DNA of 62,573 bases, the filler included, from Intoshia linei (Eukaryota; Animalia; Orthonectida), in the NCBI GenBank assembly GCA_001642005.1. It is 6 parts of 6 records of this genome, joined end to end, with 100 filler letters (N's around TTAATTAATTAA, not from the genome) between each part and the next. Parts side by side here need not be neighbours in the genome. Positions count along the whole stretch, not along the records: positions 38,769 to 60,892 come from LWCA01000605.1; 5 more parts are not named here. One strand, 5' to 3'. This document shows positions 1-62,573 of the stretch, in pieces; position 1 is the first letter of the stretch; every line of letters starts with the position of its first letter. The notes below the pieces were generated by a model that was not told the origin of the DNA, searched no databases, and saw nothing but the letters and a program-made list of their open reading frames with translations. Made by a program: the position numbers and the translations under genes.

Positions 1-700
1 CATAACATTAATCTAATCGATGAATCAAAAATGAAATCATCTAAGTCATACCCACTAAGTATTAATCTACGTGAAGCATATAAGTTGTTTATACAAAATC
101 TATTAGATAAAGGTTTAATAGAAGAACGTAAGTCATTTTTGTTCGAATTTTTTTTTATAACGAAAACCTGATAGAACATTTAGGGGTCTCACAGATTATC
201 GTAATTTAAATTCATTTACTGTCAAAAATAAATATCCAGCTCCACACCTAAAAACGTGTTTGAACTTTATGGAAGGTAAAAAGATTTTCTCTAAACTCGA
301 TTTAAACAGTGCGTATTATCAAATTCATCTAGCAAAAGAGGACAGATGAAAAACACATTTCTGTGTGGTTCAAAATTGTACCAATTTTAATTATATATTT
401 TAATGGGATTGCGATCAACGGTATCATCCAAAACAGGAGTTTCACCGTCTCTTGTAGTTCTGGGGTATATGTATTCTCACAATATACAAGACCGTATAAC
501 AATATCTGATCAAATTCAATATAATAAATCTATATATAACAAAAGAGTAAAACGTAACTTTGACAAACATATTCAAAAATCAAAAAGTTATTTTACTGAA
601 AATATTTCTTATCCCTCAAAGAAAATCAAAGCAAGAATCTATATACAAACTCCGCAATCGCAATGACTGCAGAAAACCTTCAAGATTCCTTATCGGGCAA
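1..700 (+). mobile_element. Degenerate Ty3/Gypsy LTR-retrotransposon pol remnant (RT fragment joined to integrase C-terminal fragment)
   Basis: About 165-370 translates KPDRTFRGLTDYRNLNSFTVKNKYPAPHLKTCLNFMEGKKIFSKLDLNSAYYQIHLAKEDR*KTHF, with Gypsy RT motifs DYRxLN and FSKLDLxSAYYQI. 403-470 LRSTVSSKTGVSPSLVVLG resembles the integrase C-terminal TGxSP motif. Stops and frameshifts are present. Confidence 0.85.
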
Positions 701-717
701 TAATTTGGTGATGAAGG

Positions 718-873
718 TGTAATGTTACTACAGTAATATATTATTGTATATGTATATAAGAATTATTGTTCTTATAACCAGAACTGTAGATTACATTATC
801 GCTGTATAGCATTATTTATTTTACTTTAATACAGAATTTACATTAGTTTAATACTCTCTATCAAAACATTACA
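718..873 (+). repeat. Putative 156-bp 3' LTR of the Gypsy remnant
   Basis: Begins TGTAATGTT (718) and ends AACATTACA (873), a perfect 9-bp terminal inverted repeat with TG...CA ends. It is preceded by a purine-rich PPT-like GGTGATGAAGG. Confidence 0.7.
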
Positions 874-1413
874 ACTTTCACTCTTAAAAACAATTTAGGT
901 GGAAAAGTAACACTGTAGCTGAAAATAAAATATTTATCTTACTTTTTTTAGATTATGTTAGTAAAACAAAAGTTTTGAAAATGTCAGCTGCTTCCACTTT
1001 AAGTGAAGAAATAAATACCAATTTAGAGAAACTGTAAATAAGACTGAAAGTAAAAATATTTACATTAATAATTGTTCCAATTTTACAATAAATATTTAAA
1101 TTGCATTATATTATAATCAACAGCGGTTCTCAAATGGGGCACTGCTATTCATATTCAGTTTGTCTCATCCTATAATCCATATGACCATATAAAATGTAAA
1201 CATTTTTATATTGGAATGCATACATTTTATAAATAACCTTACCAACACAATGCGCTAAAGCGAATAACCTTGCAAACACAATACATAAAGCGGGCTACTT
1301 TATGCACTAGTTACAATGTTTCAGATTATGCCGAGTTAACGACGCAAGTTTCGTACGATAAAAATAAATATAAACATTAATTGTTTAATTCTGAATGAAT
1401 AAATAAACTTTTA

Positions 1414-3740
1414 TCAAACGTTTACCCCTTTTAACAATATAGCAGAAGAACCTCCACCTCCGTTACAGATGGCTGCAATTCCAAATTCACCTTTTTTCAA
1501 TTGTAATGCCAAATGTCCAGTTATGCGTGACCCAGAAATTCCGATCGGATGCCCCAAACTCACTGCTCCTCCATGTATGTTGACCTTGGTTAAATCGAGG
1601 TTTAATTTTTTTGTTATTGCTAATACTACTACACTAAAAGCTTCGTTGATTTCCCATAGAGTAATATCTTCTTTTTTTAAATTATTTTCTTTGAGCAATT
1701 TTTCAATGGCAAACACTGGGGCAATAGCAAAATCTCTAAAGCATAAAAGTAAAAAATGTATCCACGTGTCATGTTTAAAAAATAAATTATTCATTTTTAA
1801 AAAACAAACGTACCTGCACTAGCAACAGATTAAGTGGACCACTTTTTTCAAAATTTAAAAATTTCAATTATTTTCCGTTTTTCTTTATAAAATAAAGTTA
1901 TGGAGTTGAAATTTTGTATTTATATCAACTGGTATAAGCTCTATCAGAATAATCTTTTTTTTTAATTTTCGGACCGTTAATTATTTCACATTTTTTTTAA
2001 TATAATATTTCGGAATAAAAATATATGAATACTAAAATGCTTTTTTGACCGTGAAATCGTCACTTATTAGAATTGAAATTTTTTGTGTGTGTTAACAGGA
2101 TTCAACTGTACCACCTATAATTTTAAAATCCGTATCCGCGTATATATTTTTTTAAATTCTCCAACTCATTTGATTTTCAAAAAATGACAATTGGAATTTT
2201 TGACCCGTAAGATGTGCGTTTAGGAAATTGAAATTTATTTTATTATCACCCCAGAAAAAACTGTAATTGAAATAAAGTAGAACACACACAAAAGAAATAT
2301 TCTGTAGCATATTATATAAATAAGGACAATAACATGGATCATTTGCTAAAAGCGAACCACCTTTTCCAAAAATTGTCTCCTTAATCTGTCCTACTGTATA
2401 TTAAACGTGCAGGAAACTTTTATAATAGAAAAATAAAAGATTGTTTTTAATAACTTGAGTACATGTGGTACATACTATGTAGTATCATTTTTTGACATTG
2501 AAAATTAAAATATTAACATTAATTCAATTTTAAGGTCAAGTTAAAATCAGATAGTAAAATTATCTTCTCAAACAAATTAAAAAAAAATATTTCCAGTACT
2601 ACCATATGCACATGTTATAAATATTTTAAAAGTAAATTATACAATGAATCCGGCGCTGCAGAAGCTTTACATATAACTAGTACAAGGGCACGGGTAGCTA
2701 ATTTTATAAATATATTAAAAAGTACACTGGATCAGTGGCTGCATCACAAAAATCAACAATTTCCGCTATAGGAGACAAGTTTCCACTGTTAATAAAATTT
2801 TCTGAGGCGAGAACAAGAGCAGCAGCTCCATCATTAAGCGAACTAGCATTAGCTGTAGTTATGGTACCATTGTCACGGTCAAATACAGGTCTAAGATTTC
2901 GCATTTTTTCTGGATTAAATTTAGTATATTCATCATCTTGATATATTGTTGATTTATCAAAAGAATTTATAACTGGTACAATTTCTTTTTGAAATATTCC
3001 TTGAGTCGACGCTGTGGAAGCACGAATATAACTTTGCTCTGCATAATTATCCTGATCTTGTCTAGTAATAGAGTACTCTTTAGCTGTTTTTTCAGCACAT
3101 ACACCCATGTGAGTTAATTTATAAGCATCAGTAAGGCCATCCTAAATAATATACTATATTAATTAATTTACTCTTAATTTTAATTATAGTCAACCTTGAC
3201 AATAGAGTCTTCAATCTTGCCTCCTCCATAAGGAATTTTTGATCTTTTCAAGTAAAAGGGTGCTCTCGACATTGATTCCATTCCACCGGCAACAATACAT
3301 TGTTGATGAGATAGCATGAGAGATTGGGTAGCAAACATTATAGATTTCATGCCAGATGCACATACTTTATTTACAGTGGTACATGGTACAGTGCTGGGTA
3401 ATCCAGCACCCAATGCAGCCTGTCGAGCTGGTGCTTGTCCGCATGATGCTTGTAAAACGTTTCCCATAATAACTTCATCCACAACACTGGGATTCATATC
3501 AATTTTTTTTAAAGCGGCATTTATAACTATTGCTCCCAATTTAGTTGATTCAATAGTGTTAAATCCTCCTTGGAATGATTTTATTGGAGTTCTCACATAA
3601 GAGGTTATATAAACTTTTGAGAATTTCATGTTGTTTTTATTGTGTGTATAATATATTTTGGTGGAATGAAAATTTCGATACGTTGTAAATGACCTAAACG
3701 TCATCAACGAACATAAACAAATTTTGTTTGACTTGAGCAT
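1414..3740 (-). CDS. ACAT1: Mitochondrial acetyl-CoA acetyltransferase (thiolase), 3 exons: 3740-3195, 3141-2726, 1735-1414
   Basis: GT-AG joins give ...DSIVK|DGLTDAY... and ...ATDPV|DFAIAP. Catalytic motifs [18 protein letters not shown] and ICNGGGG are present, with a basic N-terminal transit-like peptide. Confidence 0.92.
1817..2397. mobile_element. Tc1/mariner-like MITE remnant containing a Helitron-like repeat copy (thiolase intron 2)
   Basis: Imperfect inverted ends cactagcaacagattaagtggac and gtctccttaatctgtcctactg. The internal 1870-2326 segment matches the abundant repeat family seen at 27705-28562. Confidence 0.5.
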
Positions 3741-4272
3741 TAAGTTATAAATAAATAATTCCGACTCACGAAAATGACAGTCACTTTATTGAGATATACA
3801 ATGTGATAAATTTACCAAGTAATCAGATAATATTACAATCAATTGTAATTTATTTAGCTCGATATGATCAATAATTTGAAGCTTACATTTTGGGATTATC
3901 AATTAAAATGTAGTATTATTAACCGTTACAATATTTCATTATTTCACAGATTAGTTTGATTCGTTTTTTAAAATTTTGACATTGAAGCTGTGAGTAAAAC
4001 TCACGTTCAACAATTCATGTTTACTTTATAAAAATCTCGTCAAATTGTCATTTTTATAAGTAATATGATAATAATCATATTAAAGATGTTTATCAATTGA
4101 AAGTTTAAATATAGAAGATGATAAACGTTGCGTTACATGAGGCCGTACTAAAATATAAATATTTAGACATTTTTTCTATGGAAATGAATTTTGAATTTTG
4201 TTTCCATAAACAAATATTATAAGTAATTTTAAAATCTAAATTGTAGCTGCCAATTAAATTTATATGAGAGTA

Positions 4273-5613
4273 TTAAAAAAAGTATAATCTAAAAAAAATA
4301 ACAAAAAGTATTGCCACAACAATCAAAACAAAAATTTTTATGCAAGAGGCCCGACGATTTAAATCGGTGGATAAATCTTTAAATTTTCCAGAAAACATAC
4401 TGATGGCTTCAGCTCGTCGGTCCAAATCTAATTTATTTAAATTAATACAATATATGCGGTGTTTGTACTGATGGTGCACCAGCTATGCTTGGTCTGAAAA
4501 TCTGGGTTTCAGATAAAAATAAAAGAAAAGTTTCCTGGTATTAAAGGGGAAAATTTCTCATTAATTTAAAGTAATTAAAAGTTTAGTAACTTAAAAAATT
4601 AAAATCTTTCTGGTATAAATAATTGTAATGTGAATAAAAAATATAAAATGTATGCAATATCATTATAAAAAAATAACCATGAATGCCTTCACCGCGACGA
4701 AGAACATCTTCAATGTTTTTAGCTGTAATATTAGTAACCTAAAGTTAAATGTAAAAAAATAAAATTTAAAAATAACTTCGTTGAGTTCAACATAAACTTG
4801 AGAAAGATTAGATTTGGTATTAGATACATTTCCACATTTTTTAATGTAATCCTGGCGTATATCCTGTATTTGAGAATCTTAATAAAAATACATGAAAAAA
4901 TTAACTAATAAATTAAATTAAAGGTTAAAATCAATTAAAAATCTGAAAATGAAATAAAATATCACAATAAATCAAAACGATATTGAAATATTACCTGTTG
5001 AATAAAAATGAATAATGCGCCACTATCTAATTAATACATTTATTATTGTTATTAAATCACCAAGTAATTGGCGCATTCATTTAAAAAAATTATCACAGGC
5101 AATATAAGATACATTTAAAAAATTTTTACATTACATATTTAAAATGTGACATTTTACGTTAATCTTTAATTTAATTAATACCAAATTCTAAAAACGAATA
5201 AGGCCGCAAAGGTCCATCTATTTGAAAGTCACAATTGGTAAATCTGGTTTTAATAACATTTAAATATTCAAACACCAAATTAGATTGAGAATCAGTGTCG
5301 GTCAAAGTCAGATATGCAACATTTCCAAATATTTTGTAACTACATTTTTTATATATTTTAGATTAATATAAAATTAAAAATATCAAACTATTACTAGAAT
5401 AAATGATCTCCCGATCGATAACAACCAACATTGGCTCGATTGGCTGAATTACGCAAAAGTGCCTTCATTTGCTTATCCAACTTGCTAAGTTCGTTTCCAA
5501 TCTACAATATGGATTAAATCAAATTGAAAAAATAAAACATTATCGTCATCTGAAATATAAGAAGCTAAGGGCAATGCATCCCGTGAACGAGCAATAAGTG
5601 TAATATAAAACAT
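4273..5613 (-). CDS. SEC22: Vesicle-trafficking longin R-SNARE Sec22 (multi-exon)
   Basis: N-terminus MFYITLIARSRDALPLAS, then RPYSFLEFD, the NIEDVLRRGE motif, a SNARE helix and C-terminal TM IFVLIVVAILFVIFFRLYFF. Exons are joined by GT-AG introns. Confidence 0.9.
4450..4550 (+). mobile_element. hAT (Buster/Charlie-type) transposase fragment in the last SEC22 intron
   Basis: Translates ICGVCTDGAPAMLGL...SGFQIKIKEKFPGI (one frameshift). CTDGAPAM is a characteristic Buster-type DDE motif. Confidence 0.7.
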
Positions 5614-5905
5614 TTATAAATCAAATTTAATTTGAACGAAATTTATTTAGCTTGACTACACATAAATCTAAAAACGTAGTTTTCAATTTAATTTAACATT
5701 TAGTTTTATTCTTTACATTTACACCTTTATATTATATATATTATTATTGTTATATAATATATATGGATATTAATAAAATAATTTAACAAATTATTTTTAT
5801 TGTCTTTTTAGTCACCAGAGTTTTAGTTTCTATGAGCTCTTTTATTGATTGTAATTTTCTATAAATTGAAACATTTTCGTATCTGTGTCAAGTCAAAATC
5901 CGAAT

Positions 5906-6361
5906 ATGGCATCCATTATTAGAAGTGAAGAAATGGCTAAATGCAATATTTATATACAATCGGAAGCTGCTTATTCTGTTATTTCAGAAATTGGTGAAAT
6001 TGGAATTGTGCAATTTGTTGATGTTGTTTTTTTTCGATCAAGTTCAATTTTTTTAGATGAACCAAGATATTAATGCATTCCAAAGAAAATTTATTTCAGA
6101 TATCAAAAGGTGCACTTTTCTTGAAAGGAGTCTAAGTAATTTATTTAACATTTAAATTTTAACCAACTTATTTTAAAATTCTAAGAATTTATTTCTTTAT
6201 TTCAATTTATTAATTATACAACAGTTTTTGGCTTAATTTAATATATTTACAATTTAAAACTAGATTATTTACAAGAAAATCTTAATAAAGACGGCATTTT
6301 ACCTAATGAGTTGATTGAATCTTTACCTGCGCCGTCTCAGAACGATATTATCGATTTAGAG
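5906..6361 (+). CDS. ATP6V0A1: V-type H+-ATPase V0 subunit a, 5' exons only (5906-6022, 6057-6135, 6264-6361); truncated by contig end
   Basis: MASIIRSEEMAKCNIYIQSEAAYSVISEIGEIGIVQFVD|MNQDINAFQRKFISDIKRC...LPAPSQNDIIDLE matches the conserved subunit-a N-terminus. The paralogue number is not resolvable. Confidence 0.85.
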
Positions 6362-6781
6362 GTACATAATTATTATAAATATATAAATATTTGTAAATAA
6401 TTATTAAAATTAATTAATAATTTTATTAAGTTCTGCTAACGTAACAAGGAATTTTCCATACATGTTAAAATCGGTATTAGCTGGTATGTTTTGTTTTTTA
6501 TTCCAGGAATATTAATTTTTTTCATTTTTAAAAAGTATTGATAATTTGTGGTTTTGGCCGTGAAGGTGTAAATTTTTGAAGTTAAAATTTACGATAATGC
6601 TCATGGTTTTAAAAATTATTACAATTAACATTATATTTTTAAATTCTGGGACTTTATGAATTTACAATTTTTATTTAATATTTTGAATTTAATCGGTGAT
6701 GGCGACATTTTTCCATGTTGAGTCCGCATTGTAAAGCAATTTATTATTTCAATTTTTTACATATATGTAATAATATATTAA

Positions 6782-6951
6782 TGGGTGTCTACTTAAATGC
6801 AACCATTTTTACTAAAATCCAACTATTTTTACTAAAAATCAAAATTTACCAACACTAACCGGAAAAATCCAGTTTTATTAACCCTAAAAGGAAAAATTCC
6901 AGTTTTACCAACCCTAAAAGGAAAATTCTAGTTTTACCAACCTTTAAGGGA
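6782..6951 (+). repeat. Dispersed element carrying a ~29-30 bp tandem unit (aaaaatccagttttaccaaccctaaaagg)
   Basis: About 4 units here, about 7 units at 54405-54630, and a reverse copy at about 39630-39702. All sit next to the motif aaccatttttact. Confidence 0.75.
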
Positions 6952-7051
6952 NNNNNNNNNNNNNNNNNNNNNNNNNNNNNNNNNNNNNNNNNNNNTTAAT
7001 TAATTAANNNNNNNNNNNNNNNNNNNNNNNNNNNNNNNNNNNNNNNNNNNN
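6952..7051. other. Artificial contig spacer (N-run, TTAATTAATTAA, N-run); same at 21193-21292, 27605-27704, 38669-38768, 60893-60992
   Basis: The same 100-nt N-padded six-frame-stop linker occurs five times. Confidence 0.98.
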
Positions 7052-8238
7052 AATCATTCAAATCGTCAAATAGTATACAGTTGTCATAAATGTTTGCTGT
7101 ATAAAATTTATAAAAAATAAACAAATTAATTTCAATATTATTTATTTCATTTTTGGAAATTGTAACTAAACAATAAACTTATTTAAATTTTATTGACTTG
7201 TAGAAGTACAATACGTTAGTTAAATTAGGGTGTGTATTTAAGTGTTAACTAAATTATGTTTGGCTTGTATAGAAAAATGGTAAACTTGTAGGTGGTTAAA
7301 ATAAACACCAATACATTGCAATAATAGTTATAGGGTAACATCAGAGAATCTCAACACATTTCACAGTTGATACGCCTACATTTCCAAAAACACATTTTGC
7401 CTCAAAATATTACAAAAATGATAATAAATTTTATTTAGTGTAGCTATGACATTACTTGAATATATAAAATCCAATAATAAACCTTAAATCTTTACTTCAC
7501 CAAAAATCGTTAATCATGGAACTATCCGATTAGATAGTACATTGTACAATCCAATGTTCTCAACATGAAATGACTATGAAATTCCGAAAAAAAGTATAAA
7601 AAATCACACCCCTAATGCATAGTCAAGTATTTGTTGCTTGTTATTAAATATTAAGAGTCCATGATAAATGTTTTTTGATAGGGGCGATAATCCCGCAAAT
7701 ATGAAAAATTTTTAATTTAAGGATCGAAGACTCAAAAAAAATCGAGACTCCCTGATCTAAGTAATAAGGAAGTTAATAATTAAGTATATTACAATAAGTT
7801 AACTTTAATTTTGAAAATTTTAAAAATATTTATAATTTATGAATCATAGACTCATATCAGATAAGCTGGCACACCAAAATAAATTCTAGGACCCATAGGG
7901 TCCCATTACCCGATTTGGGAAATTCTATTTGTATGAACTTGTAATTTGCATTTGAATCAAATAAAAATGTATTGTTGAGTAGTTTTAGCAAGATGTTAAA
8001 TTTTAGTCGAAAATGATAACCAGTAAATTTATTTGGAATATATTTTAAGCCGAAAATTTTTGTTCGTCACCATAAATAATTTTGGCTTTACATTTAATAA
8101 GAAATAAACTAAAATTGATAGAACATATTTTTCTGGCCACTTTACCTTAGATGTCAATGCATTGTTAGATACTAAATTAATGATTTGTTAACAACAAAGT
8201 GAATACAAATGTAAAACTGAAAATTACAATTTCGTCTA

Positions 8239-8606
8239 CTGTCTTTTCTCGATTTTATTAATTTTTCTCGATTATTTATACTGATATCTCAATTCGAAGT
8301 CTTCTTATATTCGAGAGTAGAAGGTAAAATGCTTATACTCAAAAACAAGCAGACTTATAAGTAAACCTTGAAAAATATAAAAAATACACTAAAAGTTTTT
8401 TCTAATTAGTATAAACTTATAAATTAGACATTCTATTGTATGAAGGAAGTTATTTTTTAGAAATAAATTGATATGTTGTCTATTTTTTGTTTAAAGTTTT
8501 TTCTTTCGAATACAAGCAGAAACTGCTTATATTCAAATTTTATTTAGTTAAAAATTTCACTGAAAATTTATATTTCAGGGGTCTGCTTATAATCGAGAAT
8601 AGACAG
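8239..8606. mobile_element. pogo/Tigger-type MITE with TA target duplication (second copy 35970-36300)
   Basis: TA|CTGTCTTTTCTCGATT ... AATCGAGAATAGACAG|TA. A near-identical inverted copy lies at 35970-36300. Confidence 0.85.
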
Positions 8607-8716
8607 TACATTTTATATTTAAAAGATTCTTTCAAAATTTCCACACCATTCAATTAAACCAATATCATTAAAAAATTGACACAACAAAACAATAGTGTAG
8701 AAAGTTTATTAAATAT

Positions 8717-8895
8717 TTATGAATATCTCAAGTGCAACGTATAACAAATACAAAAAGCGCTACATAAAATAGCGGTGAAGCACATGCCAGTGAGAGATAT
8801 ACTTAAAGAAACAATTCCATAATAAAAAGAAGTATTAAAATTGCCAAAATTATATTCGTTGGACGATTGAATAGAATAATACAATGAAGGAATAC
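8717..8895 (-). CDS. Second, paralogous terminal exon of the CD225/dispanin gene (candidate alternative last exon)
   Basis: tttag|GT ATT CCT acceptor in the same phase as exon 2. It encodes GIPSLYYSIQSSNEYNFGNFNTSFYYGIVSLSISLTGMCFTAILCSAFCICYTLHLRYS*, which aligns without gaps to exon 2. Confidence 0.65.
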
Positions 8896-8979
8896 CTAAA
8901 TTATAATGAGCAGTAAAAGAATTTATTAAAATGTAAAGACAAAATGATAAATGCTGTATCATGTAAAAAGACTGGAGAA

Positions 8980-9535
8980 TTAAATATTAGTTGAATTTGA
9001 AGAAAAATTAAAATTATTCATCGATTTTCTAATTGACTTAGTAAACAAGGTTGCAAAAGCCGTCATCGTCATAAAGTAATAAACGACAAAACCCACACAA
9101 ATGGCAGCAATTGTAATTATAATACCCGTGAGTGACAACCCCAACGAAATGTTTCCTTTTTTACGAGCATCATTTACATTTTGGCCTTGGAGTGCATTTT
9201 TAGATTTATTTGAATATATCAGTGCAGGTATTCCTATAATTAATGATTAATGTCATTAAATTATATATTTACATTTTTTAACTTTGACAATTTAAACTTA
9301 ACAATTGCATTAACATTTACATTTATTTATGTTATTAAAATCAACTCATTAATGTATTACCGAAAATAAAATTTACGAAACAAGTGATGATTGCAAGTAA
9401 TTTATAATCCGAAGGTGCATGAATAGGACGCTGAATAGGCATAACTGCATTATAAGTGTTTGGAGTATAATTATTTGGTACAAAGTTTTGTTGGTTATAT
9501 GTGGCAGTATACGGCGGTATATTCTGAGTTTCCAT
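8980..9535 (-). CDS. CD225/dispanin (IFITM/PRRT-like) membrane protein, exons 9535-9361 and 9233-8980
   Basis: P/Y/Q-rich N-terminus followed by PSDYKLLAIITCFVNFIFG|IPALIYSNKSKNALQGQNVNDARKKGNISLGLSLTGIII, the CD225 domain layout. Confidence 0.85.
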
Positions 9536-10327
9536 TTTTTCAAAGTATATAAACACTATTTTCTTACATTTAATATAGGTTAAAATGTATAAACAAATAG
9601 CATAGTTTCGAGAATGAATATTAAACACGTATTAAAAATGACATACATATATGCGTTATCATATGTATCTTAAAATGGATACAACAATGTATGCTCCTAA
9701 ATTTCAAGTTTAAACTTGAGATATTCTTATCATAAGAGTATCAGATTATACTTTTTATAAACATTAAAATTCAAGATAAAATTTTTTATTGGTTCATTTA
9801 CGATGGCACAATATACGTCTAATATTTTAATAATCAATCTTAATTTTGCGAATTTTAAAAATATTTACAATTTATGAATCCTAAAGTGTGAGCCATAGCA
9901 TCAGACGAACTGATACACCAAAATAATTCCCAGTGTCTCATTTCCGAACGGCTAATATATAAAGAATTAAAAAATAATTTTTGTTAGAAAATTTTTTATT
10001 ATCCAAACGGGTGGCGCTGTAACCTTAGTATTTACTTTATATTACTTTACTAAAAACCCCACTAAAATTGGCGATCACTGACATTTATAACGTGACAATT
10101 TTAGTATATTGTGATTATTATTTTCGTTATGGTTTTTTACCACCTTAGGAATAATAGCAACCTAATACAGTCCTTCCTACTGTTTTTATTTATAAAGTGG
10201 TATTACAATACTGCAATACAACAATGCCTATTGAAAAATTTTGCATCACAATTTCCGATATTAATAATTACGAATCAGGTCGTAATTATTCCCAAAGTGG
10301 CCGAGTAATTGTATATTAAAAAGAACT

Positions 10328-12686
10328 TTAAAGTGGCGTTTCCATCTTCATTTCTGACAAGACTGATGGCTTCACGACTAAAAATAAAATTAAAAAATAA
10401 TTGTAAATACAGTCAACCCTCTAATACAGTGGTTCCCAAAGTGGTCCACAAGAAAAATTTTAAATAACAGGAAGATAACCTTTTTTTTTAATAATAATAA
10501 TAAATTAGAATTGTATCGATCATTTATTATTATTATAATAATTATTAGTGAACATAAACATCAGTTAATCAAAATAAAGTGAAACTTTACTAAATAACGT
10601 GAATAATTTATCATGCGTTAAATTTAATCTATGTGACAATTTAACTTATTTCGATTGTAGTTTCCGGAATCAAACCTATCAATCCCGTCGCCATTTCAAA
10701 AATGAAAAATAGCCCATTAAAAAATTTTATATACGAATTATAATGTCATATAACCCTATCCACCTTTCTAAGACTCTTGAGTTGACATTTTAAATTTAAT
10801 ACTCAAATTAGTTGATATTCAAGAATTATTTTAATGCTCAATTTAATTAGTTCAAGCCTCTATTTTAAAAAAAATTCGTCGAGATCATTCCACCGAGCGA
10901 TAATCGCAATACGTATGTTTGAAATTAAGCATTTTTTTAATTACGCCATTAAAGCTACTTTGTCAAAATTAATGTAAAATTTTCGATTTAAGAAGAAATA
11001 TATAATAAAAAAATCAAAATATTATTCTAGTGACGTGTTCAGAATAAAAAAGATTTTTAAAAAAAATTATGTGGTCCACACATATTTTTTTTGTGACAAG
11101 TGGTCCATGGTGGAAAAAGTTTGGGAAACACTGCTCTAATAGGTGAAAATTTGAGTTTTTTTCATATGTTTATTTTTTTCATTGATTTTTGGTTTATTCT
11201 CTTTTTTTTTTTTTTTAATTTACGTTGGTCATATTGTAGAAATGAAAAATTTACAAAATGTACGTTTTGTATTAGAATTGTATATATATCAATTAGAACT
11301 TAACTTTAATTTAAAAAAATATGTTCATTGTTCACATACCACAATGTTCACGATTCATTTACTTGTTTCAAAGTAAAATCTTATGTTAACAAACTTTATG
11401 TTAAACAAAAATTATTTTTTGTTGTTCATTCTTGAAAAAGTTCACATTATAGAGGTTTGACTGTATAATGTAACTTGTATTTAAATTTTGAAAACATATG
11501 CACCTTTTAAGAGACATGTAGTTTTGATAAAACTTTAAAAAAATTTATAATTTAAAATTATAAAAATGTCTAAAGTACATTATATAAATAAACTAAATAA
11601 AAGCTAGGTATACATTGAAAAATAAAATTTACTTTAAATATGCATCAATATAAGGAGCAATATGTATTGGGTTAAATTTTAATAATTGACTTTCGTACTT
11701 ATTATATATATCATTCATTTCAGTCTAAATATAAAAATAAATGATTAATAAAAACAACATCAATTTCAAAAATAATGTACATCTCCAAACCAATGATCCA
11801 ATAAATAATTTCGCATATACGTATTTAGATGAGATCGTCTATTGACTCCATTAAGGGCCTAGGATGCAATAACTTTAGTTTTTTATTTACAAGATATGAA
11901 TATTTTTACTTATTTTCAGTAAGCAAGAATATAATACTTGTCTAGCCGTAGATTTAATAATACCTTCACATATGTGTAACCAAAAATATTGAATGCAGTC
12001 ATGAACGGATTAATAAGAATGAGCCCACTCACATTTCTCGGAAAAAATTTCTATAAAAAATGTTTAAAAAATAAAAAGATCTATTACGGCATATCTAATA
12101 AACGCATTTGCTCCCACTCCAACCCCAAATCCTGTAAATTTATTGATACTATTTGAAGAGTAATTATTTAAATTTAAATAACATTTACTTAAAGTGAGTA
12201 ATAATTTCTTCTATAATATCTGTAATTTCATTCATGGAAGACAGTTCGATTCTAAAAGATAATGATACATTGCCTAGTCATTATTATTACGAGGCAGCTG
12301 AATCGTTATGAAAAAGTTTGTTTGTATGAATCGAAAGTAAATCTATATGAATAACACACATGGATTCCAGTATAACATCATGAACGTATTTACGACTAAA
12401 GAAACTATTGAAACACATGCTTGCTAAAAAATATTTTAAAATTAACAAAAGATTAAAATACGATTCATTCCAATGTCGTGAAGAGTTAGCATATAAGGAG
12501 GCTTCAGTTCACCCATTACCCAAAGATTAATAGTAAAATTTTTAGTACTCACATCTCTCTAAAATTAAAAGTGTTCATTTATCATCAAAAGGTTACTTTT
12601 ACGACATTATTAAAACTAGTAAATTTGACATCTTCTGGAGAAAGGACACGAAGAGGTACCGATTCGTGTATCTGATTTAAAGACAT
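10328..12686 (-). CDS. NDRG-family (Ndr, alpha/beta-hydrolase fold) protein; 3' end not resolved
   Basis: Spliced exons give LTLHDIGMN, SMCFNSFF, CVIHIDL, SMNEITDIIEEIITHF, GFGVGVGANAFIRYA, FPRNVSGLILIN, LLDHWFG and NPIHIAPYIDAYL. These are colinear with NDRG motifs (TYHDIGLN, GxGxGAGA, PxxVxGLxLIN). Confidence 0.85.
10410..11463. mobile_element. pogo/Tigger-type MITE interrupted inside its left TIR by a hAT MITE
   Basis: TA|CAGTCAACCCTCTAATA[insert]GGTGAA ... TTCACATTATAGAGGTTTGACTG|TA. Confidence 0.8.
10427..11133. mobile_element. Non-autonomous hAT (Buster/Charlie-type) element with perfect 8-bp TSD
   Basis: TIRs CAGTGGTTCCCAAA and TTTGGGAAACACTG. TSD CTCTAATA at 10419-10426 and 11134-11141. 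Confidence 0.9.
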
Positions 12687-13884
12687 TCTTATCTTAAATG
12701 TCAATGTTTATATAGTGATAAATACAATAAAACTCTTGTCTTGTGGATGTCTAGTCTTCATTGACGACACATTTTTGTACAAATTGAATACAAAAATTGA
12801 TAGCATTAAAAAATAAAATAATACCAACAGTAGTGATTAAATGTGTTAAGGGCCTAACTTAGGTCAATGTGTGTCAGGTTTCATTCAAATTTTAGACGTG
12901 TTACGAACTTTGCCAAAAATTTTTTTGTGATCATAGATAAGCAGTTTTGTCTTTAAAGTGTCTAGATTTTATAAGTACTAATAAGTACTTTTCGAAATGT
13001 CTTGGACACAAAAAGAACAATAAAATTTGAATTGAAAGTTCTAACAATTTGAAATTTAAAATATGAAATGTAATTGTTACTTTTATGGGTATTTATCATT
13101 GCAAATTATTTTTTTACATAATTCACTATGATTTTCCCAATGCTTGTAAAAATCAATAAACTCTCTTTACAATTATAATTTTTTTTGACACAATTAAAAA
13201 ATAATTAATTTTTATTAATAGATTTGATGTGATCCAAATTGAACGATATAAAGTGTGTTTTTATAAAATATAAATATATTAAAACTTCACTTTATTAAGA
13301 AAGTGAAAAATTACAAGTAAAATATTGACTAAAATTATCTATGGTATTTATGAGTACTTATTTAGTCTTTAAGTGTCAAAAATAAGTACTTTTGGACACA
13401 CTACTTTAAATTTAACACCAAATAAACTAAAATTGATAGTAATTATTAAAACTGGACGGTTTACTTTAAATTAAACTTTAATCCACCTTATTTAAAAGTT
13501 GTTTGTTATCGTTTATTTCAATAAATAAGAGTCTTAGAACTTAAACAAATACAAATTATAATTCAGTTTTTTGCGGTGGAGAAAGTAAGACAAATTTCAA
13601 TCTCAGAAAATGACATTTTCCCGATCAAAAACCTGAATAATCCATTTTATTTAAAAATGAAACGAGTCGTAGAATTTATAAAAATATACAATCTGATATA
13701 TATTTAAAATCCCTAACATAATTTTAAATTTAAATTTCAAAAAGTTAAATCTTAATAGTAAAACCACAAATTAAACATTATTTAAAATAAAATTATATCA
13801 AAATAGTAACCTGGATAATTTATAAATAAAGTAATTATAAAATTACTTGTGTATTTTTTTATTTTTAATTGATTATCACTCAGT

Positions 13885-16800
13885 ATGTCGGAGTTTGTTT
13901 ATGAAAGAATAGATTTAATTCTAACAAGATGTAACAAACTGAAAAGAAATAATTTGATTAATGACGATGAAGCCAAGTAATTTTAAAACTATAAAATTTA
14001 CTAAATTACTTAGAAAATATGTTAAAAAAATGAAACAATTTGAATTTAAACTAAAATCAAATATGGATACGAAGCATGTTTTAATCAATTACTTACAGGT
14101 AATGGCGATAACTAAATAATATCCTTAACTTAAATCAAAGATTTCATTGATTTATATGAAATTAAATATAAATTTTAATTTTTTATTTTAAAATTGCAAT
14201 TAAATTCCATCATAATTTTCGAATTAGTATAAAATTAATATATATAGTGAAAACTACCTAAGCATACTTTGGATAATCTTAACTTATATAAAAGGCTACG
14301 CGATTTTTGTGTGTGTGTCTGTCTGTGACTTTATTGAAATAACTACTACTGTTAGAAGTTTTTAAAGACTACATTTTAATTACAGTTTTTTCCGGGACTT
14401 ATAATAAGATAAATTTCAACCTCCCAATTTCACATCTTTAGAATCAAAAACACCAGTTGTCCCTCTTTTTTAAAATCAAACGAGTTGGAGAATTTAAAAA
14501 ATATATACGCTGATGCGGATTTTAAAAACATTATTATAAATTTAAATTTACAAAAATTATATCTTCAGGGCTAAAACCACAAATTACCCTTTTTTTATTA
14601 ATGAAAACAGCCCTAGAATTTCAAAAAATTTACAGGTAGTAGAGTTGTATCCTGTTAACACACATAAAAAAATTCAATCCGAATAACTGACGAATTCACG
14701 GTCAAAAAAGCATTTTAGTATTCATATATTTTTTTTTCGAAATATTTTATTAAAATAAAAAATGTGAAATAATTAACGGTCCGAAAATTAAAAAAAAGAT
14801 TATTCTTATAGAATATATTACGTATTTATAAAATTGAATTTATACTAACTTTTTAAATAGTTAGACTTGTTGATAGTGAACTCAACTGATATTACTATAC
14901 TAACTTGACTTATATAGAAAATAAACTTAGATTCATGATTAATGTTTTATTACAGTCATTTTCATTGTTCATTATTTTTTTATAGTGAACATTAAAATAA
15001 TTCGGAATCAAATGTTCACTATCCACAAGTCTGACTGTAGTTAATTTAATTAGTATTATCACCTAGAAAAAAATAAATAACAATTATATGATTTACGGTA
15101 ATACATTTTTGGTAGTCTTATTTTAATGGGTTCGTAAAAGTAATTTGAACCATTAGATTAAATTAAACCATAGATTTAATTTATAATGTTAAAATTAAAA
15201 TGTCGGCCCTCGGCAGAGTTAGGTGCTGTTTGTACATAGTATAAACCAGCCAAGCTAGTCACATATATATAAAGTGGCCAGAAAAAAATACGTACTATTA
15301 ATTTTAATTTATTTGGTGTTAAATGTAAAGCCAAAACTACTTATCTATGATGAACAAAAATTTTCGTCTTAAAATTTATTCCAAATAAATTGAAAGTTAT
15401 AGTACGTAATTTTTCTGATTATTTTAGCTTATGGGGATTTTCACTGTAATTACATGTTATAGATAAATTTATTTGTATTTGTATTATTTGTCATTTTATA
15501 AATAATTCAAAATTTTAGTACCAAATAATTTTCTTCAATTTGATAAATCAAAGATTAATTGTAATTATAACTTAAATGTTATTATAAATTTTTAGAAAGT
15601 TGATGTAATGGATAAAAAAAGAAATAACATTGTTAAACCTTTCCAAAAAGATATTTATAGAATTTTTAATGTAATTTTTTTTATTATTTACATTTAATTA
15701 ATTAATTAATTGTTAATTTAGAAAGCTTGTGGTATTTACAAACACGATGTATATATTTGGCAAACTTTTATTAAATTCGCTGAAAAATTAGTATACATAA
15801 TTAATAATACTTTTAAATGCTATTTTAGAAAGATTATAAAAAATTGACCGTCATTTATTCAAAATGTTTACAAATTTTTATTCATAATATTGGTATGTTT
15901 ATTTATAAAATTTAGAATTTCGCTTCTTTTTATATATGGCCCAGTTTACATTACAGTACATTATAATTTATCTTTTTTATATTAGATTTATGGACACGAG
16001 CCGCTTATAATCAATATTCAAATTTTCAAAATATAATCAACGCTAGAAATTTGTTTTTTGAAGCTACCCGATTTAATGCAGATTCTAAGGAACTGTTACA
16101 AAATCATTTCAAATTTGAGATTGCTTCAAACCCCGATTTTGAACAAACTGAAAAAATTGGATTGGCACTTTTTGATAGCGTTTCAAATAAATTTTCAAAT
16201 TCTGTTTTCTATTTGTGTGAATATTATACAATTGCCACATCGTTAAATCGAATCAACTTAGCTACATTTATTTATGAAAGGTATTTTTTTGATTATGCAA
16301 ATTTAATATACACTATTCTTTATTTCACTAAAATAATGATAAGAATAATAATGAGAAGGTAATTTAGAAAACTGATATATTACTGTTAGCGAATATTTTA
16401 AAACAACGTTGAATATCTTGATCCCTTAAATTAAACTTTCTAAAAATTGTTAATTATATAGGGATTACCTAAATACTATACGGTAGTAGCGATATAGCGA
16501 ATACTGTACCTGTGGTGTCATTTTATTTTAGGTTTTTTTAGATTAAGAGTTCAGAATAGGTTAGAATCCTATTAAATATTTCTATAATTTCACATTATTT
16601 AGGTCTAACGTACTATTTTTAATGAGTTTTTTAGATTAACTCAAAAATATCAAGATAACGAATTGTTTCAACTTTTTAATTTATTTGAAAGTTATAAAAA
16701 AGGTATAAACTTCTTATTACACATTTAACAAGCTATTATTTTATATATAAATATTTAAAAGATTCACTAAATACAATTATATTAATATAAATATTTAATT

Positions 16801-17292
16801 TTTAGAAAATTGCGACATATCTAACCTTTTATCGAAATCTTTCATATTGATGAATTTTAATAACCAAGAAAAACCAATGAAAGGTAATAATTGTATTATA
16901 TCGTTATTCACTTTTATTTTTTTAAATTTGGACTTGTGGGGATTACGATGAAATTGTTTTGATGTGTTTTTTTACGTTAAATTTATTTTAGTTCGTTTAA
17001 TAAATAATTAATGAATTGAGAAATAGTTATGTTTTTATTCCTTGTGTTCACCTTATTGATTTATTAATACCATTAATTAATTTTAATTAATTATTGATAT
17101 ATTGTAGAATCTATACTTACCGAAATATGTGCATTTGTTATTCAATTATCAAAAAATGAAAATGATATGATTATACCCGATGAGGTATTATAGTTATTTG
17201 TTTATAAAATAATATTTTAGACAATTAATTTTATAGGTGAAAAATGTAATGATTTAAAATTGCCTGTACCTAGAATTTTCATCAATTATTTA
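13885..17292 (+). CDS. UTP6: U3 snoRNA-associated protein 6 (HAT repeats), many small exons; 3' end not resolved
   Basis: MSEFVYERIDLILTRCNKLKRNNLINDDEAK|KYVKKMKQFEFKL...INYLQ|YQIIFFNLINQR...DVYIWQTFIKF...LWTRAAYNQYS...NARNLFFEATRFN matches the Utp6 N-terminal and HAT pattern. Confidence 0.8.
14276..14815 (+). mobile_element. Abundant non-autonomous Helitron-like repeat, arm type A (copies also ~1870-2326, 27705-28562, 38769-39254, 41790-42580, 45790-46020, 47085-47382, 56521-56985, 59950-60177)
   Basis: Shared 5' end A|TCC(T)AACTTATATAA...GCTACGCGATTTTTGTGTGTGTCTGTCTG and colinear internal blocks in both orientations. There are no short TIRs or TSDs. The 5'-TC start plus GT/GTCT microsatellite resembles invertebrate non-autonomous Helitrons. 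Confidence 0.7.
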
Positions 17293-17789
17293 GTAATATT
17301 CATTTAAAACTTATTGGTGAGTAGTGTCTTTATGCGACTACCCTAAATAATAATTTTTTACTTATATAAAAATGAATATCTGTGTGTAACCATTTATTGA
17401 AAAAATTGACAGTAGCAGGATTAAAAAGCCCAATTTCTAATACAGTTTTTATTTATGTTTCAGAATGTCAGTCCTTCAGGATCAAAACAACAATTTTCCA
17501 TTTTGTTTATATTAAAATTCAGCCCAAATAGTTAATAAAACACATTCTAGTACGCAGTTTAAAATCATTCACATAGTCGTAAATTTTTGATAAAATTTTT
17601 GTTCATAATAGATTTCATCTTTTTCATCCTATTATCAAAGAAAGTAAACGATTCTATAGAAGCCAAAATCATAAAGTGATTGTATCCACACATATACAAC
17701 AACTTATCACCAATATTACATTTACTACTAACAATCTACATTTTTATTATAGTTTCATATATTAGATCCTGGTTTCGTAACCGCGGGTC

Positions 17790-18008
17790 GCGTCATTTTA
17801 TTCACTGGGGTCTCATTAATTGCAATATCATCATCATGTAATTACAGTAACATCATCGATTTCTTGGCCAATTTGTAACACCTCCATGATTTTTTCATCT
17901 CATTACCAGTTCCCATGCATTTTTCAGCATTATCACCACATTAAAAATATTAATTTTTTTCAAGTTTTCAACCATTTGATCATTCTTCATAATTGTCATC
18001 ATGAGTGA
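17790..18008 (-). mobile_element. pogo/Tigger transposase C-terminal fragment
   Basis: SLMMTIMKNDQMVENLKKINIFNVVIMLKNAWELV resembles the Tigger/JRK KKINxxDAIxxxxxAWxxV segment, followed by an acidic tail. Confidence 0.65.
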
Positions 18009-18009
18009 C

Positions 18010-20583
18010 GTGATTATATCACAGTGAATTGCTCCCACTATGTGTATGAAGAAGTTAGTGTTGTTGACATTACTAAGCATAAACCTAGCCAATTTCGGAA
18101 CGTCATGACCAATCTTTTTTATAATTGCAGTCGCTATAATCGGGTGGTTCTTAATTTTTTTCAGGTCATGGTCCAATTAAGTTTTGCCTAAAATTACATG
18201 GCCCACCTTAAAAAAAACTTAAACTTAACTAAAATATCTACTTTTATTTACAGTAAAATGCTTTTTTATATAAATTTTAAAGTATCAAGAAAATAGTTAA
18301 AAAATAATAATAAACAAGTAAATTTAAACTTATACTAATTAGTCACTAACTGTTAGTGACTGCCTTGGCATTGGTGTTTGTTGCACAATGAATCGTAATC
18401 AATTACTATTAGTTTATTCAATCTTTATTGCATTATTCCTCGGTTATTCACATCCAATTTTGACCTCTTTTTACTAAAAATATCGACCACTACTGAAAAT
18501 CCAGCTTTTATCCATGTTGTAGGAAAAGCAATAATGCTTGGTTGAACATAAAAACAATTGGATTTGATTTTTGAATTTCCATAAATTCAAATACACTTTC
18601 CTTTTTTATTCGTCTTACTAATTTCAAATATTCTTTTAAGTTCAAGAGTTTTTCAGTTAGTTCAGGACTGGTTTCATCATCTGGTTCAAAGTTTTGAAGA
18701 TCTGTAAACCATAATTTCAAATTCATTATGCATTGATAGATTTTGTTTTGGTTAGCAATTTTATGGCTTAATACACCAAATTTTTTTTAATGTTGAAAAT
18801 TTTCTGTGGTCCACCAAAAATTTTCTTTGGCCCACGTTGAGAACCCCAGCTCTAATCGATGCAGTATTACTATATCTCTGCCTGATGGTTTGAATTATCT
18901 TTATATTTGCTTGTCTGCAATCCGAAGAATTGGTTCTTTTTCGATAATCTGTTCATTAGCATAGACAGACGGTAAAACCATAACACATCTTGTATTTTCA
19001 TTATTGTCTGTTTGATCACAGTAATCACCATCCTTCTGCATTACTGAAGAAATTAATTATAAAATTTATTTTTTACATTTATTGCCAGAGACCAATCAGC
19101 CATTAACCGTTGTACTTCAAAATTGCTCTGATCGACAGCCATAATCAAAACTTTCACCGTGGTAAGCCGGTTAGGGTAAGCCATTGTCCATAACTTCGCT
19201 GAAATTTTAGATTGTACATTCCTTCGACTGTTCATAAAGCTCGCTGGTACGAAGGATATATTACTATTTTCGATTTTTACGTTGCAATTAGCATTTGTTA
19301 CATCGTCATTGGCGAATGATACTAGACCCTTGTCTTCGACAAATTGCAACGTCACATGACTCATCGGCGTACCTGGCTCATTGTCAACTATGATTGACGT
19401 TTTGTATGAGTAATAGTTGACAATTAATTTATCGGTGCGATCGAAATCATGCATGACAGACACCTTTTTCTGGTTGCACTCAACTTAGCTACATTTGGTA
19501 TGACCCGTTCTGACATTGCCTCTACGTCAGCATATTGATACTCATTGTCTTTGAGTTTAATGTCCTCCATCAGTCCACCGAATTTATCATTCAAACTTGC
19601 TAACAACGCAGGATCACAATAATTAAAACATAAAACAAAGTTACTATCATGATACTATGTTCTATCGACATGAGGTTGATGAAACTACGGAAGAAAGGTA
19701 CGCATCTTGGAAATGATTCATTCATTCTTTTATCAGTCCGTGAAACATACTTCAGATTTGTATTAAGGTTCCGACACTTAGCACTTGTTATAAAAGTACC
19801 CATCTCATAAGCTAGGAACTCAAGACATCCTTTGACTGACACTAAGTGATTGTGCGGTATCTTTAAAAATTTTTTCGCTGCTTCGTAGCTATGTATTTCC
19901 AAGGCTGTGAACATTTCTTTAGTCACCGTATACCAGCAATTATTTAATGTATTATTATACATTGGAGTTCGACTGCTCACAGTTATAGGGTTGATTTTGA
20001 CATCCATTTTGTTTCACTCTTTCTATCAAAATGTAAAGGCATGATGAAATTAAGTTCACCTTTAAAGATGCGTCCAGTGTTATAACTTTTAGCATATTCA
20101 TACAATGCTTGTTTATCCGCTGAACTATGAGTATTAAGATACCTATTGTATAACATAATGGCTGGCTCAATCGGTGGTTTAATAGTATTAATTAATTCTA
20201 CCTGATCGAGGTCAAATGATGCTTGTCTAACGTCAATATCCCTACAAATTTTGTCGGCGATATATTCTTAGTCTATTATCGCGGATACATTGTCATTAAC
20301 TTTAGACATCTTTGTTGAAATTATGTGATTGTATAAACTGTCTTGATGATTAACATAATAAGTGGATGAGTTTGTGTGTCGACTTAATGCCACTAACATC
20401 CATCCGTTCGGTACATCACCATCTAAGTTCGTGAATAATGGCATGTTTTTACGGTTTGATCTAAACACAACTGAATTACGCACAGAATTTTTAAATTCTT
20501 TATAATTAATTTTACTTACTTTTACATTTCTTAAATTCTTATTTTCGCGAGTTATGTAAGCAACCTTGTTATAGTTGAGTCAT
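18010..20583 (-). pseudogene. Decayed intronless foreign ORF (~620 codons after removing the hAT insert); possible endogenous viral element
   Basis: Six ORF-track fragments (20483-19053) are consecutive on one strand and joined by single stops or frameshifts rather than introns. GC is visibly higher than in the flanks. The frame is restored across the 18142-18849 insertion (...RQRYSNTASIR|ATAIIKKIGHDVPKLARF...). Confidence 0.6.
18142..18849 (-). mobile_element. Internally deleted hAT (Buster-type) element
   Basis: C-terminal remnant AFPTTWI..AGFSVVVDIFSKKRSKLDV...LCNKHQCQGSH*. Degenerate TIRs gggtggttcttaa and ttgagaaccccag. TSD CTATAATC / CTCTAATC (1 mismatch). Confidence 0.8.
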
Positions 20584-20679
20584 AATTGTTATATATATAT
20601 ATTTTATATTTTCACATATTTTTGTATAATTGAATTAATCACTGTTAATCTTAATAATAAATTAAATTAATAAATTAAA

Positions 20680-21015
20680 TTAATAAATTGGTGAAAGAAA
20701 TAAGACAAATATTATCCCGTCATCACTAATCAATTGATTGTGAGCTGGAGCATTATCCAACAGTAATAATGCCTTTGGTTCAATATCTATGTGTTTTGAA
20801 ACTGTTCTAAGGGAAGGTACAAATTCTTCGTGTAACCTAAAAAATAAGAATTTAACAATTACCATTCTTTCAATTCATCCACCCTTTGGTAGAATTATAA
20901 TAAATAACTGGTATTATTTTATTAGAAAATGGGAGATGTCTTTTGGATTTTCCTAGTACCACTAACTTCATTTTATTGCTGGAGTCGATATTTGAACAAG
21001 GCATAAACGTGAACG
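20680..21015 (-). mobile_element. pogo/Tigger DDE transposase fragment
   Basis: FTFMPCSN..SNKMKLVVLGKSK...YNSTKGWMN...HEEFVPSL...KALLLLDNAPAH...SDDGIIFVLFLSP are DDE_1-family motifs. Confidence 0.85.
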
Positions 21016-22277
21016 TTAATATAGTAATAATTGAATAAAATAAAGAAATTTAGACTATTTTTTCGACTACTGAATCTTTCGAGACTATTAGACTAAATTA
21101 CTATGGATTTTTCTTAGTTTCTTGTTGTTCTTATCTATATGTTTAGATATATCTTTCTATAATTAAATTATTCTCCAAATATTTTCTGAGTTNNNNNNNN
21201 NNNNNNNNNNNNNNNNNNNNNNNNNNNNNNNNNNNNTTAATTAATTAANNNNNNNNNNNNNNNNNNNNNNNNNNNNNNNNNNNNNNNNNNNNTTTAAAAA
21301 TTATTAAAGTTTATTATAATAAACTTAAATTTTTAGTACGTTTTTATCAGTGTTGCCTAAAACGCACTTTTACAAAAAAACGTACTTCTGGCAGCTTTAC
21401 ATTAGTATATATTTAAGAATAGAAATTATCGCAGTTAAAATTATAACCGTAAATATATAAGTCGATTCATTAAATTTTTGGGAAATAAAAATGGAAATTT
21501 TATAAAACTAATGTATTAGGTGTAATTACATGCATAATTACATGGAACAATAATCTACAACATAAACAGTAGTAATTGCAAAAATCAACATGAATCTTTC
21601 TGTTTTAATACTTTTTAGGGTCCTAAAAAAGCAAATAAGACAATAATTAAAACATTGCAAAATTGACACAAGTAGTACCAGTTTATAGGTATAGTAAAAG
21701 TTACCAGAAAAGAATACTTATTTTACCCTGGTAGACCTTTTCCTTTTTATTCATTTTTGACGGAGTAGAGGAAAGTAGATTTTGCCTACCGCTACGGGGA
21801 AATCTCATAATGATAGGGAGAAAATAATACTTTTTAACCCTGGTATTCATTTCACCTGTTCATTATGAATGCCAACGAATAGGATAATTTGAGTTTTCAT
21901 AAATTTTATACAATATTTTGCGGAATATGAACAGGACAAACGAAAAAATTTTGAATAAAGAGACACATAAATGAATCTCAATTTGCTAGATATTTATATT
22001 AGCGTAAATTCACATTACACAGAAAAAAGAATCGATAAAATAAAACACAATCGTTATTTCTAAAATTAAACCAGCGGGAAGTGCCGTCTCTAAAATTTTC
22101 GACAACTTAGAATTTTGAATAAAAAAATCAGTAATATACCATTTCTATAGATATCACTGAGAAATTTATAAAAAGACAAAATACACATACATAAGTCCAG
22201 CAATATACATAAGTACCGTAATATATTACATGTTATTTAATTTCTATAGACATATTTTGTAACTGTACCTACTAGAG

Positions 22278-22551
22278 CAGAGTTGCACAACCTGCGATTG
22301 GGTAATCCATGTGATCATAATGTAATACATAATTTATACCATTTTAATTCAAATTGAAAAGTTTAAATCAAATTGTATTCAACTATTCAATTTTATTCAA
22401 TATTTACATCAAAAAGTTACATTTTTGACTTTGGCCATTTTCTCAAAAAGGATTTAAATTTTCTCAGTGTCAAAATAAATTTTGTGAGGCCGTAGTATCA
22501 ATGCATAAATTAGCTTTGAGGCTGAATGGGTAAAAAGGTTGTGCACCTCTG
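22278..22551. mobile_element. hAT MITE with perfect 8-bp TSD
   Basis: TIRs CAGAGTTGCACAACCT and AGGTTGTGCACCTCTG. TSD TACTAGAG on both sides. Confidence 0.9.
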
Positions 22552-23803
22552 TACTAGAGTCTAGTAGGTTTAATACTACTCTTATTCGCAATTGATTAAT
22601 AGATTATAAAAACATACAAATCTTTTGTATCATAGTAGGCAATAAGTATTCCCATACAAAAGGTAAAAATACATTGAGCAATTATCAAGTCAAATTCCAT
22701 TCGAAAATTTGCAAATGTATAAAAAATGCGTTCAAAAATATTAGATTGCGTTGAATTATTCAACTTGAATATGAAATGAAGTTTAAATTAAATTGTATGT
22801 TTCTTGGTTATGTAACAACCAATATGGAATTATATTCCAATTTGGACTCCAATGATTGGATATAATAATTAGTAATCAATGGATCAAATATTATAATGCA
22901 AATTTATATAAGATTCGCTATGCATAATTAGATACAGCTCTTACTTAATAAATATCACTAATATTTAGTCAATATGATTTTTATATACTTATCTTGACGA
23001 CCCCCAAAATTAATTGAATCAGAAATGTTGACAAAACGCTATAAATAATAAAATTATAATTATTCTTGATTTGTCATATTCATTATGTCGTAATACTTGA
23101 TGTATGGACGTTGCTTTTAAAACATTAAAGAACATCATTAGATACATGATGTATTGTACAGTAGATTGGCCAGTCTTTGTCAGCCTTTTTTTACTGACCG
23201 TGCGTGAGAAAAACTGACTTGGATTTTCATTTTTTTTATTATTAAGGGCTGTTTTGTATAAATATTAATATCATCTATTCTCAAACCTTTTCCACTGAAC
23301 TTACTTATAAATACTATATAACCCATTAACATACATTTTACATTTAAGAATGTCGCAATAGCTAATAACAAAATTGTAAAAAAATTATATGCTATTTAAG
23401 GAAAACGGTACATGTAAGATAAAAATAAAATTTTTAAACGAAAAACAAAATCTTATAAAACTCAAAAATACCATAGTGTAACTTACCCATCTTTTGATTG
23501 TGATTAGGTGAAGCACCTGTGCCATATTGAATCGATTCAGAAATACCGGTGTATATTATAAAAATAAATGAAATGTATTGAATTATAATTTATATATTCA
23601 TAAACGTGACACGTAACCATTTTTTAAAAAAGTGGTCGGTTTCCGATGGTTATGGTACTTTTATGTCACCGTGCATTGCAATGGATAAGTATATGGAAAT
23701 TTTCTGAATCACTAAAAATAGAGTCATTAATGAAGAGTGATACTTGTAATTAATTAATTATTTTTACAATTACCAACTTCCAAAACTAACTGGTTGTCCA
23801 AAT

Positions 23804-24062
23804 CAGGGCTTCTCACACTTTTTAACTTACGACCCCTTTTCATCTAATAAAATTATTCGTGAAATTATTGTTTATCAAAATAATATACATGTTATACATA
23901 ACATACTTTGAATTCAAATGTCTTATTAGTTTTGGTGGCTTCATACTTTCGTTTGCTAAAATTTAATTGCATTTTAAATTTTAATTTAAATTTTTTACTT
24001 CAAGTTTAAAAAAACAATAATGTTAATAAATTTTCTTGCAACCTCTAATTTGAAAAGCCCTG
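23804..24062. mobile_element. hAT MITE with perfect 8-bp TSD
   Basis: TIRs CAGGGCTTCTCA and TGAAAAGCCCTG. TSD GTCCAAAT on both sides. Confidence 0.9.
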
Positions 24063-24326
24063 GTCCAAATGATTGCATTATAATTTATAATGCAATCATT
24101 ATTGTGTAAGGCATTTCGAAAAGTACTTAATTAGTACTTATAAAATCTGCACACTTTAACTTAACAACTAATTATACATATATGTATAACATATTGCAAT
24201 TTGCAATGCTTTTAGTACTAAAATACTGTACTACAAATGTATTTGAAAATTTTACAAATAAACATCCAAGTCATGGAAATGATAATATCGTTTCAATAAA
24301 ATATATTTTAATTTGAGTACTGGAGA

Positions 24327-25267
24327 ATGAGTGAAACAATACATGCAAAACCAAAATTGAAACAATTGATAACTACCCTATGTATTTCTGCCGTAAACAG
24401 AAATTCGATCACTCCTATACCCGATTTACGCCCTTCGTTGAGTAATTACGGAATAGTCAACAGTAAGTAAAAGTAGAATTATGTTAAATTTTTTAGATAT
24501 AAAAGTAATTGAAGGAAATGTTTTTGCCTACATGGCAAACGAATTTGAATGTTTAAAAGTAATCAAAGCGCTAGATAAAAGTCGACTTGGTGGATTAGAA
24601 ATTGGTTTCAATTTTAATTTAAAAATTAACGATTTCAATAGAAATGGCATTTGCCTTCCATAGATCTCAACAACATTCAATGTTTTTGCGTAAGCATAAT
24701 CCAGATTTTCTAAAATTGTGTGCTGAGCACATTGAGTAAGTTTTTTTAGATTTTAGTCATCCCATTTAGTATGAAACTCAAGTATAAAATTCTGAAACGC
24801 AAGGAACTGTACGTGATTACTTTACATTGAAATAATTCTTATTTAGTGAAGGTGCGCTACCGTCTATTGATGATTTGGTTAATGAACATTTTAATAAAAA
24901 ATCGTAAGTGTAATTTAAAATGTCTATTAAATTATTTTAGAAAATCAGTGTGCTTTGACAATTTTGAGTGTGTTTTAGTATCTATCGGTCCAGATACAAG
25001 GTTGCTATAATTGATTATTACATCTTTTAAATACATGTAATTTATTTATATTTAATTTTAGAGACTATGAATTGGCAATGATTAAAAATATCAAGACTAT
25101 TGGTATAAAATATACTGTTGAGCACATTAATAATGATGCTAGTTTAATCACAAATTTGATTGACGAAGCTGTGCGTTCCAGTGTGCACTTTGTTATAGCC
25201 ATTGATAAGAATAATGAAAATTTCAAATCCATGACATTGTACTTACTTAGCAAAGAACAGAGACAAG
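24327..25267 (+). CDS. NCOA5: NCOA5/Neosin-like protein (degenerate RRM plus anticodon-binding-like domain); last exon not found
   Basis: Seven short exons splice in frame: RRM-like LSNYGIVNNIKVIEGNVFAYMANEFECLKVIKALDKSRLGGLEIEM, then FECVLVSIGPDTRDYELAMIKNIKTIGI...IDEAVRSSVHFVIAIDKNNENFKSMTLYLL, resembling the NCOA5 core. Confidence 0.6.
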
Positions 25268-25588
25268 GTTATTTATAATACACATTTTATAGTATACTAG
25301 GTTGACTGTTATGTACTACTTACAAACAGCACCTAGTTCTACTGAGGGCACATTTTTATTATACCGAAAAAATTTAACTTAAAAATCATACTATTCACTA
25401 TTATCAATCCTTTAAAGGAGTGGTTCTCAAACTTGTTTCAGGTGGAACCGTCATTTTGTTTTGTTAACAATTGTTATCTCATTTTTTTAATTTATTAGAC
25501 AGAATGGATGAAATGCGATGTAACATAATTATGTCGATATTAGTAAGATGACTTGCATTATGCGACTTATATTGAATTATGTAGAGAT

Positions 25589-26560
25589 CAGGGTTGGGTA
25601 AAACCATATATTTATCCAAAAAAATCATGGTTTTATGGTTTTTCTGTAAATACAAAATAGTTATATAAAACCAGACACAATAATTAGAATAACCTTATTC
25701 GTAACATTATTACATAACGTTATTTGCTACTATGCAATTCACCATTGAATTCGTCGTCTCTTGCTATAAAATACATTAGTATAATTATAAATATTTAATT
25801 TTACCTTCATTAATATCCTTTAAACCTTCATAATCATAATCACCATCAAAAACACCTTCAATCTCAGAAACAACTTCACCATCAAAAACACTATCACCCT
25901 GTTCATTATCATGTACAATAACATGCTTTTTTTTGATATTCATATAATTCTGGGTTGAGTGCTGCAAAATTTGTCTTTATAAACACTAATTTTCTAACTC
26001 ATTTTCTAGTCGATTTCTTAATTTACTATGTACAAATCCGAACTGCGAAAAATTCCTCTCGCTTGATGCGGATGAAACGACCATTGAGAAAATATTCATA
26101 GATAATTCCCTCAATATTGGCCACTTCAATCCGTCGGTAATCCAGAACTCAAAAAAGCTTTTTTTTCCTTTTTTCAGCATTTCAAAGTTAATCGATCCTT
26201 TCTATAGCTCTGCTTCTTGTATACAATTTACCGAAAAGTTAGTGTATTCTAAAAAGGTATAATTATTATAAAGCGGGATAAGGTATTTTCTAATGTCGGG
26301 ACATTTTTTTGGTTGAGAATTTGTAAAAAAAATAGGCATCTTGCTTTCCTCTAATTCCATCATCCATTTTTTGAATTTACTACACTTTAACAGGTGCCTT
26401 ACACATATTTCGGACTTTTTCCAAGTATGTATTTTTTTTCGCAATATTTACAAATGACGAACAATGTTACATTGGCATCCTCATTTTCGGATATGTAAGA
26501 CCATACTTCTACCTTACTTCGGCCAAATTTCGTTTTTTTAATTGGTGGACTGCTCATCTG
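25589..26560 (-). mobile_element. Internally deleted hAT element (BED zinc finger joined to hATC dimerisation domain)
   Basis: VWSYI...ICKYCEKKIHTWKKSEICVRHLLKC (BED finger) and FWITDGLKWPILRELSMNIFSMVVSSASSERNFSQFGFVHSKLRNRL (hATC). TIR-like CAGGGTTGGGTAAAACC at 25589. Confidence 0.85.
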
Positions 26561-26789
26561 GAAAATAAAAAGAACTAATTTTATTTTTTTAAAAATTTTT
26601 AAGGGATGTTTCGATATTGTTTTCTCATTTTATATCGAACATACTCTTCTCTAGATTTTAGGGTTCGACTATTATTTTGCCGTTTTTGTAATGATATAAG
26701 CCCGAGGTCATAGATTATGTCATTATCTGTTAACTGAGTTGGTGATATGATCTCATTTGTTAACGAAACGCAAATATCGAAATCGACAT

Positions 26790-27170
26790 TAAATAGTCAT
26801 GTTCACTACCCAAAAAAGCATCCTGAGAAAATAACGCATAGTGAGGTGGAGTGGTCATTACAGCTACCACTTTTTTCAAAGCATTCATCTTATTCTTACA
26901 ATCGTACATCTTTTTGGCATTTAATTCTACCCCGTGTGATCTAAATTGTCAATAATATAAGTAAAATTAATAGTATAATACTTAAACATCTTTAGAGAAG
27001 TGCTATCTACGGCCAGTCCTATAAATGAGAAATTCCCATCAAGTTTTTGTGGTCGTTTCTTGTTATTCCACCATTTTTCGGACAAAAGTTCCGAAAATGG
27101 AATTCTTATTCTTTCTATTGTTTTTTGAATTAAATTCGCATTAATTCCATCCATTCCATAAAGCCTTCCA
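26790..27170 (-). mobile_element. PIF/Harbinger-like (DDE_Tnp_4) transposase fragment
   Basis: IGLAVDSTSL ... AKKMYDCKNKMNALKKVVAV...FLGSEHD resembles the DxT / YxxKxxxxxxK / GSxHD pattern. Confidence 0.55.
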
Positions 27171-27268
27171 TGATATTAAATAAAATATTTATTAAAGCTT
27201 AATGGAAATCAATGAACTGTTTAAATCTTTATTATATTACAATATCCAATTAATTTTATATTATTTTT

Positions 27269-27604
27269 TTATCTTGCTAAAATATTCCCATATTTTGTTT
27301 GTTTTTTTTTATTAGCGATTTGAATGTGAATCTTTGTTTCAATAGAATAAATATCATTTACAGCATTAGGACAAATTTTTGTTGTCATTATTTTAATTTC
27401 TTCAAGTAAAATTAAATACTTTGAATATTGTGAATAAGTTGTTTCTTCTGAAAATTTGGTATTATCTATATTTGACTCTTCGTCACTGTTTTCTATTAAA
27501 AATTCTTCCATTTCATCTTCCAAGTTAGTATCATTGATTTTTTCAAATTCTTTTAAACCAGATATATCAATAACGTCGTAATTGTACGAGCTTAGTTCAT
27601 CTAA
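27269..27604 (-). mobile_element. Probable pogo/Tigger transposase acidic C-terminal tail
   Basis: Acidic stretch ending KKKQTK, typical of Tigger C-termini. Truncated at the contig end. Confidence 0.45.
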
Positions 27605-29137
27605 NNNNNNNNNNNNNNNNNNNNNNNNNNNNNNNNNNNNNNNNNNNNTTAATTAATTAANNNNNNNNNNNNNNNNNNNNNNNNNNNNNNNNNNNNNNNN
27701 NNNNTTAGTAATTCGTTGTTGTAGTTTTAATTTAAATTTTAAACAAAATGTTTTAAAAATGAAAATTTGAGATTGAAAAATTGCGTAGCAATGAAAAAAA
27801 TGAAGGAATGAATTATATAGATTTTTACCTATATTTCTTTATTGGAAATGTGTAGACGTTCAATGCACAGATTTTTTGAAATTGTAGGATCAATATTTAA
27901 ATTTTCAATTTTTATTTTAATCGAGATATTTGAAAAATACTGGTTGATAATATATTAAAAATTATTTTTCATCGGAAATGCGTAGATTTCTCGGGTTGAA
28001 CTTTTGTATTTATATCAACTGGAATAAGCTCTATCAGCCTAATTTTTTTTTTTAATTTTCGGAAGGTTAATTATTCCACATTTTTTGTTTTAATAAAATA
28101 TTTAGGAAAAAAATATATGAATATTAAAATGCTTTTTTGACCGTGAAGTCGTCACTTATTCTGATTGAAATTTTTTGTGTGTGTTAACAGGATACAACTG
28201 TACCACCTGTAAATTTTACATTTTAGGGCTGTTTTCATTGAAAAAGAAGGGTCATTTGGGTTTTTGGCTCTAAAGATTTAAATTTATGATGATGTTTATG
28301 ATGTTAAAATCCGTATCGAATATATATACAGCGTATATATTTTTTTAAATGCTCCAACTTGTTTGATTTTCAAAAAAAGGACAATTAGGGTTTTTGACCC
28401 GTAAGATGTGAGTTTGGGAGGTTGAAATTTAGTTTGCGAACACTCCCGGAAAAAACTGTATTTGAAATGTGAACTTTATAAAATTTTAAGACAGGTAGTT
28501 ATTTAATTAAAGTTGAACACATACACAAACAAAAATAGCGTAGCATATTATATAAGTAAGGATAATTTAACCATTTTCTCTTAAGCCAATTTTTAATAAT
28601 AAATAATAATTTTAGTAAAATTTTTTTACATTGTAGACTATGGGTTCTTAACCTTGTCTTAACGAAGGGCTAAAAGTTTTTTTAAAACATCACTTTACAG
28701 TTTAAATTTAAGCTAATCAAATCTAACATTGTAACAAGTATAAATTTCATAGTTTGGGGTAATTTAAAATTTAACTGATAAAACAAACTTTTTTCAACAA
28801 TATCAATTATTTTTGTTACCGCATTGGAAATCATATTTTATGGGAATGTAATTTTATTTTATTTTTGTATGCCAAAGTGGAAAAAAGTTAACAACTCATG
28901 ATGTAGACCAGGGTTCTCAAAATAGGCGATTTTGAAAAATAATAAAAACAGAAAATAATAAAAAGAAAGATAAACAGTGACACAGTAATAAATATATTTT
29001 TTAATATTAACATACAGTGTAGTAAAGAATTATTTACTCATTTATTAATATGCCCATAACTTTTGACTGAATGAAGATATTTCAAAATATTGTATATCAT
29101 TCAACAAGAAAATACTACACCCGTATTCTTATCAGTA

Positions 29138-30450
29138 CAGTTTTCCATTTTTCATTCTTAATTGATCACCATTTAATTAATTAAATTCACATACATTTTT
29201 TTTGATAAACAAGTATTTACTTAATAATAAATAAACAATTTATTTACCAATTTTAAGTCTCACAATGTTTTCCTTTTGCTTTGTAGAGTTTTAATGATCT
29301 CTTTTTGAAACTTAATCCAAGCTTTTGGCAAATATCATCGTTTGTTTCATACCAATACTTTTCTATTAAAGTTTTTAGTTTTTGTAAATTATTTGGCTGG
29401 GTACATGCTATTTTTTACTTAATAATGTACCAAAGATTTTCAATTGGTTTCATATCCGGTGATTGCGAAGGCCATGACAATAATTGAATGACATGGTGGT
29501 GAAAAAATTGTTTTGCAAGTTTTGATGTGTTTTTGAGATCGTTGTCTTGCTGCAAAATATATGTGTCCAGGCCCATTTTTTCTACTGATGCAAATAAGTT
29601 GCGAGAGAAAATGTCACAGTAATCAATTTCATGCATTCTTTTATCAATGAAATGGATTTTCCCAATTCCTGCATATTAAAAACAACCAGAAACCATCAAT
29701 GAACCACTTCCAAAGTTTTTTGTAAAATTTATATTTTTTCAAAAAAACTTTAATTAAGTTTTCTCCATATTTGAACATTTCTATCAGCATGTATTAGGTT
29801 AAATTTGCTAATCTCTCTGAATTTGCTCTCATCACTAAAAATAATTGTTTTAATAGTAGATTTTGCCATAAAAACATATTTCTTGTTTTCAATGAATCTA
29901 CTATTGATATGTCTAGGTTCTAATTTTTGACTTGATATAGGTTTATATGCATGAATGCCTAAACTATTTCTATAATTTCTAACTGAATTATAAGAAACAT
30001 TGATATTGAATTTTTCTTCCACTTTTTTCGACATCTTTCGAGAAGAAATTCTACTATTATTTAAAGTTTCAGTTTCAATGTAGTTTAATAATGTCGAATT
30101 AGCTTTTATGGGTCTTCCAGATCTTTTTAAAGTTTTAGTAGCACCAGTTTATTTAAATTTTTTGACTATATTGCTAACAGTTTTTTGGGATACATCTATT
30201 TTTTTAGCAATTTCCCTACCTGAATAACCCTCTTTGTGGTAACTAATTATCATACCTCGTTTGAAATCACTTGTACTTTTGACCATGCCGGATGAACGTA
30301 ATTATATTTGAATCAAAATTTAAAATTAAAGTAAGTTTTTGTCCAAATTTAAACTTTTTAATAATGAGTAAATATTTGTTTATCATAAAATATTTCTGTA
30401 AATTTAATTAATTAAATGGTGATCAATTAAGAATGAAAAAGGGAAAACTA
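29138..30450 (-). mobile_element. Tc1-family transposon with long TIRs and pseudogenised transposase (30286 to ~29260)
   Basis: TIRs of about 85 bp at 29138-29222 and 30364-30450. HTH GYSGREIAKKIDVSQKTV, RSGRP, IFSDES, LQQDND and SPDMKPIENLW. In-frame stops and frameshifts are present. Confidence 0.92.
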
Positions 30451-30788
30451 TAGCAATTATTAACCTCATTAATCATGATGGTAAAAATACATTGGGATGC
30501 TTACCCGATTCTAAATATGAGATGCATTAGTCTTTATGTTTTTTACATTTAATACAATTTACATATTATTCACCTTGTGATATTTCATTTTTTTGTAACT
30601 ATATAGTCACACTGGAGCAAATGGGTTAATTATAATAATAAAATTTAGGCTTCGGAGTGTATAGTGCAATGGAAAACTTTACAGACATGTTGATGAAAGA
30701 AAAATCAATAAACAGCAAAAAAAAACAAAAAACACTAAAAAATGTTTAATAAAACAATATAAAATGTAAATAAATGTGAATTTTACAA

Positions 30789-33008
30789 TTATTCCAGAGT
30801 TTTACAACATTTGTGAGGGTCTATAAGTAATTTACAAAATTTTTCGATATTTTCTTGTCCACGGACTTCTTCTTCCAATAACGGTAATAAAGTCAAATGG
30901 AAATCATCATATAAATCAATAATCTAAATCTGAAATTGAATTAATATTATGAAAGCTGTAAGTTACACGTCAATGACGAAAATAGCCCAGTTCAAACGAA
31001 AACTACCAGACAAATTTTTAATTCAATCAAACATCTAATTAACATCAATTACCATCAAAAAGTAAAAAAAATAAACATTTAATAGTGTAGTCACAAATAT
31101 AATACAGTACAACCGATTATGTTCCCCATACACCCGGTAGTCGTTATCATAAGTAGTAGATTTATGAGAAGATAATAAAACACTCATCAACCGTATTCAA
31201 TTAAATTAAAACCTCATCAAGATATTTCTTTTGCATTCTTCGACGTGAAATGCACATTTTACAGGAACATTCTTCAAGTAACAATTGATTGACAACTACG
31301 TTATTAATATTGATATTGTTCTTATTCAATTTTTGAACAAGTCTTTCAGTTTCAAATAACGATAAAAACTCTGAAATGCATACACAGACAAAAGTGGTTA
31401 AATCCTATAAAATAAAAATACATCAAACAGAATTTAAATAAAAATTACAGCATTTTCAAATTCAGATTTAACTAGGCGGATATTTGGTAGTAAATTTGTA
31501 ATTTTATTAGTTAACGTGTTTTGAATATTAGAATTTACACCTATCACGCCTCCAAGAGATCCCATTATACCACCAATTTGTGAATCTATTGATGTGAAAG
31601 TTGACTCCATTACTGATGGTAAAGTCAACAGTCGTAATGTATGCCCGGTTGGAGCCGTATCGAATACTACTATAGAATAGTTCATACTTCTTACAAGTCT
31701 AATTAATATAATTTAAAATTTAAATTTAATAAACGAATTAATAGTGCAGAATAAAACCAGGGATGAATTAATTTATTGAAACGCAGTTTGTTCGAAATTG
31801 TTGTTTTGGATTACCCAGTCATAGTCAATAAAAAATGCGTAGTAATTGACAATTATAATTTTTTGAAAAAATACATTTTACCAGGGGTAACAAATGAAAT
31901 CATAGAGCACACCCTCCTCTAAAAGGGTATACTTTATATAGATTACTTTAAACAATTACTTCATAACTTCCATATATGCCATTGCTTCATCGACGCCAGG
32001 AAATTGAGAAAAAAGTTTTGATATACCACCATTTTTAAATAATTTGACTACATTAAAAAATGCATTGGAGTCTAAATTTTAAATTTATACAAAATTGACA
32101 CATTAAAATTTAAATAAAAGGAGAGGATCCCAAACTTTTTTTACCATGTAATATTATTTTTCGCGCACCACTTAGAATCTAATTAGTAATTAATAAGAAA
32201 ACACCAAAATACACTTAATTACTATAATACTCTTTACTTACTTATATAGTAATTTAACATTTAACTTTTCAAATTTTTTCTACCGACAGTCAATTTTTTA
32301 TAATAAGTAGTGGCGGACGCGGGTCTAATGGGGCACTACTGCTTCAAAATAAAATTACTATCTTCAGATTCTTCTTCTTCGAAAAAATTTGGCATTTCCG
32401 TCATTTTTAAAGAAGGGTCAATTTCCTATATAAAAAAATATTGAAAATTTATAATGATAAAAAGAATATTAAAATGTACCATTGCTTCTAAATTTGAATA
32501 ATTCTCCAATTTGGTAGGAATGTGACCAATTTTTTGAGCAAAAAAGTCTGATAAATTGTGTGCCGGGTCTGTAGAAATTAATAATACTTTTTCGCGGTTT
32601 TTTGCCAAGTTTATAGCAAGACAACAACTAAAAATATTTGAATATTAATGTTGAAATTTTAGTAGGATAATTCATACAAATTTTTTATTTCAAATAACGT
32701 TGATACAGTTGGTATACGATAATTTTCAAAAGTTTTAAAGATTTTAAATTTTAGTTGAAAAGAAAAAAATTTTTAATATGTTAAATATTATAGCCAATTT
32801 TGCTGCATAATCTCTGGGTCATCCTTTGTACACTAATATAATCAAACGTTTTCATAGCTTTGAAAATTAAATAATTACAAATGAATAAATTATACCTTAC
32901 AGTCGTTTTTCCTACACCTCCTTTACCACCGACAAATACCCATTTTAATGATTTTTTGTCTATTATATTTTTTAAACTTGGTTCATATTCAGATTCCAGT
33001 TGAGTCAT
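30789..33008 (-). CDS. ASNA1: GET3/ASNA1 (TRC40) tail-anchored protein insertion ATPase, multi-exon
   Basis: [68 protein letters not shown] and [10 protein letters not shown]. Confidence 0.95.
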
Positions 33009-33439
33009 AATTCAAATTACTTTTATGGGTAAAATTAACTTTATTGAAATTTGAAATTTATTACATTTGTTTGTTGTAATTTTATTTTTTTATTTACATT
33101 GTACAGTAGGGTATCAATTTTTTTTAATTGAAACGTGTAGCAAAAATATCAGTAAAATTATTTCAATTAAAAAATGCCGTTTAAATTTTATAAAAATAAT
33201 TAATATTGAATTCGCGGTGAGTATTTAAAGTTTTATTTATTATGAAGCTATATGTAATAAAAATAACCTTATTTTTAAATTACATTAATAATTTTTACCT
33301 TAAAAATCTTACTATTCACTATTATTAATCCTTTAAAGGAGTGGTTCCTAAGCTTGTTTCAGGTGGAACCGTCATATCACATTACTTTTTACTTAAAAGT
33401 TAATTATTCCATCTTAATTTTTTGTTTGTTAACATTTGC

Positions 33440-34320
33440 TTAAAAATTTTTAACTCTAACTGGAGAAGAACAGTGTATCCAAAATGTCAAATAGCCATGA
33501 ATTATGAATAAAATTAAGAACTTGATATCATTCGACATATCTAGTTGGAGAATATATAGTTTAAAACAGTAAATAATTTTGTTAATCCATCTTGCACCGC
33601 AAACAGAACCTGGCTTTAAAAGGTTAATATTTATATCGATATTTTTAGAATAAAAATAAACCACAACATTTGAAATATCATTTACCATTGTTTTAAATAT
33701 TTTATAATCTTCATTTGTTTGGAAATTTTTTTTTTCTGATTTTTTCGTGAGATATACCAACAAATCTGCAGCTCCCCGGAATGAAATATTTTTTTATCAC
33801 ATGACCGCCATGAAGATTTTTTTAGGTTAGAAGAATCAAAATAAGCTGTATCATCATCTGTAGTATAAATTCAGTCTTTGTTAGAATGTATGTGAGTGTA
33901 ATGTTTTTTATAAATTCCATTCTCTTTTGATTTGCTATAGCTTTTTTTCGATATCAATGCATTTTCTAATTGATTCTAAGTATGGATGATTTTTAGTAGT
34001 GGATGCCATTGAACCAATTCATGATTTTGAAAATTAAGGAATTCAATTATCCTCAAAATGTGACTTAGATTGATCATCTTTTGCGACTGAAAAAATATTA
34101 TCTATTTTATTACGATATACTTGAGCTCTAGGTAATGTTGAACTTCGTAGAATAGTTCGATATTCACCAAGCAATTTTTTGATTTTACATTCAATTGTAA
34201 TTAATGATGTTATATTTAAGCCAGTTTTAGTATAAATAGAAAAAACCTCTTTCGATACTTGTCGAAAAGGGCATACCTTCTTTGTTTCTTTTAACCATAA
34301 TAACCTCTGTAAATACATTT
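33440..34320 (-). mobile_element. Degenerate DNA-transposon transposase remnant (hATm-like)
   Basis: PGSVCGARWINKIIYCFKLYIL...FIIHGYLTFW resembles the PGAxHxARWMxKxIYxLK motif of invertebrate hAT-related transposases. The 33300-33375 flank is repeated at 25380-25455. Confidence 0.5.
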
Positions 34321-34689
34321 CTTACTGTATGTATTTTCCTAGGTCTGCCAAGTTCGATTTTTTAATTTATTATATAATTAATGTGTGATCTTTAAAATAA
34401 TCAAATAATTATTACAACCCTAAAAAATCATGAATCCCAGAAACAATTTTAAATATCTGTAGTCTATAGTTTTTTCTTCTATCATGCATTTCAGATGGAG
34501 GAGTGATATTCAAAGGTATTTCACCATGTTCAATTCACATCAATTAAATTACATTTATAGAACTATTTACATTGTATTAACCGTAAGGGTGAAAATTTGT
34601 GTAAAAAATTTAAAAAACATTTATGATGCGATTTACAAATTTTCGAAACACAAAAAAATGAATACTAAAGTGTTTCTTTGACCGTGACG

Positions 34690-35881
34690 TAGTGATTGTG
34701 CCGGGAAAAAACCTGGAAAAAATTCCCCGGGATTTCCCGAAAAAAATTGAGACATACCTGTATTTAATTTGTTTGTTATTACTATGAAAATATGATTATA
34801 TTATAATATTTAACGATGATTTATGATAAAAATGACACAGACAATGTTGACAAATATACATTAACAGTCGGAAGTGTGATATTTTGTTAATAAGTAAGCA
34901 TTTCATACAATACATAAGTCGTAATTATAAATGTGGATACCCCGACGAGATGGAACAGTATTGCAACTATGTTGAATCGATTCCTGAAAGTATTGGATTC
35001 AGTAATAACTGCTTTAAATGATCTAAACTTATCATTTATGTGGAATAATGGATTTTTAGATATAGCTATATATTTCTAATACTTTAAAACCGGTTAAGAT
35101 TGGTAACGAGGAATTGAGTAAGGCCGACATGAACTTATTAAAATCAGATGCTATCATTCAATTTATTTACAATGAATTACGAACAATTAATGGAGATCAT
35201 TCGATAAAATTACAGTTAAAGTTAAAAAGTGAAATAATGAAAAGGAGCAGCAAAGAACTCTTATTAAATTTCTACATGATTCAATCATTTTAGACTGAAA
35301 ACGACCTGCAATGATCTCCCTATGTGTACAAAAAGTGAAACATTAATATTTTGTAGATACCTTATAGATCGATTATTTAAAGATATTTATTCAGATCAAA
35401 AGATATGTGATGTAAAAAAATAGATATATTCGAAAGATTGGAAAGATCTATTTCTGATAGTATGAAGTCAAATAATATATTATCAAATTCTCACAATTTA
35501 TATGATGAATTCGATCGACATAAAAGAACTGGACGCTATCATCAAGATTGTTAAAATTAAAGGAAGCCCTTATGACCGTTCAACCTACGTCAACACAAAA
35601 TGAAAGAAATTTCTCTACTGCTTCTAATTTCGTTACAAAACGTAGAACGCGTTTAAAAGACGAATATATCAATATTATGTGTGTTTTGAAACACTTTTCA
35701 ACAATCTAAAATAAATAAATTTTTTTCTATTTAAATTTGTAAATTTCAATCTAGATTCGTGTTATTTTATTTATTAAATTTCTTTTTGTTTCTAAAATTT
35801 TTAATGATTCCATATTATATATGAATAAAAATTTTTTATTTTTCTCGACTTTTGTCATTTCCCGGAAAATCACAATCACTA
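34690..35881 (+). mobile_element. hAT element with transposase remnant, inserted into a Helitron-like repeat
   Basis: TIRs TAGTGATTGTG and CACAATCACTA. TSD CCGTGACG / CCATGAAG, each one mismatch from the host-repeat consensus CCGTGAAG. Motifs DTPTRWNS and VQPTSTQNERNFSTASNFVTKRRTRL. Confidence 0.88.
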
Positions 35882-38039
35882 CCATGAAGGCGTTACTTTG
35901 TCAGATTAAAATTTATTGGGTTTGTTAGCTGGATATAACTGTATCATTTTTTATTTTTTTTAAATTCTACCGTCTTTTCTGATTATAAGCAGACCCCTGA
36001 AATACAAATTTTCAGTGAAATTTTTAACTAAATAAAATTTGAATATAAGCAGTTTCTGCTTGTATTCGAAAGAAAGAACTTTAAACACAAAATAGACAAC
36101 ATATCAATTTATTTTTAAAAAATAACTTTCTTCATACAATAGAATGTCTAATTTATAAGTTTATACTAATTAGAAAAAAACTTTTAGTGTATTTTTTATA
36201 TTTTTCAAAGTCTGCTTAAAAGTCTGCTTGTTTTTGATTATAAGCATTTTTCCTTCTACTCTCGATTATAAGAAGTCTTCTTATATTCAAGAGAAAACAG
36301 TGGGGTTGTTTTCATTTTAAAAAAAAAATTGTAATCTGTGTTTTTGATTGTGACATTAAACTTTTTTGAGGTTGTAATTTATGATAATGCATATGAATTT
36401 AAAAACCATGTCAAAATTTATGTTATATAAAATTCTAGGACTTTTTCCATTTTGAAAAAAAAGATAATTTGAGGTTTTGGTCATGAAGATAATAGATTGG
36501 AATTCCAATTTATCACAATGTTGATGATTTTAAAATCTTTATCAGATTGTTTATTTTATATAATTCTAGGGCTCGTTTGAATTTAAAAAAAATAATAATT
36601 GGGTTTTTTGACCTTGAACGACTAAATTTTTGGAAATCAAACTTGCGCTATAACATGACCATCAAAAAATTGTCATATAAATATTACATTTTAAAACTCG
36701 ACTCCTTTTACTTTCTTAAATAAACTGGAACAAACAAATAAATAAACAGACATACATTTTTAACTAAACTACTTTATATAAGTAAGGAAATATTATGATT
36801 ACATTGACATTAAAAATGTATATACAGTTGTTATCTATTTCGCAGCGAAACTGTATTTTTTTTTGTTAGCAAAGCTATCATTATGAGTAAATCACCCATT
36901 TGATATTAAATGTATAATAATTCCAAATTATCTTTGATTTATGATTTTTTAATTATTATCTCACAAATGTAAATTTTTTTAAAGAACAAACTATACTTGT
37001 ATACGTCAACATTTTGATTCGTTTAATTAAAAATATCATTTATATTCATGCAATTTCAAATAATATCATGCAAAACAACTAATCCAGTTTGTAGTGTTAT
37101 TTGATAATTATTTCATTATAATGAAATAAAATATTTTATACCATGCAATTAAATTAAGACATGTTCAATTCATTACATTGCAATGCAATGTAACATGTAA
37201 CTACATATTACACATATATCTAGGACAGTGATTTCCAACCCATTTTGGTTGGCGACACACATTTCAATCTGAAAACGTTTTGCGACACACCAATCTAAAA
37301 ATATACTATTGATCCGTTGAAACGAAATTTTTTCTAATAATAATCTCAAAATAAATATAAAATTATTGCTTTACTATAGATTAAAAATAATCATATATGT
37401 AATGTTATGAAAAAAATGTATAAATTGAAAGAAGTATAAATAAAAAATTTGGAATAAATTTTAAGCTGAAAATATTATTTGTCATAATTAGGGCAATTTT
37501 TTTTTATCCTATAAAAATAAAAAAATTTAACTTACAAATCAAATTTCTTCAATCAAATCAAATCAAATCAAATCATATTTAACTCAATTAACTTTTGAAA
37601 AAAAAATTCACGTAGTGCTGTTTTTTCGTTAAATTTTTTTCTGAACAGTTATGAAATCTCTTATTCGCCATAATAATATTTCTGAGGCCTTGTCGGCTGC
37701 AGCACCGTTATATAAATTTTATAACATAATAGTATTGCTATTATTAGATAGTTCTGTTGTAGAACAAGCAGCGTTGTCTTATGTCCGTAAATAACAAATG
37801 CAGGGTTTCATAACCTTTTTTAAATTTAGTACCCGTTAGTCATATCCACTATTTCTAATACACCTGTAAAAATAGAAAAGTGGTCCACTAGATGCAAAAG
37901 GTTTCCGATCCCTAATTTAAGTCTTAATAAAGATGTATAAAAAGTGTATTATTTGTTGTAGTACAAAATCAAATATTTTTTAAAAAGTTTCTTTGTTTTG
38001 TTTTGTTTAATTATTTTTAATTGTATCATCAAGAGTATG

Positions 38040-38600
38040 AATGACCATTTTTCCGTTCATTTTACTTGTAATATTTTTACAATCAAATAATATTACATTC
38101 TGAGGTGTTTCTAATGTTCCGATCATTGTATTAATGTACTTACAAATATGTATATCCATTTAAATCAGTTTCGCCCATAATGATAAAGATTAATTAACAC
38201 AATAATTTTTTATTCTCTCCATTTCTTTCAAATACAAAGCATCAATTTTATTTCTATTTTCAGATGGCAAACTTATTCCCATTTTTTTAAATATTGTTCT
38301 TAACTTGACGTTATTTAACTTTTTAGAGGTATGTCCGCAGATAGAATGCTTCCTGCCATTTCTGTTACAGTCATTCGATGTTTTAATTGAACTTCCAATA
38401 CTGACAATATGGATAAAAATCTTATGTTTTGCTAATTTGCGGTGTAATTAAACAAAATTTAATTTTGTAAAAGTAAAATTGCAACATTTCATACAAAATA
38501 AATTGTCATTCATTGTAAATTCACTAGGATAAAGTTTTGTAATATTGTAAATTTTTTCATATTTAGATTTCGCATTTTTTGGTTGCTTAAAAAACATTAA
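38040..38600 (-). mobile_element. hAT-related (CGGBP-like) transposase remnant
   Basis: ILSADIPLKKLNNVKLRTIFKKMGISLPSE...FIIMGETD...NTMIGTL resembles the ADIPLxKLxN...PSE...DETTD pattern. Frameshifted. Confidence 0.6.
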
Positions 38601-40435
38601 TCATATATAAGTACTGCTAAATTACCTATATTGTGAATAGAAATAAGTTAAGAATAAATAAAAACTGCNNNNNNNNNNNNNNNNNNNNNNNNNNNNNNNN
38701 NNNNNNNNNNNNTTAATTAATTAANNNNNNNNNNNNNNNNNNNNNNNNNNNNNNNNNNNNNNNNNNNNTTAATAAAATATTTCGGAAAAAAAATATATGA
38801 ATATTAAAATGCTTTTTTGACCATGAAATCGTTTTATTCGGATTGAAATTTTTTATGTGTGTTAACAGGATACAACTGTACCACCTGTAAATTTTTTAAA
38901 ATTCTAGGGCTGTTTTCAAAAAAAAAAGAAAGGGAATTTGGGGTTTTGGACATGAAGGTATAATTTTTTTAAATTTAAATTTATGATAATGTTTATGATT
39001 TTAAAATCCGCATCAGTGTATACATTTTTTTAATTTCTCCAACTCGTTTGATTTTTAAAAATAGGGACAACTGGAGTTTTTGACCTGTAAGATGTGAAAT
39101 TAGGAGATTGAAATATATCTTAATATACGTCCCGAAAAAAACTGTAATTGAAATGTGGTCTTTAAAAAATTTTAAAACGGGTAATTATTCAAATAAAGTA
39201 TAACAGACAGACACACACAAACAAAAATAGCATAGCGTTTTATATAAGTTAGGATCAGTGTTTCCCAACCTTTTTTACTACATTACCCATATTAAAGTAC
39301 AATTATACTTAGTTTGATATTACCCACAATATTTTTTAACTGCATATTGGAAGGTCAGGTTATAATAAGAACAAGCCACATAAATTTTTTAAAAAACTAA
39401 TTTTATAAAATAATAAAATAAAGTCATTTATTTGTTTTATAAGGCTGATTTTATTAAAAAAAAAAGGGGAAATTTTTTTTTATTTTTTTCCATGTCAAAA
39501 TATTTGATACAAAATTCCACTTTTACCTATTTTTAAAACTTGACAAATTACTACTTTTTAAAGTAGAATATTTTTGATCTTTTATAAAATAGTTTATGCA
39601 ATTTTATAAATCTTGCGTTATTATTTTTCATGGATTTTTCTTTTTAGGGTTGGTAAAACTGGATTTTTCTTTTTAAAGTTTCGCATTTGAGTAAAAATGG
39701 TTCAATTTTTAAAATTTAGTAAAAAATTTCTGAGAAATTACGTAAATCAGGAATTAAATTGTATATTTGATGAATTTACAAATTTGACGGCCTCTGATAT
39801 TTGAATTTCAGAACACGAATTTCACAGAAAATCATAACATTAAGTTAACTTAACTGTTAAGGCTTAACATAATTTGCATTTTTGTATACATGATGTATTA
39901 GAAATGACTTGCTAGACTCAAGTTTGATAAAACATATTTGTCCGGGCTGTGAAGTTGTTTGAAAATGAAATCACCATGGATAGTAATTAGGTACATACTG
40001 AATAATTATTACTGATTCGTACCCTCACATGGATAAAAATTAACGCTTTTGGAGTAACCATTAGACTCTGACTCGCCGTAAATTCAAAATCACTAAAAAA
40101 GATTACTTAAGAAAACTATACCAAAACCGAAACTAAAAACTACAAACACATCATTACCGTACCAACAAAATTTAAAATGGTTTATATATTATCATTGCGA
40201 TAAAATGAAACACCACTGTACATTATCATTACCAAATCACCGTGCAAAACAATTTGTTACACAATAACAATAAAACAACAGGTCTTGTTGAACACTTGAA
40301 TGCAGCTACAAATTGTACAATACAAAATTTACCATTATGTTTATGATTTCATCATGGAATTTCCATGTTTATATACAAGTAAAGTTTAATTTAAATTCAT
40401 TTAAATATTTTTTAACGCATAACAAAAGAAAAAAT

Positions 40436-41227
40436 ATGACTGACCAAGAAAATAATATGCCAAATAATGATGAAAATGATACGCCAATTAAAGATGTAAA
40501 TGAGTTACTCAAAGCGGAATGTTTAGAAAATGACGAAAATATTCAAAAATTGACTGAAACTGTAATATATAAAATTGTAAATTTAATGTTATAATGATTT
40601 TAGGTTCAAAATTCGGTTGACAAGATACAAGGAAAATTTGATGAAACTTTCAATCGAATTATGGAAAAAAATATCCTTTTAATCATTTTATTATTTTTTA
40701 AGGTTGTGAGTATATTTATTTAGTTTTTATTTACAAAACTGCATAAAACTGTAATAGAAATTATCATTATTAATTAATACATTATTTTAATGTTTTAAAT
40801 TGTGAGTAAATTTCTTTTATGGTTTTTGGCATACTACTGAAATGATACTCTACGAAAATGTAGATATTTCATTTTTCAATATTTATAATTTCAAAAATTA
40901 CACTCGAATATTAAATATATATAGTATTACACTGTAATGCCCTTTTAAATTCAATTTTAAAATTATCCAATTTGGAATTGTATCTATTTTTAAGGCTATG
41001 AACTATATAATTTAAGAATAAAATTATATGTATTTTAATTTTTAAATCTTCTAGATTTTATTTTTTAGCAGAAAAATATATTTTTAATTTCCCTTAATTA
41101 TGCAATGGATATGATGAATCAAAAAATATCCGTCCTTGAAAATGATTTGAACAATATGATTGACACGAAACCAGATGGCAAGGATGCTTGCAATAATGTC
41201 GAAATCGAAAATCATGCACAAAATTAA
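40436..41227 (+). CDS. HSBP1: Heat shock factor-binding protein 1, exons 40436-40561, 40604-40670, 41106-41227
   Basis: Spliced product NIQKLTETVQNSVDKIQGKFDETFNRIMEKMDMMNQKISVLENDLNNMI aligns without gaps to the HSBP1 coiled coil ([48 protein letters not shown], from memory). Confidence 0.85.
40671..41105 (+). other. U12-type (minor spliceosome) intron with AT-AA termini
   Basis: 5' site ATATCCTTTT at 40671. Branch-site-like TTTCCCTTAAT at 41088-41098. 3' end GCAA at 41105. Removal restores the HSBP1 frame. Confidence 0.8.
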
Positions 41228-42584
41228 TTGTATGTGTTGAATATACTTTGTAGTTATTTTTTTGTGTATTTCTTATCTTACCATGCTAGGATCGCGTTTA
41301 ATCATATTTGATATGTATAAAAATAAGATATTTTGATGACTAGTTATTGACTAATTATAATTCCATAAATAATTATAAATATATGGAGCAAAAATTAATT
41401 ATACAATGTACAAACTTTTTGTATATTTTCCACATTTTAGAAATTTCTCAAAAAACTACACTATTAGGTTAATAATTACATTAATGTGTTTATTAGTGAA
41501 TTGATAAAAATTAGAAATCATCAAGAAAGAAGAAAACAATTAATGACAGTAGAACAGCGAAATCAACACCACAACAGATATGGATGCTTTATTCGATCTA
41601 TTAAATCATTAACGAAAGTGCTATTTTGAAATGAATTGATGACGTGGATGAGCAATAGCCGAATTTACCTTACTCGACCCCATCAAATAAAAAATAGTTT
41701 TTAAGTTTTTTTCAAAAATAACCTGACTTTGACTGTTTAAATTTGATACAAGAATGTCGTCGAAGCCACCGGAGAGGAGTCGTCGATTAATCCTTAGTTA
41801 TATAATATGCTTTGTTTGTCTGTGTGTGTCATTGTTTATTTCAATAACTACGAGTTTTAGAATTTTATAAAGTCCACATTTCAATTACAGTTTTTTCCGG
41901 GGATGTCAGCAAAATAAATTTTAACCTCTCAAACTCACATCTTACAGGTCAAAAAGCCCAATTGTCCTTTTTTTGAAAATCAAACGAGTTCGACAATTTA
42001 AAATAATATACACTATGATACGGATTTTAAAATCATAAAATTAAATTAAAAAAATATCTATAGTTATCATTATTCATTAGTAATCTCTAATTAATCTATA
42101 GGACCAAAACCCCAAATTACCCTTTTTTAATGAATACAGTCTTAGAATTTAAAAAAATTACCGGTGGTACAATTGTATCCTGTTAACACACACAAAAAAT
42201 TTGAATCTGAATAAGTGCTGCTTTCACTGTCAAAAAAGCATTTTAGTATTTATATTTTTTTTTTCGGAAATATTTTATAAAAACGAACAATGTGAAATAA
42301 TTAACTTAATTTTAATTTTCCGAAAATTAAAAAAAATGATTATTCTGATAGACCTTATTCCAATTAATATAAATATAAAATTTCAACCCCAGAAATCTAC
42401 GCATTCCCAGTGAAAAATAATTTTTAATATATTATCATCCAATATTTTTCAAATATTTCGATAAAATAAAAATTGAAAATGTAAATATTGATGCTACAAT
42501 TTTAAAAAAATGTGCATTAAACATCTACACATTTCCAATAAAGAAATATGGGTGAAAATCTATATAATTCATTCCTTCGGAATA

Positions 42585-43280
42585 TTTTTGTAATTTTGTA
42601 TTTATAACAAACGGGAATAAGCTGTATCAGAAAATCTTCATTTTTTTAAATTGTACGACCGTTAATTATTTCATATTTTTTGTTTTACTTAGTTAATAAA
42701 TAAATATGATTTTGTTAATAAAATAGTTTCGAATAAAAAAATGAATATTAGTGCTTTTTTGGCCATAAAGGCGTCACTTAATCAGATTGAAATTTTTTTT
42801 AAATTCTAGGGCTGTTTTTATTTTTAAAAAAAAGGTATTATGGATTTTGATTGTGAAAATTACATTTTTTGTAGTTACCACTTATGATAATGATTATGAA
42901 TTTAAAATTTAAAAACCATTCGAGAATTAATATTGTATAAAATTATAAGACTTCTTAATTTTGACAAAAAAAGGTTTTTTGGGTTTTTGGTTGTGAAGAT
43001 ATAAGATTTAAAAATTGAAAATTATCATAATGAATTTAAAATTTTATATTAGAATGTGTATTTTTTGTTATAATTCTAGGACTGGTTTGAATTTAAAAAT
43101 AAATAATAATTGGATTTTTTATCCTTAAAGAACTCAATTTCTGAAATTGAAATTTGCGATAAAACATTCTGGAAAAACTATTATAAATATATGGAATATT
43201 AGAATTTGTAAAGCTCGACTTCCCTTACTTTCTTAAATTAACGGACATACATTTTTAACCATTTTACTTTATATAATCTA
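42585..43280 (-). mobile_element. Helitron-like repeat, related arm type B (copies ~35890-36787, 48713-49301, 51500-52227)
   Basis: Family end ...TTTTACTTTATATAAGTAAGGAT (reverse of a 5'-TCC start; degenerate in this copy). It shares internal blocks with type A. The 48713-49301 copy ends in a short inverted repeat followed by CTAG|T. Confidence 0.6.
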
Positions 43281-43999
43281 GTTGCTGTTATATTGTAATC
43301 TTTTAACTTTTGATGACTACAGTAAAACCTATGTTATACGCGGTTAATTAATCAGCGGCTACGGGATAATTACACACATCTTGACACTATTGGTAATTTT
43401 CTATTTTAAATCTTTATTTAAAATAATAAAAATTTCAAAATATCTCGCAAAATAACACCCTGATAGATTATTCCATGGAACTTTTGAGCTTTTGAAAAAA
43501 AGTTAATGAAATGGGACTTCATGTTTTTAATAACTAGCATAGAAAGGTTACAGTAACGGTACTACTGACTGAATAAGTTCAATTAATATTATTCTTCTAT
43601 TTACCCTTACCATCTCAAAATAAAAAAGGATTACAATTAAAGTTGTAGCAGAGTTAAATTTATAAAATCCGAATACAAATATAAAACATTCTAATATTGA
43701 TATTGTTTATAATATAATTCACAATTAGATACATTCAATTGTAATAAAATTGAACTAATTGAAAATGATGAATACATATTTATGAATGAACCAAAAAAAA
43801 TAAAACTGAATATTAGACTAGACAAAATTAACTTGGGCGTTGTGGTATAATAAATATAAAAGATTCAAAAATGGCAGATGTGAAAATGATGTCGAATACA
43901 AACAAAATGAGTAAATATTGCATCGATTTATAAAGGGCATATAAAAGTCAAGTTGTATAGTATTTATTTTTAGTGATATATTCAACATAATTAGGCATC

Positions 44000-44297
44000 T
44001 TAAGATTTTTCTTGTTTAATGTCTACGAATAAAAATAAATGAAAAAAATATAAATTACCATCTTTTGATGGAAGAAAATTCTTGACAACAGTTTCACATT
44101 TCCCTAGTTTATGCTTGTCAAATTTGCCAATATCCTTCATTGCCACTTCATGTGTCATTTGCACTAGATATGGATAAATGGTGGAACTATATAAAATTAC
44201 ATTTAGGCTGTGGTTCAGCAACATTGACGTGGTGCAATTTTTTCGAATCAAACGTATTCACTTCTTTAATAATAGGTGATTTTGGTGTTTCACTCAT
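44000..44297 (-). CDS. Two-repeat beta-thymosin (WH2) actin-binding protein, 3 exons
   Basis: MSETPKSPIIKEVNTFDSKKLHHVNVAEPQPK|LQMTHEVAMKDIGKFDKHKLGKCETVVKNFLPSKD|DIKQEKS*. Two FDxxKL motifs and a terminal LPSKxxIxQEK. Confidence 0.88.
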
Positions 44298-44667
44298 TTT
44301 ATATGCAATAACAAAAATTTATATAAGAAAATAAAATACTATCAATATTTGCACTATTTTAATGTAATCTAGTACTACTGCAGATGATACAATAAACACT
44401 AAACTGCAAAACTAAGTGTTACATAACATGATTGCTATCACACGAAAATTATATTATTTGTTTTTCACAACCGTCATATAAAGATCTGTGTCGATATGAT
44501 TTACTTGAAATTATAAACTTGACTAATTTTAGGTAAAATCAATCAAGTATATCTAGTATACTAGAACAATATAATTAAAGCAGATTATATAAATTAATTT
44601 TAAAAATAAAAATTTTTAACAATTTAAATTGAAATGTTTTATAATTTTATGCTTTGTAATTAATGCT

Positions 44668-45195
44668 CAGAGCCGTCTTAAGCCACTTCGTGGCTCTGGA
44701 CTAAACAAAGGGCCGGAGACCCATTAAAGTTTTGAGCGAAGCGATAAAAAAAATTTAGGGCACCTTTTTATAAGACAGGGCATACTGTTGGTTGGAGACT
44801 TAGTCTTATTTCATTGAGTATTAATAAAAGCATTACAAGATGTTATGTAGATTTCTAGTAACTTTTATTTCATATACAAAAACTTAATTCATAACCAAAG
44901 TTTACTTATTATGTCAATATCATATGATGAACATTGTAGAATATATTTTAAATTGAATAATTACCAGAACTCTGATTGTGTAAACTATTTTCTTTCTAGC
45001 TATTTGACACTCTTCACATTTCTTCACTAATCACACTTCAAAACTGTTTCTTAAGATATAAATGTGAAGTCTTTTAATAAATTAGATGCCTCTTTTCAAG
45101 ATATAAATGTAAAATACTTTTATTAATTTGGGGGCCTTTTTTAATGAGTGACCCTGGGCTACAGCCCATATTGCCCATGCCTTAAAACAGCTCTG
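44668..45195. mobile_element. hAT-like MITE
   Basis: Inverted ends CAGAGCCGTCTTAAG and CTTAAAACAGCTCTG. No clear TSD. Confidence 0.6.
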
Positions 45196-45439
45196 TGTCT
45201 ACTGAATGAAATGTTCCCATGCTATGCTTTTGAATTGTCTTTTTATTCTGTCGCAAATTCTTCAAACTATTTAATCCTTATTGTGGAATCCATTTCTGAA
45301 ACAAATTTGTTAATATTATGAATGTGATTGATATGAGGATATACAATTATAAAAAATCATAATAATAAACCATTATATATAATCATTTTTACAAACAATA
45401 AAACAAAGGTTAGAAAAATTTATAAACAAATGTACAAAA

Positions 45440-48400
45440 TTAGTATACTTTGGATCGTAATATTTCAGGCTTCCACAAAATCGGATCTGTTTCTTGAGTC
45501 TAAATTAAATCATAAAATTTGATTAAAAATAAATTTACAGCTTCTTCATCAGGTTTATACATCTTAATTGTTTTGTCAGCATCACAGGTAATGAGTCTTT
45601 CTCCACTTTTATCAAATGTCATGGCAAATATTCCTGTTTCAGAGTCAATGGAACCTGGTTGAGCAGTTGATTGATATCGTTGAAAATTATAACCACTTTT
45701 CCAATCCCACAGGTATAGAGATCCATTGTCACCTTATAAAATATTTTAGTTATTATTTAGAAAAAAAAAAAAATTTTAAAACATTTACAATCCTAACTTG
45801 TATAAAAAGCTACGCGATTTTTGTTTGTCTGTCTTTGTGACTTTATTAAAATAACTACCACTCTTAGAATTTTTTAAAGACCACATTTTAATTACAGTTT
45901 TTTCCGGGACGTATAATAAGATAAATTTCAACCTCCCAATTTCACATCTTATGGGTCATAAACCCCTTTTTTCCCTCTTTTTGAAAATCAAACGAGTTGG
46001 AGAACTAAAAAAAATATATTAATATATAAAGGAATAAGACCACATTCCGTATTTTGTAAAAGAATCTTTTATAAACAGTGTAACATACAGAAAACCAAAA
46101 ATAAATTTGATTATAACAATTATACAATATATACTTCAATAATATTGAAAATAGCATTAAATAAAACCTAAACATTTTTTGCAATAAAAATTACCTGCAC
46201 TAGAGCAAAGGTAGCACCTTTTGCATCTCGTTGGCCACTTTTTTATGCCAAAAAATTTCACGGGCCCCGTTTTTTATAATTTAAACATGATACATTTCAT
46301 TTTTGACTCAAGTAAAACGGTTCTAATATATTCAACAAAACATAATCCAGGGCGATCTGAAAATTCAGTATTAAAATAATTATAATGAGCCAATTATAGT
46401 AGAAAATGTTTAAAAGGGTGTTTAAAACTTAAAAAATTTATATATCTGCTCAAAGGGCCACCTAAATTATTCTGTTGGCCGATCCTCTGCACTACAAATT
46501 TGAAACTAAATTTTAATGAGTAAGTTTGATCCGAGGGCGGACCGATTTAAAAATTATTTTGCTAAAAATGCATGCCTGTTTGTTACATTTATCTAATTTA
46601 TTTACGTAATAGGCGTAGTTTTAAAAACATCAATTTCTAATACAAGCTTTCGTGAATGAGATTTTATCGTGTATTTAATTTTCAGAAATTGAGTTCTTAA
46701 GGGTCAAAAACCCCAATTATTTCTATTTTTAAATATTAAACGAGTTGTAGAATTTTATCAAATATAAACGTTACAATTATAGTCTATAACTTATAGTTAA
46801 TACAGATTTTAACAGCATAATTTTTTTCTGGGATTCGCGTTTTTATGAGGATGTAGTAACGTTGCTATGCAATTATGACGAGCTAACAAGTAGCTTAGTT
46901 GTACTGAATTGGTTGATGGTTGTTAGTAAAATATTAATTTGGTATCTAAAATGTATTTATATCTAAGACATATTTTGATTATAAAAGTGCTTTTTGGCAT
47001 GAAGGCGTCACTTAGTGAAATCAAAAATGTTTGTAGTAATATATGAAGATAACTGTATGAACTGTAAATTTTTTTGTAAAGTTCTAGTATAATTTTCATT
47101 TTTTAAAAAAAAGGTAATTTGGGGTTTTGGCCCTGAAGATATATTTTTTTTAAATTTAAATTTATGATATTTTTTTAAATTCTAAAACTCGTTTGATTTT
47201 CAAAAAAAAAAATAATTTGGGTTTTTGATCGGTAAGATGTGAGTTTCTGAGATTGAAATTTATCTTACTTTTATCCCGAAAAAAACTATAATAGATACGT
47301 GGAATTGTTAAAATTCTAAGACTCTTATTTATTGAAATAAACGATAGCACAGACACATAAATGGTTATATATAAATAAGGATATGTAAAATTATACCTCC
47401 AGAAACAAAAACATTATCTTGATTTATAGCTAACGCGTTTATTATGACATTGTGACCATTCATATTATGTATAAAATTTCCTTCCGGGAAAGTCCAAAGT
47501 TTTATATTATCAGGAGACGCGGATGCCATCATTTTACTAAAGAAATAATCAATATGAAATATAAATCTAATAAAAAATAAATTTACTATGTTGGATGTAA
47601 AACAATATCTCTAACACTTTTTTTATGGTTTGTCAATGTACACATTGATTTTCCAGAAGAAATATCCCAAAGTCGAATTGTTGAATCATGACTAGCCGTA
47701 ATTATCTATATATTAAATAATTAAATAACAAATCGCTACAAACTTGTGGTTCAGTTGATTGACATCTTACAGCAGCTATAGTATTAGTGTGTCCAGTTAA
47801 GGTATAAATAGGGGCTTTCGTTCTAATGTCCCAAACCTAATATTAAATAAATTAATTTTATACCGATAAATTAAATTATTTTTTAATTTCAACCATAAAA
47901 TTACCCTGGCCGTTGCATCTCGAGCACCAGTTACCATAACATCTAAATATGGATGCAAAGCAATGCAATAAACACCACTCAAGTGACCATGATAGTGCCT
48001 AATAACCTAAATTAAATAGAAAAAACCCAAAAATAGTAATACCTTGTTGCATTCCAAATCCCAACATTTTACCATTTTGTCTTCTCCGACTGAAAACATG
48101 TAAGGGTGCCTTGAACTAATTTCTATACCCCTAACTGCATTTATATGTCCAGTAAGCGAGAGTTTTAATTTTCCTGTAGCCATATCCCAAATCTAATATA
48201 GATTAAGACATACTTACCATGTTTACCTTTATGAGTCGATCTCCTGCCCCAGTTGCAAACCACTCATTACCAGGTTCCACTGCAACAGATCTAACCCACC
48301 CCAAGTGACCACTTATAACTCGATACAATTTCCAAGGTGAGTGCCACGTAGGTTTGGGCATTACGGGGGCTCTTCGTGGTACCAGAGCCTGCTTATCGCC

Positions 48401-49788
48401 AATTTTCGTTAAAATCATTGCATTTGCAGCGTTCATTTTTTTATGTGTTGTTTCTGTTTGATCTTTCAAAACCAATTCTTTAGATCTATAAAATAATGAC
48501 TTTTTAAAATATAATATACAATACTGTTCCCCTCCGCCAAAATTGCGATTTGTATAATTTTGATATAATCGATAATAAGTAACCATAGTAATTTGTATAA
48601 ATGTGTATACCTTTTTCCCTCTTACCCCTATCAAAAAAAATGTAATGTAAATTCGACAATGTAGAGATTACTGTAAAAATTTACTTTAAAAAAAATGGGC
48701 CATTTCACTGTAATCCCTATTTATATAAAATTTTATATCTGTTAGCGTTTATTTAAAAAATTAAGTCGCAGAATTTAAAAAATCCAATTTCTAATACATT
48801 TTTTCACGGGTTGTTTCTATATCTAAGTTTTATTTTCCTAAATTGAGTTGTTCAGGGTGAATAATTCAATTTACCCTTTTTTTTATAAATAAAATCAGAC
48901 CTAAAATTAAAAAAAAATAATATATTCTGGAACACGTTGGAATTCATCATCATTGTCGTAAATATCAACCTCAACAAAAGGCCTTTTCAAAATAAAAACC
49001 CCACCTTATCCTTTTTTAAAAATATAAAGTCCTAGAATTTAAAAAAAAATTAAAACTAATATTGTCATATCCAGTTAACACAATCAAAAAATTTTAATCT
49101 GAAAAGTGACGCCTTCACGTCAAAAAAGTACTTTAATAATCATTTATTAATTAACAAAGTTAAATCAAAAATTTAAAATAATTAACGGTACTATAATTAA
49201 AAAAAAATGATTATTGTAATGCAGCTTATTCCATTTGATATATATACAAAATTTACAAAAGCTAGCTTGTTTTCGTACAAAGTACATAATAGGCAAGCTA
49301 GTTTCCGATATAAATAAGTTCAATTATTGAATACGTGGTGTTTTCATTTTCAATTTTTTTCTTAGATTCTAAAAATATTTTTACACTAAATGAAAACTTT
49401 TAATTTAAAAATCTTACCAAACGTACTCTTTTTGACGAGAGCACTCTCTCCATATTCACTTCTAATTTTACTATTTTGCAATAAATTAAAGCTAAAATTA
49501 AAATTAATAAAAAAAACTTAACAAAGTGTATAATCTGAATTATGAAAATATTCAAAATACAAAAACCTTTTAATATCTTCCTGAAAAATTTTATTGTGAT
49601 CATAAGCAAAAAGATCATGAGTACGTTTCAATGATCGATAAACCAATGTATGAAGCGAATGTTTAGGAACATCCTATATAAAATGGTAATATAAAGTAAT
49701 AATAATAAACAACAAATGATGTTTGATTAAATATTTTCAATATTAATTGAAAAAAAGTAAAATATATAAAGTTGATGAAATATACCAT
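45440..49788 (-). CDS. PLRG1: Pleiotropic regulator 1 / Prp46 WD40 splicing factor, multi-exon
   Basis: M|[83 protein letters not shown] and DPILWKPEI. Confidence 0.95.
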
Positions 49789-50099
49789 TTTAAATTATAT
49801 CCAAATAAATGTAATTCAAATTAAAGATGGCATAACAATATGGAAAATTTTATACACGTGTTACTATAGTTTTATAAAATGCTTAAAATCAAGTGACTTA
49901 CATAATTTGAAAATTAATAAATGCAAGGTACAAATTAAACATATAAATGCATAAATTGAGTAATTTTGATGTTTTGGTTTCAATTTTACTTTATCATATG
50001 TTATACATTCACTGAATACTGAATCATTCAATAATATACTTTATTGATACATCCATAATAGAATTTCTATCTGCAAATATTTTTTACGTTTAGTGATAA

Positions 50100-51342
50100 A
50101 TGTTCATGAACTTAAAGAGAAGGTAAATGTTACTATTTTTTTTTAAATTTTCATAAATATATATGATTCAGACGTGGCTTAGGATTTAATATTCCATCAA
50201 AGCATGCTAAAGTGGACAATACAATTGATAAAGTTAGTCAAGGTTTGAAAGATATTCAAATTGATGAAACCGAAAATACAGGAAAAAATTGTCGAAAATT
50301 GATTTTAAGCGAGTATGGGTATGTCATTTTTTGTTATTTTTAATTTTTAAATTTGAAATATATTTTAGAATAAGTAATCCCAAAAAAACTAAATATGATG
50401 AATTTGAAAATATTAATATTGAAATGTAATAAGTTTTTTTTAGGTACATTGCAGGGCGCATTCAAGAGGTGCAGAAAGTGCAGTTGCACCCCCAAATTTT
50501 AATTAATTTTTTTTTAAAATAACTGAAAAAGATTTTAATTAATTAAAACAATATAGATGCCGCATAACATTGCATGTCATTACATGAACAATTGATCATG
50601 TGACTTGAGACCTTTTGTTACATGCACATCTACATCTATAATATGATCTCAAAGCAGAGTATACTAGATGGAAAAAAATGAACTTGATTCAAAGTGACAG
50701 AAATGTGAATGTGAACGTTCCATTAGAATTTTGAGATAATTGAAAACATTTTTAAGATCAACAATGACTGGTAATCGTCTATGTGGACTGGCCCCCATGA
50801 ATTCCCACTATGACTATAATTTTGATATTGAAAGTTTGGTTAATGAATTTTCAATACTTCAAGAAGATTGAACCTAATTGATTTAGGATTATTTAATGAA
50901 CAAAATTAATTTCTCTTTTTTTGTGCTTATCATTTTTTTATTTTTGCAAAAAAATACAAATTTTGAAACTATTGTATAACAACCTTCAAATGAAATTAAA
51001 AGTGACGCTCCTAAAATTATATTATAGCTTGCTTCGCTCGCACCCATTAACTAGCCTATTGGATCCGCTTCGCATTGTATACATAATTGATAATAATGTG
51101 TTATAATACAATTAATATATTGTTTAGTGATGTACAAATGAAAAATTTCAATATTTTACCTGAAATTAAATCTACATTTAATGACAACGTAGTAACGAAT
51201 ATTCCTAGAACAACAGATAAACCAATACTTTACTTGATGCCTCCCATGCCAGAAGCAAATGGTTATAATGAGACTACAGAAATGTACTTTTTTACACGAT
51301 AATTTTTTATTTATATTTAGAAATGAAGATATGATGGATTGA
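50100..51342 (+). CDS. Small 5-exon protein of unknown function (weak resemblance to CCDC117-like proteins)
   Basis: Five exons splice in frame through GT-AG introns: MFMNLKRRRGLGFNIPSKHAKVDNTIDKVSQGLKDIQI...ILPEIKSTF...KPILYLMPPMPE...EDMMD*. Confidence 0.6.
50451..51072. mobile_element. MITE-like insertion in an intron of the unknown gene
   Basis: Degenerate inverted ends agggcgcattcaagagg and cctattggatccgctt, with GC-richer subterminal motifs. Confidence 0.45.
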
Positions 51343-52249
51343 TTACTAAAAAATCATGTGTACTATTTAAATAAACATTGTACAATGTTAATATACTGTT
51401 GAGGCAAAAGCTATATAATTATAATAGCCTGAGCACCATTTTTCATATGCGAGAACTTTATGTCGATTTGATCATTAGGTAGCTGTATTTGAAAAATTAT
51501 TATAATTATTTACTTTTTCATTTTTAATTTGAATCCACCATTTGAAAAATATTGGTTGATAATATATTAAAAATTATTTTTCACCGGGAATGCGTAGATT
51601 TCTCGGGTCAAAATTTTATATTGATAGTAACTGGAATAAGCTGTATCAGAATAATCCTTTATTTTAATTTTAGAACCGTTAATTATTTCAAATTTTTTGT
51701 TTTAATAAAATAGCTTCAAAATAAAAAAAAATGATTATTAAAGTGCTTTTTGACCATAAAGACATTATTTAATCGGATTAAATTTTTTTGTGTGTGTTAA
51801 CTGGATATAATTGTATCACCCGTAATTTTTTTTAAATTCTAGGGCTGTTTGCATTTTTTAAAAAAAGAGTAATCTAGGTTTTTGACCGTGAAAATTACTA
51901 TTTATAATAATGCTTATGAATTTAAAAACTATTCCAGAATTTATGTTGTTTTAAAATTTAAATTCTAGGACTTTCTTAATTTTTACAAAAAATGGTAATT
52001 TGTGGTTTTGGCCGTGTAAATAATTCTAGGATGGGTTTGAATTTAAAAACAAAGGATAATTCGGATTTTTACCCTTGAAGGACTCTATTTCTGAAATTGA
52101 AATTTGCGATAAAAGACACTCTGGAAAAACTGTTTTAGAAATATGGAATTTGTAAAACTCGACTCCCCTTATTTTCTTAAATGTGCAGACCAATTTTTAA
52201 TCATTTTACTTTATATAAGTAAGGATATGAATAAAAATTATTATTTATT

Positions 52250-53876
52250 CTAAACTAAATCACATGGATCAAGAATTAGTGTACTTTGCTTCATAAATTC
52301 GACTAAATGTTGATTTTCAAAACATACACAACCTCCACCTCGATGCATTTGTGTAGTCTAAAATTTTTATTATATAAATTTAAACATTATTACTTGACGA
52401 TTTAAATCACAGGAACAAAAAATATTTATACTTTTCACATTTGATATATTAATAGTATAAGCCCATTTAGAATGATCTTTAGTGGAAAACCAATATTGAT
52501 CCATCATTTTAATTTTATTTATATTCATAACATTAAAATATATTGAACAATTTGAATGCATTCGACCTCTACCATTTTGCCAAGTTTGTACATTCAGGGT
52601 TGAAAACATGTGATTATTTAAATATGCATCGTATATGTCTTATATTAAAAAAATTATTTCAAAAAAATTTATAATTATTATTAATTACCAATATGATAAT
52701 TTGGAGATTTGAAACTTGTATCAAATTTGATACCATTAAAAATGCTATATACTTGAAAATTATAAATTCCGATTCCGCTATGATTCATTTTGGAAATATC
52801 AATATTAGTGTTTGTTACATGTATTCCAATTTTTAAGAGTTTTCTGACTATTATTATTAATTATAAAAAAAATAATAATACATATAAATACATTACAATG
52901 ATGTATTCTCTCTATTTTATAATTTTGGCGGAATATGGAAGCGATAAGCATGTTCATTTTTATGATAAATGATTTTAAATAATTTATGATAAAATTTTCC
53001 AAAAAATGTACGGTTATGTGGAGCACTCGAACTATGGACCTAACCTTAATTGTAGAGAAAATAACAAATCATTGTTGTTTTTAAATTACCAATAATTTTC
53101 GTATATAATGTTTCAAGTGATATACATAAAAATGTTTGACCATTTACTTTACCATTATGAGGAATATAAAACTCTTTAGAAATATCAATAAAGTGAGGAA
53201 GACTATGCTGAATCCAAAATCCTTCATAATTGTTATAATAAATTAATCCTATATTATAAAATTAATTGGTACAATTTACAATGTACAATGTATATTATAC
53301 ATTACCTTTAGCATGTGCTCCATCTATGAAAGAATGATTATGCCATGGTGGAGGTTGATCATTGTAAGTGAGGTATTTATTTGACTAAAATAATGTAGAC
53401 AGATGAGCCACGCGGATTTTATAACAAGATCGTTATAAAATTATTAATATAGCAAAGACAATATAATATGGATAATTCAAAATTTTTAAATGACAAAAAT
53501 TAAATAAATGAATACAATAAGTTATTGTCAATAACCGATACAATAAAATTTTTAAAAATACATAATCACTATAAAAAAGTGGCAAAGTTGTATGAAATAA
53601 TGGATTATTTCTAGTTTCATTAATGTTTAAGAATTTTTCAACATTATTTGATTCTGAATCGAAATATAAATAAGTTAATCCTAAATTATCATATGTTGCA
53701 TTCCAAAAATGTGGCATCTTGTAAATAAAATACCTAATTTTAAATTTTAATATTAACAATTGTAAATTGTATAAAATTTACCAATCCACATCTTTATTTT
53801 GATAATTTTTACATAATTGACATTTTGTATTGTTTATCCATAATATAAAAATATAAAGCAAATTAATGCAATTCAT
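52250..53876 (-). CDS. DNASE2: Deoxyribonuclease II (acid DNase), multi-exon, with signal peptide
   Basis: DVDW|YFIYKMP, YNDQPP, GAHAK|G, GFWIQHSLPHF, NGQTFLCIS, DHSKW, CDLNRQ and HRGGG. Confidence 0.93.
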
Positions 53877-54404
53877 TTCTTTAGTTTTTATATTTATATA
53901 CTTAAAGTATAGACTTTATTGAAAGTGATTTGACTAAATTTATTTACATTTAACTAGTTTATTGCAATTTTTCCATTTGAAATATTTTGAATATTTTATG
54001 TTACAACTGAAAATTTATTAAAGTGAATACAGTGACTTTATAAGGTGAGCAAAGTGAACCAAGGATAAATTTAAATTAAAATTTTGCATATTAATGTAAA
54101 ATAAATATTGAAAACGTAAATATTAATCCTACAATTTCAAAAAAAATGTGCATTAAACGTCTACACATTTCCAATATATATGAAAGTCTATATAATTCAT
54201 TTCTTCGAAATTTTTTATTGCTACGCAATTTTTAAATTTCAAATTATCATTTTCAAAACATTTTGAATAAAATTTAAATAAAAACTACAACAACGAAATT
54301 AAAAGTAATACAACTTTGTTATTATCATTTTTATATTTATTACAATCCTTTGCAATTTTGGTAAAATTCGCCTGAATTATGTTTATATAGAAGAATTTTC
54401 TTAA

Positions 54405-54660
54405 ACCCAACCATTTTTACTAAAAATCAAAATTTAAGAAAAAAATCCCAATTTTACCAACCCTAAAAGGAAAAATTTAGTTCTAAAAACCATTTAGGGA
54501 AAATTTCAGTTTTACCAACCTTTAAGGGAAAAATCCACTTTTACAAACCCCTAAGGAAAAATTCCAATTATACCAACCCTTATGGGAAAACCCACTTTTA
54601 CCAACCTTTAATGGAAAAATCGAGTTTTAATATTTTCTTTAACTTTCTAACCTAACTTTT
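54405..54660 (+). repeat. Minisatellite-bearing dispersed repeat (same family as 6782-6951)
   Basis: About 7 imperfect 29-30 bp units (ttttaccaaccctaaaaggaaaaa), followed by ctaacctaac. Confidence 0.75.
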
Positions 54661-55280
54661 TTTAAATTAAAAATGTTAAAATTTTAAATTAAAATAAACA
54701 ATGTAGGCTAGTATAGCCGAATTTTTTCTAAATTTCTTGCAGTATATTGGATATGCTGTATAAATATATTTAATTTAGCGTTAATGTATTCAAATGTACA
54801 TTGTACATTGTACATGTAACTATTGCAAACTTTAAATATAATAAAATAAGACTATCGTTATCAAAATAATATATCAATAAAAAAAATCAATACTTTTCAT
54901 TTTCTTGAATTTAAAAATATATTCAAAAATAAAAAAAATATTTCATCTATTAAAATTACGAAAAAGACATGTATGTGCCATATAATGTAATTAATAATAA
55001 TTTATTAAAATTTTAAAGAATACAAAGTAACTATAAATTGAAAAATTTTTGTAGATTCTATGTTACAATTGTATTTTCAAACATGTATTTATACTTATAT
55101 TTTTTACTTTTAATACATTTTAAAATGATTAAAATACATGTATTAAATTACACAGACTATTCAAAATATACAACAAATACTATACCAGTCATAAAATTAC
55201 AAATTAACCCACTTTATAACCACCCACATAATACATGTACATTACATTTGATCATTTAATACATTAATATTTATAAAAAT

Positions 55281-58067
55281 ATGGTCATATATTATATTTA
55301 TCAATTTAAATTTTTTTAGATTTCTGGATTTGATATTGGACAAGAAATTCTTGAATCTATACAAAAAGTTTATAGAAAAAAATTAAGATATGTTATTTTA
55401 CGATTTGATGATAAATATCAAAATTTACTTTTAATTAAAACTGCTAAATATGAAAAATTTGGTATTTATTATAATAATATGTACATTAGGGCTATTCTAA
55501 ATCTAAATTTGAATTTTTTTTGAAATTTAAAAAAGCCATATATAATAATCTCTATTTAATTTGGTGTAGAATGATATAATTTTTTTCATCACAAAAAACC
55601 TGCGCGTATTTACCTTTTTCTGTTTTCCAAACATTTTTCATAGTAAAAAAATATAACATAAATCATGTGACATTAATTATATTAATTAAAAAAATCAATA
55701 AAAAATCGTTTATTTTAGACACAGTTCACGGACAAACTTTTCGTCATTTTTAAAAAAATTATATACAATGTAATTTAAAAAAAAGACATGAATTTATATG
55801 AATTGAGTCAAAATATTTTAAATACTTCAACTCAAATATTTTTGAAGTACTATTGTAAAAAAATAATTTAGTCAAGTTTATATTATTAAAAGTAAAAGGA
55901 ATTTAAAAATGATAAAATTTAATTCATCATTTTGTGAATATTTTATTAACGTAGATACTATTTATATTTTTTAACTATTTTTTTACATGAGTACATTTTT
56001 ACATAGAATATTGGTACGAATTTAAATTAAATTTAATTTAACAAATAAATATTAATTTAATTTGTTTATAGTTTTGGAACATATATTTTCAACTTTAATA
56101 GTTAATTTACTAATATTAATTAATGTCGAAAATGTTCTTTCACAAGGTTGAATAATCATTATTATACCGTTTGATTTAATAAAATATGAAAATATTTCGA
56201 ATATTTCTTGTAAAGTTTCAAATGATGAAATCATTTCAATATTTGACATTTTTACAAGTTTTATAAATTTGAAAAATTAATATAAATTAACAATTGATAT
56301 TATTTAAATTTATTAACACGGCAGCGGATTATTAACATTTTCAATAAACTAACTGAGAAATCATAAAATTAAAACTTTAAATTTCAAGACGGGGGGTTTT
56401 TTTAGATAAAAATTAAAAATATTAATATCATTGTGAAGCAAATTAAGCGGTGCTCATATTCTATATATTTTATTTTTATATTAGAAAAATGGAATAGCCC
56501 TATTATACAAAGTAGATTCATACCTGACCTATATAATATGCTAAGCGATTTTTGTTTGTGTGTGTGTCCAGCTTTATTTCAATAACTACCAGTCTTTTAA
56601 TTTTATAAAGTCCACATTTCAATTACAGTTTTTTCCGGGGGTGTTCGCAAACAAATTTCAACCTTACCAAACTCACATCTTACGAATCAAAAACCCAAAT
56701 TGTCCCTCTTTTTGAAAATCAAACGAGTTGGAGAAATTAAAAAAATATATATGCTGATATGCATTTTAAAATCCTAAACATTATCATATATTTAAATTCA
56801 AAAAAATTATATCTTCAGGGTCAAAATCCCAAATTACCCTTATTTTTTTAATGAAAACAGCCCTATCATTTCAAAAAATTGACAGGTTGTACAGTTATAT
56901 CATGTTAATACACACAGAAAATTTCAATCAGAATAAGTGACGACTTCACAATCAAAAAAGCATTTTAGTATGCATATTTTTTTTATAAAATCTGTGTTCG
57001 TTGTAAATTACCACGCAATTTAATTTTTCGGCCCAAATAAATATTTGTTGCTAATATAATGCAAATGGAGTCTGATATCCCATCTCTATAATCTATTTTT
57101 AATGACAATCATAAACAAAAGTTACCCATTTTATTTTTTACTAATTAAAAATCAATGTATTACGTTTTTTATCAATTTTTAATAGATACATTATTATTAT
57201 ACATTTATTATATTAAATTAGATGGCTTTAATTAAAAATAATTACTACCATCAATAATTAATATCATTTTTCACTTTATTCTATTTTTGTAAATTTGTCT
57301 GTAAATCTATAAAATATTTCATGAACCCCTGGGGTCCACATGAACCCGTTGATAATGGTTGGTGTATATTTCTTTGTCATGTATTATTCAAAAACTAAAA
57401 ATAACAAGAAATATGACAATTTAATCGTTTTTATTTAAAAAAATGAAATTCTGTTAGCAAGTGTATTATTATGGGAAAAATTCCTTATTAGTTTCCAAAT
57501 TTGGAATTCCGTTAATAAGGATAATAATAAGGATTTAACGGTATTTTGATCAAAAATAAATTTTTTTTATGAATTTAATATCCTTTTCAACCATTAAGTA
57601 CAATATGTATTTTTAATATTATTGGCATACGTTTTACAATTTTTATTATTAGGGCTGTTTCCTAGAATTTTTATACATTTATTTTTTAGATAAATCTACA
57701 TTTTCCGAAATTGTTGATTATTACACCTCTCAATGTCCAAAATCTTTCTTGTATAGTTTTTTTCATTTTGAATACAATAATAAATCCGGTCATTTCAGAA
57801 ACCGAGTTGCCTGTTTAAAAATGTAATTTAATCATGTTACGCATGTCACAGAAATTTAATATTTAATTATTTAAATTATAAATTTTAAAAACTAGTGGAA
57901 TACCAGAACGTGCCGAAATTCGAGAAAAAATGATTTATGCTTCATCATACAAACATTTACAACAAGTTACAAAATGTAACACATATATTGATTGCACAGA
58001 TATATCCTCACTAGAATATGATAATATCGTCGAAATGTTGATTGAAAAATGTGAAAAATATGAATGA
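55281..58067 (+). CDS. ADF/cofilin-family protein, exons 55281-55283, 55320-55461, 57690-57822, 57896-58067
   Basis: M|ISGFDIGQEILESIQKVYRKKLRYVILRFDD...LYSFFHFEY...RNRVACLKIGIPERAEIREKMIYASS...IDCTDISSL. It has an ATG-only first exon, as is common in ADF/cofilin genes. Confidence 0.88.
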
Positions 58068-58342
58068 AATTGCTGCTAATTTATAATTATATTAATTATT
58101 TAATAATATATTAAATTTGTATTTTTAAAATAAAAATATAAAAAAAAATCTAACAACTTGGTATAATTAAATAATACTAGATAATAGCTACAAATAAAAT
58201 AATAAATAATTATTATTTATTAATGTATAATCAAAAATTCAAAACGCAAAAAATATGATAAAATATTAATGTTTATATCACACAATTTGGAAATTAATTA
58301 GTATAAATATAAAACTAGGAATATAATCTTGAATACTGAAAT

Positions 58343-59921
58343 TTAAAAAGATGTCCTTCCTTCATCCAAAGCACTATACGTTGCTTCAGCTTGTATAGTT
58401 CCTTCTTTTTCATAATCATATCCAGGATTTTGCCAACCTTCAGTACCAGAAGATTTCCATTTAGGTTTATAATTCGTAGGATTTTCTGCAACATACCCTC
58501 GTGTTTTATCTTTTTTACAACTTATTGTAGCAATTACAATTGTAACCAACAAACTCAATATAACCATCCAAATCATTAATCCTAGTATCAAGTATGGATT
58601 TAATAATTCAGCGCACCATACACAATTTGTACCTAGAAAATGGTTTATTATTACTTAGTAGTTTTAATTACTTTTTCCATATGATAGTCCTACGGATGGT
58701 CCAGGAATCCCTCTCTCACCACGTGGACCAGGAAATCCTACTTCACCTCTATCTCCTTTTTCACCCTAATTTATGTTTTTTAAGCATAAATAAAATATCA
58801 ACCTTTGGACCACTACGATAAACGATTATTTGGCTCAAATGTCTTCCTGGGACACCTAAAGTCTTTGGACATTCTGGAAATTTTTCAAATAGTGGGTATT
58901 CTGACATATCTAAATTAATTTTATTTTGTTTACTGTTAAATCAAAAATTTCACAATTTAAATGGAATAAATGGTATTTTAATTAATTCAATTATGAGCCT
59001 ATTCAATAATAAATATTTATTAATATTCTATGTATTAAGTTTTTAGTTTCGGTTCTCGAAAGCCTAGTGCCTATTCCCTTACTCGAAATGACTAATGCCG
59101 TATTAGTAATGCGGTATGATGTTTATTGTATTTTATTTTAATAAACCTGTATCAATATATCCCACAACAGATAAGGTATATGGGTAATATAACTTGTCTA
59201 CTGCAATATCTTTTCCTAATTCGAATTTATCTTTTCCTCTTTTAAGTGGAACCATTTGCATATTATTAAGTGTATCGTCGAAAGTATAGCCTATTGACGG
59301 TTTACCATCCTTTAGAAATATTCCTAATTTGTCATTTAATTCAAGGACCATGCATTTTTGTCCAGGGAGCGTATGAATTGGAATCTAAATACATGTATGA
59401 AATGTTAATTTTACATTTAACGTGAAATGTTACATTTTAAATTATTAATATACATGTATTACAATTAATTCTTAAAAAAGTTTTGAGATTCATTATAAAA
59501 TGGAAATACTGTAAACTTTCCAATGTCGCCATCGCTCACTGGACAATATCCAGTGGATATTGATAATATATCATTATAAAAATGTCAATATTTTTTCTAT
59601 TACTCGTCGTGTAATTAATATTAACCTGTTTTGTAAAATTCAAATAAAATTACATCTTCTAGTCCAGTAACTGTAGGAGTATATTCCAATTCATGGATTA
59701 ATGTGTAGGCAGTTTTATTATTTATTGGTTTAGCAGATCTCCATATTTGAAAAATTACAGGATTTAGTTCAACAAAATATGCTGAAAATGCGTACAAAAT
59801 TCCTTCATTTTGAACAGAGTTTCTTAATATGAGTGAATTGTTCAACCCTTGTGCTGCTGCAGAAACTTTATCTGGGATGGAGCCTATCGATACAACTTTT
59901 TCATATGCTTCAATTTCATCT
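58343..59921 (-). CDS. Single-pass membrane protein with a short collagen-like (Gly-X-Y)9 stalk; 5' end not found
   Basis: Exons give GILYAFSAYF...FQIWR..., then GPK|GEKGDRGEVGFPGPRGERGIPGPS, TM LILGLMIWMVILSLLVTIVIATI, and a cytoplasmic tail with NPGY ending TSF*. Confidence 0.75.
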
Positions 59922-61939
59922 AAAAGTTTGAAAGTATATATATAATATTTTTTAAATTCTCCAACTTGTTTAATTTTTAAAAAGAGGGACAATTTGGGTT
60001 TTTGACCCGTAATATGTGAGTTTGAAAGGTTGAAATTATGTTTGCGAACACCCGGAAAAAAGTGTAATTGAAATGTGGACTTATAAAATTATAATACAGG
60101 TAGTTATTTAAATAAAGCTGAATACACACATAGACACACACAAACAAAAATCGCGTAGCATATTATATAAGTTAGGATATAAATCAGGACAAAAATATAA
60201 TATATATTGTATAAAGGTCGCTAAAGAGCAGATCCTATGAGTAATAGACCTATAAAGTTTTAAAAAAAATTTGAAAACGATGCGTAGTGTTATATAGCCG
60301 CTAGCCACGACTCCATGGCTTTTGACTTGATATTTTAAATTTAAATTTAAACAAAATGGTTAAGATATTCAAGAATATAATTTTTTAATGATTAATTTGG
60401 AAAATTGAGGCACAATTTTATAAAAATTTTGTATACCCGAAGAGAGGTTTTAGGGTACTGTATTGTAAGTTCGGTAGTGTCAAATATGTACTAGTGGTCC
60501 AAATGGGTTTTATTAAATATTTTGAGATAATTTGATGTGTTTGACTACCTCGGTATTTTTCTTTAAAGCCGTGGTTCCAGATTAAAGTAGTGTACCCCAT
60601 TTTAAAATATTTATATTTTTTTGAATTCAAAGGCAACATGAAATATAAAACATTTATGAAAAAATTAAGTTTTTTTTCAACAGATATAGTATAATTATAA
60701 TATAATTATGTATGATCGAGATTTCACTGTACAGTCAATTATACATACAGCAAAATTGTAAATTTAACTTTAGTACACATAGATAATCAAAACTTCATAT
60801 TACATTTTAAGTTTAGTCTAAACTTTAAATAAATCTGTTGAAATAAAAATTAATATTTTTAATAAATTATTTTATACTAAATAATGTTGAAANNNNNNNN
60901 NNNNNNNNNNNNNNNNNNNNNNNNNNNNNNNNNNNNTTAATTAATTAANNNNNNNNNNNNNNNNNNNNNNNNNNNNNNNNNNNNNNNNNNNNAAAAGTTT
61001 ATACCCTAAGACATCGAGTTTTCATACAATATAAGGTAATTTAAAGTGTTTATAATATAAACTTTATATCAATGATTTATCAAAATATTTTTCTTACGGC
61101 ATTCTTACTACATAATGTTCTCTACACGGAACTACTAATTTCATTGATGAATCAGATAATTTTTTAAATATTATTAACAATGTTATGCTATCGCTGAAAA
61201 TGTGTAAAATAATATTGATTCCCTAATAATTCTAATTATTGTCTAATATTAAAAATATACCGTATGAGATACCAGATCAATTTGAAAACTAACAAATTCT
61301 ATTTAAAATATTTATTATTTATAAGATTTCTGTTTTCCAATTTATTATTAGTAATATAATTAATTTAAAAAATTAAGAACCACTGCCCTAATGCATAATA
61401 TTAATATCATAATGCTTGTAATTTCATACCGATAAACATAACAAAAATTAACTTTATTAACTTTTGATAGTTTAACATAGTAGTTAATTTTTTTACTACA
61501 ATTTGACAGTGTTTTTATAGCTAGTAGACAATTTATCTATAAAAAATATAATTATACTAGGGCGCGTCACATAATTAGCATAAAATATTTTATATAATGT
61601 TGGATGAGTTAAGTGTATATAATTTTTGATATTGAAGATGAATCTATTAAATTATTTTTCCGTAATGTAGATGTGTATTTTCTATAACATGATTCCTGCA
61701 AATGTTCTTAATAGTTTTTGTAATTAATAATTATTAGAGAAGCATCAAACATTTTAAAAATTTTTGAAAATTTTAGGAAAAAAACTGAATTGACTAACAG
61801 AAAACCTAGACTAAAGTTAAATTTAAGAATTCCTAATATGTACGTAAATAAATATTTACATTGTACAATAACATTAACTATCAATATTGCAAATTAAAAT
61901 TTATACGTTTACTTTAAAACGGTTTGAATTTTTGCACAA

Positions 61940-62573
61940 ATGAAAATAATATGGGTATTGGCAATTTTGATCTATGTAAACGCCCGTCAAATTGAAAATC
62001 CTTTGGAAAAAGTAACATTTGAAAATGGGAAAGAAAATTCTTCAATATATAAATTTAATAATGTATTTGTCGAGAAGAATGATGATTTAATAATGATATA
62101 TGAATATCTGAACAACAAATTTGAAATGATTGGATCGTATCATGAAATGTTAAGATTAATATGGATAGGTAATATGTATCTTGGTTATGTAAGTGATGGT
62201 ACTGAGTATAAATTAATCGTTATATCATCTGAAACTAAAAGTTCTGAAACAAAAAAAGTTCGTGTGATGCCTACTAAACACATTATATTTAGTAAAAGGA
62301 TCTATGTTAATGGTAATATAATAAAAGATATTGATAGAAACACTATTTTTGCATTAAACATCAAAAACATAATTCGTACATTTACTTTTAAAGTTAATCA
62401 AGTAATAAAAGTTGATGGCACTAACAAAATATATATTGTATCCTTGAATGATTTATATTTGTATGATGCAAAATTAGATGAATTAAAAATATTTATGACA
62501 AATATTTCAACAAGTTATCATATTAAATATGATTCTAATTTTTTGGTTATAACATTGTTGGATAATACAAAAA
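61940..62573 (+). CDS. Secreted or membrane protein N-terminus, open to the window end (absent from the ORF track)
   Basis: 211 uninterrupted codons in very AT-rich DNA. Signal-peptide-like MKIIWVLAILIYVNA|RQ, followed by short beta-strand-like hydrophobic segments. Confidence 0.75.
   Translation, partial: MKIIWVLAILIYVNARQIENPLEKVTFENGKENSSIYKFNNVFVEKNDDLIMIYEYLNNKFEMIGSYHEMLRLIWIGNMYLGYVSDGTEYKLIVISSETKSSETKKVRVMPTKHIIFSKRIYVNGNIIKDIDRNTIFALNIKNIIRTFTFKVNQVIKVDGTNKIYIVSLNDLYLYDAKLDELKIFMTNISTSYHIKYDSNFLVITLLDNTK

Follow-up and report, generated by a model that had tools for sequence, protein, structure and literature searches.

A U12-type AT-AA intron in a misannotated, putatively HSBP1-like gene of the orthonectid Intoshia linei, with no nested splicing among its assembled RNA junctions

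The second intron of a short gene of the orthonectid Intoshia linei is a genuine U12-type intron with AT-AA termini, and the gene that carries it, whose product appears to be HSBP1-like, is misannotated in the public record. An earlier note, made from the sequence alone, had proposed that this intron is a twintron, in which a U2-type GT-AG intron nested inside the U12-type intron yields a protein isoform with a 24-aa insert; the RNA at hand does not support that proposal. In the mRNA form that was assembled at high depth in one of two public runs, intron 2 is excised as one piece, and it can also stay unspliced, in which case the retained form meets a stop at 40721. Overall, we consider it probable that the locus is a three-exon, HSBP1-like gene of about 104 codons, from which the U12-type AT-AA intron is excised whole, in which the nested pair does no work at visible levels, and for which the deposited model is wrong.

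The window is the whole stretch of DNA that was analysed (62,573 nt, filler included), and the gene lies in a piece of it from record LWCA01000605.1 of assembly GCA_001642005.1 (22,124 nt, 25% G+C). When exon 1 was used as a query, it returned a single database protein at 100% identity, the Intoshia linei hypothetical protein A3Q56_04620, which is encoded on the same record. The RNA data are assembled contigs of two small public runs from one study, here called X1 and X2; their run type is absent from the record, and contigs of this kind drop rare isoforms and give no reliable levels. The layout of the gene is as follows, with positions counted along the window.

40436-40561, plus strand: exon 1, 42 codons from the ATG at 40436, placed by translation and by the X2 contig
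40448-40503, plus strand: 24-nt tandem repeat in exon 1, 2.3 copies, 84% matches
40562-40603, plus strand: intron 1, 42 nt, GT..AG (GTAATA...TTTTAG), phase 0, U2-type
40604-40670, plus strand: exon 2, VQNSVDKIQGKFDETFNRIMEK and the first base of a Met codon
40671-41105, plus strand: intron 2, 435 nt, U12-type, AT-AA termini, phase 1
40671-40679, plus strand: U12-type 5' splice site ATATCCTTT, 9/9 to consensus
40721-40723, plus strand: in-frame TAG, met upon retention of intron 2, truncated product of about 81 aa
41090-41098, plus strand: U12-type branch site TCCCTTAAT, core CCTTAAT
41106-41227, plus strand: exon 3, (M)DMMNQKISVLENDLNNMID...AQN, with the stop TAA at 41225-41227

The tandem repeat in exon 1 codes for an Asn/Asp-rich N-terminal tail.

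Both runs behave as RNA, since splicing is visible in their contigs and some of the stretch outside the gene has no coverage. The joint that removes intron 1 (40561^40604) is present in contigs of both. The X2 contig (351 nt, depth 1,693) covers 40429-40561, 65 nt of exon 2 and 41104-41256, in that order; its positions on the record are contiguous, and it continues past the end of exon 3. Its second joint skips 435 nt with two ambiguous bases, and can be placed at 40668^41104, 40669^41105 or 40670^41106. We read it as 40670^41106, because only that placement has splice signals, and these are the U12-type ones. Together, this spliced contig and one intron fragment (40731-40913) account exactly for the depth of each bin in X2, at 1,693 for the former and 3.6 for the latter. 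Over 40671-40711 or 41015-41103, the segments that any nested-spliced RNA must hold, there are no X2 contigs.

The X1 contig (1,304 nt, depth 471) begins at 39788 and lacks intron 1, but is colinear with the genome over 40604-41133 and thus retains all 435 nt of intron 2. Its end at 41133 coincides with the final 31-mer that is unique to the retained path, a hint that X1 holds the spliced path as well; we do not rely on this point. The earlier note had suggested that competition between the two spliceosomes could switch the protein between an intact and a coil-broken or membrane-associated form. In X1, where the intron stays unspliced, the neighbouring U2 intron 1 has been removed and intron 2 is kept whole with its nested sites unused, which speaks against such competition. 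The junctions that the note had singled out for counting gave the same picture on contigs: 40670^41106 and the unspliced form were found, and 40705^41069, 40705^41072 and any joint from 40702 were not among the joints listed for the X1 and X2 contigs. The X1 form (long leader, retained) and the X2 form (spliced) may represent two transcript forms or two sample states. Upstream of the ATG at 40436, at least 648 nt are covered by the X1 contig, in a region without depth in X2. Another X1 contig tracks exon 1 to 40553 and then, after a 1-nt deletion, continues as different sequence (TGAAACTTGTTGAAAATTTTG...); a related transcript and a partial match by chance are both conceivable.

The sequence signals of intron 2 point to the U12 type and its AT-AA subtype. 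From its first position, ATATCCTTT fits the U12-type donor pattern ATATCCTT. A U12-type branch site was expected to resemble TCCTTAAY and to lie about 8-20 nt from the 3' site without a pyrimidine tract in the interval; here the putative branch A (41097) is 8 nt ahead of the last base of the intron, and TATGCAA, with no intervening pyrimidine tract, fills the distance. The motif CCTTAAY is rare here, with four occurrences in 44 kb (both strands counted). The intron ends in AA at 41105, and its termini are therefore AT-AA rather than AT-AC, a combination reported as the most frequent non-canonical terminus of minor introns from animals and plants by a survey that included I. linei (PMC10639083). 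Its non-GT-AG junction was formed in the RNA-like X2 contig at the depth given above. The outer intron is in phase 1, splitting a Met codon as A/TG, and its excision gives ...IMEK-MDMM.... If minor splicing follows its established mechanism here, ATATCCTTT would be base-paired with U11 and TCCCTTAAT with U12, selection of the 3' site would depend on the short 8-nt spacing from the branch A, and the outcome would be an uninterrupted coiled coil across the join. The earlier note had called 40671-41105 a U12-type intron whose minor splicing gives a gap-free EK-MD, and on both counts it is borne out by the donor, the branch motif and the RNA-like junction.

At 435 nt, intron 2 is about eight times as long as the median intron of the species, which is 57 bp (PMC6543705). 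Its predicted fold is somewhat more stable than those of shuffled sequences (z = -2.73); in the minimum-energy fold, 40698-40703 pairs with 41092-41097, which may be chance. A repeat check found no other copies of the intron sequence in the piece. No snRNA genes were found in the 22-kb piece, the tRNA gene search found none, and Rfam returned no match at the gathering score; on exon 3, a SNORD116 match below that score (E 0.24) was taken as chance. One further ATATCCTT, at 47384 on the minus strand, falls in the neighbouring gene, within a GT-AG intron, and is incidental.

The nested splice is found in one place only, the deposited gene model, and in no listed contig joint. The model A3Q56_04620 (161 aa) reads ...FNRIMEK NILLIILLFFKV QKNIFLISLNYA MDMMNQK..., which corresponds exactly to the splice 40705^41069 (donor at 40706, acceptor ending at 41068). 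The nested splice of the earlier note is thus the same solution as that of the gene model, rediscovered from sequence alone. The two kept segments have 14% and 19% G+C, as against 18% for the whole intron and 28-34% for the exons, and the residues of the insert (I, L, F, N, K, Y) are the typical translation of AT-rich non-coding DNA. The model also starts at the ATG at 40337, 33 codons 5' of the ATG at 40436; the region 40337-40435 adds 33 residues of AT-rich translation to the GenBank model. Since the spliced X2 contig begins at 40429, only 7 nt 5' of the ATG at 40436, what is annotated as the N-terminus is probably untranslated leader. We take the model to be the output of an ab initio gene finder to which AT-AA termini were not available. 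Such a prediction would have bridged the non-GT-AG intron with the only in-frame GT-AG pair, gaining 24 intron-derived residues and an upstream start.

HSBP1 (PF06825) is a small coiled-coil partner of the heat-shock factor HSF1. The earlier note had named the gene HSBP1, and both halves of the protein appear to be HSBP1-like, with moderate support. Against A3Q56_04620, Pfam PF06825 scored 10.7 bits (cut-off 28.6) over profile positions 1-28 of 51; this weak match covers model residues 70-97 and stops at the insert, that is, at the last full codon of exon 2. With single exons, the Pfam search returned no match. In the ESM Atlas, where scores below 0.9 count as leads only, the top three clusters for residues 34-97 were HSBP1 (0.88, 0.87 and 0.85; 176-192 shared features), and the two nearest clusters for residues 122-161, which represent exon 3 alone, were also HSBP1 (0.88 and 0.88). 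Read by eye, the hydrophobic residues I, M, M, I, L, L and M keep to a 3/4 spacing over the U12 join. No relatives came from sequence searches: phmmer with A3Q56_04620 against 1.8 billion representatives returned itself alone with no significant homologue, and word-indexed searches with exon 1 and exon 3 returned the model itself or nothing. When the model and exons 2 and 3 were compared with PDB sequences, the matches were to Csn2 and a designed repeat protein and are ascribed to chance. A literature search for HSBP1 together with U12 or minor introns found no paper linking the two.

The nested sites themselves are real features of the sequence. All the features that the earlier note listed were confirmed at their coordinates and in their frames, as follows, together with a repeat that involves the donor region.

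40703-40711, plus strand: two candidate U2 donors, AAG/GTTGTG at 40703 and GTT/GTGAGT at 40706, unused by RNA contigs
40780-40817, plus strand: 38-nt direct repeat, second copy, with 76% identity to 40684-40721 and with TTGTGAGTA at 40800
41054-41071, plus strand: candidate U2 acceptors, a T-rich tract followed by TAG (last base 41068) and CAG (last base 41071), unused by RNA contigs

The acceptor region, TTTTTTAG/CAG at 41061-41071, carries U2-type signals, as does GTGAGT at 40706. Both donors and both acceptors are in phase 0, and by script all four of their combinations are open in frame; the kept segments translate to NILLIILLFFK(V) and (Q)KNIFLISLNYA. On the 5' side of the intron the frame closes at the TAG at 40721, and the TAG at 41066-41068 is also an in-frame stop, the final one ahead of exon 3. 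When the intron interior was shuffled 5,000 times with its dinucleotides preserved, 18% of the shuffles held some in-frame open GT..AG pair, as did 32% of 42,509 real 435-nt segments of the same piece with the same ends imposed; the mere existence of a nested intron is therefore ordinary. With a GTRAGT donor, such a pair was found in 0.06% of shuffles and 0.45% of real segments, and when the acceptor also had to be a YAG with 9 or more pyrimidines out of 11, there were no cases in either set. The rarity of the GTRAGT donor in these controls indicates that the quality of the nested sites is beyond what base composition explains. GTGAGT occurs seven times in 44 kb (both strands counted), and two of the seven are in intron 2, where TTGTGAGTA stands at 40704 and 40800, two copies within 96 nt. 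The site quality and the duplication of TTGTGAGTA hint at function or history. The donor region also resembles 41072-41088 over 17 nt, which was judged a chance match in A/T-rich sequence.

The local U2 introns provide a yardstick. Seven were placed in the piece, one by RNA and six by exon-by-exon translation of a PLRG1/Prp46-like gene. Their donors are GTAATA, GTAAAC, GTATTA, GTAATT, GTTTGT, GTAAAT and GTATAA, with GTRAGT in none of the seven; the six that were measured are 34-68 nt long, and their acceptors are TAG behind a T-rich run. Compared with these, a nested intron of 363-369 nt with a GTGAGT donor would be atypical for the piece. Longer U2 introns do occur, as one intron of the PLRG1-like gene holds a copy of a dispersed repeat. 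The gene and the repeat are placed as follows.

45440-49788, minus strand: PLRG1/Prp46-like WD40 gene with very short GT-AG introns (34, 36, 68, 38 and 50 nt)
41823-42500: dispersed repeat, about 680 nt long, with eight or more partial copies in the 22-kb piece at 77-84% identity, some within introns
38769-39197, 45842-46018, 47167-47342, 48995-49135, 51507-51855, 56561-56984 and 59945-60130: copies of this repeat

The dispersed repeat and its copies are very deep in the RNA-like contigs of both runs, with a summed depth of up to about 13,700.

Because the U12 junction alone was observed, the nested GT-AG pair is, by the reasoning of the earlier note itself, incidental. As contigs drop rare forms, low-level or conditional use of the nested sites could nevertheless occur, and several readings of the pair have to be weighed. 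That the nested sites are cryptic U2 sites, used at a low level or when minor splicing fails, and hence noise rather than a regulated isoform, is unlikely on present evidence. The sites look usable, and cryptic U2 sites near minor introns are known to be used mainly upon failure of minor splicing (reviewed in PMC8329584); such failure is the likeliest way in which the nested sites could ever act. Against this, X1 shows retention without nested splicing, and the local U2 introns are short and have donors of the GTAWWW type.

We regard it as decidedly unlikely that the nested pair is used in an unsampled stage or under stress, either as a coil-breaking switch of the prospero kind or as a first step that shortens the intron from 435 to 72 nt. 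Use of the pair would account for the unusual quality of the sites and for the duplicated TTGTGAGTA. The stricter claim, namely a true U2-within-U12 twintron from which the major spliceosome yields a coil-breaking, hydrophobic 24-aa insert in some stage or stress, is very unlikely. Its anatomy matches that of Drosophila prospero, a nested GT-AG pair in an AT-type U12 intron (PMC3564746), all four combinations of sites are in frame and open, and the site quality is far above chance. However, the nested junction is in neither run among the joints listed, X1 retains intron 2 whole although the neighbouring U2 intron has been removed, and the composition of the insert is intron-like. Moreover, the insert would interrupt the sole domain that Pfam can recognise, and it would make a poor membrane segment, because K, Q, K and N interrupt its hydrophobic stretches.

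The copies of GTGAGT and the T-rich AG may also have a non-coding role or none, which we hold to be highly improbable as an account of the locus. The options include U1 binding that protects a long, AT-rich U12 intron from premature cleavage, stepwise splicing in which the nested intron goes first and leaves a 72-nt U12 intron, and duplication of a chance motif. The two TTGTGAGTA copies lie in the diverged 38-nt direct repeat, and the intron is about eight times as long as the species' median and folds somewhat better than its shuffles, all of which are consistent with such a role; the intermediate of stepwise splicing would bear the nested junction, which is unseen even where the intron accumulates. 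To a U12-to-U2 conversion caught midway, the other alternative of the earlier note, we give almost no credence: although nested introns have been proposed as conversion intermediates (PMC8329584; PMC3564746), and I. linei was chosen for a loss-versus-conversion analysis in a species sample that mixed heavy-loss and comparison species (PMC10639083), the U12 signals are perfect and in use, and conversion by way of the nested sites, 35 and 37 nt within the intron, would leave a fixed insertion of 24 aa midway along the coiled coil.

The preferred reading, a U12-type AT-AA intron excised whole from a misannotated gene, has consequences beyond the locus. The contigs give direct RNA evidence that minor-type (AT-AA) splicing operates in an orthonectid, whose genome is among the most reduced of animals. 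They also illustrate that annotation can hide minor introns, as the public protein holds 24 intron-derived residues and a probably false N-terminus; with its GT-AG workaround, the model could lead annotation-based surveys of minor introns to score intron 2 as major-type. For the twintron idea the outcome is negative, and the retained form in X1 versus the spliced form in X2 is a modest pointer to retention of a minor intron in what may be a heat-shock regulator.

Three kinds of known introns and one known protein family are useful for comparison. In the prospero twintron of Drosophila, a U2-type GT-AG intron lies inside an AT-type U12 intron, and the alternative protein is 29 aa longer (PMC3564746). 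The I. linei gene is alike in its outer AT-type U12 intron and its in-frame inner GT-AG pair, which would add 24 aa here as against 29 aa in prospero. It differs in that the outer intron is AT-AC there and AT-AA here, and in that both mRNA forms are made there in a regulated ratio, whereas the contigs here carry only the U12 junction and the unspliced form. Retention of minor introns is known as a regulatory step (Younis et al. 2013, PMC3728624). Similarly, intron 2 is retained in X1 and removed in X2, while the neighbouring U2 intron is removed in both; in contrast, the contigs give no levels and the samples are coded without condition, so that a regulatory role here would be hypothetical. 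With other AT-AA introns of the U12 type, intron 2 shares the donor ATATCCTTT, the CCTTAAY near the 3' end, the lack of a pyrimidine tract and the removal of a non-GT-AG intron in RNA; the setting is different, namely a tiny, very AT-rich genome with a median intron of 57 bp, in which this one measures 435 nt. As for HSBP1 (PF06825), the I. linei protein is very divergent and carries an Asn/Asp-rich N-terminal extension with a tandem repeat, whereas it shares the small size and the one long predicted heptad-repeat helix, and its partial, sub-threshold Pfam match and its nearest ESM Atlas clusters may be leads to the HSBP1 family.
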